From an uncultured Nitrososphaeraceae archaeon (lineage in GTDB: Archaea > Thermoproteota > Nitrososphaeria > Nitrososphaerales > Nitrososphaeraceae): a stretch of DNA of 64,000 nt. The notes under the pieces were generated by a model that had not been told where the DNA came from, made no database searches, and worked only from the letters and a program-made list of their open reading frames with translations. Each line of letters begins with the position of its first letter. Position 1 is the first letter of the stretch. The position numbers were made by a program, and so were the translations under genes. Of this stretch, positions 1-64,000 are shown in pieces. Location of the stretch: contig CAWGVG010000062.1 in assembly GCA_963825865.1 (NCBI GenBank), positions 164,940 through 228,939 of the forward strand, read 5' to 3'.

Positions 1-492
1 TAAAATCAAGTCTCTTTTTAAGTCGTCAGCTGGTCACAAGCTATTTCCAAAGTTCATCTCTCCTGAGTTTAGCTATGTATACACGTTCTTGATATGAGAT
101 CGACATCTGATAGCCCTGTTGTCAACTGACAGTAACATAAGACCAGCCATGGCAAGGGACCACAAGACAAGGATGAAAACTCTTATAGGATAAATATTAT
201 ATATATAGTGGACATTATTCTATAGTACAATCCTTTTCCCTAATTAGTTCATGTTGGAAATACTTTTTGTTGTCTGAGTAGTATATTGAAGTCAATAAAT
301 CTCTACAAAGGGAGAAATGGAAAATGCACGAGTATCTTAGAAACTCATTAATATCAAAATATGAAGAGTGTAAGTTCTGTAAAAATAGGAGCCAATTTAC
401 ATGCATAAAGTGTAACTCTTGTTGGAGTTGCCATTGGAAGACAGAGCAATTAGAGAAAATTCCAAAAATCCTACTAATGGAGGCATAATGAC

Positions 493-1296
493 ATGGCTAC
501 ATGGTGGCGGCGATACTATTACTTCCATTGTGGCGATCAGGATAATTCACTTTTGAAAAATGGGTATGATAATGTTCTATCTCTTGAAGAAATTCTGATA
601 TATTGTCTGGATATACTAAAAATCAAGGATGATGAATCTGAAATCCGTAGAAATACTATTGAATATATTAAAAAAATTCCTATAGAAAATGTAAAGTCTT
701 ATAACGAATGGCTCACAGCTACCAAGATAATTGCTGATATTTACGCAATCTCTAACCAAGGCTGTAATGGTAACTACATCTTTTTTTCTCAGTCACAGGT
801 ATCCGACTTTCTTACTTTAGCTACAAAAGGCATTGTTGAAAAAGAGTTTAGCACAAGAAAAAAAAGTATAATATTTAATATCTTTAGAGACATTATAGAA
901 AACTATCAGAACTTCGATTGTATCTTAAAGTCAAACTACCCCCAAATAATAGTTGATGTTATGTTAATCCTTCATACAGGAAGTGACGCTGCTGGTAAAA
1001 AGATAAGTGTTCTAGGGATAGATGAATACTATAAATTAAGAAAATCAAGAGCTTCAGAGGAAACATTGGCTGCCAGAGCCGTGGATATGCATACAACAAC
1101 AAGAACAATAACTACTACTCGAGCAGAGCATCTCAAAAAAGACCACCAGATACAAGAACAGCTGATTCAACTCCTTATCCAGATAACGGGAAGGAGAAGT
1201 AAGGAATTAGAGGCATCGTTAACAATATTGCTCAATTCAGATATTAAGAAGATAAGTGATCTTTGTGCTAACTATAACAAGATAAAAATATTGTAA
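493..1296 (+). CDS. Hypothetical protein; a possibly frameshifted continuation to ~1550 carries an HD-like 'PHDTHGINHIKH' motif
   Basis: 267-aa ORF; the downstream frame encodes a His-rich motif reminiscent of HD-domain N-termini. Confidence 0.45.
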   Translation: MATWWRRYYYFHCGDQDNSLLKNGYDNVLSLEEILIYCLDILKIKDDESEIRRNTIEYIKKIPIENVKSYNEWLTATKIIADIYAISNQGCNGNYIFFSQSQVSDFLTLATKGIVEKEFSTRKKSIIFNIFRDIIENYQNFDCILKSNYPQIIVDVMLILHTGSDAAGKKISVLGIDEYYKLRKSRASEETLAARAVDMHTTTRTITTTRAEHLKKDHQIQEQLIQLLIQITGRRSKELEASLTILLNSDIKKISDLCANYNKIKIL

Positions 1297-1625
1297 GCTG
1301 CTATGCTCAAAAGAAGGATTTAGAAATGAACTTGAAAGAGAAATTGGTAGAAAACTTACCGATAATCAAGTTCAGAGCGCTGCAATATCTATAAGAAAGG
1401 TAAGGAAATACATTGAAAATCTTCTCGATGGTACATTTATTCCTCATGATACACACGGTATAAACCACATCAAACACAATCTTGAATATGGATATCAGGT
1501 TATGGATTTAATTGGGCGTAAGGGAAAGGGAATCTTCTCCTCGCACTAACATCCAAGAAACTCTTTGCATCTATATAGAGTTTAATATAGAGATGCTAAC
1601 TATTCAACAGTAAATCTCTATATGA

Positions 1626-2024
1626 TCATCTGTCTTCTGCTTTAATGTTACTTCCATCTCCTAATTTTGTTTTTTTCTGTAATAATGCTTTATCTTTTAG
1701 CAGCTCCGCCATTGTTATAGCGTTTGGTTGTTCTTGATGTTCTTTCCTACTTTCATTTTCTTCTTTTACTGGATTTTCTGTTGGTATTGGTCCTTCCGAA
1801 TTCTCTTTTCTTCCTTGCTCTGTCGTTTGTTTAACTAATTCAACCTTTACCGTATCTACAGTTATTATAAAATCCTGACCACAATGTTTTGCTGCATATT
1901 TTGGTGAGTTAATATCATTAAATTCAGCCTTCCATTCTAATTGTGCTCCGCATTTATTACATTGAGAATCGGTCAGAGCATAGTGCAGTCGTGAAACTAT
2001 ACCGTTTTCTTGTACTTGTGGCAT
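1626..2024 (-). CDS. Hypothetical protein with a CxxC...HC putative Zn-binding motif
   Basis: 132-aa ORF with CNKC and KHCG motifs. Confidence 0.55.
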   Translation of the reverse strand: MPQVQENGIVSRLHYALTDSQCNKCGAQLEWKAEFNDINSPKYAAKHCGQDFIITVDTVKVELVKQTTEQGRKENSEGPIPTENPVKEENESRKEHQEQPNAITMAELLKDKALLQKKTKLGDGSNIKAEDR

Positions 2025-2297
2025 TTCTATCTACAACTATTATGCATTATAGTTTATGTAGAGATGTTTTTTAAGCATATAAAGAAAACTATCAACAACC
2101 TATATTACTTGCTATATGTTTGAACAATGGGCAGCAACTACAAAAGAAGAAGCATTTAGTTCAGAATTAGTAATAATGGTAAATACTTGATTCACGATTA
2201 TAGGTTCTTTTATTACATAAGAAAGCTCCATCCGATATCTAACACAATGTTCTGATATTAGTATCGAAGTTCAATTAGGGTTTTTTGTATTCCTATT

Positions 2298-2522
2298 TTA
2301 TCCATTATTGCCCTCACCGTCACCACCGTACAATATCTCCTTTGATGTCTCATTATCGCTTGGAATTTGTTCTTTCTTTACCTTTGGTAATGATTCTAAT
2401 GCTTCATTTTTAGTATCTTCCATGTCTTCCATTATATTCTTGAAACTACTTTTTTTATAGTCGTTTGGATTATTGATTTTATTTGTCTTTTTAGTCATAG
2501 GAGGTGATGCTCTTTCTGCCAA
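2298..2522 (-). CDS. Small hypothetical protein
   Basis: 74-aa charged ORF. Confidence 0.4.
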   Translation of the reverse strand: MAERASPPMTKKTNKINNPNDYKKSSFKNIMEDMEDTKNEALESLPKVKKEQIPSDNETSKEILYGGDGEGNNG

Positions 2523-2748
2523 TACTATGATTAGTAGTTAACATAATATTTCTAACTAGCTGTACAGGTCGCAGGCAGGGGGCACTCAGCAATAGTTGAT
2601 CCATTCAGTGGTATAGGTTTTACTGCTGTTGCCAAACCAGAGCACCATCTTGAATTCGAATAATAATTAGACATATCAATGGTAAATTTGCTGAAACGCC
2701 AAGAAAAGAAATAAACTGAATGAAATCTGGTGTTATAATAAATAAATT

Positions 2749-3444
2749 ATGGCAAACCTTTTTGGAAAAAATGTTATATACCAAGCAGTTAGAAAGGTGT
2801 TTACATTGTTAAAGCGTTGTAAAAGGAATAGGCCCATCTTATCTTTATTGACAATAGCAATTATGACAGTCATGCTATTGTTTTTATCAACTTTACCAAA
2901 ACAATCAGCGGCATTAGATACTAGTACAATATTATCTAATTCTCAAAGTAGTCCTGCAAAAACAACAACCAATAACACTAATTTTGTAACATATCAAAAT
3001 TCTACCTCTGGAATAAAAATACAGTATCCATCCGATTGGCTGAAAGAGGCAGCAGCTGGTACCGGTGTTACTTTCGTTCTGCCCGCCGGCAATAATAACA
3101 ATCCAGAACAATTCCTGGCTAAACTTAATACAACTACTATTGCTGGTTTTCCTCCAAATGTACCACTCAAAGGAATGGCAGACGGCGTTCTTAATGGTTA
3201 TAAACACTTCCTTCCAAATTTTCAACTTGAAACGTATACAAATACAACCCTTGGAGGCAATCCAGCAGTAAGAATAGTATATATGTTTACAGACTCCAGA
3301 CATGGTGACTTCAAGGCAAGTGATACTGCAACGATAAAGGACAATAGATTATATGTAATTCAGTACTATATACAATCACCAAAATACCAAAATTACTTAC
3401 CAATACTTCAAAAGATGATTGATTCGTTTGAGATAACAAAATAG
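2749..3444 (+). CDS. PsbP-related exported protein
   Basis: Signal/TM segment followed by 'FVTYQNSTSGIKIQYPSDW', 'TTLGGNPA' and 'YLPILQKMIDSFEI', typical of thaumarchaeal PsbP-like proteins. Confidence 0.8.
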   Translation: MANLFGKNVIYQAVRKVFTLLKRCKRNRPILSLLTIAIMTVMLLFLSTLPKQSAALDTSTILSNSQSSPAKTTTNNTNFVTYQNSTSGIKIQYPSDWLKEAAAGTGVTFVLPAGNNNNPEQFLAKLNTTTIAGFPPNVPLKGMADGVLNGYKHFLPNFQLETYTNTTLGGNPAVRIVYMFTDSRHGDFKASDTATIKDNRLYVIQYYIQSPKYQNYLPILQKMIDSFEITK

Positions 3445-3774
3445 TGGCAGGCCTGTTAGAATTAAATCAGCAGGCTCCAAATAATATCATGTAAAAATGA
3501 GTGTATGTATTACGTCTCTATTCTGGATTCAAACTTAAATATCCTAGTTGCAGGTGGCTCTAAGGGCTCTAATATTCTTATTATAGTAGAATGATCTACA
3601 ATACTAATAGAGAGTTTTATTAGAAATAAACCATTACAAGCTTCAGTACAAAGGTAGCTAAATCATAAATATGCTCAGATTTTTATGTTTGCGTGTCATT
3701 GATCAGTAAAAAAGAACATAGTTTCCTAAAGAAAATTTGTTTGACTGCACTATCTGTAGACAAGAGCTTGAAGT

Positions 3775-4173
3775 TTGGCAGGAGCAGTGGACAATAATGG
3801 AAAATTGCTTGCTGGAGAATGCAACAATAAGCATAGATTTTTTAAAAATAACAATACTCTGATTAAATCAAGCATTTTTTATTTACATTATTTGATTCCA
3901 ACGATAAGAAAGCAGCAGAAAGATAGGACAGAATATTGTTTTCATGACCATGTTCACAATAATAATAACAACAACATTTTTCATTTTAACCTATCAGACA
4001 TTGACAATAATGTATACCTAGTAATAACGCCGCTAACAGAACAAGGAGATAGATACTTGTGTATTTACTTAGAATCATATTCAATATCATCATCGTCGTC
4101 ATCAAAAGTGGCTTCGTCTCCCCAACAAATAATTTTAAAGATAAGCGCGAGCTCTCTGTTAGATGTAAAATAG
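3775..4173 (+). CDS. Hypothetical protein, possibly a degenerate Roadblock/profilin-like fold
   Basis: 'AGAVDNNGKLLAG' N-terminal motif. Confidence 0.35.
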   Translation: MAGAVDNNGKLLAGECNNKHRFFKNNNTLIKSSIFYLHYLIPTIRKQQKDRTEYCFHDHVHNNNNNNIFHFNLSDIDNNVYLVITPLTEQGDRYLCIYLESYSISSSSSSKVASSPQQIILKISASSLLDVK

Positions 4174-4790
4174 GTGCATTGTAAAATACTATAAAAAATC
4201 AGAAAGCGTTCGCTGTATGAACGCTTATTGGCAGTGGCTTGATGTCTATAAATCTTGAATACTATTTCATTTGTTGTTGTTGTTTTTGCTGTACTTGTTG
4301 TACATCAGATCGCATCTAGAAAATTTGTATTCACATCAAATTTCTGCCACAACTTCATTTCGTTGTAAATGGCCAATTTAAAATTGGTTAAACTGAATTT
4401 AATTGCTTATACCTAAATACTGCTGATTGATCCCTACTGCTGGAAACTACAGCTGATTGATCTCTAACAAATTTGATCTGACCACCAAAGATGCCAGTTT
4501 AATTTGGAAGGTTGAGTCTAGTAGTTAGCTTTCCTTTACTTGCATAATAATAGTGACTTCAAGGTTTGGTTTGTAAATTGTGGTTGTTGTTTTCGAGGTG
4601 TTTAGACGTAGGGGTAGCTGGCCTAAATTATGATACTAACTTATCTGTCCAGCACGTGTTCTATTTCCATGGCTAATGGTGGAGAACAATAATCCTCCTC
4701 TACCCATAACGCATATCCATCTTCGTTATCCATTCTTGCATTCTCCTGCAGTGTTTCTCCAAATGGCCTACGCTTTGATATTCTTTACAA

Positions 4791-5417
4791 CTACAATTTG
4801 GAAAGATGAGGAATATGTTTCATGTATATTATAATGCCAACTGGCAATATTAAAGCCCAGAATAACTGGGCTATTTGGATATTAATAAATGAAATTCCAA
4901 TTGAGATGAGGAAAATAACAGGAGAAGCAAGACTCCTTAAAAGAAAATATTTTACTACATCTGGATGTATATTTTTATCTACTAGATGTCTATTGCGTGT
5001 AGCATACCACCATATTATACATAACATAATGCCAGTGGCGGCCATAACACTAGCAAAGGTTATTACAACTATTTCATGGGTACCATACGTAGTAAGAAGA
5101 CCAGTAAAATATGCTGTTAGTGAGATAAAGAGCAAGAATAGCAAGTTTAACCACACCAAAGTAACGTTAGTATGCCTTATATGTTCAAAAATTCTATGGT
5201 AGCTAATCCAGTAGGTTCCGACTACCAGGAAGCTGATTATGTAATGAATTATGCTAGGTACTAGTATTTGAGATAACCTTCTTGTTAGCTCAGGCTCTAT
5301 GATGTCGCCAGGGAAATTTGGCAGCTGAATTGATAAGGCCATAAAAGTGATAGAAAATGCAAAAAGAGCATCGCTAAATGAAATCACATACTCTACTTTG
5401 ATTTCATTCAAATTCAT
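4791..5417 (-). CDS. TMEM175-family (DUF1211) potassium channel
   Basis: 'FSDALFAFSIT' signature, 'YWISYHRIF', about six TM helices. Confidence 0.85.
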   Translation of the reverse strand: MNLNEIKVEYVISFSDALFAFSITFMALSIQLPNFPGDIIEPELTRRLSQILVPSIIHYIISFLVVGTYWISYHRIFEHIRHTNVTLVWLNLLFLLFISLTAYFTGLLTTYGTHEIVVITFASVMAATGIMLCIIWWYATRNRHLVDKNIHPDVVKYFLLRSLASPVIFLISIGISFINIQIAQLFWALILPVGIIIYMKHIPHLSKL

Positions 5418-6129
5418 TGTTCAGCACGCTCAAATACCTTAGCATTGATTGACGTGACCACTTGGCTGTTCTTGTGTGGCGTCTCGTAGAATAGTTAACC
5501 AATACTATATACCAAAGCGTTGACGTCGATAAATAAGCTATGACTAAAATTTGCAGCTATAGCGGTGATGAAAGCTGCGGTTCTTAACGCGAAGAGGATG
5601 TTATCTAATCCACGGCTGGCAGCAACAACAACAACAACAAACCAGACTTTTTGATATTTGCAGACAGCATGGGCTTGAAGATATAAGAACTAAAGGATAC
5701 TGCTGCTTTAATCACATTTGTGGACTCCCTGCAAAACAAGGACTAGAAAAACCAAGTTCATTTTATTAGACGAAGGCTCAAACGTAAAGGTCAATGCATT
5801 CATGACCTTATCTATCATTTAAACAAGGTCAAATGATATATTCATCAATCATATTTATTTCATCTAGATTTTGCAATCATCTAAGCAATTTAAAATGATA
5901 ATAGCAAATTAATAATACAAATTAGCAATATTTGTAGCAATATTTTAATACAACAAATTAGTACATTTGATAGTAACATTGGTTCAGTTTAGAGTTGATC
6001 AGCTCACAAAAATGCCATTATACTGCTGCCCTAATTGTAAGTCACCTGGCTCGCTTAAAACTAGAAAGACATAGCTTAGATAATACTCACTCTATTCAAT
6101 TGTGGAGTTGTAATAGTTGTCATTTTAAC

Positions 6130-6252
6130 TTGGCTCGAATCGATGCGTAAGGATATTGAGAAAGTTCTACCTCCGGTACATTTACCTACGAAAGAAAAAG
6201 AGCAACAAGTGTTAAACAGAGGACAACAACAAGCTGATAACAAAGGGAATTA
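6130..6252 (+). pseudogene. C-terminal remnant of a ring-cleaving dioxygenase/glyoxalase (MhqO/MhqA-like)
   Basis: Translates as WLESMRKDIEKVLPPVHLP directly upstream of the esterase, the usual gene pairing. Confidence 0.4.
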
Positions 6253-6259
6253 AAACAAA

Positions 6260-6884
6260 ATGCAAAAGAAAAACCAACTTGGTTTCATACATCGCTTTAT
6301 ACCTTCAAAAAATAAAAAAAACGGAGCAAGAATAAGAACAAGTGAACAAGGATCAAAAGTGTTTACCACTCTGCTTTTGCTTCATGGTACTGGAGGAAAT
6401 GAAGACGATCTAATCCCACTGGCTAACGAGCTGAGATTAGAAAGCAGCAATACTTAGTCCTAGAGGCAAAGTCTTGGAGAATGGGATGCCACGATTCTTT
6501 CGCAGACTAGCAGAGGGAGTATTCGATATAGAAGATTTGAAATTTCGAACAAATGAATTAGCAGATTTTGTAAAGGATGCCTCAAAAGCTTATGACTTTG
6601 ATCTGCAGCGCACAATAGCTATAGGTTATTCTAATGGTGCAAATATAGTAGCAGCCAGTATGTTATTGCTTCGTCCAGAAATACTCTCTGCAGCTATCCT
6701 TTTTCGTGCTATGGTTCCACTTGTGCCAGATATATTACCAGATCTTAGTAACAAACATATTTTCATGTCTTCCGGCCTACATGATCCAATAGTTCCAAAG
6801 CAAGAGGCAGAGGGGCTTTTTGGTTTATTCAAGAATGCAGGTGCACATGCCAAATGGGATCGACATTCATTGGAGCGTCAGTAA
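6260..6884 (+). pseudogene. Alpha/beta hydrolase (phospholipase/carboxylesterase, MhqD-like), frameshifted and 3'-truncated
   Basis: LLLLHGTGGNE, SPRGKVLENGMPRFFRR, GYSNGAN nucleophile motif and SGLHDPIVP; split across ORFs 6260-6457 and 6474-6884. Confidence 0.8.
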
Positions 6885-7410
6885 AGTGGAATATCGATAT
6901 CAACCATTCTTGCAATTGTTCTATCTTTAAATGGCCTATTATTTTATATTCAAAACATACCAAAAAAGATCTCAGGTAGATATTGGTTCATGCACTATCA
7001 TACCATCCATACTTTAGTACTATATCTTTACTCATCTGACTCACTCGATCCCCTCGAACGTAACTCAGTTTTATGTCCCGATACATCTGTTAGAATTTTA
7101 ACTATTACTCCAAGGCCACCAAAAATTATAGAACAATTTACGTTTAAATTATCTAGACCTTGTCTTTCAAAAACAGCTGCTCTCATGTATTATTATTATT
7201 CTTCCTCTTACATAGTATTAAAGAAGATGATTGTTTTAAATGGATGGATTGCGCGGATTGCGTGAATTCTTCAACTTCTTAAGATATTTCCTCTTTTGAG
7301 AAACAGATGCAAACTGCAGTGTTCACGCCAGCAACAATAACTTTGGATCTACCAGTCCTTTTGATTGAAGAGGTGATCCGAGGTTCATCAAAGGGGTTTA
7401 CTGTTGTTCG

Positions 7411-8511
7411 GGGGTTGTTGCCTAATTCGTTTTAATCGACTGTAAATATGATTTCACGCTTCTCAATTTAGCTTAGAATGGATATGCACCCCCCTTATTG
7501 GCTGCCAAGCACAAGAGGAAAGATGGTTACTGGTTGTATTACCATCTAGCACATACCCTGGAACGTGACATGATTATCAAAAATATAGTTTCTCTGGTCA
7601 AAGAAAATCCTCCTGCTCGTCCAAAGAAGAAGAGTAATAGAGGAAGGAAACCGGTTCATTCTTGGGAAAAACTTGTCTGTATCTGTATATTGATGGTTGT
7701 TTTTGGTTCAACTTACAGAGATGTACAGAATACAGCACCTTCTCTTAATTTGCCATGGAATAACGAACCGTATCCAGATCACACATGGATATCACGTACA
7801 TTTAAGAAAATACCATTGCAGTACCCTTGAAGAAACGTTAACTAGGTCTGCATATCTGTGTCTAAATGAATCTGGGTGGAAGAAAGGGATTCTTGCATCA
7901 GATAGTACAGGTGTAGAGACAGACAGGTATGAATATGAAGTGAGACCTGTGAAAAGCAAGAAGAAATTTGAAAAAATAATGGTAAAACAGTATCTGAAAT
8001 GGCATGTCACAGCGATAATTGACCATCTAATAATACTCAATACACGGGTTACAAACAAGAAAACTCACGATTCTCCAGTACTCCGAACAATGTTGAATAG
8101 GTTGAAGAAATGTGGAGTAGATCTTGTGGGCTCGATATTCAACGCTGACAGAGGGTACGATGGTGACAAAAACTTTCAGTCAATATTCGGTATGGAAATG
8201 CTTCCAAATATCAAGCAGAGAATAAACGCCAGGAACAAAGGTAAGAACAGGAAGTACAGGAAGAAGGCTTCGAAGATATTCAACATATCACTATATCATT
8301 ACAGAGGGTTGATAGAAGGAATATTTGGAGCAGAAGAAACAGAACACCATCATCAGCTATACTGCAGATTCAGATTAAAGAACAACCAGAAAAGATTTGG
8401 ATTAATCAAGGCCTTAGGGTGGAACTTGGAAGTGCTCAACAGATTACAATGTGCAAACAAACTTGCAATAAATGTGACACAGTATGCGATACCGAATTAG
8501 ACAACAACCCC
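7411..8511 (+). mobile_element. IS5-like insertion sequence with 19-bp TIRs and a 9-bp target duplication
   Basis: Left TIR GGGGTTGTTGCCTAATTCG (7411-7429), right TIR CGAATTAGACAACAACCCC (8493-8511); TSD TGTTGTTCG at 7402-7410 and 8512-8520. Confidence 0.9.
7498..8500 (+). CDS. DDE transposase (DDE_Tnp_1-like), split by one frameshift near 7826
   Basis: PDHTWISR HTH region; ASDSTG, ADRGYD and YHYRGLIEGIFG catalytic motifs. Confidence 0.85.
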
Positions 8512-8768
8512 TGTTGTTCGATCAATTATTTCTAGGTCTTTCAAGAGCTCGGCTAACTCTGGAAAGATGGGTCCAAACATTCCGTTTGACATCGTAGTAG
8601 TTGCCACTATTGGCACACCAAGAATCTTGGACGCACGGGTGAGTCCAACTGCGTTCTTTCGGAGGTCTTGCGGTTCTGGGTACCGCGAACCAGCAATCAG
8701 ACCAACCTGATGGTCGACGAGAAGCAACACCGCGTTAGCTCTAGTTAACCTGTCGTACGTTGGATGTG

Positions 8769-9035
8769 TCAATTCACAAAAACCTCCAACTTTGTTTGGC
8801 GGCGGATTAACCTCCAGTCAGGTACAATTGTTTCATCTTTTGTTCTCTTTTCATAGTCTGTAATGATTGATCTCCCTGTCGTATATGCCTCTACTATTTC
8901 TTGTATAGCGTCTCGTTTACCTCTGCCAGCACCATTTACTTCATAGAAGCTTATACCGCCAGCATTATGTTTCCGTGGAATTTCAGTCACTTGTGTAAGA
9001 TCATCTGTCCGAATAAATACGGATATTTCCTTCAT
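8769..9035 (-). CDS. P-II family nitrogen regulatory protein (C-terminally aberrant)
   Basis: MKEISVFIR...GGISFYEVNGAGR...RTKDETIVPD matches the P-II pattern. Confidence 0.75.
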   Translation of the reverse strand: MKEISVFIRTDDLTQVTEIPRKHNAGGISFYEVNGAGRGKRDAIQEIVEAYTTGRSIITDYEKRTKDETIVPDWRLIRRQTKLEVFVN

Positions 9036-9145
9036 ACTTAGTTATAAAGATAAGATTGATTTATGCATAGTGTAAGTCGAGCTATATTTGTGGTATAGTT
9101 TTAGTAATATTTGTCTGATTTTTATTGTACGGCTATAAAAAACAG

Positions 9146-9800
9146 CTAGTCTTTTGTTGTTGTGCCTGCAACGGCCGACGAGGAGAGATACTTTTGACTA
9201 CTTGTTATTCTTTTGTTAATCTCGCTCTTTAACAAGTCCTGATTAATTGTAACACTAGATCTTATAAACCACCCGACTTTTTTAACTCCATCATAAGATT
9301 CTAATCTTCTTAATATTAACTTGGCTGTAGAAATGTTTGCACAAAAAAAATACTGCGACAATAACTTCTTTGTGATACCAATCTGGAATAAAAATCAAGT
9401 ATTCTTCCAATTCACGGTATATTTTTTCAAGTATGCTCTGGTGTCTAGGTATTTCAACATTAATCAATACATCAAATTCCATATAGCCGGTTAATCGTGT
9501 GGAGGATAGGTTTCTTGAAATAGTAAATAGTAAAACACGGTTTTCTCTCATCTTTTCTATTCTTCTGGCCACGGTTCTAGGCGAGAGCGAAGTTTCTTTA
9601 GCAATATTCTCAAGTGGCATTCTCGCATCTGATAGCAAACATTTCATAATCTCTAGATCGGAATTATGAATTTTCATGGTTGTTGGTGGTCTAAAGGCCG
9701 CAAAGAAAATTTCTACCGTTGCTGCTTTTAGTAAATCAGTCATTGTCTCTATCTTATCTTGTGCTATATCCTTAACATATAGTCCGAATATATAAGATCC
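9146..9800 (-). pseudogene. Lrp/AsnC-family transcriptional regulator (tandem type), frameshifted and 5'-truncated
   Basis: 'DLEIMKCLLSDARMPLENIAKETSLSPRTVARRIEKM' AsnC-type HTH. Confidence 0.75.
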
Positions 9801-10048
9801 TCGGGTTACGATGATAACAAACCAGTACTGACAATTATGAATGTAAAGGATTATTAATGCTAGTACTACTAATTATATTTAGTCACCCATTTATGAAGGT
9901 ATGTATATATTCTTAATTTTCAAAGGATACTAGTAATACTAAAAGATCGAACAGCTTCTTCTTTGACTAATCAAATAAAGATATCTAATATAGTAAGGAA
10001 ATAACTACTACCTACTATAAGCCTTGTAAGATAAGAGATCTTGATATT

Positions 10049-10390
10049 ATGGTGACTGTTCAGCCAACAGATACTGTTAGCATAGTAATAGGATGCTCTT
10101 TTTGTCCTGTTGCGGTAGATATCCATGGAGTTGTCAGGCTTTCAGAAGCTCTTGCAGTTATACGAGAACGTCTTTCCAAGTTAATGGAGGAATGTAATAA
10201 TGATAATGGTAAAGCAAGTCCTTCTATACCAGATCACATAACTTGGACTGTCATAATGTGGCATTTCGGTGCTGACGCTTTAATAACTTATGAAGGGGAA
10301 AGATTTTACACAAGTTGGGGAGTTGGGCAGCATGCCTTGATCACTGCATACTCTAAAGATTGGAAAGATAGTAAGAGGATCAGAGAACCA
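10049..10390 (+). pseudogene. Fragment of a mobile-element-associated hypothetical protein (paralog of 61335-61811)
   Basis: Shared motifs 'IGCSFCPVAVD', 'WTVIMWHFGADA', 'YEGERF'. Confidence 0.6.
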
Positions 10391-10520
10391 ACTTACTGCT
10401 TCTGGATAAAGTTCATTATTTCCATAAACCACTTTATAATAAAATTTTAGAATGCGTCTGAATTTTTCATGTGTTGATGCTTTATAGTTCTTGTCATCCA
10501 TCCATTTCAATAATGACCAT
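10380..10520 (-). pseudogene. Remnant of a tyrosine-integrase N-terminal domain
   Basis: 'YKASTHEKFRRILKFYYKVVYGNNELYPEAVSWF' resembles the core-binding domain of archaeal integrases. Confidence 0.5.
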
Positions 10521-10781
10521 TCAAACCTTGAAGAATCTTTTTACGTTATCTGGCATTCTTTCTCTTACGTATTGTAGACCGTTTTCTAACTGTGTAGCGA
10601 CCTCACAAGGATAGACTATTTTCTTAATTGAACTAATTCCTATTATATTAATTTTTTCTTGAGTAAAAAATGGATTCGTAGTCTGTACATCGACATCTAC
10701 TATTTTGACTAAACACAAGATTGATTCAATTGAAATCTTATACTCTTTGATGATCCTTGTTATTGTTGCTGCTAGTAGCTT

Positions 10782-11582
10782 CTAATCATAGTTAATTATA
10801 GTAGTTAATGCAAATAATAGCGACAAGTGTTCACTCAGACCCAACAAACTAAAAATTGCCGTAAGCCGCAAGATCCAGTCTATTATATATTGGCATGACC
10901 TACTAATGAAGCAATGTCCCAAATTGAAATGAATAAGGCAGTTATTCAACGCTATTTTGACGTATACAATAGATCTCTTGTGTAATAAAAATTTCTCAAG
11001 TATGCCATAATGCTTTAACTGATTATAAATAAGGTGTATGGCTTCAGGGTTTGATATTACCTTATTTAAAGTCTCTAAATCCTTTGTTATTTTGTAAATC
11101 GAATAATATCCTTCTCTCTTAGACTTTTTATATCCTTCACCTTTTCTTAGCTTCGGAAGCGCCTGTGGTGCTAGTTGTTTAATTTTGTCTTTTCCTCTTA
11201 TGTTGTCAACCTTTGCTAAATTTTGAAGTACCTCTGTCATCTCCCATGATTTTAAATAAGTCGAAGTCTCTCTTGCTAAATTCAAGGTTGCATTGGTAAC
11301 TTCATTAATATCATACGGAAGCTCTTTTCCAAGTTTCTCGTTCTCGTCTTTAGGATAGAGCACTTGGTCAGGCATCATTCTTGTTGCATTTAATACATAA
11401 TGAGTAAGGGCAAAATTCTTTTTTGAGTCTGAGAATTTTAGAATTTCATCAGCATATTCTTTTGGATTATTATAAGTCATTACAAAGTGGTAAGTTTTTG
11501 CTACACAAATAGTAATAATCTCATTTACAATCTTCATTTCATCATTTGTTAGATGAGCGTGGTTTTTGGCGATTTTAGGCAT
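10782..11582 (-). CDS. Hypothetical (possibly wHTH) protein divergent from a replication module; paralog of 43928-44179
   Basis: N-termini align (LTNDEMKIV...YNNPKEYA vs LTDEDKELV...YSNPKKYA). Confidence 0.55.
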   Translation of the reverse strand: MPKIAKNHAHLTNDEMKIVNEIITICVAKTYHFVMTYNNPKEYADEILKFSDSKKNFALTHYVLNATRMMPDQVLYPKDENEKLGKELPYDINEVTNATLNLARETSTYLKSWEMTEVLQNLAKVDNIRGKDKIKQLAPQALPKLRKGEGYKKSKREGYYSIYKITKDLETLNKVISNPEAIHLIYNQLKHYGILEKFLLHKRSIVYVKIALNNCLIHFNLGHCFISRSCQYIIDWILRLTAIFSLLGLSEHLSLLFALTTIINYD

Positions 11583-11803
11583 AAAACAGCTAAAAACATT
11601 GACGTGTTATTAATGTGCTCCCTGTGTTTATATGAATAAAAGACACATGTTTCAATTAGAGACAATATATATACACGACTACAAAATCATGGCAAATTTT
11701 GTGAATCGTTTAGCGACCTTCTTTCTAGAATCTTGGACTTTTATGAAATTAGTCGTGGGCACAAATATCCAACAAAGGATAATAATGGAGGTCTATCCAA
11801 AAG

Positions 11804-12228
11804 TTGACTACCATTATTTCTGATTTTCTTAGCAGAGATTGCAAAATGAATAATCATGAGGATTGCCATGGCCAATGGTCTGGACTAGGATTTAAAATTA
11901 TTTGTAATTGCAACAAATGTGACCATAATAAAAAACAAGGGGCGTTAGCAGGTTTGCGACCAGAAACTAACGCCTTCCAAAGAATCCTATCAAATTCCAA
12001 GGAGACAATCCCAAGAATATGACTACCAATACATACTCTGAAGGTAAAGATAAGCCTTTTGATGTTATCTACAACTCGGGGCTAGAGCGATATTTTCCAG
12101 TCAATGTGTACAATGTACAATGTTGCCAGAATTGTGGCTATGAATTTTGCATTTGCAAATACATTGTAGGATTGGACCCTGAGACCGGATATTGGATTGT
12201 TTACGACCAAGGTGAAATATTGATTTGA
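11804..12228 (+). CDS. Two small Cys-rich (Zn-binding) ORFs, 11804-12022 and 12019-12228
   Basis: C/H-rich motifs; overlapping ATGA stop/start. Confidence 0.55.
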
Positions 12229-12340
12229 CAGAAGATACGCCCACTTCCATACCAGTCAATGACAAGTTAAAGGACCTTGGAGTTACCAAATTTGCAAGCA
12301 ATTCAACGTAATAGATATTGCCTTCAAGGAAGGGCAGACG

Positions 12341-13228
12341 GTGGTTTTCGACATAGACCCAAAAAATATAACTAAGACAAGGGACAATTTTGAAAAGGAA
12401 GCTCGAAGGTATGCTGACCTTTCCAAGGATACAATTGGCAAGGTATCGCTAATTTTGATGGATTCAACCAACAACTATCTGCAGTATCTACTTTACAACA
12501 AGCCAGATGGACTCAATGGTAAAGGACACGGAGAATTCTCTCAAATTAGCACACTGTCGCGCAATCCTGGTGCATTGTTAACTATGAAATTGGCCAAAAA
12601 ATACTGCCAGGATTTCTTTCCGGATAACTTAGGCCAACCTTATGTTGCAGTCAAAATAGACAGTCATTTGGAAGTGCTCCCAATAAAAAGTTCTAGGTTC
12701 AAGAATTGGCTCTGCAAGATGTTCTACGACTATACTTCCGATTATAGAAATAAAGAAGTTCGCAACGAAGGCCAATCTACTAATAAAATACATTTTGTAG
12801 AAGAAGTCTCCAATAGTGGTCCAGGTAACAATGATCGCAACGGCAACAGTAATGATGACTTGAGTCCAAAGGCACTTGAGAATTATCGAAAGAACAAGGA
12901 ACTTAGGGTAAAGAAGAGTATTTACTTGAATTCAGACTACTTTTTAGACAAGAAATTACTCCAATTCTACCCTGAGAAGATAGATTCTGAAAATGAACAG
13001 GAACTTACTGACAATAAGACAGGACAATTAATACTGACTGTAGCACCTCAATACACCGTAACAGAACCTAAAGGTGAACAACCTGATAAGGAAAAATTCT
13101 GGCGTGTAACGAGTGCAAAGGCATCTAAACTAATAGATATGTTCCTTTTTGAAGAAAGAAAGACGTTGCTTTGGGTTCAAAAGACTGGTTCAGGTTATGG
13201 CACCATATACAATATATGGCCTGCATAA
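12341..13228 (+). CDS. Probable chimera: N-terminus of an element replication protein fused to an OB-fold ssDNA-binding-like protein
   Basis: 'PYVAVKIDSHLEVLPIKSSRFKNWL' resembles primase-helicase N-regions, but no ATPase follows; the C-half ends 'LLWVQKTGSGYGTIYNIWP', SSB-like. Confidence 0.45.
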   Translation: MVFDIDPKNITKTRDNFEKEARRYADLSKDTIGKVSLILMDSTNNYLQYLLYNKPDGLNGKGHGEFSQISTLSRNPGALLTMKLAKKYCQDFFPDNLGQPYVAVKIDSHLEVLPIKSSRFKNWLCKMFYDYTSDYRNKEVRNEGQSTNKIHFVEEVSNSGPGNNDRNGNSNDDLSPKALENYRKNKELRVKKSIYLNSDYFLDKKLLQFYPEKIDSENEQELTDNKTGQLILTVAPQYTVTEPKGEQPDKEKFWRVTSAKASKLIDMFLFEERKTLLWVQKTGSGYGTIYNIWPA

Positions 13229-13326
13229 CCCAATCCAACCCATCTTTTTTTGTCTTATCTATAAGCAATAAACTGTGCAGGTGATAAGATATTAAATTTA
13301 CCTATCATAATAGCGGTTCCAATGAC

Positions 13327-14445
13327 TTGAATGTTATTGATATTGAAAAGCAGGTTAGCGAAGGTCTAGACTTTATACTAAGCCATTTAAAGAATCCTAA
13401 GCGATGGCCCAGGACCATATCAACCAAAGAATCTGAAGGAAGGCAAATTACAGTATATAGTAAACAAGAAGCATTTTCATATTATAAGGATTCAAACTAT
13501 CTAGACTGTAGAATTAGTGCATATAATACTAAGGCATCATAGAGCAAACAATTGACCTGCTTATGATTGACTTGGATTTATCTAATTTCAAACAATAATA
13601 ACATTAAGGCATTGGACTTGGCCAAGGCAAAGACTTTGGCAAAGATACAAGACACATTTGATTTATCAAAAGTTTGAACCTGCAACTATAATTTGGTCAG
13701 GTAATGGATATCATTTGTACATACCTGCAGAATCTCAAAATGCTATTTTAGAACAAATGTCTGAATTTAGCAAATACAAAGAACCTTCCAAATTATTTTT
13801 AAGATTTGCAGAATGGTATCTGTCCAATGGTAAGGCAGATTCAGAACATTATCATACTGTGTCATTTAAGAATTGTCTATTGAGAATACCTGGTTCATAT
13901 AATTCCAAGAATATGTCCAGGTTAAAATTGTACAGAAATGGAACGGTGCTTCAAAGGTACCGTTACACTTACTTTATGAGCAAGTTCTTGGCATATCTTA
14001 TCGACCAAGGTTCAAAAGTAGTCAAACATGACAATAACGATAAAACAACCATATTTTGTCAGAAAATGTCAAGTCTGCATATATTGCACGAAAGAATTCT
14101 AGGTTACTAAGAAAGAACAATCTATTGACTGGATTGAACAGCTCTTACAAACACCATTGCCAGAACACAGAAAATACTGTATATGGAGAATTCTTGCGCC
14201 ATATTTCATTAATGTAAAACATTTGTCATTTGAAGAATCATATGATATGATATACCAATGGTTAGACAAGATGCAATGAATTAAAGAATTAGATTTTGAT
14301 CACGGATACAAAGATAAATGACAGTCTTAATAGTGCTATCAATACAGGTTATTTGCCAATTAGTTTTGATAATCCATTAAAAGGACCTAGGACTTTGAAG
14401 ACAGATAACAGAGAATTATACGATACTTTATAGGCTATGAATAAT
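13327..14445 (+). pseudogene. AEP primase with a C-terminal PriX-like domain, multiply frameshifted
   Basis: 'MIDLD' motif I, 'IWSGNGYHLY' motif II, 'LLRIPGSYN' motif III; C-terminal 'WIEQLLQTPLPEHRKYCIWRILAPYFINVK' is PriX-like. Confidence 0.75.
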
Positions 14446-14778
14446 ACTTGCAATATAGGATCAAACCATTTCTCCGTTTCTATGTTATTTATCCATTAGG
14501 CGTTTATCAGCCCAGTTTCAAAGTGATTTTATTTTACGAAAGATTTTGTAAGTAAATATGGATCTTGACAATTTGTTGGCTTCATGAATCTGTGTACTAA
14601 AACTGAAAATGTGTGATGAATAATTCTTCTTACTGCTACTTTCGCCAAAATAGTTGGCTAAGTTAATATTAATTTGTAAAATCATAAATTCTCGCACTAC
14701 AAACCATCAACAAAATAGATTAGAAATCATTACTACTAGTTACAAGTATTTAAAAAGATAATGTTTGTAAAATATTTC

Positions 14779-15775
14779 ATTGACAAATCTAAAGATTACA
14801 ACACTTGAACGGCGAATGGATGAATAATTGGTTCAAAAAAGATGGAGGTACTTCAACATTCAAACCCAGCTTTCAACAGCTTGGCAGTACAGAGACAATG
14901 AATACTGACAAAACGGCAACCAAACTCTCAAAGCTAATTAAGGGAATTGATGCAGACATATATGGCATTCAAGAAGGTCCGAGCGAAAAGAACGAGATGC
15001 TCCTCTTCATCAGTTACCTATTTGAATGACAAATACTCGTGCGAAATAGGACTTGATGGTAGCGCTCAAAAGATATATGTCTTATATAAGAAATCATTTT
15101 TTGATAATGTTACATCCTTGACTCATGTGTATCCAAAATGGCAATTCGATAACAACGGGGATTATTTGCTGGAAGATGGCAAGTTTAGTGGTACACCAGT
15201 CGAAGTAAAAATTGTTAAAGATGGACATGTCATTAGAATTGTTGTTACTCATTTTAAGTCATTATTTATTAATCAAGGTAAAGAGATGTGGACAGATCCT
15301 GATCCTGCAAAGAAAACAGAATTCATAAAATTACTCACTGATAAATAGAAGGAGAATAACTATGGAAGCCGTAGAGCTAAGACGCAACATTGATGAAACA
15401 TTAGAAACCTATCCTAATTCCATTATTATGGGTGATGTTAACGATGGACCAGGAAGGGAGTTTTTTGAGAATTATATGCTAGGTATGGATATAACTTTGG
15501 AGCTATTGGGTAGTACATATTATCCTGATAAGATATTCAGCTATTTGCTAGACCTCAACAATGACTTTAGCGCAGTCTTTGATGACTATGTGGACAATGT
15601 ACCTAACAGAAAGATTCTACTCGACAGGATATTGGTATCTCCCTCACTTCAGCCATCAATGACCAGTTGTAAAGTTGAATATGACAAATACGAGGCTCTG
15701 GTTGATAATCCAGATCGAAGAGATGGGAGACCTACAGATCATAGACCTGTCACTTTGAACTTAAGTTTACACTAG
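14779..15775 (+). pseudogene. Endonuclease/exonuclease/phosphatase (EEP) family protein, broken into three ORFs
   Basis: NGEW, DADIYGIQE, VTHFKS, MGDVND, LLDRILVS and TDHRPV motifs. Confidence 0.8.
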
Positions 15776-16056
15776 GACAGCAGGACCTTCTACAGGTTGA
15801 GATATAGCATACACCTTATACAGCAAAAAAGTGATTGTTAGATAGAGATCCTAATCCAAATATCATTTATATTGCATAATGCAATTTATAGTATGTTTAA
15901 TCCACTATTAACAGGTTTTTTAAAGAAAATTCTATCTATCTATAGATATATAAAAATAAATTTTATAAAATAGCAGTTAGTTAGTTAGTCAACCGATGCT
16001 AACAGTTGGCCAACTATTAACCAACCAACCAACCAACCAATCTATCTATATATTAA

Positions 16057-16453
16057 TCAAAAATAAGTTTTGATGTTCGGCATCTCTCGCTCTACAAATA
16101 TTCGGACTTCGCCCCTGTTAAAAGTTGACCTATTATCGTTACTGCTCTCATGTCCTTTCCCACGTTCCCTAAGATAGACTTTCATTAGTTTTTCTTCAAA
16201 AATTTTCTTGTATTGAACAGCTTCATGAAAATTTTCGAATACTGCTAACCCTTTGAAATTATTTGTTTCGTTGTATAAAGCGACCGGCATTCCGGGTGAC
16301 AGATATAGTCACCCAGAAATTGTGTTTGCTTCTTCTCTTAATCACGAAGAAGCCTTTCTTATTATTATTATTTTGCTCTTTTTGTTCTGGTTGTTGTTCT
16401 TTTGGTTGTTTTGATTGTTGCTTTTCTTCTTCTTCTTGTTTTATAGATTGCAA
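16057..16453 (-). CDS. Hypothetical protein(s) (16259-16453 and 16057-16290, possibly one frameshifted gene)
   Basis: Overlapping ORFs. Confidence 0.35.
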
Positions 16454-16593
16454 CTACTACAAGCATGATATCAATCTATGATGCTAATATCCTTTTTTAT
16501 TTTGTATACTAGATTACTTTTAGTTAGCAGGTTTTAATTGGTTTTTTTCTATTAGCTCCGATGGGACTGATAGGACATTTTTATCGCAGTGAA

Positions 16594-16648
16594 ATTGCAA
16601 CGTAATTGCATCGAGATTGCAACGTAATTGCATCGAGATTGCATCGTG
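16594..16648. repeat. Five tandem 11-bp repeats (ATTGCAACGTA / ATTGCATCGAG / ATTGCATCGTG)
   Basis: Units start at 16594, 16605, 16616, 16627 and 16638. Confidence 0.9.
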
Positions 16649-17195
16649 TTTGTACCTACTGACTTCATTACTCTCTACTTACTTTCTATAATATAATGAA
16701 AAAGACTTTTATCCCAAAAGGGTAGAAATGAAAAAAACATACTGACAGTTGAAACCACAATACTAACTATGGTTATACATTTTATTTATTGTCATTTGGT
16801 TATAGCGAATTATACTATCGATTGGTAAATGAATAACTTTACCTCGTTTGATACTATCAATAGTTACATTGAGAACCAGAAGGTATTTTCGGTGGTATTC
16901 CTGACCCACAGAGAAAGTACTGATTTATATAATTAGCAAACATGTCTTAATACATTACAGATTATAATTCTTTATTTCTCTGTAATTATATAATTAGCGA
17001 CTAGACATTAATACATTATAGATTTCAATCGTTTTACCAATACCTTTAGTAAACGCATCGCAGAGTTAGAAGATAATCAGGCCATATTAAGGCGGGAGAT
17101 AGAATCAAGGGGAACTATAAAGAAGTTCAGTCCTATTGCAGTTCAGCCTGTCGCCCGAGACTTAGGTGGGCTGACAAGATTCATAAAAAATTTAT

Positions 17196-18231
17196 ATGCA
17201 TTACCTATCATATTGTCCTGAATTGATAAGTTGGCTAAGAACTAGTAAAAACTGTCCGTTCTTTTCTAATTTACCTACTTTATCAATGATTGGTTTGGCA
17301 CTATTGACGCTGTTCTTATTTGGTTTTCAATATATCTCGACCAAAGTATACTCGCAACTTCCGTTTGTTTCTTCTTCTCCTTCCGATTCCAATAATGCAA
17401 CAATTGCACCAGCAAATAATCAGTCTTCGACTACTACTACTTCTGCTACTACTGCTTCTTCTTCTCCACAGCAACAACAGTTGTTAACATATACTAATCC
17501 AGAAGGTAGATTTTCTATTGATTATCCTTCTAATTCAGTTGCAAAGCCGGTCGCTGACATTAGACTTGACATGCTCGTACATACCAATACGAATGCAACT
17601 GACGCTGTCTTATCCATTTCAATAGAAAATACAACCAAATATTTAGATACTAACACATTGCAGGTAAAAACTCACTCACTCCGCGATTACGTAAATGACA
17701 AAATAAATAAGATAAATTCATTATCATCTGGATTTCGCGGTACCGAGGCTTTGAAATATTTAAAAGATAATCCTACAACAGTGGCTGGAAATCCTGCGTG
17801 GACAATATCATATACGAATGACCCTTTCTTATATTATACTACTACTTATATGATAAAAGACAATAAACTTTATACCTTTGAGTATCAAAGCGGTCAACTA
17901 AAAGTTCCTGAAACATTACCTGTAGTACAAAAAAATGATTGATTCATTTAGGTTATTAGCAGGCGCAACAAAGCCAATTATATTAAAAAGTCCAGAAGTA
18001 CAAAAATTGAATGGTAATCACTGGGGTATAGAAAATGCGACTAGAGATTTCCAAAATAGCACAAAGGCTGGTGCATATGATTGCAATTTATCAAGAGATG
18101 GAGAATTGTTTTGTGACCAATACATGCATGCTTACGATATCACATGGAACGGTCTAAAAGATAAGGCGCGTAATGAGCATATTAAGGACTTGTATAGAAA
18201 TGATAAAGATTTTCAGGAAATGATAAAATGA
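17196..18231 (+). CDS. PsbP-related exported protein (frameshift in an A-run near 17935) with a C-terminal Cys-containing extension
   Basis: 'LTYTNPEGRFSIDYPS', 'TTVAGNPAW', 'LPVVQK-MIDSF'. Confidence 0.7.
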
Positions 18232-18815
18232 CAATAACAAGTAGCAGTAGCTGCGATATAATCAATAATTGATACAGTTAATATTAATTCCATAAAGCTA
18301 AAAAACTGAACTGTGTAATATTTACGAGGGAAAAAATTAACTAGCCTCGGATTCGACTAGTAACAATTACGATGGCGATAGCGAACTAGCTAAAAGTAGA
18401 CAAACAATATTCTAGACTTTGAATTTCTATCAGGATTAATATACACTAAGTATCAAATATCTAGTGAATAGTCTTGTTATAGACACCATAAAAAATGTCA
18501 GAAAATATACTAGCGTAAGAACGGGTGACTATATCTTTATAATTATATAATTTCTGACTTATTAGTAGTAGAGTTAGATTATCTAATAAATAATTGTGAT
18601 TCTAATGTTTTTATCCTGGTCTTTAACTGCTCACATTGGTCCATATAATAATCTCTTTCGTCTTCTAGCATCTGTATTTTTTCTTGAAGTCTATGATATA
18701 TGGGTGAATCAGGTATGTCTTCCTCTACATCAACAGGAAGAAGAACAACAGCAACAGAAGCAACAAAAACAACAAAAGCGATGGAATTATAATTATAAAT
18801 CCAGAAATTAATAAA

Positions 18816-19859
18816 TCAAACTCTAGGTAACAGGTGCGAAGGAATGTCAGATTTATTTATACGGTGTTCTATCATGCCATCAGGTTTAGATTTTCTCAAG
18901 CCTTTTTTGCATTCTTCCTTTTGCTTTACGTATAAATCATTATCATATCGTGTGTGTTTATAATAGATATAGAAGAAGGCGCATTTTTCTTCCTGCTGAT
19001 ATTGCTCTGGCTCTTTATCATATTCTCTGGACATCTTCTCATATATTGCATATAGTTCTGAGTCTTCGCTAACAATCTGGCAATAGATTGTTTGTAATAA
19101 GTCGAACCTCATGAAATGTTCAAAGTATTGCTCATCAAAATCCTTCATTTCATCAATTTTCTTTTTTATTTGGTTACGAGTTAAGTAAATTTTGGTTTTT
19201 CCATCTGGAGCAACCCCATAATACTTTTTTCTGGCTTCATTAACAGTATTCTCTTCCGCATCTTTTGCTATCTGATTCCATTCTACCATACTTCTAGCAT
19301 ATCGGTTATCAGTTGCAGATTCTTGATACTTCGCCATGAATTGAACATCTGGTATAAATTGTGCAAATTTCTTTTCAGTCTCAGGATACCTGTCTATTAT
19401 TTTGGGTATCATCTTTCCCATAATCATATGCTGTTTAGCAAGGTTATCCATAGAAGCTATGAGCTTTTTTTCTGCTCCTGTTTTTGGTGATGATGGTCGT
19501 GGTCGTGGTGGCGGATTTATAGACGGATTAATAATAATAGGAAGTCTGTCAGAGATATCGTTTCGTTGAAAAAATACATCGCGTATTACTCTGGCATCAT
19601 AAACAAGCGTACTTACGAATTTGAACGGGTGGATATTTCTTTTAATATCTAACTGCTTTTCGAAAGGTGAATTATTTAGAAAATCATATTCAGTAATTGT
19701 TTTTTTAGCAGGTAATTGGGTTCTATCATCTAATTCGGCTCTACCTTTTTTCTTTTCTTTTACTACCTTTATTCTTCCAAGTCGACTACCGCATATACTG
19801 CATGTAAAACCAAGGTCTTGCTTTTCTTCTTTTTTACTTCTTAACCGTGCAAGCAACAT
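18816..19859 (-). CDS. Hypothetical 347-aa protein with an N-terminal CxxC, divergent from the MCM module
   Basis: Long ORF; CSICG motif. Confidence 0.65.
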   Translation of the reverse strand: MLLARLRSKKEEKQDLGFTCSICGSRLGRIKVVKEKKKGRAELDDRTQLPAKKTITEYDFLNNSPFEKQLDIKRNIHPFKFVSTLVYDARVIRDVFFQRNDISDRLPIIINPSINPPPRPRPSSPKTGAEKKLIASMDNLAKQHMIMGKMIPKIIDRYPETEKKFAQFIPDVQFMAKYQESATDNRYARSMVEWNQIAKDAEENTVNEARKKYYGVAPDGKTKIYLTRNQIKKKIDEMKDFDEQYFEHFMRFDLLQTIYCQIVSEDSELYAIYEKMSREYDKEPEQYQQEEKCAFFYIYYKHTRYDNDLYVKQKEECKKGLRKSKPDGMIEHRINKSDIPSHLLPRV

Positions 19860-19926
19860 TTTTCTGGTACGAAAATTAGTTGTTTTATACTTAATTTCAA
19901 CCTTACTTACGTGTAAAGAAATTCAA

Positions 19927-20169
19927 ATGTTAAATGTAAATGAACAAAAATTGACAGAGAATGTTACCTCATCTCCATTTAAACAGGTAACTATTCAAAA
20001 AACTGGTCTGGAATTATTTTGCAAGAACTGCAGGCACAAGTGGCTGTACTCCGGCACAAGCGAGTTTTATGCTCCCTGTCCAAAATGCCATAGCAGTATC
20101 ACTTTGAAACCAAAGATTCGACCACATAAATATAATAAAAATAAAGCAATCGCGGAGGTCAAAAACTAA
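19927..20169 (+). CDS. Small Zn-ribbon protein
   Basis: CKNCRHKWLYSG...CPKCHS. Confidence 0.7.
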   Translation: MLNVNEQKLTENVTSSPFKQVTIQKTGLELFCKNCRHKWLYSGTSEFYAPCPKCHSSITLKPKIRPHKYNKNKAIAEVKN

Positions 20170-20824
20170 TTGTCTCTAGCGACCGAAACCAACGGCAGCA
20201 AGAGACAACCAGAACTTTGGACCATCCGCAAAGAGAAAAAGCACTAACAGAGGCTATTAATTTTTCCAAAGTGCTAAGTAAATCCTTACCAGAACTATGC
20301 CCTGATTGCAAGTCAGTATTGAAGAGAAATTTAGCGAGTTTAAGTGAGGAGTGAATAATAACAAATTGAATTCAGTAATAATAACAAGTGAAAAGTGGGC
20401 AGGGACCCAAACCCGCCCACCACCGTACGTCGTAAAGACCCAAGAATCACACAATGCAAACACGCACCCAGCCGACCAGCGAGGAGCAGTTCTAGCAGTA
20501 TGATTAACTATAATTCTGACGGTGCTAATTATAAACATTCTTCTGACCATGGACAAAAAGTAATAGAACATGGAGCAGCGGTTCTGGAGATGTTAATAAC
20601 GACCAAATCAAGCGTTGTTATATTTGTCTAGACAACGGTTTTCCACACGAAGCCATAACATTCCACAAAGTTAACGGTCGAGTGCTATCAAGCGGTGGTG
20701 GTGGTGGTGGTGGTAACGAAGTCAGAGGTTGGGAAATAAGGGATTACTTTACGGGCAGAAAGCACGAGCATAGAAGAAGTCATTCACCGCAAAAAAGAGA
20801 GGGTCAGGGGTCAACCTAGGAAAA

Positions 20825-23441
20825 ATGACCTACAGAGAAGAATCAGACACTTACGATGTTGATATTGATGACTCAACGCTAACTCCATCTGGATTTATCA
20901 GATTTTCTTTTTCACAAAATGGCAAATCTGAAGACGGTAAAAGCATGATGACTTTATACAATCTTGACTTTCGTAGAATCATCTATTGTGATATTTACAA
21001 GCATGACTATGCCAGGACTATACAGGCATTCAAAGATACATTAACGACTGCGATGAAAGAAGATGAATTATTAGATGAAGAGACAGTTGCAAGCCTGATT
21101 GTATGTTTTGATAATGCGTGTAAGATATTAAAGGAAGATAAGAATTCTGGCTTTTTTCATCGTGCTGTAAATGGAAATGGAAATGGAAAAGGAAATGATG
21201 ATGCAGTAGCACAGCAGCAGTATTACCAAGAAAATGAAATACCTACTAAAGAGGTATCCATATCTGAAGCATTACGAATGCATTCAGGTTATGTCAAAGT
21301 TAAGGACGGTATGATTTCAGGTTCTAGAAAATTGGAGAAGATGCCAACTAATACGTTTTTTATATGTGATTCATGTCAAGTTATAAACGCAATAAGCATT
21401 TACTCACGTCCAAAATTTATGTATGAGATAAATAGGTTAGAACGTTCTAATAAGACTAGAACATGTTTCAATTGTTCTGTAAAAACTGTACCCTCTGAAT
21501 ATGACCACGATGTAAGAAATGCCGTAAAAATAGAATTACAGGATGTAAAGACTTTTAGCGATTTAGAAAGACTACCAGCAATACTATTTGATGACTTGTA
21601 CTACTAACGTTGGTGTTGGTGAACAGGTTACAGTTACAGGTCGAATTTATAAAATAAGGGTGAATAACAGTATGATTCCATTCTTATTTGTAGACACAAT
21701 TGAATATGAAAACAGAGAAGAACTATCTGAAGAACCTACTGATAAAGACATTTTAGAAATTAAATCTATAATAAGCAAGGCTGAAGAGGAAAAGAAAAAT
21801 CCAATTGATATACTGGTCGAAATGTTTGCTCCTAGTATTATCGGCTATCCTTTTGTAAAGAAAGGGTTACTTATCTGTGCTGCAAATGCAGGTAAGGACT
21901 CTGTAAATCAAAGGCTTAGAATTAATGCATTGTTAATTGGAGAGACAGGACTTGACAAGTCACCTCTACTCAGGGCAGCAACCAAATTAGCAGCAAAAAA
22001 GTAGATATTGTTCAGCATTAAATTCTTCGATTAGAAGCCTTATCGGTATTGTAGATAAGGAAGATGATAACCTTATGTTGCGTTTAGGTCCAGTATCTTC
22101 CTCTAGTGGTGCTATCTGTGCAATTGACGAAATAGGTCGAATGGAACACGAAGACCAGGGACACTTACTGAGTGCATTACAAGAGGGTAAAATACCATTT
22201 GCCAAACATGGATTTAACACGGTCCTGGATGGTTCTGCTACATTTATCATGTCTGCAAATCCAACTCACGACGGCACCTGGAGACATAAGGATAAGATAG
22301 AACGCAATGAAATACCAATGTTAGGCCCACTACTGGACAGAAATGATTTAATATTCATATTCAGGACCAACCGCTACAAACCAGATGTAATAAAATACGC
22401 ATTTGACAAGGCTGATATCTCAGAAGCCATTTATGCAGAGGAAGAAAGATACTATGATTTTTTAAGAAAATACATTCTATACTGTAAAAGGTTTAAACCA
22501 GTATTATCTCACGAAGCGAAAAACATACTTATCCAATTCTATGCCATGTGTAGCAACAAAAACAGGTTCACCTAGGTTATTTGATACAGTTAGAAATATA
22601 GCATATGCTATCGCCAGGTTGAAACAAAAAGATATTATCGAAGCAGAAGACGCTAGTGATGCCATACAATTCTATAATGTTATACTACAACAGTTAGAGG
22701 AGATTGTTATAGTAGCAAAAGACCCTAGAGATTTAGCAATTGAAGAAGTCATCAATATCTTGAATGGTTCAAAATACCAGTTTGAATTTATCGAATTAAT
22801 GAAGTCAATATGCGATAAAAATGAGTTTGTTTCTAGATATTTTGGTAATGATTTCCATGTAGACAGTAATAAAAAACTAAGAATGCTTCGAGATAGATTT
22901 GTGAAAGGAGTAGATAATAGAATATTAATAGTTAGTTTATCGCCTTTAGTGACTAGCCTGGGAGCCATCTTATAGCTCCTCCTCTTCCTCTTCCAATAGT
23001 GATGATAAGGTTAAGGATGATAGTAAGACTGATAGGCTAACTGACCAAACTGACCAAACTGACCAAACTGACCTGCCCATTTTTGAAAATATCGATATTT
23101 CTTCTCCTCCTTCTCCTTCTTCTTATAATGATAGAGTTTCTGAAAATGATGTTATAGATAGTAATAATAGTTCTAGTAAAATCGATAGTAATATCCTTGA
23201 TAATGATGATAAAAATATCGATATTTCTGAAAAAGGCCAGGTCAGTCAGGTCAGTCAGGTCATTCAGGTCAGTCAGACAGGCAATTCAGAAAATACGATT
23301 AGTAAAAAGTTCAAGTGCTTTTACTGTGAAGAATGTTTTAGTAGTAATGATGAACGTAGATACCATAGACAGCAGTACCATCCAGACAAAAAACTAGACT
23401 ATCCTACTCCAGAGGACTTTGAGAATCGTTTGGAGAGGTAA
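20825..23441 (+). CDS. mcm: Element-encoded MCM helicase, frameshifted into at least five pieces, with a C-terminal C2H2 Zn finger
   Basis: Zn finger CDSC...CFNC, OB fold 'VGEQVTVTG', 'FAPSIIG', Walker A GETGLDKS, Walker B ICAIDE, 'MSANP', Arg finger LLDRND, sensor-2 SPRL; C-terminal CFYCEECF...H...HP. Confidence 0.85.
23039..23273. repeat. Inverted iteron-like arrays in the MCM 3' region; candidate replication origin
   Basis: 4x AACTGACC(A/T) at 23039-23074 facing 4x CAGGTCA(G/T)T at 23238-23273, with inner imperfect inverted arms containing AATATCGATATT. Confidence 0.75.
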
Positions 23442-23458
23442 GGTATTGTTGTTGTTGT
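23299..23458 (+). repeat. 160-bp direct repeat, copy 1 (MCM 3' end)
   Basis: Identical to 29285-29444. Confidence 0.95.
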
Positions 23459-23926
23459 TGTTGCTACTCTAGAATTATTATTATCATTATCACTATTATT
23501 AGAAGAATTATTCATCATGAAAGCATCCATACCTAAACCATTCATGCTAGGAAGCATTTGGAATAAGTTAGCAATCAAAGTAATTGTATCATTGAGTGCT
23601 ACAACTGCTTTTATCTGTGCTTCTGGATTATCTTTGTTACTGTATATTATAGTACGAAGTATATTCTGGTTATCTTCAAACTCTGCAAGACGTTTAGAAA
23701 AGGCACCTTCTATGAAAGCAAACTTATCTTTCTTGTATATCTCTATCTGTTTTTCAGATTCCTTCTTTAAATCTGCTTTCATATGTGCTATATAATCATA
23801 TGACATTTCTATCCCCAGTTTATGTCGTATCATATCACATGTTTCAGAAGTGGATAGACGGTGAATCATTGCTGTGGTAACTGCCTTCTTTAACGATTCA
23901 CGCTGTGCAAAAGTTAAATGGACCAC
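23399..23926 (-). CDS. Helical HTH protein, TerS-like family (similar layout to 34225-34782)
   Basis: N-terminal HTH-like 'RLSTSETCDMIRHKLGIEMSYDYI' followed by helical segments. Confidence 0.5.
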   Translation of the reverse strand: MVHLTFAQRESLKKAVTTAMIHRLSTSETCDMIRHKLGIEMSYDYIAHMKADLKKESEKQIEIYKKDKFAFIEGAFSKRLAEFEDNQNILRTIIYSNKDNPEAQIKAVVALNDTITLIANLFQMLPSMNGLGMDAFMMNNSSNNSDNDNNNSRVATTTTTIPYLSKRFSKSSGVG

Positions 23927-24119
23927 GTTATATTACTAACAATGATATTAGTTATATTTTTTTTCATGTTAACTGGTCATGCTATAGTTAACACCTTTTG
24001 TGTTAATTGACTAGTTCTTTTTTCTTAGTTTTAGACTTTGTAGATTTTGACTTTGGTTTACGAGGATAGATATGCAACAAAACCCCTTTACGCAGAAAGG
24101 TAACCATGATAGATAAAAA

Positions 24120-24326
24120 TCACTTACTTTTTTTGGACTTTGCTGTTTTGTTTGCTCGTGTTAATGTTGGTGTCGACGTTGTTGGCATAGTTACAATGCC
24201 TTTTTGTCGATTACTCTTTGCTAAATCTCGTATAGCGTTTTCCCTACGTATTTGTCTTAAAACTGCGTCTGCTTGTTTGTTGATAGGAGATTTCTTTGGG
24301 GTTACGTGTGTTTTGCCTTGTTTCAT
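24120..24326 (-). CDS. Small, highly basic protein
   Basis: 68 aa, K/R-rich. Confidence 0.5.
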   Translation of the reverse strand: MKQGKTHVTPKKSPINKQADAVLRQIRRENAIRDLAKSNRQKGIVTMPTTSTPTLTRANKTAKSKKSK

Positions 24327-24528
24327 ATTTAATATATCATCACTGCTACTTCTTTTGTTTGGTTCTTCTCTTAGTTGGGACCGTGTTTATATGCTTGTTT
24401 CTGTTGGCTGGGATATTGGTAGCATTTCCAAATGTCCCTGCGGAGTCTGCGGAAGTGGGGTAAGGTTTGATTTTTGCGTTCTTTTTTACTGCTGACATTT
24501 TGTTTTTGTTATTTTATTATTTATTTAT

Positions 24529-24870
24529 TTATCCGTACACATTTCCAATCATTTTCACAAGTTCATAATGTTTCAATATTTGGTCAGTATTTGATTTACC
24601 GCTGTAATTAGCACGTTTTGTTTCGCTGGCCTGGTGAATTGCTGCCAATTCTTCTAACGCTTTAACTTGATTTCTACCTTCTTCTAACATATTTTCTAAA
24701 GTAGAATCTATTGCTTGACCTTGATGTTTTTGAATAACTGCATATGCTTTCAAATTATTGAATCCTTCAGACTGTTGTTCGCTTGATGCTGAATGTGTTC
24801 TAGTAACATAATCCAATTCAGCTTGTCGATACTTTTCTACGTCTGTATTATATATGGCTCTAGTTGCCAT
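24529..24870 (-). CDS. Hypothetical helical protein
   Basis: 113-aa ORF with an ATG start, heading a minus-strand cluster. Confidence 0.6.
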   Translation of the reverse strand: MATRAIYNTDVEKYRQAELDYVTRTHSASSEQQSEGFNNLKAYAVIQKHQGQAIDSTLENMLEEGRNQVKALEELAAIHQASETKRANYSGKSNTDQILKHYELVKMIGNVYG

Positions 24871-25255
24871 TTTTGTAATTAACTGTACTAAGGTTATTTG
24901 ATATACTAAAACTTTTATCTCTAGCAGTTTATTCTATATAATAATAGGTAATATAATATAAAATGGTAAGCAAAAACTAGGAGCAGAAATTGATGACAAA
25001 ATAGAAGAAAAATATTTTGAAGAAGAAGAAAGAGAAGAAGATTCTAGGACCTACTACTAAAAAAGAAGAATCAGCGGCATTACTAACTTATAGGTTATTA
25101 GAAGCACATCTATTAACTTATATTTTATTTTTCAGAGCCAGAAGCAATAATGGTAGTATTTTAGTAGTTAATGTAATACTACTTTCTAAAGTTATATTCT
25201 TTTCACTCTATTCTACAGTAGTAAGAGATTACTATAATAGACTATTGATAGTTAA

Positions 25256-25384
25256 ATGAGTAACTACACCTGATTTAATATTCTTATTAATTATATAAAA
25301 TAAGTCAGCATAAAATCACATTAGATAAATCAGCATTAACTTACTCAAGTCAAATATACAGATAATAACAAATGACTATATATA
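25256..25384 (+). promoter_or_regulatory. Conserved ~125-bp upstream element of the secreted-protein cassette (also ~26246-26374, ~34983-35114, and minus strand ~45415-45545)
   Basis: Shared blocks CTGATTT...ATAAGTCAGCA...ATAAATCAGCA(G/T)TAACTT...GTCAAATATACAGAT. Confidence 0.75.
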
Positions 25385-26033
25385 ATGAACAACACAATTA
25401 CAACGAAACGAAATCTATCCTTAGTTGCTATCTTTATGGCAGCAACATTAGTAGTAGGAACATTTGCAGTAACAACAACCACAATAGCAACAACACAAAC
25501 GGCATTTGCTTTTTCAAAGAATAAGAAAGGAGATGAAAATAGTAAGAATGGCAACACAATTACCGCACTGAAATGCGAAAATAAAGGTTCTGCAAGTGGA
25601 TTTGATACAGCATTAGACCAAGAATGTGAAAACCTGATATGTACTCATCCAGGTAATAATGCATCATGCGTAAGTGAAAATGAAGGAGCAACTACAACAA
25701 CAAGCCCAGTAACAACACCTACAGGAACCTTAATAGTTGAAAAAGTCGTAGTTTGTAGAATTGGTACTACATGTCCTTCACCTTCAGACTTTACCATAAA
25801 AGTAACGGGCAATAACCCTACGCCATCTACATTCCATGTAACAATTCCAGAAACGCCCGGACCCCACGCCAGTACAGTTGTTACATTAGGTGTAGGTGCT
25901 TACAAAGTAAGTGAAGAGCCACTTCAGGGCTTCGAGCCTAGTTTCTCAGGTGATTGCAACGCAAATGGTGAAGGGTACTATAGCTCCAGGCGACCACCAG
26001 ACATGTACTATTACAAATAGCAAGCCGCTGTGA
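25385..26033 (+). CDS. Secreted Cys-motif protein A, with a beta-sandwich (prealbumin/SpaA-like) C-terminus
   Basis: Signal peptide; GSASGFDTALDQECENLICTHPG motif; 'GTLIVEKVV...FSGDC...TCTITN' (frameshift near the end). Confidence 0.75.
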
Positions 26034-26374
26034 GGATAATCCACAAGTTGATTAGACAGTTACTTGCTGCTTACTGATACACATAACACCAAAAAAAGAA
26101 GGTAACTTATACCTTCAAACACTTTTTTATTTTTAACTATATGTTATTACTATGCTATTATCAGTTAATTAGCGAAGTGAAATAATATTATCACTAATCT
26201 ATTGCATAGTAGTAACAAATTATCATAATGTACTAGTGATAGTTATATGAGTAACCATACCTGATTTGTCATTTTGAATAGTTATACAGAATTAGTCAAT
26301 ATTATATCATATTAGATAAATCAGCAGTAACTTCGCCAAATCAAATATACAGATGACATTGATAAAGTAGATAT

Positions 26375-27001
26375 ATGAACAACGCAACGAACCTAGCGAT
26401 AGTCGCTATCTTAATGGCAGCGACATTGATAGTAGGAGCGACATTTTCAGCGACAACAGCGCAATTAACAGCATTTGCTTATCAGAAGAAGAAAGTAGGA
26501 GGAACACAAGACGGAGGAAGCAAAAATGGCAACACTGTTACCATTGAGGAATGCAAAAATAGGGGTTCTGCAAGTGGATTTGATACAGCATTAGACCAAG
26601 AATGTGAAAACCTGATATGTACTCATCCTGGTGAAAATGCAACCTGTGTACAAGAAGGAGTTGTAACATCAACACCAACACCAACACCCGAGCCAATTAC
26701 AACAACCTTAAGAGTCATAAAAAAAGTCGTTTGTAGCCTACAGACCCTAATTGCTCTCTCCCAAACTTCTGTGAAATAGTATTTAGCTAACCAAGGCCAT
26801 CTGCAAAGTTTCACATGTCAGTCTGCTGTTGGAAATGGTGTCCTTTTTACACTGCAGCCAGGGGATACCTTCGCTGTAGAAGAGGAACAGAATATACCAG
26901 GGACAATTTTTGATGTTACACGAAGTAGTGATTGTGATGGTACGATAGCTGCAGGCCAACACCTAACCTGGACTATTACAAACACAGAACCCGGCACATA
27001 G
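26375..27001 (+). CDS. Secreted Cys-motif protein B, with a beta-sandwich C-terminus (frameshifted)
   Basis: Same N-terminal motif; 'TTLRVIKKVVC...DCDGTIAAGQHLTWTITN'. Confidence 0.7.
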
Positions 27002-27052
27002 TCTACCAAACCCACTCTTATTTTCATTTTTTGATATTATATTATTATAACC

Positions 27053-27445
27053 ATGGCAACCATATTATCATTATCTCAGAATAGTATCCCCATGGCAATA
27101 ATAAACGAAAAATCATCAGAAATAGAACAAGAGCAACAAGGAGAAGAACAACAAACAGAAGAAGAGATTGATACAAGCCCTTCAGCAGTCTTTGACAGTT
27201 CATTAAAGGAATTGAAGCAAGTGATAAACCGAATAGAGAAAAACAATGAAGAAACACTTGGCGATTTATTACGGTTCTACTGGCTCGAACTTCCAAGTAA
27301 ATTGATGATTATCGACATGAAATTAAGCATGATTCAACAGCAATTACAAGCACAAGGCGTCTTTCCTGAAGACACAACCATATCCGATTTAATGAATGAA
27401 ATAAGACAAAGAAGAAGAAGAAGAAAAAACATAGATAGTGGATGA
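27053..27445 (+). CDS. Hypothetical protein (acidic N-terminus, coiled coil, Arg-rich tail) whose stop codon lies in the leftmost, degenerate array repeat
   Basis: 130-aa ORF ending RRRRRKNIDSG*. Confidence 0.6.
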   Translation: MATILSLSQNSIPMAIINEKSSEIEQEQQGEEQQTEEEIDTSPSAVFDSSLKELKQVINRIEKNNEETLGDLLRFYWLELPSKLMIIDMKLSMIQQQLQAQGVFPEDTTISDLMNEIRQRRRRRKNIDSG

Positions 27446-27855
27446 ATCTGAACTGTTTTTCAAAGGTGCGCACTAAGTGCGCAGTTCTAGGTTGACACTC
27501 TCTACTACCATGGTGGAATTATAACCATCATATGCTTATCAAGGATGCGGACTAAGTCCGCAGGTTCAAACGCTACCATGGTGAAATTATAACAAAATTT
27601 GAGGATTTCCTCAAGTTTTTAGCATTTTGTTCAAGTGCTACTATATGATGTTGGAATCTGAACTCATGAACCAGTTCTTCTTATGGGATATTCCCATAAA
27701 ATGCCCGTTGTTGTGTTTAAACGCTACCATAGTGAAATCTGAACTACCTACACTCTTAATATCATCTGGAGTCCAGGTGATATTATTTCAAACTCTATCA
27801 TAGTGGTTGAATCTGAACCTTCGTCTAATTTGAGCACTTAGTGCTCAAGATTTAT
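27428..27855. CRISPR. Degenerate orphan CRISPR-like mini-array: 6 repeats and 6 palindrome-containing spacers
   Basis: Repeats at ~27428-27453 (partial), 27491-27525, 27564-27593 (GTTCAAACGCTACCATGGTGAAATTATAAC), 27629-27663, 27715-27744 (GTTTAAACGCTACCATAGTGAAATCTGAAC) and 27786-27818; enclosed spacers are 37, 38, 35, 51 and 41 bp; no cas genes in the window. Confidence 0.7.
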
Positions 27856-27972
27856 CAGAAGAAGAAAATAAAAAATATATAATTGCACCTATATTCTTTA
27901 GAAATCAAAACTAATGTTACCAACTATTAGATACAACTGTTTTTTATAATTATAAAACAAATGTTCTGCTTA

Positions 27973-28548
27973 TTATACTTCTTTTGGATTATTAGCACGG
28001 ATAACAGTAACATCTATTCTCTCAGAATATCCATATGTATCACTCAGCTCTCTTACACGATTTACAGTATCTTTTTTTTCAGGTACGGCAATCCTCTTAT
28101 TACCGTCAGAATCTGAATTTTCAATCTGTTTGCGTTTAACTTCCTTTTCGATTAGTGGAATATTTGGATAAATTCTTTTTTCTTTTTTACTTACTTTGTC
28201 TATACGGAAAAGTTTTTCGCGTTCATAACGCTTGATAATCGAATCAAAATTTCCACCAAAATCGGTTCTTGCACCTTCAGTTTTGTCGCTTAAAGATTCA
28301 TTGGACCTTTCTTTTAGTCGAATATATCGGATATATTTTTTGTCAAGTGATTTACAATACCAAGCTGCCTCTATTGGGACTATAAATGATTGGTCAATGT
28401 GATTTAGTTGATTTATGTCCAAGCCATTATAATATTGATTAATTTCCACCAAAATTGGTCTGGTTTTAGACCATATATAATTTGTAATGGTTATAAAGGT
28501 TAAAAATATGTCCAAAAATCTTAAAATGATAGCAGTAAACGAGGCCAC
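27973..28548 (-). CDS. Hypothetical protein, possibly winged-helix DNA-binding (true start likely downstream of 28548)
   Basis: 'FDSIIKRYEREKLFRIDKVSKKEKRIYP' helix-wing pattern; divergent from the RHH gene. Confidence 0.5.
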   Translation of the reverse strand: MASFTAIILRFLDIFLTFITITNYIWSKTRPILVEINQYYNGLDINQLNHIDQSFIVPIEAAWYCKSLDKKYIRYIRLKERSNESLSDKTEGARTDFGGNFDSIIKRYEREKLFRIDKVSKKEKRIYPNIPLIEKEVKRKQIENSDSDGNKRIAVPEKKDTVNRVRELSDTYGYSERIDVTVIRANNPKEV

Positions 28549-28666
28549 TTATGGGAGTCTCAAATCAATTGGAGCTATGGGTCAGAGTTTCAATGATGTA
28601 ATAGGCGAACTTCTAAAGCTAAGGGAACAACAAGAACAGCAACAAAAGAAGAAAGGAAATAAGTGA
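28508..28666 (+). CDS. Small ribbon-helix-helix (CopG/antitoxin-like) DNA-binding protein, absent from the ORF track
   Basis: MSKNLKMIAVNEATYGSLKSIGAMGQSFNDVIGELLKLRE (52 aa). Confidence 0.75.
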   Translation: MSKNLKMIAVNEATYGSLKSIGAMGQSFNDVIGELLKLREQQEQQQKKKGNK

Positions 28667-29278
28667 AAAAAATGCTAACAGCAACAACAACACAGCAAAC
28701 AACAACAAAAGGAGAGAAAAAAACAATCATTACTACAGAGTGTCCACAAACACCTTGTAATATTTTTTATTCAGATATCTTTGATAGTATAACGGTCAGA
28801 TGCATAAACCCTTCACATAATAGTTTACCAACAATAGTAGGAGATAATCATAATGATAATGATAATAAAAGTGGCTTGGTGACCAGCCAAGACCACCACA
28901 TCGAAGACCCAACAACCACCGCAGGTTCTAATTACAATGATTGTTCAAGATAACTATAATACAGGGAATAATAAGGCTTTCCGAGAGAAAACCTGTAATT
29001 CTTCTTCTGTACCAGTAATAGCAATAATAGTAATTATGATTTTTTTTGCTGCCATAGTAGAAAAACAAGCACGTGCTAGCTTTCGGACCATGTTCCAAAA
29101 TCTTCATTCCATTATTGCAAAAGGAGTTATTATTGAGTATACGTGGCCAGCAAAAGCGCATAATTTCACATGGTGTAAACTGTGCCATGAAAAAGGCCAA
29201 ATTATTAGATTTCAACTCGTAGAAGAATTTCGCATTTTGCACGCAAATTCTTTTTTTCATGGCGCAAACAAACACTGA
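28663..29278 (+). CDS. Two small hypothetical ORFs (28663-28953 and 28937-29278) with Cys motifs
   Basis: Coupled start/stop codons following the RHH gene. Confidence 0.45.
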
Positions 29279-29284
29279 GAAAAC

Positions 29285-29444
29285 TTAGTAAAAAGTTCAA
29301 GTGCTTTTACTGTGAAGAATGTTTTAGTAGTAATGATGAACGTAGATACCATAGACAGCAGTACCATCCAGACAAAAAACTAGACTATCCTACTCCAGAG
29401 GACTTTGAGAATCGTTTGGAGAGGTAAGGTATTGTTGTTGTTGT
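29285..29444 (+). repeat. 160-bp direct repeat, copy 2
   Basis: Identical to 23299-23458. Confidence 0.95.
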
Positions 29445-29593
29445 GTTGCTGCTCCTGACCAATTAATTGAGCAAAGGATCACTTTCCTTTATTATTTTGT
29501 GGCTTTTTTGTTTCCATTCAGCAGGACATACTTCATGATAGTGTATGTAAGGAGGAGGAGGTATTGATGTTGCTGCTGTTGCTGCTCCTGATG

Positions 29594-30859
29594 ATTAATC
29601 TGACTCCGATTCATCATCATCATCATCGTCTGCTGACTTTTCTTTTACCAGCAGCTCATCAATCTTCTTTAGAATTGGTTTCATGCTTTCATCAGATTCG
29701 ATAATACGTTTTGAATGTTCGGCCACCGTTCCTTCATATTTAGGAATGGTCATAATGTCTTTGCCTTTATCTTCCAGTACTTCGTTAGTTTTGTCAAATA
29801 GAAATCCAACATCATTTTAATTCATCTGTCTTTGGTAGATTTGTGCACTCTCTGAATACTCGGTACAGTTTATCATATGCTAATGCGTTATTATCATCAA
29901 GTCCATATAGTAGATTTTCAAATTCAACAAAACTATAACGGCGTATACTTGTACGTTCACTAACACCACCCACACCAACACCACCACTACTACTTGTTTT
30001 TTGCACCTGCCAGTGATAGGATTTATGATTGCAGATATTGGAGGCAAATGCAATATGAGTGTTAAATACTGTATACTCTTCTAACAACCTGTTAAATCTA
30101 CCGACCATAGATAGAGCATCTGTATCAGAACTAAATGGTAAGCAGAGTTCGACTTCTATTGATGGAAATGGAATTTCAATTGCATCACCACTACCACCAC
30201 CATCATAACTCTCAGTCTCAATTATTGGTACAACACTCTGGTTGACTTTATCTACATTAAGTCTGATGCTGAATTTCTTGCCGCTAGCGCTATCTCTAAT
30301 AATCAATGGTTTGTCCCATTTGTCATGACCTAAGCTCTCTGTTGCAAGTGTATAAGGTATGGATAGTAACTCTTTGAAAGCATCACCTAACGCACCTCTA
30401 GTGATGTTAAACTGGTTTCGTTTGCTACTCATAGAGCCCGCCATAGCTGAATATCTTTTTTACATTACTTTCTATGAATACGCCTTTATTGGAATGATTC
30501 GAATTACCTACATTTATACGGAGTATAGAATCTTGTTGAAGAAGATTTACATTTACGGTAACTAGTGGCATTCTAATCTCTGATGATTTCTCAACATAGT
30601 CTAATGCATTATCCATTAGTTCATTGAAGACGAATCTTGGTAAGCGTTTTTCTTCTACTCCTGTTCTAGTCTGAATACCCCGTAATGTGATGAAGTCCAT
30701 TACTGCTTTCTCCGTAGAGAAAACATCTGCATCTGCTGTATCTGCTGCTGAATTTGAATTCGAATCTGAAGAGGGGGGAGTCTGTTTTAATGACTTCCAA
30801 TCTACATTGATTTTTGCATGAGAATCTGACCCCCCTGCCCCTACATCATCTTGATTCAT
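29594..30859 (-). pseudogene. GHKL (Topo VIB-like) ATPase, frameshifted and truncated, followed by an acidic-tailed C-terminal fragment
   Basis: Bergerat N-box 'FNELMDNALD', 'SSKR...TRGALGDAFK' G-box, 'YTVFNTHI'. Confidence 0.7.
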
Positions 30860-31219
30860 CGTTATCTCAAGGTAATTTAGGCATCCCCACTATATAAAGA
30901 AGTCTATGAATTAAAGAATTCTACATTTATTGAACGTATAGATATATAGCTGATATATTATTTCTACTATATGGCAAAAGTAATGAACAAAAAAACGATA
31001 AACTTGAACATAGACCAAAGTTCTTAGCATAGGGCAAGGATAAGCTCGCCGCAAAAAAGGATACAACATTAACTAAGATAGTCATGTGCCTTATCAGACT
31101 ATTTGAACAAACTTAATAGGAGATCAGCAAATGAATATAATAACAATAATAATATTCTAGCAGCAAAAATAATGAATGTGGAAACTTAACTTCTTATTTT
31201 ATTTTATTAAAGATTTATT

Positions 31220-31628
31220 TTATTTTATTTTATTTTACAGTCTTTATAAAATATCTGGTATCTTTTCCAGACCCGTGCTAATCTCAAGAATGGTTTTACC
31301 TAGTTTTAGTTAGGTCGTTCTATTTTTCGATATATGTAAGCGGCTTAATTCTAGGGTCTTTTCTCTTCGGTTGTTGATATCGTTTATTTCTATAACTGTG
31401 AACTGTGCTCGATTTGTAATCTTGCCGTTAAAGTCAGGCTTCTCAACTATCTTTGTCTTCTCAGGGTCCATATTGAAGCACTTTAGTTTCTCCGTCTTTA
31501 ATGCTTACGTAATTCGATTCAATAAAACTCTCTAACTCTTTATTTTCATAATATTTTGGATTTAGATTTTGTGTCTGATTTGTATTTGTATTTGTTGTAT
31601 TTGTTGTTGTTTGATTTGTTGTGGACAT
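31220..31628 (-). pseudogene. Degraded OB-fold ssDNA-binding-like protein (same type as the C-half of 12341-13228)
   Basis: Fragments 'YYENKELESFIESNYVSIKDGETK', 'KIVEKPDFNGK...AQFTVIE', 'GKTILEI'. Confidence 0.45.
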
Positions 31629-31865
31629 AATTTATTTTGTGCAATATTATAATTAGACGATACAAGTTATATCTTTTTCTTTTTCAGTATTTTGATAATA
31701 CATCCTTATCTTACTAGATACGTCTAAGGAGGAGGGGAGGGAGGGGTATAAAATAAAGTAAAATAAAATAATAAAAGTTAGTCGTTCCTCACTACTAATT
31801 GGAGGAGAGATATAATAATTAATATGCCAGAACAAATTGTAGCGCTAACATATATTATTGATTTC

Positions 31866-32510
31866 CTATGGGTGAAACCCTCCCATCATAGGACCCATCA
31901 TTCCCATTCCGCTTGAGGGCCCATCATCATTCCGCCACCATGCATCATCGTATGCGTAGCATGATTCCAGGTCCTGTAGGCAATTGCTTCAGATGAAAGA
32001 ACTTTTCCCCATTTCCAACATCTACTATTACCCTATGGATGTTATTACCAGAGAATATAATCCCATCTTGCTACAAAATCCATTTGCCCTCCAACATGAC
32101 CTGATACCGCATGAGCATTGCTACCCACTGTTTTCTCTGCAGTCATAGTAGAATTAACTAAACTGGTATGTACTTGCGATGATATTGCATTAGATATTGT
32201 AGGGAATATTCGGAACAGAACCGTAACATTTGAACACCATAGTCATCATTCCAGTAAAATTCTAATTTGCTATATCATCACCGGATTGTCATCATGATTC
32301 AGGATTCGTCATAATTGCCGGTAGTCATCATTACCAGGATCGTCATAAATACAGTCCATACCCATCATCGGTCCCATCATACCAGGATTCATCATGATTA
32401 CAGGTTGTCATACTTGAGCACTCACTTTTTGAATCGGCATAGTTGATGATGACAGAAATGCTGTGACAACTATTGCAGAGGCTATACATCATTGTTGCTA
32501 TAGCGGCAGA
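31866..32510 (-). pseudogene. Met/Gly-rich exported PepSY-like protein, frameshifted
   Basis: Fragments 'NAISSQVHTSLVNSTMTAEKTVGSNAHAVSG' and 'VIVDVGNG', plus MMNPG repeats. Confidence 0.55.
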
Positions 32511-33788
32511 ATTCATATCAGATGATAATACGATTAAATATATGTGGATTGATAAAAGTAATTCTGAAGTCTTAATATACATATTTCTAGAAGTTATATA
32601 TAGAGAGAATAAGAACCAATTCTTTCCCTTCTTTTAATATTAGTGGCAAGTCGACATCAATCTAAATTAATATATTATGACGAAGACAATAAAAATGAAG
32701 TTTCTTTCAAATCTAGTTGCATGATTTATCAACACTTTTACATTTCTTCTCTCCAATATGATGCAGAATTATAATTTATATAATTATAATAATAACAAGA
32801 AATTACCGTTATTGAAGAAAGGCAAGCTTCAACCTTTAGGAAATATAACAAGAATCAGATTTGTAAATGATAAAGACCTTCGATAAGGTAGTAGTAGCAT
32901 TAGTAGCATCAACAACAATATTGTTGTTAGTCCAAGCACAGTTTACTGACAATTTTTATAATTTTATAATTTTATAATTTTACATATTCTTTATTATATG
33001 ATGAAAATACAAGTATACGATAACAATAATAATAATAAGAAATGCCAAAACTAACTCAAATTCAAAGAGAGGAAATAAACATTAGTTATAGACTGTATCA
33101 TTAGACGTTTAACAACAAAAGAGATACAGTATGGCTAGGTCTGACTAAACTTCTTCTTGTGATGATGGTGGTGTGTTTTATTGTATATCATATCTCAAAG
33201 TAACAGAATCAATAGAAGGATGACTGAAGAAGAGCAGATATTTTATGAACAGGAAAAGCTATGGCAGATTTATTCTCGGTTGGGTTTGTAAGGTAGAAAC
33301 AGTTGATGACTGGATTATATATTTTGAATTTTTCAAACGAATGAACGTATTTCACTCTAGACTTGTTAAACTGCAGAGGGAAAAGTTGCTATTTCCTCAT
33401 AATAATAATAAACGGACATTACCTTAAAAATAAGCGTCAATCTACAATGGACATTTGATATTATAGGTTGGACGGTAATAATAATAGTTGCCTCTTTGTC
33501 ATTAACTTAATCTATGCAAAATAATATCTATAATACTTGAAAACAATATTCAGATTTTTGTTTCTTAATATATACATATGTATATCGATATAAATAATAC
33601 AGACGTATTTCAAAAAACAAAAAGGAACTGATGTATCTAACACATATGCTGAAATTTCTTTAATGATTATTTTTGATTGCATTACTTTTTTCTAACTTTA
33701 TCTATTGTACTTTCACTGCTAACAACCTGCTTATAGTCAGGAAGGAACATCGCAAACCACAAATAATAATAATCAGGGGTATGGCAAA

Positions 33789-34169
33789 GTGTTCTTTTTT
33801 ATTATTATTGGTGGTATAATATATTTAATTTACAAGGAATTTACAAAGAGATACGGTAAACACAGAGAAAGACGATATTTTCCAGCAGACGTAAAAGAAG
33901 ATACAATACGAAAACAACATCATAAATGTGCTATATGTAAAAAGGGCACTAGTATATGGGATTTTGACCATAAAGATGGCAACAGGTCTAATAATCGCTC
34001 TAGCAATTGTCAAGCATTATGTCCTACTTGTCATGCAAAGAAAACACGTGGATTACTGAAACAAGAAAAGAAGTTTCACTTGTCATGGCGCATAGTACAT
34101 TGGTGTAATATTGTTTCTTATTTTCTTATCGTAGTAGATACTAGCTATTTCCAGCACTTACCTAAATAA
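33789..34169 (+). CDS. HNH endonuclease with an N-terminal TM segment
   Basis: CAIC...DFDHKDGNRSNNRSSNCQALCPTCHAKKT. Confidence 0.85.
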   Translation: MFFFIIIGGIIYLIYKEFTKRYGKHRERRYFPADVKEDTIRKQHHKCAICKKGTSIWDFDHKDGNRSNNRSSNCQALCPTCHAKKTRGLLKQEKKFHLSWRIVHWCNIVSYFLIVVDTSYFQHLPK

Positions 34170-34224
34170 TAATGGACATCACCTTAAAAACAAGCATGAT
34201 GAAATAGACATTTGATACTATAGA

Positions 34225-34782
34225 TTGGACAGCGGTAATAATAATAATAATAATGGCGACAGTAGAAGAGGTCAACAACAAGAAGGAGCTAAGACAGGAT
34301 GCAGTTTCTCTAAGGCGGGAAAGGGTTTTAGGCTAACCTCTCAAGGATATTCTATAAGACAGATAGCCGGTATATTACAGGTTGGACATACAACTGTAGG
34401 AAACGATTATCTATTTCTAAGACAGCAAGCAAGTGAAAACATTCGAGAATATATAGATAAACGATTACCAGAAGAATATGATAAAGTCCTTACAGGATTA
34501 ACAACAATCCTAAGAGAAGCATGGACTGCCGCACATAAAACAGAAGATACTAAAGAAAAGATATCTGCTTTATCACTGGCTAAGGAAGTATACAGTACGA
34601 AACTAGATTTACTTACGAATGCTGATGTAGTTTCTCACGCTGTCAAGTTTATAGAAGTACATAAGAATAGTAATAATAATATAAAAATAAATGGAAAAGT
34701 CGATAAAGCAGATTCTGAATTACTTCATGATGATAATGATGCTGTAACTACTAATAATACAACGACTAACAAAGTTTTTTGA
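34225..34782 (+). CDS. Putative terminase small subunit (HTH plus helical domain)
   Basis: HTH 'GYSIRQIAGILQVGHTTVGND'; lies between the HNH gene and TerL. Confidence 0.6.
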   Translation: MDSGNNNNNNGDSRRGQQQEGAKTGCSFSKAGKGFRLTSQGYSIRQIAGILQVGHTTVGNDYLFLRQQASENIREYIDKRLPEEYDKVLTGLTTILREAWTAAHKTEDTKEKISALSLAKEVYSTKLDLLTNADVVSHAVKFIEVHKNSNNNIKINGKVDKADSELLHDDNDAVTTNNTTTNKVF

Positions 34783-35114
34783 ATAAGAGCAGAGCATTGC
34801 TATCATCATTAATTAATTAATTGATTGATTGATTGGCAGTCACTTTCAAAGTCTTTCTTTATGTCTAAAAATAATTAGTAAGAAACGAACTAATGAACTG
34901 AAGAAAAGAAGAAGAAGAAGAAGACTTGATACAACATTTCACTCATAATTTAGTTATAATGAATATATGCTATCAATAGATAAATGAAAAACTTAATCTG
35001 ATTTGATATTGTCGATAGTTATACTACATAAGTCAGCATTAAATCATATTAAATAAAACAGCATTAACTTCGTGAAGTCAAATATACAGATGATATCATA
35101 TTAAAAAAATAGTA

Positions 35115-35711
35115 ATGAACAACACAACTACAAGAACAAGACAAAATCTAGCGTTAGTCGCTGTCTTTATGGCGGGAGCAACACTAGTAGTAGGGACATT
35201 AGCAACAACAACAAACACTATAGCAACAACAGGACAATCAGCATATGCTTACTCAAAGAAAGACAATGGAAAAGGTAATGACAATGGCAACACAGTTACG
35301 ATAGAGGAATGTAAAAACAGAGGGTCAGCAAGTGGATTTGATACCGCATTAGACCAAGAGTGTGAAAACCTGATATGTACTCATCCTGGAAACAATGCAA
35401 CTTGTGTACAAGAAGGAGCAGTAACAACAACAACAGCAACAACACCACCACCAGTAAAACTAACTTGCGATGAATGTTTTAGAAAATTCCTTAACGCTGA
35501 CCAAATAAGAATACTAACCCTGGGGACGAATGACTTCACGTTCGTATGTCAACGAATAACTTTTGGAACAGCAGATGAATTGCAACGCGCTCTAGAAAGT
35601 CCTGTCATAGGACTTTCCGAATCAGCGGCTAAGCTAATTCAGTGTTTAATAGATGCTGGAGTACAGTTTGGTACAGGCAGAGAGACTCTAACATCACTAC
35701 CCATAGGATAA
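35115..35711 (+). CDS. Secreted Cys-motif protein C, with a helical Cys-rich C-terminus
   Basis: Conserved ECENLICTHPG motif; 'LTCDECFRKFL...LIQCLIDAGVQFG'. Confidence 0.8.
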   Translation: MNNTTTRTRQNLALVAVFMAGATLVVGTLATTTNTIATTGQSAYAYSKKDNGKGNDNGNTVTIEECKNRGSASGFDTALDQECENLICTHPGNNATCVQEGAVTTTTATTPPPVKLTCDECFRKFLNADQIRILTLGTNDFTFVCQRITFGTADELQRALESPVIGLSESAAKLIQCLIDAGVQFGTGRETLTSLPIG

Positions 35712-35928
35712 CCATACAGCAACAAAAAAACAGCAACCTTCCCTATTTTTTTATTACAACTATTTTTCATTCTGCTCCGATTCTGATTGGCATGCAATAG
35801 GTATCGTATACTTTCCTAAGCTATAGACTAGCAATAGTAGAATCTAGTTATAATTGAATGCTACCAATAATAGGTAATTAAGAATATAACAAAGTTTTTT
35901 GAACAGTAGTAATATTTAGCTACTATAG

Positions 35929-37452
35929 TTGACCTTCCATGATTTGCGCAAGTGGTTAGATAATAATAATAATAATATTATTCAAGGCAGTAATAATAGA
36001 GAAAAAGGAGAAACAATAAAGTTATTACAACAGTCACAAAAGTTTTCTATTTTCAAAGGCTTACCATTTTGGATAAACGATATAGAAAAACACAAAGCAG
36101 AAGATGCTAGGGTAGGAGATTCATGTTGCTTTAATCATACACTTGGATTGCCAAAGAAAGATGGAATAGAACATAAAATCTATGACTATGAGCAAACATT
36201 AGTCAATGCATTAGATAATCATAAGTCTGTATTTGTAAAGAAGGCTAGAGGTTTAGGAATAACAGAACTGCTTATACGTTATATGGCATGGTTAGCAGTT
36301 AAAGATTCTACTTATAATAATTGTAGATTTCATATTGTAACTGGTCCAAGAATTAACCTTGCAGAAGAATTAATTGATAGGATTCATTCATTATTTATGA
36401 ATAGCAAATCAGGAGAGATTGACTGTAAGCAAGTTGGACCAATTATCTATGTCAACAATGTTACTATACAGGCATTTCCTTCTCATACTATTTCAAGTTC
36501 TAGAGGATATACTGATGTAAAGTTTATCCTGGTAGATGAGGCTGACATTCTTTCCGCCATCAATGCAGCAGGAAGAAGTCTCTGCAGTATGTGAAGGATA
36601 TAGAGCTAAAACAAATCCCTGGATTGTAATTGTATCTACACCTTACAAACCAGGTGATATATTTGAAAGTATAGATAGAGACCCTAATTCAATATTCCAT
36701 AAACTATCATTTCATTATTCTGTTGGTTTAGATAAAATATATAATTCGCAGGATATTGAGAAAGAAAAGAATCAACCATACTTTAGGAGAGAATTCTGTT
36801 TAGCATATTCTGTAGGTACTGGAAATATATTCATTGAAGAAACTTTACAACATGCTGAGGAATTAGGAAGAAAGTATAAGGATAAACCATATAATCCCTA
36901 CACACCTAAAGCATTAGGAATTGACGAGGGCTTTGGAAGTTCTAAAACTGCATTTACAGTTATAGAATTTGTTGATAATAGATATAGTCCGAGTGATATA
37001 TACAAAGCAGTTCGAGAACTCAAGCACAGAACAGATGGTAGAACATGCATATCAACTTGATGAAAGAAATATAATCTCAATAATGGCAATAACAAGGTGT
37101 TTATTGATGGAAGCAACCTGGATTTATTAGGAGTCTAAAGACTATCATTAGGAGAATATCGCACAGTATGAGATGTTTGTAGAAAAAGCAAAACAGATCC
37201 AGAGTAGACCATTGCATCTGTACATGAATATCGTTCCTATAAACTTTGGAGAGAGAGGTAAGATAATGCTAGGCTAATGTAAAGAAGTTATGTGATAATA
37301 AGAAGTTTGCAATTGACCCATCCGAACACGCAGAACTATTTACAGAGATGAGGATAGCAACTGCGGATGAAGAGTTAAGATTGGACAAATCTGAATATAC
37401 GATGGACCTGCTTGATAGTCTGAGATTGGCCTGTGAGTATATTACTTACTGA
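35929..37452 (+). CDS. Terminase large subunit, frameshifted
   Basis: Walker A-like VKKARGLGIT, Walker B FILVDEA, coupling motif IVSTP, RNase H-like ALGIDEGFG, C-terminal MDLLDSLRLA. Confidence 0.85.
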
Positions 37453-37670
37453 TTATTAACTAAAGAGAGATTAAAATCAAATGACAGTTTGATAACTCGT
37501 TAGTTAGTTAGTCAACCACTAATTTTTTCAGTATACATTGTATGCATTGGGTCAATAATATCCCTACACCTGATATAGATATTTACTACAGCATAAAATA
37601 GAATCAATAATCAGATTTTACTTTCAAATGCCTTATTTTTATCTATCTTCTAATTGAATGTTATAAGAAA

Positions 37671-38396
37671 TTGGTGAAGGTAAAGGTTACAATATTAGCA
37701 ATAGCTGTTATGCTTGTTTTATCTTCTTTAACAATGGCAGGGCCAGGACTGGTCTTTGCTAAGAGTGGTGGAGGCGGCGGCAAGCAGCGGCGGTGGTGGC
37801 GGCGGCAGTAGCGGTGGTGGCAGTAGCGGTGGAGGCGGTGATGGCGGCAGGAGCAAAGGTGGTGGCGGCGGCAGTAGCGGTGGTGGCAGTAGCGGTGGAG
37901 GCGGTGATGGCGACAGCAGCAAAGGTGGTGGCGGCGGCAGTAGCGGTGGTGGCAGTAGCGGTGGAGGCGGTGATGGCGGAGCAGCAAAGGTGGTGGCGGC
38001 GGCAGTAGCGGTGGAGGCGGTGATGGCGGAGGCGGAGGCACGAAAGGAATAGGACAACCAGGAAAAAACCTACATTATGGTATTAGCCCAATAGAAAAGA
38101 CTACAAAGAAGTTCACAAGTGACCAGCAGAGTAGGAGGGCAGAAGGGCTGAATGGACAGTTTCCACACTTCCCGCACTTTGGAGGTGGAGGACAATTTCA
38201 TGACAACTTCCATGATAACCATAGTACCAGCACAAGAACCGTAATAGTCCATGACCACAACAATAACGAACAAACGATAGTGGTAAACAGCAACTTACAA
38301 GGGACCTGCTTTGTATCTTCACAACAAGTGGTGGACATACCAAACTTAGTTACTCAACTGCTGAACCAATGCACTTCGGTAACTATAACACCTTAA
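37671..38396 (+). CDS. Gly/Ser-rich exported protein (frameshifted)
   Basis: Signal peptide 'MVKVKVTILAIAVMLVLSSLTMAGPGLVFA' followed by GGGGGSS repeats. Confidence 0.6.
37792..38035 (+). repeat. 66-bp tandem repeat (~3.5 copies) encoding a Gly-rich linker
   Basis: Units start at 37792, 37858, 37924 and 37989. Confidence 0.9.
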
Positions 38397-38676
38397 GGCT
38401 AGTAACAAGGACTAGCCAAGGGTGAAAATTAAATGCGTTAATTTGATGGAAGCTGAGCAAAGAGCTAGAATACACAATATGGAAGCAAGCCATGTTGAAG
38501 GATAGTACTAACATATCAGCGGCTTCATAAGCAGCGATAAGTATTTTCTCCTACTATTGTTGATGATGGTAATAATAATACAACAACAAAATCATCATTA
38601 AACCTAGAATCAGCAGAAGAAATAAAGAATATGATAGCAGGTATAGTGTTTAAAGTTGAATAATCAGATAGTTCTT

Positions 38677-38745
38677 GACAAATCTGAATATACTATGGAC
38701 TTGCTTGATAGTCTAAGATTGGCCTGCGAATTCATACAATATTAG
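38677..38745 (+). pseudogene. Second copy of the terminase large-subunit 3' end
   Basis: 49/53 identical to 37384-37436; encodes DKSEYTMDLLDSLRLAC. Confidence 0.85.
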
Positions 38746-39499
38746 TAGTAGCGGTGAACTATCACAATTCTAGCTCGGAAAACCATGCTAAACAAATACC
38801 AAAATCGCCGAGAAAACTCTGCCAATCAAACATAAGTGGCGCGGAAAAGCGCGCCAAATAAGCATAATTCTAACAGTCAAAACATTTGATTAGTTAAATC
38901 TAGCGGTTTAATAACTGCTAAATAAAAAAATTACAAAGGGTCTTAGTTAATTAATTAAGACCTTTGTAATGTGTGTTTGAAAAATGCCTACATGAACGGT
39001 ACATACATGGCTCAGTCCCGCTGAAGTGGTGACATTTGCAGGCAGTGCGTTTTGCTTTCTTTATCAGTGCACGTTCCTTATCTGGGTTGAAATTTCTCTT
39101 GGCAGCAATTAATGCTATGGTCCTTGTGTCAGCAATTGCAAAAGAACTTTGTATTATATCTGGCTGCAGATGGCTCATAAGGTGACATTAGGCGTTAACT
39201 CCTAATTTGATAATTTGCTGTTTGTCATCATTTACCATCTGTTCTACCAAGATATCGTTTTCCTGTTCTTCGATTAATTCTCTCCTCAGTTGGCCTGAAG
39301 TTATCGCATATTCCTGTTCTATTTCTTTTTACACAGTATCCAAAAACGCCAAGGGCGAAGACGTACGGGATTATACTATAAAGTCTGGAGAGGTTCAGAT
39401 AGAGACTAAGTTACCAGCAGGAATAGATGCAAAAAGCAATAAAGTAGTCTATAGAAAACAAGAAGAAAAAAGGTAAAGTAAGTTAGTTAGTTAGTTAGC

Positions 39500-40659
39500 C
39501 TATAGCCCTAGATTTTCTTTCAATCTGGACATTTCCTTGCTTAATTCCAGAATCTTTTCTTGCTGACTTCTATATTCGCTTACTTCTTCTTTTAGCTGAT
39601 TTAATTCGTCCTTCTTTATCTTTAGTATTTCATTTTCACGTTTCAAACGATTCTCTTCGTTTATCGTAAGGTCATCTATAGCACCAATATAGCCAATCAT
39701 CTTATCATTTCCTTCCAAAACTTGTTCTTCAGTTAGTTTAAGATAGGAATCTTCCAATCCTGAACTATGGCCCATACACCTATTGATAAGCAACAAGTCC
39801 ATACCTGCTAATCTTGCAGTAGTCTCAAAATATTTTCTGAAGCCATGACATTGCATAACTTCGGTTCTTTGCGTTTTATCTGGCGACCGTGGTCTGATGC
39901 CGGACTTGTCAAGCAATGAGTTAATGAGCCAGCTCGTAGAACCTGCGGCTAAAGGTTTGGGTTTTGCTATATTTAGGCTGTTGAATTCTTTCCGGATAAC
40001 CAGAGATTTATCATGTATTTTCTCGCCTAACCTTGCTCTGTAATCAAAGTACTGGTCTAAGGTTTTGGTGCATTCGGGATACAAAAAGTATAGTATGCTT
40101 CTTTTTCATTCTTGTAGACAGAGATTTTATATAAAGAATACCTGTCTATCTTTTGTAAATCTCCTACTTTAAGGTCAGGAATAGCACCTCTCCTTAAACC
40201 ACCAGAACACATAAGCAGAATTATACATTTACTTCTTAAATCAGCAAAGTCTAATAACTGTCGAATCTGTTCTTTTGAGTAGGGCTTATCGTCAACTGCT
40301 AACCTTTTCTTACCCTTGAATTTGGATAGTCTTCTCCAATTTAAGACGACGTTATTCATTGCGTAAAAGTGGGCTATTGCTGCTACATACAGATTAACAG
40401 AATTAGACGATAATTGCCTGTCTATCTTCAAATAAATGATATAATCTCTTATCCTGTCTTCCAGCTTATGCAATGTTAGCAGGCTGTCATAGTGATAATT
40501 ATAATAATCATCCAGGTTGCTGCAGTATTCCATGAACAAAGCTAAACCATATCTATAGCTCTTCTTTGTGGCTTCAGAATCGATAGAATTGATAAAGTTC
40601 TTGTATGCTTCTGATTCAGACTCTATTCTATTTAAAGGAGAGATACTACTAGAAGACAT
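39500..40659 (-). CDS. Tyrosine recombinase/integrase, one frameshift near 40085
   Basis: 'LMCSGGLRRGAI' (R), 'HGFRKYF' (HxxR), 'MGH...EDSYLK' (H, Y). Confidence 0.9.
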
Positions 40660-41061
40660 TTTTTATCTATCTAATTGGAAAACATAAGCCTTAGTATTAA
40701 GCATGGTATACTCAACACATAATGCAATTTAAATTAGGCAATTTATACCATAGTAAATCCTCACCATTATCTCTACCGATAAAGAAGAGTAAGTTGCTAG
40801 TCTAACAAACATACCTTGATTCTTTCAATATCCATATTGGATTATGCTCCTCCTACAAAGCTTTAACGATATTCACATTAGATTTGAGAACATAGATGTT
40901 ACTTGCATCTAGGCAACTGCTGCAAGTGTTGAACGTGGTTATTATTTTCGCTTTCACCATAGTTTTCTCATTTGCGAATTCTATATTCAGATTTTATTTC
41001 CTAAAATCTTATAATTTTAACTCTAATAATTGTAAAGTATGATTGGTTGCTATATCTCTAG

Positions 41062-41730
41062 ATGGTTATGTCAAACAGGGACGGAATATACAATATGAAA
41101 TGGAAAACAATACTGGTTGGGATAGCAGCAATAGCAAGCATAATGACCATTAGTACACATGGTAGTGCTCTTGCAGATCCGAAACACTGTGATAGATCAG
41201 GATGGCCTTCATGTTATAGTGTAGGTTTTGATGGTGGAAAGGCCAATCCTGGAACTTCATGTCCTAGTGGTCATAGCTCAAACTATTGTCGTGGGTGGGA
41301 ACATGGTAGTGGAATTAGTAGTAGCCCTGACAGTAGCTTGGTTCCTGATCGTGAAAGTAAATCTACTACTTCTGATGGCAGTAGCGGTGGCAAAGGAACA
41401 TTCAAAGTCACCGTTGAAATATTCGTATCTCCAAGGTTATCGTTCGATCAAAGGCCTCCAGCCTTTTCGGTAACACTAGATGGTCAACAACAAGGAACAG
41501 AAGTTCACATAACCGAAAATGACGAAAGGCCTATGAGTCAACAACTATCAGATCCTGTGACATCCGCAAGCACCGAATTCGTACTTCCAAAAGGTCAAAT
41601 CCCAGACGGTCAGAGCTTTAACGTATGTATAAAGAGTACAGATAGCAAATTTTCATTTTATGACCAATGCAGAACAGGATTTAACAGCTTCAGTAAAAAG
41701 GCAGAAACTGTGACTTTTAGTATAGAATAG
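41062..41730 (+). CDS. Exported protein with a Cys-rich N-domain and a beta-rich C-domain
   Basis: Signal peptide; 'HCDRSGWPSCYSVG...CPSGHSSNYCRGW'. Confidence 0.7.
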   Translation: MVMSNRDGIYNMKWKTILVGIAAIASIMTISTHGSALADPKHCDRSGWPSCYSVGFDGGKANPGTSCPSGHSSNYCRGWEHGSGISSSPDSSLVPDRESKSTTSDGSSGGKGTFKVTVEIFVSPRLSFDQRPPAFSVTLDGQQQGTEVHITENDERPMSQQLSDPVTSASTEFVLPKGQIPDGQSFNVCIKSTDSKFSFYDQCRTGFNSFSKKAETVTFSIE

Positions 41731-42432
41731 GTTTGTTTTTCTGTTGAAATGTATTATAATATCTACGTATGATGTTTTTCATTCCAGTGTTCGATAAATC
41801 TCTGCTTGTTTTCTTCAAACTTTGTATGTGAAGATAGAATAAAATATAATGAGAACCTGTCACCAATTCTACCACATTCTCTGCAGCGATTTGTATACGA
41901 TGATGAAAAACCATACGCTTCTCCCACTATACATTTTGTAGCATTAGTAATTTCAAGCAACCAACGTAACCATCTAAAGGACATAGGAATAGGTAGTTGT
42001 TGTTGTCGCCGATTCTCTAGGCGCTTACTCCATTTAGGCGAGATATCGTTTAGAGCATAATAATGGGTCGTGGAGGTGATATTCTTTTTTTATTTTTTCA
42101 AAAGCAACTTGCTTTTGTACCATTACTATATTATATTGCTTTTCATACTATTAGAGAATTATATTGATAGATTATAGTATGGCTTTAAGTAAGTTAAAGT
42201 CATATATCATTGTAGAATATCAACTGGCTATAACATAATCAAAGTCGTATCTCATTTTCTGTTATCAAAGCTTCCTATCAAAATATTTACCTGGTTATCG
42301 TCCTGTTACCGTTTTGTACAATAAAATACTCCTTATCAGAAATCAAATGATAAAGAAATTAGCAAAAAATAAGTTTAAAAATAAATGTAATTTTGATAAC
42401 AAATGCTAATAATATTATAAGACTGTCATACA

Positions 42433-43041
42433 TCATGAGGAAAAAATAAACTTCATCTCCTCAATGACCTTTTGTCCTTCCTTTGTTCGACTTGCTTCAA
42501 TGAGCCTTTCAAAAAATTGTTTATGTCGGTTATGACCCAATTGCAAACTGAATAGCCCTTTTCTAAGCAAAAATGAATATAAAACTGCTTCATTCCATTG
42601 ATAGATTATTCCAGTTTTTATAAGAGCTTTTAATAATTCCTTTACTCTTCTAACAGACCATTCATCTTCTTCAGTACCCAAGCCAGTCATACCATCCTTG
42701 TCATTCTTTTTCATATGTCTTAGCAGGGCTGTAAGGTATGTCTGATGGTTTGTTGACAGACTTACAGTATTCTTCCCACTGCCTTGCATCTTCCAGCTTA
42801 AGGGAGTGAACAAATTGTTTTGCTTCTGCAAATGGTCTAAATTGCCTGTTCTGTGATGCAATAGTCCCATACCAAGCCAATCACCCATTCCTTGCCATTC
42901 ATTTTTGTATTTTAATCTGGGATCAGGTGGTATGTCCGCAGGCTTTTTACCAGATTTAATATATTGTGTCCATTCTGTCCCACTTTTTAATCCAAGTGTA
43001 CTGCAAAATTCCCTTGCTTCCGCAAAGGATCTGAATTTCAT
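42433..43041 (-). pseudogene. Protein with 'phage-integrase repeat' units (fragment, frameshifted)
   Basis: 'FRSFAEAREFCSTLGLKSGTEWTQYIKSGKKPADIPPDPRLKYKNEWQGMGDWLG'. Confidence 0.7.
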
Positions 43042-43927
43042 ATTTAGGCCATACTCATTTCATCATCATTAATTAAAAAAGCCTTCTGCATGACCTACAA
43101 CGCTTGCCAAACTATTTTTCTCTTGATTTTTGTAACGAGTTAAGGTATGATTGTGCTTGTTCCAAAGCTTTTGTTTCCTTGTCTGTCAAATACTGCAATG
43201 CTGTAATAAAGGATTTAGACTACATCTAATGGATAAATAATATTGCAGATTTTCTCTATAAATGGTACATAAATTTACTGAAATCAAAGCTTAAGCTATA
43301 TCTTAATATTGAAATAAATCAAATTGATGACCCCTTAAAAGTGTCCGTTCTTCAGTATCCCAAGGGTAATATCATCAACTAATTCTTTAATCCAGTCAGG
43401 ATCTTGATTATCAGAACTTATTTTTGAGATAAGTCGTCTTCTAGAACAACGAGCATGACCCTTTAATTGTATGACTTTCTAGGTAATCTTTCTTATCTGT
43501 CTCGAGGGAACCCTACCCAGCTATTGATCTAAGTAATTGTTGTTTTTCATTGTCAACTATTTTAAGTCCTTTTGATACAAGGTATTCATCTAACACCTTT
43601 TCCACTATATTTTTATAAGTTGTGTCTATACCAAGACGAGTCCTTCCCAATTACCTAGCAGACTTTAATGCAGCTCTTTTCTACAATTCGTGCTTACAAA
43701 ATCGATTACTGTGACCATTATCAAATCAGTTCTTTCCTCCGCTATTTCTGATAGTAGCATCTCGAGCTAATCAATTAGACGGGAGACCACATCCGAAAAT
43801 GTTTCTCCGAATCTACCTTTGTCTTTCAGTTTGGAATATACATCCAGTCTCAGACCTACATTTACTCTTCTGTGCATTAATGATACTCTGCGCACACTAA
43901 AAATATGTAAATATATTTCGTAATTCT

Positions 43928-44179
43928 ATGGCCAAAAAGACGAAATATCCGGATATAGATTTAACAGATGAAGACAAAGAACTCGTTCAACAGGTTGCTT
44001 TTAGATACGCAGCGAAGTTTTATGCTTTAACAGAAAAATACTCTAATCCCAAGAAATATGCAGAAAAGTTTATTTTAAAAAAATTGCGCTCTGATAAAAA
44101 TCAAATGTGGGGAAATAAAACGTATGAGTTCTGTTGTAACAAAAGAACTTTACTTTTCAGATTTAACACATGTAGTTGA
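43928..44179 (+). pseudogene. Truncated paralog of 10782-11582
   Basis: N-terminal similarity. Confidence 0.5.
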
Positions 44180-44884
44180 TATATCCTCTTTCATCTCTTT
44201 GTTCCCCTTTTTTCTAAATCAGCACAAGGTTGGTAGAAACATTGTGAGATTTTAATTCAGCTAAGATAAATCATAGCTAACTTTTAGATGACTAAACTTT
44301 GTAATTGTAGTAGTGTTTTGGTAACTCTTAAAAAGAAACAAACTGTATGAAGGATAAATACAGAAGAACAGTAAACATTTTACACGAATTTTTATGTTTT
44401 AAATGGAGCACTCAAAATTGATTGCAATATATTTTTCGTATATATTACATAATCTTTTAGACTACATAGCATTATTTATTAAAAAGATAGTAAATTATTA
44501 AGTAAATTGGAATTCAGTAAAAGAGTCTGGCATGCATATTGTAGTTTAACCGTGTCCTCTAACGTTAATAACATTTGTTTTGTGACTTCAAAATCAAAAT
44601 AAGATGTCAAAAAGAAAAAGGGAATAGGATAGAGCAGTATGTATTCTAGCCTTGTAGTCCAGACTTGCAAATTCTGCAAATGCTCGTATTAGAACCGGAA
44701 CATTACTATTGCTATTAAATGCAACAACACTCTATCCGCACTAATTCATACAGACAGAGAAATATGTACTTCGAAGATATGTATAGAGACGTTTTATTGT
44801 GACTTCAAAGAAAGAAAAAATTGGAAATATGCTCAACGCATATATTATAATTTTGCAGCGGTCTTTCAGCATATAGTAGTAGTG

Positions 44885-45414
44885 CTATGGTCCAAACACT
44901 ACTCCAGGCGTCTCTCAGACATGCTATCAACTCGTTAGCTATGGTTGGGTTAACTTTTGCATCACCCAGGGCGCCTCTGAATTCACTCTCTGATAATACG
45001 AGCCCACCTCTAAAAACTGGGCATGCACTTTCAGGTGTTCTCCCATTCAAAACTCCCGTTATCTGATCTGGCGTAAGGAATGTCTTGAAACATTGTTCAC
45101 AAGTTCTTTTTGCTCCTCCTGCTGAGGCTGTTGTTGATCCCTCTTCTGTACAAGTTGCATTGTTACCTGGGTGTGTGCATATCAGGTTTTCACATTCTTG
45201 TTCTGCTGTGTTATCAAATCCACTTACTGACCCTCTTGTTTGCATGCCTGGATGGTAACTGTGTTACCATCTTTACTATCGTCTTGTCCTCGTTTCTTTT
45301 GTGGATAAGCAAATGCTGACTGCGTTGATTGTGTTGTTGCTAATGTTACTCCTACTACTAGTGTTGCCGCTAGATGGCAGCTATTGTTAGAGTGGTTGCA
45401 GTTGTGTTGTTCAT
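44885..45414 (-). CDS. Secreted Cys-motif protein D, with a helical Cys-rich C-terminus (frameshifted)
   Basis: 'GNTVTIQAC...GFDNTAEQECENLICTHPGNNATC...TCEQCFKTFL...LIACLRDA'. Confidence 0.75.
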
Positions 45415-46616
45415 ATTCTGAGTATAATGTCATCTCTATATTTCACTTGAGGAAGTTACTGCTGATTTATTTAGTATAATTTATTGCTGTATTATTTAGA
45501 ATAAGTATTGAGAATATCAAACGAGGTGAAGTTATTTATCTATTTGTTAATCATAGATATTCAACATAACTAAATTATAAATAAAACCTTCAGACGAACC
45601 TTAGTATGGTTAAGATTAAGGACACTAAAGTTTTAGGACAAATCTACGTTCAATGATAAAAATTAGAATACAGAATAAACATGTTTTGTAATAAATCATG
45701 CAGTCATAAATTGAAAAGTCATGCATTCTCTTCGAAGGTATCATTTAACCTCTTTATGAACAATAAAGTCATTACTGGCTATTCTGTATGTCTATTCTTT
45801 CATCAAGTTGCTGTGATTGTTTGGCTCCTTCAATTAGACTTGCTAAAACAATACTAAAAGGATAGATTCAATTGACTAATCATCTTCTGCTGTTGAAATA
45901 TCAAAGCCATAAACAAGACTTTCAGCAGAGAATGACTCTCCTTTAAAGCTGGCTACTCTGACATAATCATTATTTTTCACGCATTCAGAAAGCATCTTGT
46001 TAAAGAGAATTCTATTTTCTTCTCTCAGAGCATATTCAAAATCTTTTCATGACTCTATTTCTTCCTAACTTTATTGGTTCGATATTATGCTAACTAAAAT
46101 CACTTAATTGAATATTCCTTTTTTTATCAATAGAACCAAGGATTAAAATGAAAAGAATCTTTTCTGACACATGTGACATATATCATACAAAAATGGCATC
46201 TTACAGCCTATCCTTTTCGCATCTATAGATCATACCACATTTTGTACATTGATGATACTCAATACTTCTTAATGTCTTGACACTATTTTAAGAAGTCTTT
46301 TATACAGAATACTAGAATCTTTGACTATATGATATAATAAACTCATTCTATTATTATTTTATATTTTATTAGTATTAGTTAAAATATATTGAAATTACAA
46401 TAGAAAAAATTGTTTATTATTATAAGAGTGTTTATAGTATATTAATGTGCCGTCAACTGAAGGGAATCTAAATATCACCAACTGTCAAATCTTTTGGTAA
46501 TACTTTATTTACAACATGCTATTATGACATTAAGATAAAACCAATCAGAATCGCAACAGAATGAAATCACTGTAATATAAAAAAATGATGGAGAGTTTTT
46601 TCTGCTGCCTGTATGG

Positions 46617-46895
46617 CTATCCTGTTCCTGTACCAAACTGCACTCCAGCATCTAGCAGACATTGGATTAACTGAGCTATTGTTGATTCGGAAACTCCTTC
46701 TATGTCGCGTAGAACAGATTGCAATATTGATATTGATATTTCAGATAGTCGTGGACATAAGTCCGTAAAACTAGTAACTGCTAACTCCCTGAGTAGTGCG
46801 GATATTTGTGTGCTGGTAAGGAACTTTGTGAAACATTGTTCGCAAGTTAGTTTTACTGGTGTTGTTTGATTACCTTGTTGCACTGCTACTGCTCC
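46617..46895 (-). pseudogene. Orphan C-terminal module E of the secreted-protein family
   Basis: 'PVKLTCEQCFTKFL...LIQCLLDAGVQFGTG' without a signal peptide or N-terminal motif. Confidence 0.75.
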
Positions 46896-47063
46896 AAAGG
46901 GATAGGAGAGTCACTATGACTTTTTACTTTAGAATTCCACTCTTTTAATCCAGAACACATGTATCAAGAACTAACAGGTGAAGAGGATATTCAAACTATT
47001 GATGGAAAGTGATAAGGATTTGCTAACAAAGCTATACGAAGGAGAAAGGAAGACACGTAAAAT

Positions 47064-47552
47064 ATGCGAGAAGACGGAAGCCGATTAGGAATAATTGCGA
47101 CAAGAGTGCTCCCTTCAGAAGCTTTGAGTGAACAAATGTATGTCTCGCCAGAAACTGAAGAAGGAAAAACTGCCATAGTAGTTAAACTTGAATATGTATC
47201 ACTAGCCTATTTCGCATTACGTCATGTGGCCATACATTTGTTTGAGACCCAGCAGATATTGAAAATAAAGGATGAAGAGACTGATGAGGCGATAAACACT
47301 TTCAAGATATTGGTGGCATACATAAACGGCCGTGAGTTCCAACAAGGCATCTGTTATATCGACAACGCGATAAAAGATGCAGAGGCAACAAGAAATCACT
47401 TGAATCAGATAAGAGCTTACATCAACACAAATATCGACAAATCAGTCAAGTTACAAAATTCTGTTGAAGAGAATCTGAACCATGCGAGGGACCTAATAGG
47501 AAAACTGAGAGAATTGCTTAACGGAAGCACTACTTCCCTTGAACACAAATAG
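47064..47552 (+). pseudogene. C-terminal fragment of a coiled-coil (DUF2130/RmuC-like) protein
   Basis: 'LGIIATRVLP' followed by a coiled coil; weak family resemblance only. Confidence 0.35.
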
Positions 47553-47680
47553 AGTTCAATATGATGAAAAATAGTATGTGACGTGTGACGGAATTTAAGA
47601 CTCATTTACCGCTCAAGATATTTAGCTATTTTCTGAAGCTGATCCCAACCTTCTATTATGTCTATACTATTTTTCCACCA

Positions 47681-48594
47681 TTAATCAAATGGGGGCCTAT
47701 TTGTAGTATTTTTTATTTCACTATACTGTCCTCTAGCCACAATGTCTGGAGAGGGAATATTAAAGCAGGCTTCTTTTGAAAGGATCCACCTATCATGAAT
47801 AGATGACTTCAATTTAGGATCGACCATTACTCTTAGTTCGCTTACAATATTATGGTTATTCAACATCTCATTTCTGAAATCTTTAAATGATCGTCGCAAA
47901 TTGTCATCTGCTTTGTCTATAGAAATGAGGATTTTGATATTCTTTATTCGTCCTTTATCCGCAGACTGGATAAGTAATCTGAGCCCCTCATTTGAGAAAT
48001 ACTTGTCTATCCAATAAATAAAATCATCACATGATTCGATCGCTTGTAACATAGCAAGCTTATTACTGAACGGTTTGTTTGGTGTGATCAGAGTTTGTGT
48101 TTGGAAGGATTCAGAAATACCGATGAACTCTTTAATTTTGAGGATTAATTCATTTTCTCTTTCCGCATTTCCTTAAAGTCTGTGGTAAGCTGTGTATCTA
48201 CTGCGCCTGAATATGCGTTAGAAAATACAGGGGACCAGTACCACGTTTTCATCTTCTTATCACATTTAACCTTGTTTTCGTTCTTTTCTATCTCTTTAAA
48301 TAGAGCGGCAAGAATTGGAATCATAGGAGCAAAAGGAAGGTCACTTACACTCTTTACTCCATATCCGTCGCGTAAATTCTCCAGTTTCTGAATAGATGAA
48401 TCCAAGAAGGTAGACATTTCATCCCATAATTTATCAAAAGATAGTTCACTGCCACTGAATATGTTTTGGTAAATATTTAGGATATCTTCTCTTTTACATG
48501 CACTGGTCTTGTTATAACACAGACCAGTGTATGTGCAAATATATTGCCTACAGTAAATGTGTTTGTTAATTCGACTATAGAAGAATTGTTTCAT
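47681..48594 (-). pseudogene. Internally deleted DUF262/GmrSD-like restriction protein with a PLD-like C-terminal domain
   Basis: 'WYWSPVFSNAYSGAVDTQLTTDF'; 'IYWIDKYF...IHDRWILS'. Confidence 0.55.
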
Positions 48595-49037
48595 GAACGC
48601 CAGACAATTAAAAATGTCTTGACAACTTTGGGACCGGGCCTATACATAGCAATCATGACGACAGATGACCTGAAGAAGGTGTATAAGAAATGATACGTTA
48701 TATGGCGCATGCGATTAATGATAACAACAAAGAATCTAATGAGCCTGATTATGATTATGATGATGAAAAGTCTGATAAAGTAGGTGAAGATAAACAAGAA
48801 CAGGAAACTGGGGAAATAACAATAAATCCAGTTTTTTGATTATCGTTGCCACACATTTTGAGTTCCTGTCCTCACATGGATTGAACAAAGTCCAGAATGG
48901 AGAAAGTCAGGCGACTTGGTTTTGTATACAGTGATAGAGAAGGATAAAGATATCTACATAGAGATAGATTAAATTATCTTATCTCTTTTATTCTCTCCTC
49001 TACTAATTCATCTTTGTCTTCATAATCAGATTCAGGC

Positions 49038-49215
49038 TGTATGTGAGGGATATCGAGCGAAGATAAACCCGCATATTGTCATGGTTTCTGCACCATACAA
49101 ACCAGTTGATGTATTAGAACAAATAGAGAGATCCAAATTCTATATTCAAAAAATTATCATATCATTATTCAGTCGGATTAGGTAAAATCTATAACACGGA
49201 AGAACTTGACAAAGG
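49038..49215 (+). pseudogene. Internal fragment of a related terminase large subunit
   Basis: VCEGYRAKINPHIVMVSAPYKP...YHYSVGLGKIYN, homologous to ~36586-36765. Confidence 0.8.
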
Positions 49216-49359
49216 ACGTTAAGAACTATATATCAAATATTGAAGGACAAAGGCTGAAGGTACTGCGATATTAGGATCTGTTATTATACAAACATATTGT
49301 CTTTAAAATCCTAATTTCTTGAATCCGTCCTATCAATGCTATACGTTTTGGATCTATTT

Positions 49360-49700
49360 CTTCTGGGATATTCAACGCATAATCAACGACAGGTGTTATT
49401 ACTTTTTCCCAATCAGAGTTTGGTAATATCTCAATCTCATTATTCTCTTTTTCTTTGCAATTCCAAAGCCATCTAATAAAATACTTGATACGCTGCAGAT
49501 AATCATTCCACGTTCTAATCCATCTTTTGTCTGGATTTTGCCACTCAATCTTTTATTTTAGTATCTAAAAAAGCAAGAATATGTTCCTTTTTATTAATGC
49601 TATAACGGTCATTATTAGGACCCAAGAACTTGGCAAAATATATCATTATCTTTAGATTACCATTTTGATAGCTTCTGATGTGCCATTTGTTTTCATATAT
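49360..49700 (-). pseudogene. Integrase N-terminal domain remnant
   Basis: 'KEHILAFLDTKIK...PDKRWIRTWNDYLQRIKYFIRWLWN'. Confidence 0.6.
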
Positions 49701-50151
49701 TGATGGAAATCGCGTAAAAGTCGGCGTTTGTAGAGTTTGGTATTGAGGTAATGGTGTTAATTGTAGTTGAGAGAATTTCATTGGCATCGGCTAATCGACC
49801 TCCTCGCTGATGATGTATCTACATAATTTGCAGTATATAAACCCGTATAGTTAGCGGGTTCGGTGGAATCCATGCCGATATCGGTGCTAAAAGTAGGTTC
49901 CTAGAATATAGTAAAGGAGTGTTAATTTTTAAAGGTTTTTGTTTCGTGTATTTGTTTCCATGCGAACAAATTATAATTGTTGAATGTCATTATATTATTG
50001 GTATACGTAGAATGCTGGATAGATTACTCACACGCCCTGCTACTTGCAAAGTATGCGGATTAACGGCTCGTAACAAAGAAGAACTTGAAGACCATGTTAA
50101 TCATGCACACAAAGGAGAATAAGAACGTGAATTACAGGGAAGGAGGATAGC

Positions 50152-50643
50152 CTATGACCATACTTTTGTCCACTGCATCGTATTAACAGAAGACACCCTT
50201 AAATCATAGTCAATTCCTCTATAACCCGTATTATTGTCAAAGTCGCTATCAATTAGAATGCCATAACTCACCCGGTCAAATTTTACAGGCTTCGTTAAAA
50301 AAGGGAAACCAGTCCAAAGAGTGGCATTTAAAAATTTATCATTCTTAACATAATCAACCGCCGTAATACCTGCTATTGCCGCTAGCGAGAAATAAGGAGA
50401 TTCATATTTTCCCGATGACATATTAAAGAATTTATTGGATGTATTCTCGGAAATTTCTCCACTAATATTAGGTACTATGTTGTTATCACCAAATATGTTT
50501 CTCAATTCTTGGACAATAATAGTCCTTACTTGTTTGGCATCAGATGAGGAAAGGGCAGACACGGAAGAATCAGGCAAAACCGCTAATTTAGGCGTCGCCA
50601 GAATAATTATGGCTATTATTACTAACATACGCTTAGGAATCAA
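50152..50643 (-). CDS. Exported hypothetical protein (probably truncated)
   Basis: Signal peptide; 'YGILIDSDFDNNTG...IDY'. Confidence 0.55.
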   Translation of the reverse strand: MIPKRMLVIIAIIILATPKLAVLPDSSVSALSSSDAKQVRTIIVQELRNIFGDNNIVPNISGEISENTSNKFFNMSSGKYESPYFSLAAIAGITAVDYVKNDKFLNATLWTGFPFLTKPVKFDRVSYGILIDSDFDNNTGYRGIDYDLRVSSVNTMQWTKVWS

Positions 50644-50929
50644 TAGTTAAACTCATTTAGTAAACCATCTAACTAATAGATTTAGCGAATACCAAATACA
50701 ATATCGCCACTGCAAACACAATACTTTAAGATTATTCTGTATATGTAGCAGCATCTGACATTTAGACTGTACTTATGAGGCGACAGCTTCTATATGGCCC
50801 GTTTTTTTATTCCGTCATTCTATTGAGAGTATATAATCAGTACATGGCAATTGATCTAGTATTATAACAATTAGAATTTATTGAAAATTATATCTTTTCT
50901 GGTAGGCTTCTGTTTTTCATTCAGTCCCA

Positions 50930-51629
50930 CTAGCCTGTATATCCACATTCACCTGATAGTGGAGAATTAACTATTGGCAAAGCCATATCTTCGCCACATT
51001 CATGTAGCTTCAGACAATTGCCACAGAATGAAGCTTGTTTTATACTCCTTTCAGATCTACAGATTGAACAAATGTTTGTTGCAGTTGATTCTTTACATGT
51101 ATGACATTCAAACAAAATGGGATCGTTCCTGGCAACAAGCCGAACTGGTTTTCTACCTTTCTTTATTTTGCCAAGTCTACCTGAAATGACTTTAAGGATT
51201 AGTTCGGTAGAACTACCAAAGTCATATACATATTCAAAAATCATGCCTGGTTCGAGGATTTTGTTTAACTTAACTCGCATACTCCTACTACTGAACCAGG
51301 GATATGGCTGAATTTCGTATCTCTGGCTGTTAATAGTAAAGTCTAAGAAAGGAATCAATATCTTCAAGTTTGCACATGCCATCTGCTTCCATGAATAACC
51401 AGTATTCTGGAAAATATTTTGAAGAAACTTTCAGTAGGTATACAATATGGTGTTGAGCAGTATTGTTATTCTTATTGTTATTTCTCAATAATATGTATTC
51501 TCTATCTTTGGACTGAGAAGATGGTGATGCGTGTCTAACCTTGCATGATTCCAGATGACGAGCCATTATGGTACCAGAAAAATTTCCTGAACAATAGGCG
51601 CATTTTCCCAATGTCAAGAGCCTTGTCAC
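50930..51629 (-). pseudogene. pRiA4b ORF3-like (IS1096 passenger TnpR-type) protein, frameshifted
   Basis: 'CKLEDIDSFLR', 'YVYDFGSSTELILKV', 'PIVNSPLSGECGY'. Confidence 0.75.
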
Positions 51630-51729
51630 ACCTCACAATAGCAGATTTTGAATAAATGTATTGTTATATTTCTCTATGTGTATATGTGTGTGTATGAGAC
51701 TGCCTAAAATTGTAATCATTGGTCAGAGA

Positions 51730-52150
51730 TTAATCACTGTTAGCAACACATGTGGCTACAACATATCTTGTATTCTTAATCGGAATCGAGTATATTATGC
51801 CATATATTTTCTCTAACGCTAGTCTGATAAACTGAAGCATGAGAAAGTATGTGAATTTAGTATCATATTTTCTTCCATATCTACCAGATGTTATTTTACT
51901 CAGGTAGATCCATTTGTCGTATATCCACTCATTTTGTATTGTAAATGATATGAGTATGAAAAGCAAGCGAAGTACAGCACTCTTAGAAGACGTTCTCGCT
52001 CTGCTCTTTTTCATGATTTTGTACGCTGACTCTATACCTTCTTATCCATACAATAGATTTTTTTGCTGATTTATCATTTATCACCCAATTCAATAATGTA
52101 AATTGTAAAAATGATATGACCATTATGGCAATAGGCTGAACCAGAGGCAA
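51730..52150 (-). pseudogene. ISH3/IS4-like transposase C-terminal remnant
   Basis: 'GIESAYKIMKKSRARTSSKSAVLRLLFILIS'. Confidence 0.6.
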
Positions 52151-52280
52151 TAAGAAAGCGCTAACCAGTTACAATTGCAAGACACGCGAACAACACTTAG
52201 GTACTCATTATTATACATTTACTGTACTACCTTTGTATGCTACTTTGGTTATATAATATCTGACTTGATAGTACTCTCCT

Positions 52281-53160
52281 CTACTTTGTATGGCCATCGT
52301 TAAACGCAATAGTAATAGTAGTCTCATCAGAGATAATTGCATCTGCAACTTGTGTAATGCCACCTATTTTTAGATTTACTGTTCGTGGCTCCGAGATACT
52401 TAAAATCTTCCCTTCAATTAACAGCTCATTCATAAGTGGATTTGATAAATGGCCGATTGGTGTTGTCCTATCGGCTGTTTTTGCTTTACCGTTTCCATTA
52501 TTGATCTCGGTCTGATCGTCATTATTTCTGATATCAGTATGGCATTGATCAGGACTCATTATTTCATTTTCAGGTAAAATATTTTGTTCTCTAAGTTTCT
52601 TCAATTCAGCCATAGTCTTTTCTATAACTACATCAACATGCTTAATGACGTCTTCGTGGTCATTAAAAGAAGCATTATGACTATTATCCAATCCACGCTT
52701 CATATATGGACAGATAGCATTACATCCTTTGCACCAATCGCCAGGAACTATGATTCGCTTATCAGATATCATTTCATCAGCTTTGCGAGTCAGCCTCGCC
52801 AGATCTTTTATTAGCACATCTTTAATGAATGTATTATAGATTACAACGACGTCTTCAGTAGGAACTCTTATTTTTATTAGTACATCCACATCAATTAGGT
52901 ACCGTTCTATTTGGTTGAAATGATCACTTTTGACTGAATGCCCAGTTTTGATTTCAATTGCAATGTTTTTTCTACCATATTCTAAGATAATTCTCATATT
53001 ATCGAATTGTATTCCGATGTCCAATTTTCCAAAAGATAAAGTCCTCAGACTTTACTGTCACTAAATCGCTAAATTCATCTACAATGGCATCTATTATTTT
53101 CTTTTTAATCCATTCGTGTTTCGCGTTATAGAATTCTTCTGCATTGTTGCATAACTTGCG
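52281..53160 (-). CDS. PD-(D/E)XK nuclease-like protein with a truncated OB-fold tail
   Basis: 'LDIGI...IAIEIKTG...QIERY'; 'EGKILSISEPRTVNLK...VADAIISDET'. Confidence 0.6.
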
Positions 53161-53589
53161 GTTCTCTTGATATCGTTAAAATATATGCTCAGTGTCATCC
53201 TATAGACATATACGACGACGTTATATGTTAAACACATACGCTATTACGCACAGACGAATTTGTAAAAGCTAAGTATTATTGCTGTATCTTGATAGTAATG
53301 CATTCTGATCCTTTCGGCTCTGAGCAGCTCTATGGTACTACTAACAAACAGAAAACATAGACGATAACATTAGAAACATCATTAGGTAAGCATTTAAAGC
53401 CACCCAAACAGAATCAAGGCCTTCCTTTTCAGCCTCCTTTGCAATATACAGAACGTTTTCTCTTGTGGCAGAATCTCCAGATTGTGGCAATAGTATTCCG
53501 GCTTTCATAACATATATACGAATAAGTTATAACATGTTCAACATTACACTGTACACCCTGGACTGATTTGTTACCACTACCTACCCCTT

Positions 53590-54738
53590 GTGCTTTTGCT
53601 TCTTCGTAGATACTACTGGGAGCGAGTGCCAGGTACTATAGCCAGTATTACTATTGTAGCGATTACTAATGTTCTTAGATGGCCCTTGAGTACCAATTTT
53701 ATACAGCCTGATACAAAATTCTTTGCTGGAATACCACAGTTCATCCGATATGATAATAGACCGTTGGTTAACGTTATTGAAAAAAATTATTGGGATTCCA
53801 AGCGCTATCCCATATCGACTGATTATTTGAAAGGAGAACCAAGACTCCTCTTAGTCTCAGTAGACATTCTTGACGCAACAAGCGCTGTCACATTTGATAG
53901 CTATCTACGCAAAACACAATATCCTAAGGGCAAAATAGACGAAAGAGAAAATAAAGAAGATGATTCAAGTTATAGAGCCAATCAGAAGCAACAAGAAGAA
54001 CAACGACTAATAGAATATTCAGATGGGATTACAATGGAGCATGTAAGGGCTAGCATGTCTCCCCATACAGTAATTGACTATCCAAAATTTGAAGACATCC
54101 AAAATCAAGAAACAAGATATCTTTGGGACGGAGCGTTTCTAAGCAATACTCCACTGAGAGAATTGCTGCACCTCCATCGATACTACTGGCTTGATGTAAA
54201 AAAAGTAGAACATGTACCTCATCTAGAAGTATATATTATAAATCTATATCCTACAGTAGAAAGGAACCAAATAGACCCGCCAAAGGATGCTGATACCATT
54301 CAGGATAGAGAAATTGATATACGATTTCATGATAGAACACGATACGATGTAAAAGTAGCCAGGATGATTTCAGATTATTTGATATTGCATGGCCAGCTGA
54401 AAAATCTAGCAATAAAATGTATTAATGCATTGGCTGATGACGATATAAAGAAAGAATTTGACACAGAGTATAACAAGCTTCTTGACGAAATGAAACCTCA
54501 TAGTAAAGGTCGTAGCGGTAGTTCTAGGACTTATGGAGATCTAGTTAAAGGGAGATTTGACGTTACAAAGGTCATATATGTAAATAGGCTCGACGATGGT
54601 CAAACCATCTTTGGCAAGGCTTTTGAATTTTCCCGTGAGACCATGGAAAATCTAAGAGTTCAAGGTTATAAAGACGCACAAGTAGCCTTTGATTTCGCAG
54701 TGAACGCAGTGAAAGAGATAAAGAATGTTACGAAGTAA
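53590..54738 (+). CDS. Patatin-like phospholipase with a DUF3734-like C-terminus (N-terminal part missing)
   Basis: 'LLLVSVDI', 'EHVRAS', 'LWDGAFLSNTPLRE', 'EFSRETMENLRVQGY'. Confidence 0.75.
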   Translation: MLLLLRRYYWERVPGTIASITIVAITNVLRWPLSTNFIQPDTKFFAGIPQFIRYDNRPLVNVIEKNYWDSKRYPISTDYLKGEPRLLLVSVDILDATSAVTFDSYLRKTQYPKGKIDERENKEDDSSYRANQKQQEEQRLIEYSDGITMEHVRASMSPHTVIDYPKFEDIQNQETRYLWDGAFLSNTPLRELLHLHRYYWLDVKKVEHVPHLEVYIINLYPTVERNQIDPPKDADTIQDREIDIRFHDRTRYDVKVARMISDYLILHGQLKNLAIKCINALADDDIKKEFDTEYNKLLDEMKPHSKGRSGSSRTYGDLVKGRFDVTKVIYVNRLDDGQTIFGKAFEFSRETMENLRVQGYKDAQVAFDFAVNAVKEIKNVTK

Positions 54739-54912
54739 CTTCTGATTTATCAATTAGCTGCAAGTCTGCATGTATCTGTTCTTGATGTAACAATCTTTGC
54801 CTGTGTTCCAACAAGCAAAATGCTAAATCTAAGTATTGCAATAGTATTAAGCGTCTACTATTAGCAGAGATATTAAAGTACTAAGAATTGCAATAAATTT
54901 ATCAGTGTGTGA

Positions 54913-55326
54913 GTGAATACATACAATAACTGTAAATTTTACAGTTTTAATGCACGTATAACAAAATTGCAAGAGAAAGCAGAGCTATCAAATCCAAGAA
55001 ATAGACTAAAGAAGTTATTACAAGATATAGATAACCTTGAAAAATTCTATACAGACAGAGAATACAGAAACAAACTAGAATCAGCGAGCTACCTATTTTC
55101 AGATTATTTTGAATTAGAAAGAATACATGAACAGGAAGAAAAGTTGAAGGAGAAATTAAATTTACCACAGCATTGCACTATAAGATATGAAAAGGTAAAG
55201 TGCAGTAAAGATTGCAAGCATTATACAGACAAATATTATTATGCATATAATTGGGATTGCGATTCTAAGAAATTAAAGAAAAATTACATAGGAAAACAGT
55301 TGCCATTACCTGCTAATATTGTATAG
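54913..55326 (+). CDS. Small mobile-element DNA-binding-like protein (DUF6788-like)
   Basis: 'EKVKCSKDCKH...YYYAY...KLKKNYIGK'. Confidence 0.55.
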   Translation: MNTYNNCKFYSFNARITKLQEKAELSNPRNRLKKLLQDIDNLEKFYTDREYRNKLESASYLFSDYFELERIHEQEEKLKEKLNLPQHCTIRYEKVKCSKDCKHYTDKYYYAYNWDCDSKKLKKNYIGKQLPLPANIV

Positions 55327-56823
55327 TCAGTAACCTATTTTTTCAATATAAAGGGCCTTGCAAGTAAATCAAATGCGGCAATATTGCCGACAATGTTTTA
55401 TGTAAACTAATTTGTTGTATTAACACGCTATATGATATTACAATGTTAGCAACTCCTTATGTAAAATAGTAAAGATAAACTGTATCATAGAGCGTGGCTA
55501 ACTTACCAATATCGTTAGCTCCTTATGTAAAATCATAGAAAAGTTATCTTCTGCTGACAGTATCGTGAAGGCGTTACGTAAGTAAGTAAGTTCTAGCTAA
55601 TGCTACTATTACTGCTAATAATAATTATAATTCTTTTAGATGTGTCTGGCAAAGCAATCTGCGTATTCAATATATCATTTGTTGAATATGATCCAGTAAC
55701 GACCCAATAGGGTATTCTAATTAATCAATCGGTTAACCAGACAGAAGTTTTATTGTTGCAAATAGTCGGAATTTATTATGTCAACTGTACATGGAAGCTC
55801 CACGCATATCAAATATTACTGCAGATTCTTCCGAGATAGGCATATAAAGATAATTACTGATGAGCCAACGTTAGATGATGCACTTGATTTTAACAATTAC
55901 AGTCAAAGATTAGACTTGTAGATTGGAAAATATGTCTAAGTCTTGTTCGTTCTGCTTCATTGTTTTTTGCACCTTTCTTACATGAGTCTATCAGTCTGCT
56001 GTTTGTTTTGTTGTTGTTAATGCCGTAGTAGTTGGTGCTAGATAGTTCATTATTTCTTAGCCTTTACCTTTACCTTTGAACTTTCAGGCTTTGATGATTT
56101 TGATCTGCTGCTACTGTTGTTTGGCCATTTTGATCTGTAGTGACACCATAGGATAACTCTAGGCTCATCATTATTTTCAGGTATCGTAAACTGTGTAAGG
56201 TATAATTTCTGAATAGATTCTGCTTCGGTATTCTCAAAGTCGTTAAACTTGTCCTCTAGATCTTTAAGTTCGGTGGCTTCTGTCGGGATAATAGATTCAA
56301 AGAATTTGATTGGCATTGTGATTTATGCACGCATCGCTATCTTATTTTTGTTATCACTAAATCACAATAATTTTTCGGTATCAATGTCAATTTCGTTTTG
56401 CTTTATTTCCATTTCAAGATTCTGGACAACTATGTAGCTAACGTAATCGTCAAGTGATTTATGTCCAAGCATATAGGCCAGAGTATAAGCAGTTTTGTAG
56501 TGCTTCTTTATTACCTAACTCTTCTTCTGTATTCATACTTTTTTATCACCACTTCTCCAATCTTCTTCTTGCTTATTATTACCATATCCGTCGTCGTCCA
56601 ATTCTATCATTTGTTCTAAAACGAATGGATCTTCTCTGTCCTGTTCTAACTACCTTTTAGCAATTTATCATTTGAAGTGATAAGAAATTAAAGGCTAATG
56701 AATATAAAATAAAATAAAAGGCTGTTTCTACCTCCTACCAACTTATTTCAAAGTGAAGTCATAATAGGATTAATACACACTTATTTCTATGACATGAATT
56801 TTTTATTGATGATATTTTATAGT

Positions 56824-57050
56824 GTGCCTCTGTAGTGTAATTTGTTTACAGCGTGTGACCCTGCGACTGATCACATGTTAAAAGTATTCTATACCCTACA
56901 CAGACATAAGAAATTTTGTTTAGAATAGATAAAAAAATGGCTATTTCGAGGTTGACAGAAATGCAGAACAGAGAGTTATCTTTTAGATGCATAGCATACA
57001 ATGTGCACAGGCTAACTAACCTTGAATAATATAATGTTTTCCACACAACC
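56824..57050 (+). mobile_element. Internally deleted IS5-like remnant (MITE-like)
   Basis: Encodes a transposase C-terminus 'SRLTEMQNRELSFRCIAYNVHRLTNL'; degenerate ends GCCTCTGTAG and TTTCCACACAACC. Confidence 0.45.
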
Positions 57051-57805
57051 TATCATTACATTTCATTTCTCGCTCATTTTTATATAGTCTCTATTATCTT
57101 TAATTATCTTTCTTGTTTGTTACTATTATTATCATTCTTCTTGTGTCTTTTACGGTATATGCGAATGATTAAAGGTGCAACCACTGCACCAACCCCTGCT
57201 AGAAATGTCCATACACCAGTTATTGGTGTTATCCAAGTATTAACAAACATGGTAAAGAGCTCCTGTGTGGTGTAAGATGGTAATACAGTCAAGGTTAAAT
57301 TCGATGTCTGTGTCAAACTTACACTTTTTGAGTTACTAAAAACCTCGCCACCTCTGTTTGTGATTTTCGTTGGAAAAGAAATGTTTGCAAGTATGGGTAG
57401 GGTGTAAGATACTGTTCTGGAATTATCTAAAGCCTTTATATGCAAAGTAGAAGTACTTCCACTGGAGGACGGTATAGATACCTTATTTGGAATAAAAGTT
57501 AATGCTATACCTCCGCTATTAGAATAATTGTTATCATTAGTATTGGAATCAGTTAAAAGAGCTTCAGACGGAAGCTGAGTATTGCCCTTTATGGTTAGTC
57601 CAACATCCTTTTCTTCTCCAGGTCTTAATACAACTGAACCAGGAGTTGTTGATATGATAAACTCTGGAGGTGGAATGATAACCCAGTTAGTTGTATCAAT
57701 TAATCTACAGAAATGGTGATTTTTTACAAAATAATCTGTAATATAAAAGACTGCCCTATATTGTTGTGGAAAATTGACTTTTTCCAAATTAAATGAAAAC
57801 AGAAT

Positions 57806-58851
57806 AGATCTCTTGTGTAATTAGAAGCTTAGAGCTATATTCCTCTTCACATAGGATATCTATCTGACAAGCTCTTTGATGTCCTATAGCAAATTATGTA
57901 AGAAACCTTTGATATTCAGGTCATTTACCGGAGTAACTGTATCTGAATTTGAATCCATTTGTAACGAAATTGAACATAACTACGAAGAGCACGAAAGAAG
58001 ACGTCTTCTATCAAGGACGAGAATACGGGATATAGGTGCTGGTAGACCATTTAAGCTTAAAGTTAAAGAAAGATTCGTTATGCTTCTAGTATACTACAGA
58101 TTATACATTACATATACATTATCAGGATTTCTGTTTGACCTTGATCAAAGCAATGTTTGTAGAGATATATCAATGATGGAACCACTTATCAAGGAGTGTA
58201 TTCCATTGCCAAAGAAGATATACAAACGTACTAGGAGATTAAGAACTATAGATGAAGTAGAAGAGTACTTTCCTGGATTCAAGGCTTTCATAGACTCTAC
58301 AGAACAAGAAATTCCAAGACCTAAGAACAAAAGAAGAAGGAAGAGTTACTATTCAGGTAGAAAGAAGAAACATACTGTCAAGACACAATTGATGGTAAAC
58401 AGTGAAGGATTGATACTGCATAAGACAGGTCACAGAAGTGGAAGAAAACATGATTATGACATTTACAAACACAATCATTCTATAACTCCATCACAAGTTG
58501 AAAACATAGTTGATCTTGGTTATCTTGGCATTGAAAAGGACTTTCCCACTGTAAAGTCTGTACTTCGTATCAAAAAGAAAAAGGGTACATTGCTTTCATG
58601 TGATGAAAGAACTTACAACAAGAATCATTCTAGGCTAAGGATCATAGTAGAACATACCATATGTAAGATCAAAAAGTTTGGAATAATGGGTACGAAATTT
58701 AGAAACAGATTAAGGAAGTACAATAACGTATCTGATATAATATCCGGTCTCCTGAACTTCAGAGTTATACAGTCTGACAGCATTTCAATCTAAGAAGACG
58801 GCTAAAACAAGTAGGGTGTTAGACTATAGCTGCTAATTACGCAAGAGATCT
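57806..58851 (+). mobile_element. IS5-family (ISL2-group-like) insertion sequence
   Basis: TIRs AGATCTCTTG(T/C)GTAATTAG(A/C)AGCT; TSD AAT (or TA if the ends are 57807/58850). Confidence 0.9.
57876..58793 (+). CDS. Intact DDE transposase (HTH_Tnp_4 plus DDE_Tnp_4 type)
   Basis: 'FRSFTGVT', 'GAGRPFKL', 'FIDSTEQ', 'YSGRKKKHTVK', 'VDLGYLG', 'RIIVEHTI'. Confidence 0.9.
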   Translation: MMSYSKLCKKPLIFRSFTGVTVSEFESICNEIEHNYEEHERRRLLSRTRIRDIGAGRPFKLKVKERFVMLLVYYRLYITYTLSGFLFDLDQSNVCRDISMMEPLIKECIPLPKKIYKRTRRLRTIDEVEEYFPGFKAFIDSTEQEIPRPKNKRRRKSYYSGRKKKHTVKTQLMVNSEGLILHKTGHRSGRKHDYDIYKHNHSITPSQVENIVDLGYLGIEKDFPTVKSVLRIKKKKGTLLSCDERTYNKNHSRLRIIVEHTICKIKKFGIMGTKFRNRLRKYNNVSDIISGLLNFRVIQSDSISI

Positions 58852-59914
58852 AATATAAGGATTATTTTTATCGTAAAATCCTGCATAGTTCTTTTCTTGT
58901 TCTAAAACTCTCGATTTATCATATGCAGACACTTCGGTTATCTGTCTTGTCCATGCCCATGTAGACTTTTGGTTATTACTACTGGTACTATTGTTATTAT
59001 AGTTATTGATGTTACTGTTAGAACTATTAGTCGGATTTCTAGAAAGTATCACCCTGTAATCAGTTACTCCTGCATGTTGAACCGAATCAATTGCAAGAGC
59101 CATTGTAAAATCAGTCTCATGCCAAGCAGGTGTGTCTAATACCTCATCTTCAAATGGAGAACGGAATATAACAGTCATACCGCTTCCATCATCTGTAATT
59201 CCTTGTTTCTTTTGCCAGTCAACAGGAAAGTTTATTTTTATTCCAAGACCTTCAAATTTTAAAACATAATTGTCACTAGTATCAGCCTGTAGTTTGCTGG
59301 GTTTTGTGTTGTTGGCCGCGTATGGACTTTCAAACTTGATAGAATTAATCATTTCCTGTATGGTTGGTAAATAGTCAGAGTAGTTTACTCGTGACGCGGA
59401 ATAAGTGATATCATATACTTTGTCTTTGTTTATGGTCCAAAGTGTCATATTCTTCAAATCTACTCCCTCATCGTTTTTGGCACTATAAACTATCTTGTAC
59501 GCAGGATTACCTGCAATAGTAGTAGTTGAATTCACATTTTTGTCAATAGTAAAATTATTATTTAGAATATTGAGAGGATTATACATTTTAGCAATTTGTA
59601 TTTTGGCATATTTGTCTACTGATATATGTGAAGATGCCTTTGTTAAATTTGATACTTTTATTTTAAGCTGCTCTTGATAAATATCAATACTATCTCTTAA
59701 AGAAGGTTGTCTAGATAAAGATCCAGACATTATTATTTGGATGGGAGAGTCTGAGAGCAAAATATTCCATTACCTCTTTACACGAACAAAGAAACTTGGG
59801 CTTAACTTGCAACTTGGGAGAGAGGTCATAGCAGACGATCTCATGAATTTAAAGCGCCCGTTGTCAGAGTGGATCAAAGGCTTAATATGAGACCCTACTC
59901 TTGACGTAATCACA

Positions 59915-60565
59915 ATGAATTCTAAGACTTCCTTAATTTTAGGAATGGCTACAGCGTTAACATTAGGAATAATGATTATGTTTGCTTCACCATTATCCGC
60001 AACTACGAATATGGGCGGCGGTATGATGATGCCTCCACCACCGTCATCATATTCACCACAGCAGCCTGGTGGAATCCCCGGTCAAGGCGACATCATCCAA
60101 CCAGGACTATATGCTAGAGGAACTATTGCAAGTTTGCAAAACGATAAGGATGGAAAACCTGCATGGGTTGTTTCTGGTTTATGGAGAGGTAGTTTAACAA
60201 ACATGACCTCTGCTGCAATGATGTCATCAAGCGCAAACAACACAACTAGCAAAAAGAATCTTCCAACTGCAACGTTCAATACAGTATTTGATATGGAGAT
60301 GCTAAATGGAAGTGCTTTGCATAAACATCAGATATCCAACTTTACGTTGACAAGCATGTCGATGCCAGATGAAAAAACTGTTGTATACAATGGAACTGCC
60401 ACAATAACTATGAAAGAAGGACCAGTTAATGACGTGCCTCTAAGTATTAGAACACTAAATGATAACGTAATAAGCATTTGGGTAGACCCAGCAAAGACAA
60501 TGAATCATTTCGGTAACACACCAATATACGGTACTATTACACAAGATGTTCTTGTAAGAAAGTAG
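59915..60565 (+). CDS. Exported hypothetical protein
   Basis: Signal peptide; 'GTIASLQND...NHFGNTPIYG'. Confidence 0.75.
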   Translation: MNSKTSLILGMATALTLGIMIMFASPLSATTNMGGGMMMPPPPSSYSPQQPGGIPGQGDIIQPGLYARGTIASLQNDKDGKPAWVVSGLWRGSLTNMTSAAMMSSSANNTTSKKNLPTATFNTVFDMEMLNGSALHKHQISNFTLTSMSMPDEKTVVYNGTATITMKEGPVNDVPLSIRTLNDNVISIWVDPAKTMNHFGNTPIYGTITQDVLVRK

Positions 60566-61334
60566 AAGGAAAATAAATAAATATATTCTATTGCATCTTT
60601 TTCTCTCTTTTTTATGCAGGATTACAAATTTATTAACATGTTGAGATACAGTGTCCACATATTGCTAACATCGTGTCATATGCAAAAAAATCATATGTAA
60701 ATGATAAGATGGAAGACCAAGAATTATTAACCTTGGATACCATCTCTCCGATATGGGAAGACATTAGAAGAGAGCAAACTACTTCCTCTATTTATCTCAG
60801 ACGATTAAGATTGTATCTTGAACTTAAAGATACTTCAAAGTGTGTAGCTGTTATGACAACCTGAATCAATTCGCCAGCCAATTGAGAAAGTTGATTCCAC
60901 ATATCGGTATGCTGAAAAGAATAGCGAACACTTTTTGGACTGAGGCCAGATTCTAATTGTTTACGCATAAATCGAAGCATCATTAACGCATCTAATCGTT
61001 TCTGATTAGATGATGTTTTGCACTCTCCATGATTGAGGTAGGAGGGAGACGATAAGTCCTAGATCTGAAATAGGCTATGAACAATATGGTCTTCAGAGTG
61101 TTGCGATATATCTATGACTCATTCGGCGTGGTAAAAACGAGTCAAATTTGTTTTGAATCCCCCGGATTCGGACCAATGTATGTGTTTTTTGAGTGAAGAT
61201 TTGCGGGCCCAAATATTATGTCAGATTTGTCCTGCATCCGACACAGTCAATCTTAAGGTATTTGATCTTTTAACTCCTCAAGCAGCTGCTCTCAATTATA
61301 TTCCGACCTTATTAACCCAATAAGCAAGGATATC

Positions 61335-61811
61335 GTGTTAGAGAAATGGATTTTCTTAACAGATGATATTGAGGTCACAGTAACAATCCATCATACCGAT
61401 ATTGTAAGTATTGCGCTAGCATGTTCATACAAGCCTATAGCAATAGATGTGCCTGACCTATTTCACCTGATAGAAGTCCTAACACGTAGTGAAGCTAGGC
61501 TTTCAGCTATCGCAGCGGAGTCTAGTGTCCCTAGCACATACAGCGATAATAACAACAGCAACATAGCCGTTCCTAGATATACTACATGGACTGTCGTCAT
61601 GTGGCATTTTGGAGTAGATTCAATTGATAGCTATGATGGTAAAGAGTTTCATGTAACTTTCGAACATGGCGCGAATGACTTGTACAGAATTTATACAAAG
61701 AGAATGAGAGATAATAATAAAATAGTAAGGGCTGAGCTCCAAGAATACCCACACAAGCCGCCTATTGATGCTATTATGGACAAACTCTATGCGGAGAAGT
61801 TTTTGACATGA
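61335..61811 (+). CDS. Mobile-element-associated hypothetical protein (5'-truncated; paralog of 10049-10390)
   Basis: 'ACSYKPIAID', 'WTVVMWHFGVDS', 'VRAELQEYP'. Confidence 0.6.
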   Translation: MLEKWIFLTDDIEVTVTIHHTDIVSIALACSYKPIAIDVPDLFHLIEVLTRSEARLSAIAAESSVPSTYSDNNNSNIAVPRYTTWTVVMWHFGVDSIDSYDGKEFHVTFEHGANDLYRIYTKRMRDNNKIVRAELQEYPHKPPIDAIMDKLYAEKFLT

Positions 61812-62015
61812 TAACAAGCACTGCTGTACTAAAGTCTAAATCTAATTCTGTAATAAAAGATAATAATTACAATGGAAAATTTCAAGGCAACTCGATCATA
61901 AACATTAATGATGCTTTAGAAATATCGTTAAGAGAACGTCTAGATAAAACAGGCCTAAGAATCGGTCAAAAATATTGCAATAACAGGAGCAGCCGAGATT
62001 TCCAAAGATACAGGC

Positions 62016-62855
62016 TTGCATATTGGAGAATGTTCACGGATGTGTAATTGGGCCACTCTTCATTTAGAGAAGCAAGGTACTATTCCGAAATGCTTCTCTT
62101 CAGTGCTAGATTTATATGAATGTGCTTTTGCGCGATTTATTCCGACAGGCTCTAAAGAACTAGATAAATTAATTGGTGAAGGAAATGGCATAGAAGTAGG
62201 TGCGCTCACAGAATTTTATGGGGCGTCAGCTACGGGCAAAACCCAAATATGTTTTACTTTGTGCGCGATGGTACAACACGAGCTAAACGGGAAGGCGATA
62301 TACATTGATACTGAGAATAGCTTTAGGCCTGAGCGAATAAAAGCAATTGCAAATGCAAGAGGGTTTGATTCACAAAGTATTCTTAAAAATATATACTTTG
62401 TAAGAGCACTTAACAGTAGCTCCCAAGAACAGATAATAAAAAAGAGAGTAGGAGCATTCATCGAAAAAGAAGAGAAAGATATCAAGTTACTTGTCGTTGA
62501 TTCGGTCATTGCGCACTACAGAGCAGAATTCTCAGGGAGAGCTATGCTTTCTGAAAGACAGCAAAGGTTAAACAACTTGATGTCAACTTTAGCGAGGATT
62601 GCGCAGGTATATGGAATTGCAGTAGTAGTGACTAATCAAATTCAAACTACACCTGAGGACTTACGCACTAATCGCATCAGTTCTGACAGACCAATAGGAG
62701 GAAATGTCATGGAACATGCAAGCACTTATCGAATAAATCTAAGACATCGTACAGGGAACTCTAGAATGGCAACTTTAGTTAAAAGTCCATCACATTGTGA
62801 AAACGATGCTGTATTTACAATATCAGACAGAGGAATTTCAGATGCTGAAAAATAA
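62016..62855 (+). CDS. RadA/Rad51-family recombinase paralog
   Basis: 'IPTGSKELDKL', Walker A GASATGKT, 'YIDTENSFRPER', Walker B LLVVDS, 'HYRAEFSGR', 'VVVTNQ', 'PIGGNVMEHAST'. Confidence 0.9.
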   Translation: MHIGECSRMCNWATLHLEKQGTIPKCFSSVLDLYECAFARFIPTGSKELDKLIGEGNGIEVGALTEFYGASATGKTQICFTLCAMVQHELNGKAIYIDTENSFRPERIKAIANARGFDSQSILKNIYFVRALNSSSQEQIIKKRVGAFIEKEEKDIKLLVVDSVIAHYRAEFSGRAMLSERQQRLNNLMSTLARIAQVYGIAVVVTNQIQTTPEDLRTNRISSDRPIGGNVMEHASTYRINLRHRTGNSRMATLVKSPSHCENDAVFTISDRGISDAEK

Positions 62856-62880
62856 TAAATGATTCATACTAGATAGTCAA

Positions 62881-63416
62881 TTATGATTCTTTTGAATGCC
62901 TTCTAACTGATGAAGCTTCGGGTACGCCATCAAAACTAAATGTATCTCCTATTTGTCTCTTCCAAATGGGTGCTGTCTCAACACCTGCTCGATATACAGA
63001 ATCAATTTTACATCGTTCATCTATCGAATTAAAAATGGAGTTACGAATTGGCAGCCGTATTTTCTCCATCTCTTGTACCATGAGCAATGGTTTTTGCAGC
63101 TGACAAACAACCTGCCCATAAACGTAATGCTATACTTGCCAATTTATTTTCGTCATTATAACCATCTATATACCGATGGATTAATCTTGTAATATCTCCC
63201 AACAATTCCATCTTGCTCGCTCTTATCAAGATAATGGAGCTGTCCTGTTTTGCTTCCTAATTCGAGATCTCTGTTTATATCTATATTTAGACGATTATTC
63301 AATTTGTTTATCAGATCTGCTCTTATTTTTACATTTTCTAACGATTGGGGTAATGATACTGTTTGAGCTAATTCTTGTGCCCATGAGTATGCTATCTCCA
63401 TATTCAAATCTACCAT
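62881..63416 (-). pseudogene. Hypothetical protein split into three overlapping ORFs
   Basis: 63156-63416, 63041-63229 and 62881-63087 read as one frameshifted gene. Confidence 0.45.
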
Positions 63417-64000
63417 TTTTTTCGTGTTTTGATATACCGAAAATAATGTTTACGGAGTATGATAACATAGTTAACAATAAAATAGCTTTAAACCAATAAC
63501 ACACTATAATTTTATTGAAGGATGGAGTGATCCAAGAAGCAAATCGAACAAAAACAATATGTGTGATGTGTAACATGCTATTAGAGTTAACTTTTAAGGT
63601 AATAATACCATACATTAATTTTGGAGGCTGCACCTTAACAAAAAAAAGCCCTCGTAGTCTGTTTTGTCAGGATGGTTGTCATTATTTAATGCAATACAAC
63701 TCCAACGGCTACCCCGCTATTTCATATTGATCTGAGACATATTTTTTTTATGATACTATCGATTATGATAATACCTTTGACCAATAATTAAAGCACTAAT
63801 TAGACGCTTAACGTAATGACAACCTATGTCATGCTGTAAGGATACTAGAGTTTATTTTGATTTTAGAAAAAAAAGAAATGATTCTTTTAAATGTCTTGAG
63901 GAGCCTGTAGAAGGCAGTCAATTATGCTTATTCCATGATTACAAATATCACATATCTAACGCAACAGAAGTGTTAGAAAAGATATTGGAAAAAGTGGAAA

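Follow-up and report, generated by a model that had tools for sequence, protein, structure and literature searches.

What is a short series of CRISPR-like repeats doing in an archaeal genome when no cas gene lies beside it and each of its linkers contains a hairpin? The question is raised by a locus of an uncultured soil ammonia-oxidising archaeon of the family Nitrososphaeraceae, which lies in the 64,000-nt stretch of DNA that we analysed as a whole (the window). A sequence-only reading had taken it for an element-borne mini-array of acquired spacers that might direct borrowed host Cas proteins to palindromic sites of rival elements, act as structured decoy RNA, or serve as a DNA sponge or centromere. 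Our analysis leads to another answer, which we hold tentatively and at somewhat below even likelihood, namely that the locus is a CRISPR-derived, cas-less and degenerate mini-array, a type I-B-like relic in a decayed mobile-element-like island, in which the hairpins have been kept.

The six related direct repeats described earlier are indeed there: boxes R0 to R5 all have the same orientation, measure 30-35 nt with one partial copy, and span 27424-27818 (Table 1). DNA contigs from two other public soil runs are identical to the window over 27269-27534 and 27598-28037, so the array is no assembly artefact. The runs with small shares (X3-X20) are labelled as soil or rhizosphere metagenomes, and the sole RNA contig, of 204 nt and from one RNA run, covers 27970-28173, outside the array.

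Table 1. Boxes, linkers and right flank of the array (positions in the window)
Feature	Position	Strand	Description
R0	27424-27453	minus	Partial and most degenerate box; last (distal) repeat when read on the minus strand
S1 linker	27454-27490		Perfect inverted repeat 27467-27483; paralogue of S2 and, in the hairpin, of S6
R1 box	27491-27525	minus	35 nt, with insertions
S2 linker	27526-27563		Perfect inverted repeat 27546-27562
R2 box	27564-27593	minus	30 nt; minus strand matches the type I-B repeat of same-family genome G003 at 18/30 positions, ungapped
S3 linker	27594-27628		Core inverted repeat 27599-27614, extendable to 27594-27619
R3 box	27629-27663	minus	35 nt, with insertions
S4 linker	27664-27714		51 nt; perfect inverted repeat 27681-27699; likeness to other linkers not significant
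R4 box	27715-27744	minus	30 nt, best-kept copy; minus strand matches the I-B repeat at 19/30 positions, ungapped
S5 linker	27745-27785		14-pair inverted repeat 27757-27785 with one T.G, abutting R5; no significant kin linker
R5 box	27786-27818	minus	33 nt; of all copies the nearest to the I-B repeat; first (leader-side) repeat in a minus-strand reading
S6	27819-27855		Not enclosed by repeats; perfect inverted repeat 27830-27848
AT-rich flank	27856-27972	minus	21% G+C against 37% in the array; TATA-like runs (by eye); 16-nt AT palindrome 27942-27957

As a CRISPR array the locus is irregular in several respects. Whereas type I-B arrays have near-identical repeats of a single length, and the six genuine arrays of relatives have uniform ones, the boxes are only 49-83% identical in pairwise comparison, with indels (mean column identity 70%). 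The periods from box to box are 72, 68, 70, 81 and 74 nt, irregular and unphased, and the linkers, at 35-51 nt, depart from the narrow length range expected of CRISPR spacers, which is mostly 33-38 nt in the arrays of relatives. The array is not called by TRF. On the minus strand, four of the five boxes folded are nearly unstructured (0 to -1.8 kcal/mol), R5 being the exception (-6.7 kcal/mol). A degenerate coding tandem repeat, which would have removed the ground from the whole idea of an array, can be dismissed, since stop codons interrupt the box in several reading frames, most of the periods are not divisible by three, and the sole ORF that runs through part of the array has 58 aa.

Despite this irregularity, the boxes do resemble type I-B repeats when read on the minus strand, as had been proposed. 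Our reference was the repeat of a same-family genome whose arrays adjoin a cas6-cas7-cas5-cas3-cas4-cas1b operon. R5 matches it at 25 of 34 positions when gaps are allowed, a score attained by none of 20,000 random 30-mers from the genome, and for R2 and R4 the corresponding p is 3e-4. With p at or below 3e-4 for three boxes, kinship to a cas-linked repeat family is thus indicated, but it is modest (60-74% identity) and the opposite, plus-strand orientation also scores above chance (p = 0.006-0.047), because the ends of I-B repeats are partly self-complementary. The boxes are as close to the I-B repeat as they are to each other, as would be expected of copies that decay independently of one another. 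We consider that the locus is probably of CRISPR ancestry.

A reading on the minus strand would fit the distribution of T runs, the upstream flank of 21% G+C and the degenerate state of the distal repeat. The minus strand has no run of five or more T inside the array and a T6 at its distal end, whereas on the plus strand two T5 runs fall inside it, one of which begins at 27616 in S3. R0 has its 5' 19 nt (minus strand) conserved and ends in the T6 run; in keeping its 5' part it is like the terminal repeats of relatives' arrays. It also overlaps the stop codon of a plus-strand ORF (27053-27445). In the same reading, S6 sits between the AT-rich flank and the first repeat. The flank has no sequence likeness to the leaders of relatives' I-B arrays and is leader-like by position only.

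For the hairpins the earlier description holds. An inverted repeat is found in each of the six linkers, at the coordinates given before: five have a perfect one with arms of at least 7 nt, and the sixth, S5, forms a 14-pair stem with one T.G. The best perfect stems of S1 to S6 comprise 8, 8, 7, 8, 5 and 9 pairs. The rate at which a perfect stem of at least 7 pairs arises, per spacer, is 0.6-1.2% among 20,000 shuffles and 1.0-2.0% among 20,000 genome segments drawn at random and matched in length to the linkers. At most three of six linkers had such a stem in the shuffles (in one of 20,000 trials), at most two of six in the genome segments, and four or more of six were reached by none of the 40,000 control trials. 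Ordinary spacers were said to be seldom palindromic, and this agrees with the genuine arrays of the family, where 6 of 277 spacers (six arrays from same-family genomes) have such a stem. The palindromes are therefore far more frequent than chance would produce.

A different picture emerges when the linkers are compared with one another. They had been called unique, and the differing offsets of the palindromes within them had been taken as a sign of acquired DNA; neither point can be upheld. S1 and S2 are alike at 25 of 31 positions (z 10.3; equalled in 0 of 3000 shuffles), and significant likeness also links S3 with S6 (z 4.8) and S1 with S6 (z 4.1), while the remaining 12 of the 15 linker pairs show none. 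S3 is paralogous to S6 at the base of the stem and in the flanks, and S6 is chimeric in its likeness, its base resembling S3 and its apex S1. The hairpins of S1 and S2 stop at an equal distance from the box that follows. Furthermore, R1 and R2 share derived letters, R1 being 95% identical to R2 over its plus-strand 3' 21 nt, and this, together with the closeness of S1 and S2, points to tandem duplication of whole units. Since at least four of the six linkers are homologous, they arose by duplication of units and not by independent acquisition.

This kinship changes the weight of the hairpin statistics, because four of the linkers are kin and the number of independent origins behind the six palindromes falls from six to about three, which at a chance of about 0.01 each is still improbable. 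It also allows changes within the stems to be followed. Two compensatory double changes among the kin linkers keep the stems: S1 and S2 have four differences in the 13-nt flank and, in the 17-nt hairpin, only one compensatory pair, and S1 and S6 differ by one compensatory pair and one loop change. Five perfect stems would not survive neutral decay in an array whose boxes are 17-51% diverged, by simple arithmetic on these figures. The shuffles, the compensatory changes and the rarity of such stems among relatives' spacers thus bear out the view that something beyond chance keeps the dyads, and we incline to the view that the hairpins are under selection.

If the favoured reading of a degenerate I-B-like relic is correct, the array would have ceased to store acquired guides and its repeats would have drifted apart, and its growth would have come, at least partly, from duplication and recombination of whole repeat-plus-linker units. 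The hairpin in every linker would be what is retained while the repeats decay. Transcription, now or in the recent past, would start in the AT-rich flank on the right, pass through five boxes and end at the T6 run (27424-27429), yielding an RNA of about 430 nt or, should a Cas6 cleave it, pieces of crRNA size. In each unit a stable stem-loop would then stand 0-19 nt behind the end of the repeat (for three of the five enclosed ones the distance is 0-7 nt), which would make the units unfit as ordinary guides and leave the RNA to act through its structure. That the locus acts at the RNA level is possible, though we would not put it at even likelihood. Putative roles are a decoy for repeat-binding proteins, which we find rather doubtful, or a Cas-independent structured RNA. 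The furthest-reaching version is a truly exapted CRISPR array, in which the spacers have become selected stem-loops copied along with the repeats, and in which the product would be either a multi-unit, guide-dead crRNA mimic with anti-CRISPR action on hosts of type I-B or a structured RNA that is built on a CRISPR scaffold and works without Cas; this, too, appears rather unlikely to us.

The surroundings agree with the earlier proposal that the array is element-borne. It sits in a mobile-element-like island with a fragmented MCM helicase gene about 4.5 kb away, a fragmented integrase gene, transposases and an HNH gene. Ten neighbouring ORFs have no Pfam or PHROGs family, and no gene of known family follows the array on either reading strand. 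The product of one neighbour, of 191 aa, has homologues in 4 of 150 family genomes, there without array or synteny; Atlas look-ups for this protein scored 0.76 or lower. For a 130-aa neighbour, neither 200 genomes nor viral contigs yielded a convincing homologue. The neighbourhood also contains a weak PADLOC match to MkoB (E 2.6e-4).

Partners and relatives of the array were sought widely. Six Pfam families of Cas proteins (Cas1, Cas2, Cas5, Cas6, Cas7/DevR and RAMP) gave no match (0/6) in the assembly, so that a host Cas to borrow is not in evidence; as the assembly is 81.76% complete, the absence of cas genes and of a cognate array leaves room for doubt. Neither the rest of the genome nor 237 family genomes hold an array with the same repeat, and no CRISPR repeat with three or fewer mismatches to the 24-nt core was found in 200 family genomes. 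A single 3-mismatch match in one of them (G066) is a lone site without an array. Another search gave three single matches, against approximately 21 for a reversed control pattern; one of the three (L065) lies in a coding sequence, and no array stands beside it or beside its counterpart (L066). A match in a metagenome belongs to an unrelated bacterial contig (L020), and 12 matches in genome contigs are single sites in bacteria, about as many as expected by chance, with a further search giving none. Arrays of the same type, which the sequence-only reading had advised looking for in related elements, were not found in the collections searched.

The spacers fared no better as guides. No protospacers were found in the genome itself, in 60 relatives or in phage and plasmid records, and three exact scans of viral contigs, whose sensitivity is low since they use exact patterns, returned none either; one 19-nt match in a viral contig was rejected, as that contig has 57% G+C and the flanks differ. 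Several other identities for the locus were examined and discarded. It is not a dispersed repeat of the REP or MITE type, since the box occurs only here and the three genome matches of the class-A hairpin are all at this locus, and four look-alikes with 6-8 mismatches on other contigs (C14, C60, C34 and C55) are parts of a coding gene that is present in multiple copies. No known RNA family reached its gathering score in the window, with 27300-28000 giving only matches of E 1 or higher, and no tRNA was found. A C/D box or k-turn at the end of the boxes was dismissed by eye, the order and spacing of the motifs being wrong.

Of the other explanations, the one that best withstands these data needs no function at all. 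An old cas-less mini-array may simply be decaying in a dead element, with one or a few ancestral hairpins spread by unit duplication and the stems kept perfect by a mutational process, such as arm-to-arm template switching or gene conversion within quasi-palindromes. Much of what we observed is in line with this: the repeats are degenerate and have indels, the MCM and integrase genes of the neighbourhood are in pieces, four of the six linkers are paralogues and the chimeric S6 suggests recombination within the array, the hairpins have no strand preference, and relatives, cas genes and targets all went unfound. With 6-nt flanks, the plus strand gives the more stable hairpin in four cases, the minus strand in one, and in one they are equal; for the region as a whole the plus strand folds slightly better (-129.1 versus -124.2 kcal/mol). 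What this explanation accommodates less easily is that S4 and S5 are unlike the other linkers and yet have stems that are equally good or better, so that two further origins would be needed, or else a divergence that saturates while the stems are perfectly maintained. Moreover, the 5-Mb genome has 24 clusters with at least four palindromes in 450 nt, and among the 7 of the 23 others that were inspected none is comparable, all being AT runs or one repeated operator-like site. We regard neutral decay as improbable, though credible.

A second possibility is that the locus acts as DNA, as an origin, a partition site, a recombination site, or a signal for single-strand initiation or of hairpin type, and that its CRISPR likeness is coincidental, or inherited without being relevant. 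Direct and inverted repeats next to a stretch of 21% G+C with an AT palindrome have the classical look of a plasmid or viral origin, the broken MCM gene is near, and the boxes hold small dyads of their own. The perfect stems, with centres of 1-3 nt and no strand bias, are palindromes that suit a symmetry at the DNA level as well as they suit RNA stems. However, the six dyads are not alike in sequence or in arm spacing and could thus not be read by one dimeric protein, which also speaks against the suggestion, made in the sequence-only reading, of a sponge or centromere for such a protein. The compensatory changes indicate pairing over half-site recognition, the spacing of 68-81 nt is unphased, the array itself is not AT-rich, no replication or partition gene is adjacent, and a more origin-like, repeat-bearing stretch of 24-26% G+C lies at 32500-33700. 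Tandem centromere and iteron arrays, such as sopC of plasmid F, have the dyad as their conserved part, the same in every unit. Our locus shares with them the tandem units, each with a short inverted repeat, and the apparent residence on a mobile element, but here the dyads differ from unit to unit and the conserved part is the non-palindromic box; the same dyad in phased units next to a rep or par gene is not what we see. In type III toxin-antitoxin loci of the ToxI kind, the gene of an endoribonuclease toxin is immediately preceded by an array of tandem repeats that are nearly identical and about 34-45 nt long, and an array of this sort was rejected on account of the period of 68-81 nt, the degenerate units and the lack of a following gene of known family. 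A role as a DNA-level cis element is, in our estimate, unlikely.

Within the favoured reading, one special case deserves separate mention, in which the array would work as an RNA anti-CRISPR, its repeat mimics and hairpins soaking up Cas6 or Cascade subunits of I-B hosts. Repeat mimics carried by viruses and plasmids inhibit CRISPR-Cas according to the available text of PMC10651486, and like those RNA anti-CRISPRs and solitary repeat units our locus is repeat-like, lies in what resembles a mobile element, has neither cas genes nor targets that we could find, and might bind Cas proteins while giving them no guide. The element-like island offers five to six I-B-like boxes that would serve this purpose, and a hairpin 0-7 nt from the handle end in three of the five enclosed units would block guide function. 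In the same text, however, the Racrs are single units that closely mimic the repeat of their host, 83% of solitary repeats agree in subtype with the host, and CRISPR-Cas is present in about 90% of the hosts, a pattern that does not agree with a host in which no Cas was found. The locus has six degenerate units, each with a hairpin linker, and instead of mimicking a repeat of its own host it reaches at best 74% (gapped) identity to the sole I-B repeats compared, those of the family. This special case is, to our mind, quite unlikely.

The working mini-array of the sequence-only reading, guiding borrowed Cas to operators, origins or parS-like sites of rival elements, is very improbable: the CRISPR-like geometry, the I-B-like repeat, the presence of Cas1 in 24 of 201 family genomes, so that some potential hosts do have Cas, and the precedent that integrated elements of these archaea carry stand-alone arrays whose spacers are directed at other elements (in the part of PMC6563490 available) speak for it, but they are outweighed by repeats 49-83% alike with indels where real arrays are uniform, by four paralogous linkers, by the fruitless searches for Cas families, matching repeats and protospacers, and by hairpins that stand, in three of the five enclosed units, where the seed of a guide should be free. 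As far as the available text of PMC6563490 and PMC6858448 goes, the stand-alone arrays of integrated thaumarchaeal elements and the mini-arrays of Sulfolobales viruses are small and have no adjacent cas genes, as here, and our locus resembles the former in lying in a mobile-element-like island of a Nitrososphaeria genome and in having a repeat related to the type I-B repeat of the group. Those arrays, however, share their exact repeats with a host array, and their spacers are diverse and in some cases match other elements; in the present locus the repeats have diverged, the linkers are largely copies of one another and all form hairpins, and neither a cognate array nor a target was found.

Two further groups of loci come close to the type I-B-like relic that we favour. 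CreTA-type mini-CRISPRs are located within cas loci or close to them, or else employ the Cas proteins of the host, and part of their spacer matches a promoter. Our locus has in common with the degenerate mini-CRISPRs that produce crRNA-like RNAs (CreA and crlRNA; available portions of PMC10989794 and bioRxiv 10.1101/2024.10.29.618823) the degenerate repeats, the "spacers" that were not acquired and the derivation from CRISPR; it differs from them in having no cas gene, no match that we could find, and hairpins in place of free guides. The False-CRISPRs of Zhang and Ye (2017) are recognised, in the accessible text of PMC5294841, by the lack of cas genes, a reduced diversity of spacers and at least five mismatches to real repeats, and our locus has all of these traits. 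Most False-CRISPRs described there are either dispersed elements of the STAR type or tandem repeats that TRF detects, whereas the present array is not called by TRF, is unique in its genome and is significantly like a real I-B repeat.

So far, then, the locus is one of a kind, and it looks like the reworked relic of an immune array and not like a working memory of invaders. The weight of this observation is limited to that of a single locus in one uncultured soil archaeon, for which neither relatives nor a partner protein were found. For annotation it is instructive all the same, as such a locus is easily labelled an orphan CRISPR although four of the six spacers here are related by copying. 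Should the hairpins indeed be under selection, the locus would offer a rare view of the fate of a CRISPR array on a mobile element after the loss of its Cas partners, with the repeats decaying while the "spacers" gain a structural role of their own, and it would then bear on how RNA anti-CRISPRs and crRNA-like regulators originate from arrays.

The six CRISPR-like direct repeats (boxes R0 to R5) and the linkers that follow them (S1 to S6, the last unenclosed) belong to a region held in a 527-nt gap between the stops of two ORFs. All six boxes share one orientation, recur with periods of 72, 68, 70, 81 and 74 nt, and are 49-83% identical to one another in pairwise comparison, with insertions in R1, R3 and R5. 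A profile built from the boxes returned R0-R5 as its top six matches in the 4.98-Mb genome (13.2-18.0 bits; next match 10.3 bits), a result that is circular as a test of relatedness and informative on the absence of more copies. Neither this profile nor an approximate search tolerating as many as 8 mismatches found a further box in the genome, nor does it hold a second copy of the array region. Two other public soil runs, one of them perhaps the source sample, have contigs that match 27269-27534 and 27598-28037 without a difference, and the array sequence is therefore no assembly artefact.

Features of the array and of the island around it (positions in the window)
Feature	Position	Strand	Remark
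MCM helicase gene	20825-22975		at least 3 or 4 reading-frame pieces
ORF left of gap	27053-27445	+	its stop bounds the gap
R0	27424-27453		clear relatedness over 19 nt only
S1	27454-27490		inverted repeat 27467-27483
R1	27491-27525		box
S2	27526-27563		inverted repeat 27546-27562
R2	27564-27593		box
S3	27594-27628		inverted repeat 27599-27614
R3	27629-27663		box
S4	27664-27714		inverted repeat 27681-27699
R4	27715-27744		box
S5	27745-27785		inverted repeat 27757-27785
R5	27786-27818		box
S6	27819-27855		inverted repeat 27830-27848
ORF right of gap	27973-28548	-	its stop bounds the gap
Tyrosine-recombinase gene	39500-40659		two overlapping pieces

The host is an ammonia-oxidising archaeon, since its genome encodes archaeal AmoA. 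The sequence-only reading took the array to be borne by an element, and the surrounding island agrees with this: besides MCM and tyrosine-recombinase genes whose breaks stem either from decay of an integrated element or from indel errors of the assembly, it carries one HNH gene and two DDE transposases. For the ten ORFs closest to the array, Pfam and PHROGs give no family and PADLOC a single weak match. Two adjacent ORFs upstream (25385-26020 and 26375-26779), likewise without a Pfam or PHROGs family, belong, by tblastx, to a gene family that counts about 40 loci in the genome; summed over soil metagenome contigs, the depth of the stretch 25000-26800 that holds them is very high. Short AT-rich repeats, both direct and inverted, mark the most AT-rich part of the island (32500-33700, 24-26% G+C), where ORFs are nearly absent; this part is a candidate for the element's origin or a regulatory region, and as an origin it is more plausible than the array. 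At 37600-38200 lies a G-rich island whose G+C is 49-57%, against 35% in the genome, and whose GC skew reaches 0.4; within it, at about 37776-38018, a 66-nt unit is repeated in tandem 3.7 times and probably codes for a glycine-rich stretch.

With respect to the linkers, the claim that each of them contains an inverted repeat has proved real and statistically strong. The longest perfect stems in S1-S6 measure 8, 8, 7, 8, 5 and 9, and the S5 stem extends to 14 pairs including one T.G. Perfect stems of at least 7 occur in 0.6-1.2% of linker shuffles and in 1.0-2.0% of length-matched random genome segments; in 20,000 trials each, shuffles never gave more than three linkers of six with a stem (once), and genome segments never more than two. 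Each linker folds better than its own shuffles on both strands (p 0 to 0.08). As an empirical control, stems of that kind were found in 6 of the 277 spacers of six genuine arrays beside cas1 in genomes of the same family, Nitrososphaeraceae. Such palindromes occur genome-wide at 0.54 per kb, and 24 clusters of at least four within 450 nt exist in the genome; the seven others inspected consist of AT runs or of a single operator-like site in several copies. An intergenic dyad cluster at 15871-16074 has runs of a 4-nt unit on one side, a complement-like unit on the other and a central palindrome. Outside the window, at least six copies of one 10-12-nt palindrome centred on GTTAAC lie within 150 nt upstream of a gene (contig C26 of the same genome, 6410-6560); these have a classical operator or iteron look, in contrast to the studied array, whose dyads all differ.

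The spacers are not unique, contrary to what had been supposed. S1 and S2 are identical at 25 of 31 positions (z 10.3), S3 and S6 have the stem base and both flanks in common (z 4.8), and the S1 and S6 hairpins agree at 14 of 17 positions (z 4.1), while likeness is not significant in the remaining 12 of 15 pairs, including every pair with S4 or S5. Furthermore, R1 and R2, which follow S1 and S2, have derived letters in common (20/21 at the plus-strand 3' end), and both hairpins stop at the same distance before the next box; together with the S1/S2 likeness, this makes S1+R1 and S2+R2 a tandem duplication. S6 resembles a chimera, with a base as in S3 and an apex as in S1, suggesting that sequence was exchanged between parts of the array. 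Given the kinship of four linkers, the six hairpins represent about three independent origins, which is still improbable.

The kin also show how the hairpins change. S1 and S2 differ at four positions in a 13-nt flank and at only two in the 17-nt hairpin, which together form one compensatory pair; S1 and S6 differ by one compensatory pair and one loop change, with no uncompensated stem change. By simple arithmetic, two random stem changes would form a still-pairing pair about once in 39 cases, and this was seen twice.

The proposed resemblance of the minus-strand repeat to type I-B repeats was upheld. Around twelve of the relatives' cas1 genes nine arrays were found, three of them with a 30-nt repeat, and one of these adjoins cas6, a 666-aa gene without family match, I-B cas7, cas5b, cas3, cas4 and cas1b. 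On the minus strand its repeat matches R4 at 19/30 and R2 at 18/30 positions ungapped, and R5 at 25/34 with gaps; of 20,000 random genome 30-mers none reached R5 (R2 and R4, p = 3e-4), whereas the plus-strand reading gave p = 0.006-0.047. Shuffle controls gave z 2.7-3.9 in both orientations. The boxes are about as near to the I-B repeat as to each other, as would be expected of separately decayed copies of an I-B-like repeat. Several features fit a minus-strand reading. On that strand the array is free of T5 or longer runs until a T6 on its far side (27424-27429); on the plus strand two T5 runs lie inside it. No box is as degenerate as the far one, R0, in which the 5' part survives as it does in the terminal repeats of relatives' arrays. 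The near flank (27856-27972) has 21% G+C against 37% in the array. Counting against this polarity, the flank has nothing in common with the leaders of relatives' arrays, hairpin energies (better on the plus strand in four cases, on the minus strand in one and equal in one) do not favour the minus strand, and the whole region folds slightly better on plus. Our judgement, of moderate confidence, is that the array is likely read on the minus strand. In one relative (genome G102, locus L033) a 13-nt palindrome abuts the first repeat of a genuine I-B array; it is absent from two other leaders examined.

The repeats have drifted by 17-51%, and units multiply through duplication; the hairpins beside them are still perfect, with compensatory change wherever kin are comparable, which bears out the earlier view that the dyads are maintained. 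Since under box-like drift a perfect dyad of 14-16 nt would by our arithmetic survive in only about 1-2% of cases, the hairpins owe their persistence either to selection or to a mutational process that regenerates them. The dyads are unlike in sequence and arm spacing, an argument against a single dimeric DNA-binding protein and in favour of base pairing itself as what counts, be it in RNA or in single-stranded or cruciform DNA.

That the linkers are acquired guides against palindromes, as the sequence-only reading held, is a weak model and most improbable for all the I-B likeness of the boxes, given four kin linkers, no Cas found and no targets. None of six families (Cas1, Cas2, Cas5, Cas6, Cas7/DevR, RAMP) was detected in the genome, whose assembly is 81.76% complete so that absence is not proven; Cas1 occurs in 24 of 201 family genomes, the source genome not among them. 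The search for protospacers that had been suggested gave only 12-18-nt chance matches in the genome itself, matches limited to A/G-rich flanks in 60 relatives, nothing by BLAST in phage and plasmid records, and a single 19-nt chance match in viral contigs. The 24-nt box core with up to 3 mismatches recurs as a lone site in 1 of 200 other family genomes, and a looser two-anchor pattern as single sites in 3 of 237 genomes, fewer than a reversed control. Exact-pattern scans of viral, metagenome and genome contigs yielded no related array, the one metagenome match being an unrelated bacterial contig.

Elsewhere the genome has one small CRISPR-like array and no long one. This second cas-less mini-array (contig C22, 8612-8753, outside the window; duplicated at 99.7% at the start of contig C20, 27-180) comprises two good 30-nt repeats, a degenerate one and two spacers without palindromes or matches elsewhere in the genome; its repeat is about 77% like the family I-B repeat by hand count, nearer than R0-R5.

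On the minus strand, the hairpins of S5, S2 and S1 start 0-7 nt past the repeat end, the position of a guide seed, and those of S3 and S4 at 9 and 15 nt, or at 14 and 15 nt if only the perfect cores are counted. With three of five enclosed units so placed, the units would make poor guides, and our reading is therefore of a CRISPR-derived array whose present action, if it has any, depends on structure. Serious rivals to this reading, though each is unlikely, are a neutral fossil and, slightly less probable, a DNA element.

Cas-less arrays described from integrated elements of these archaea carry the very repeats of host arrays, with spacers directed against other elements (PMC6563490); the studied locus has neither. 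RNA anti-CRISPRs are solitary close mimics in hosts with a matching system (PMC10651486), whereas our locus mimics loosely, in a host for which no system was found. Judged by published working criteria (PMC5294841) it would count as a 'false-CRISPR', yet the likeness of its repeat to a real I-B repeat is significant. We found no description of arrays with hairpins in all spacers in the open-access literature on palindromic or hairpin spacers and mini-arrays, although one may be in print. As a single unconserved locus, the array carries limited weight. If active, it would most likely work as a transcript, perhaps a mimic taking up the repeat-binding Cas proteins of I-B hosts.
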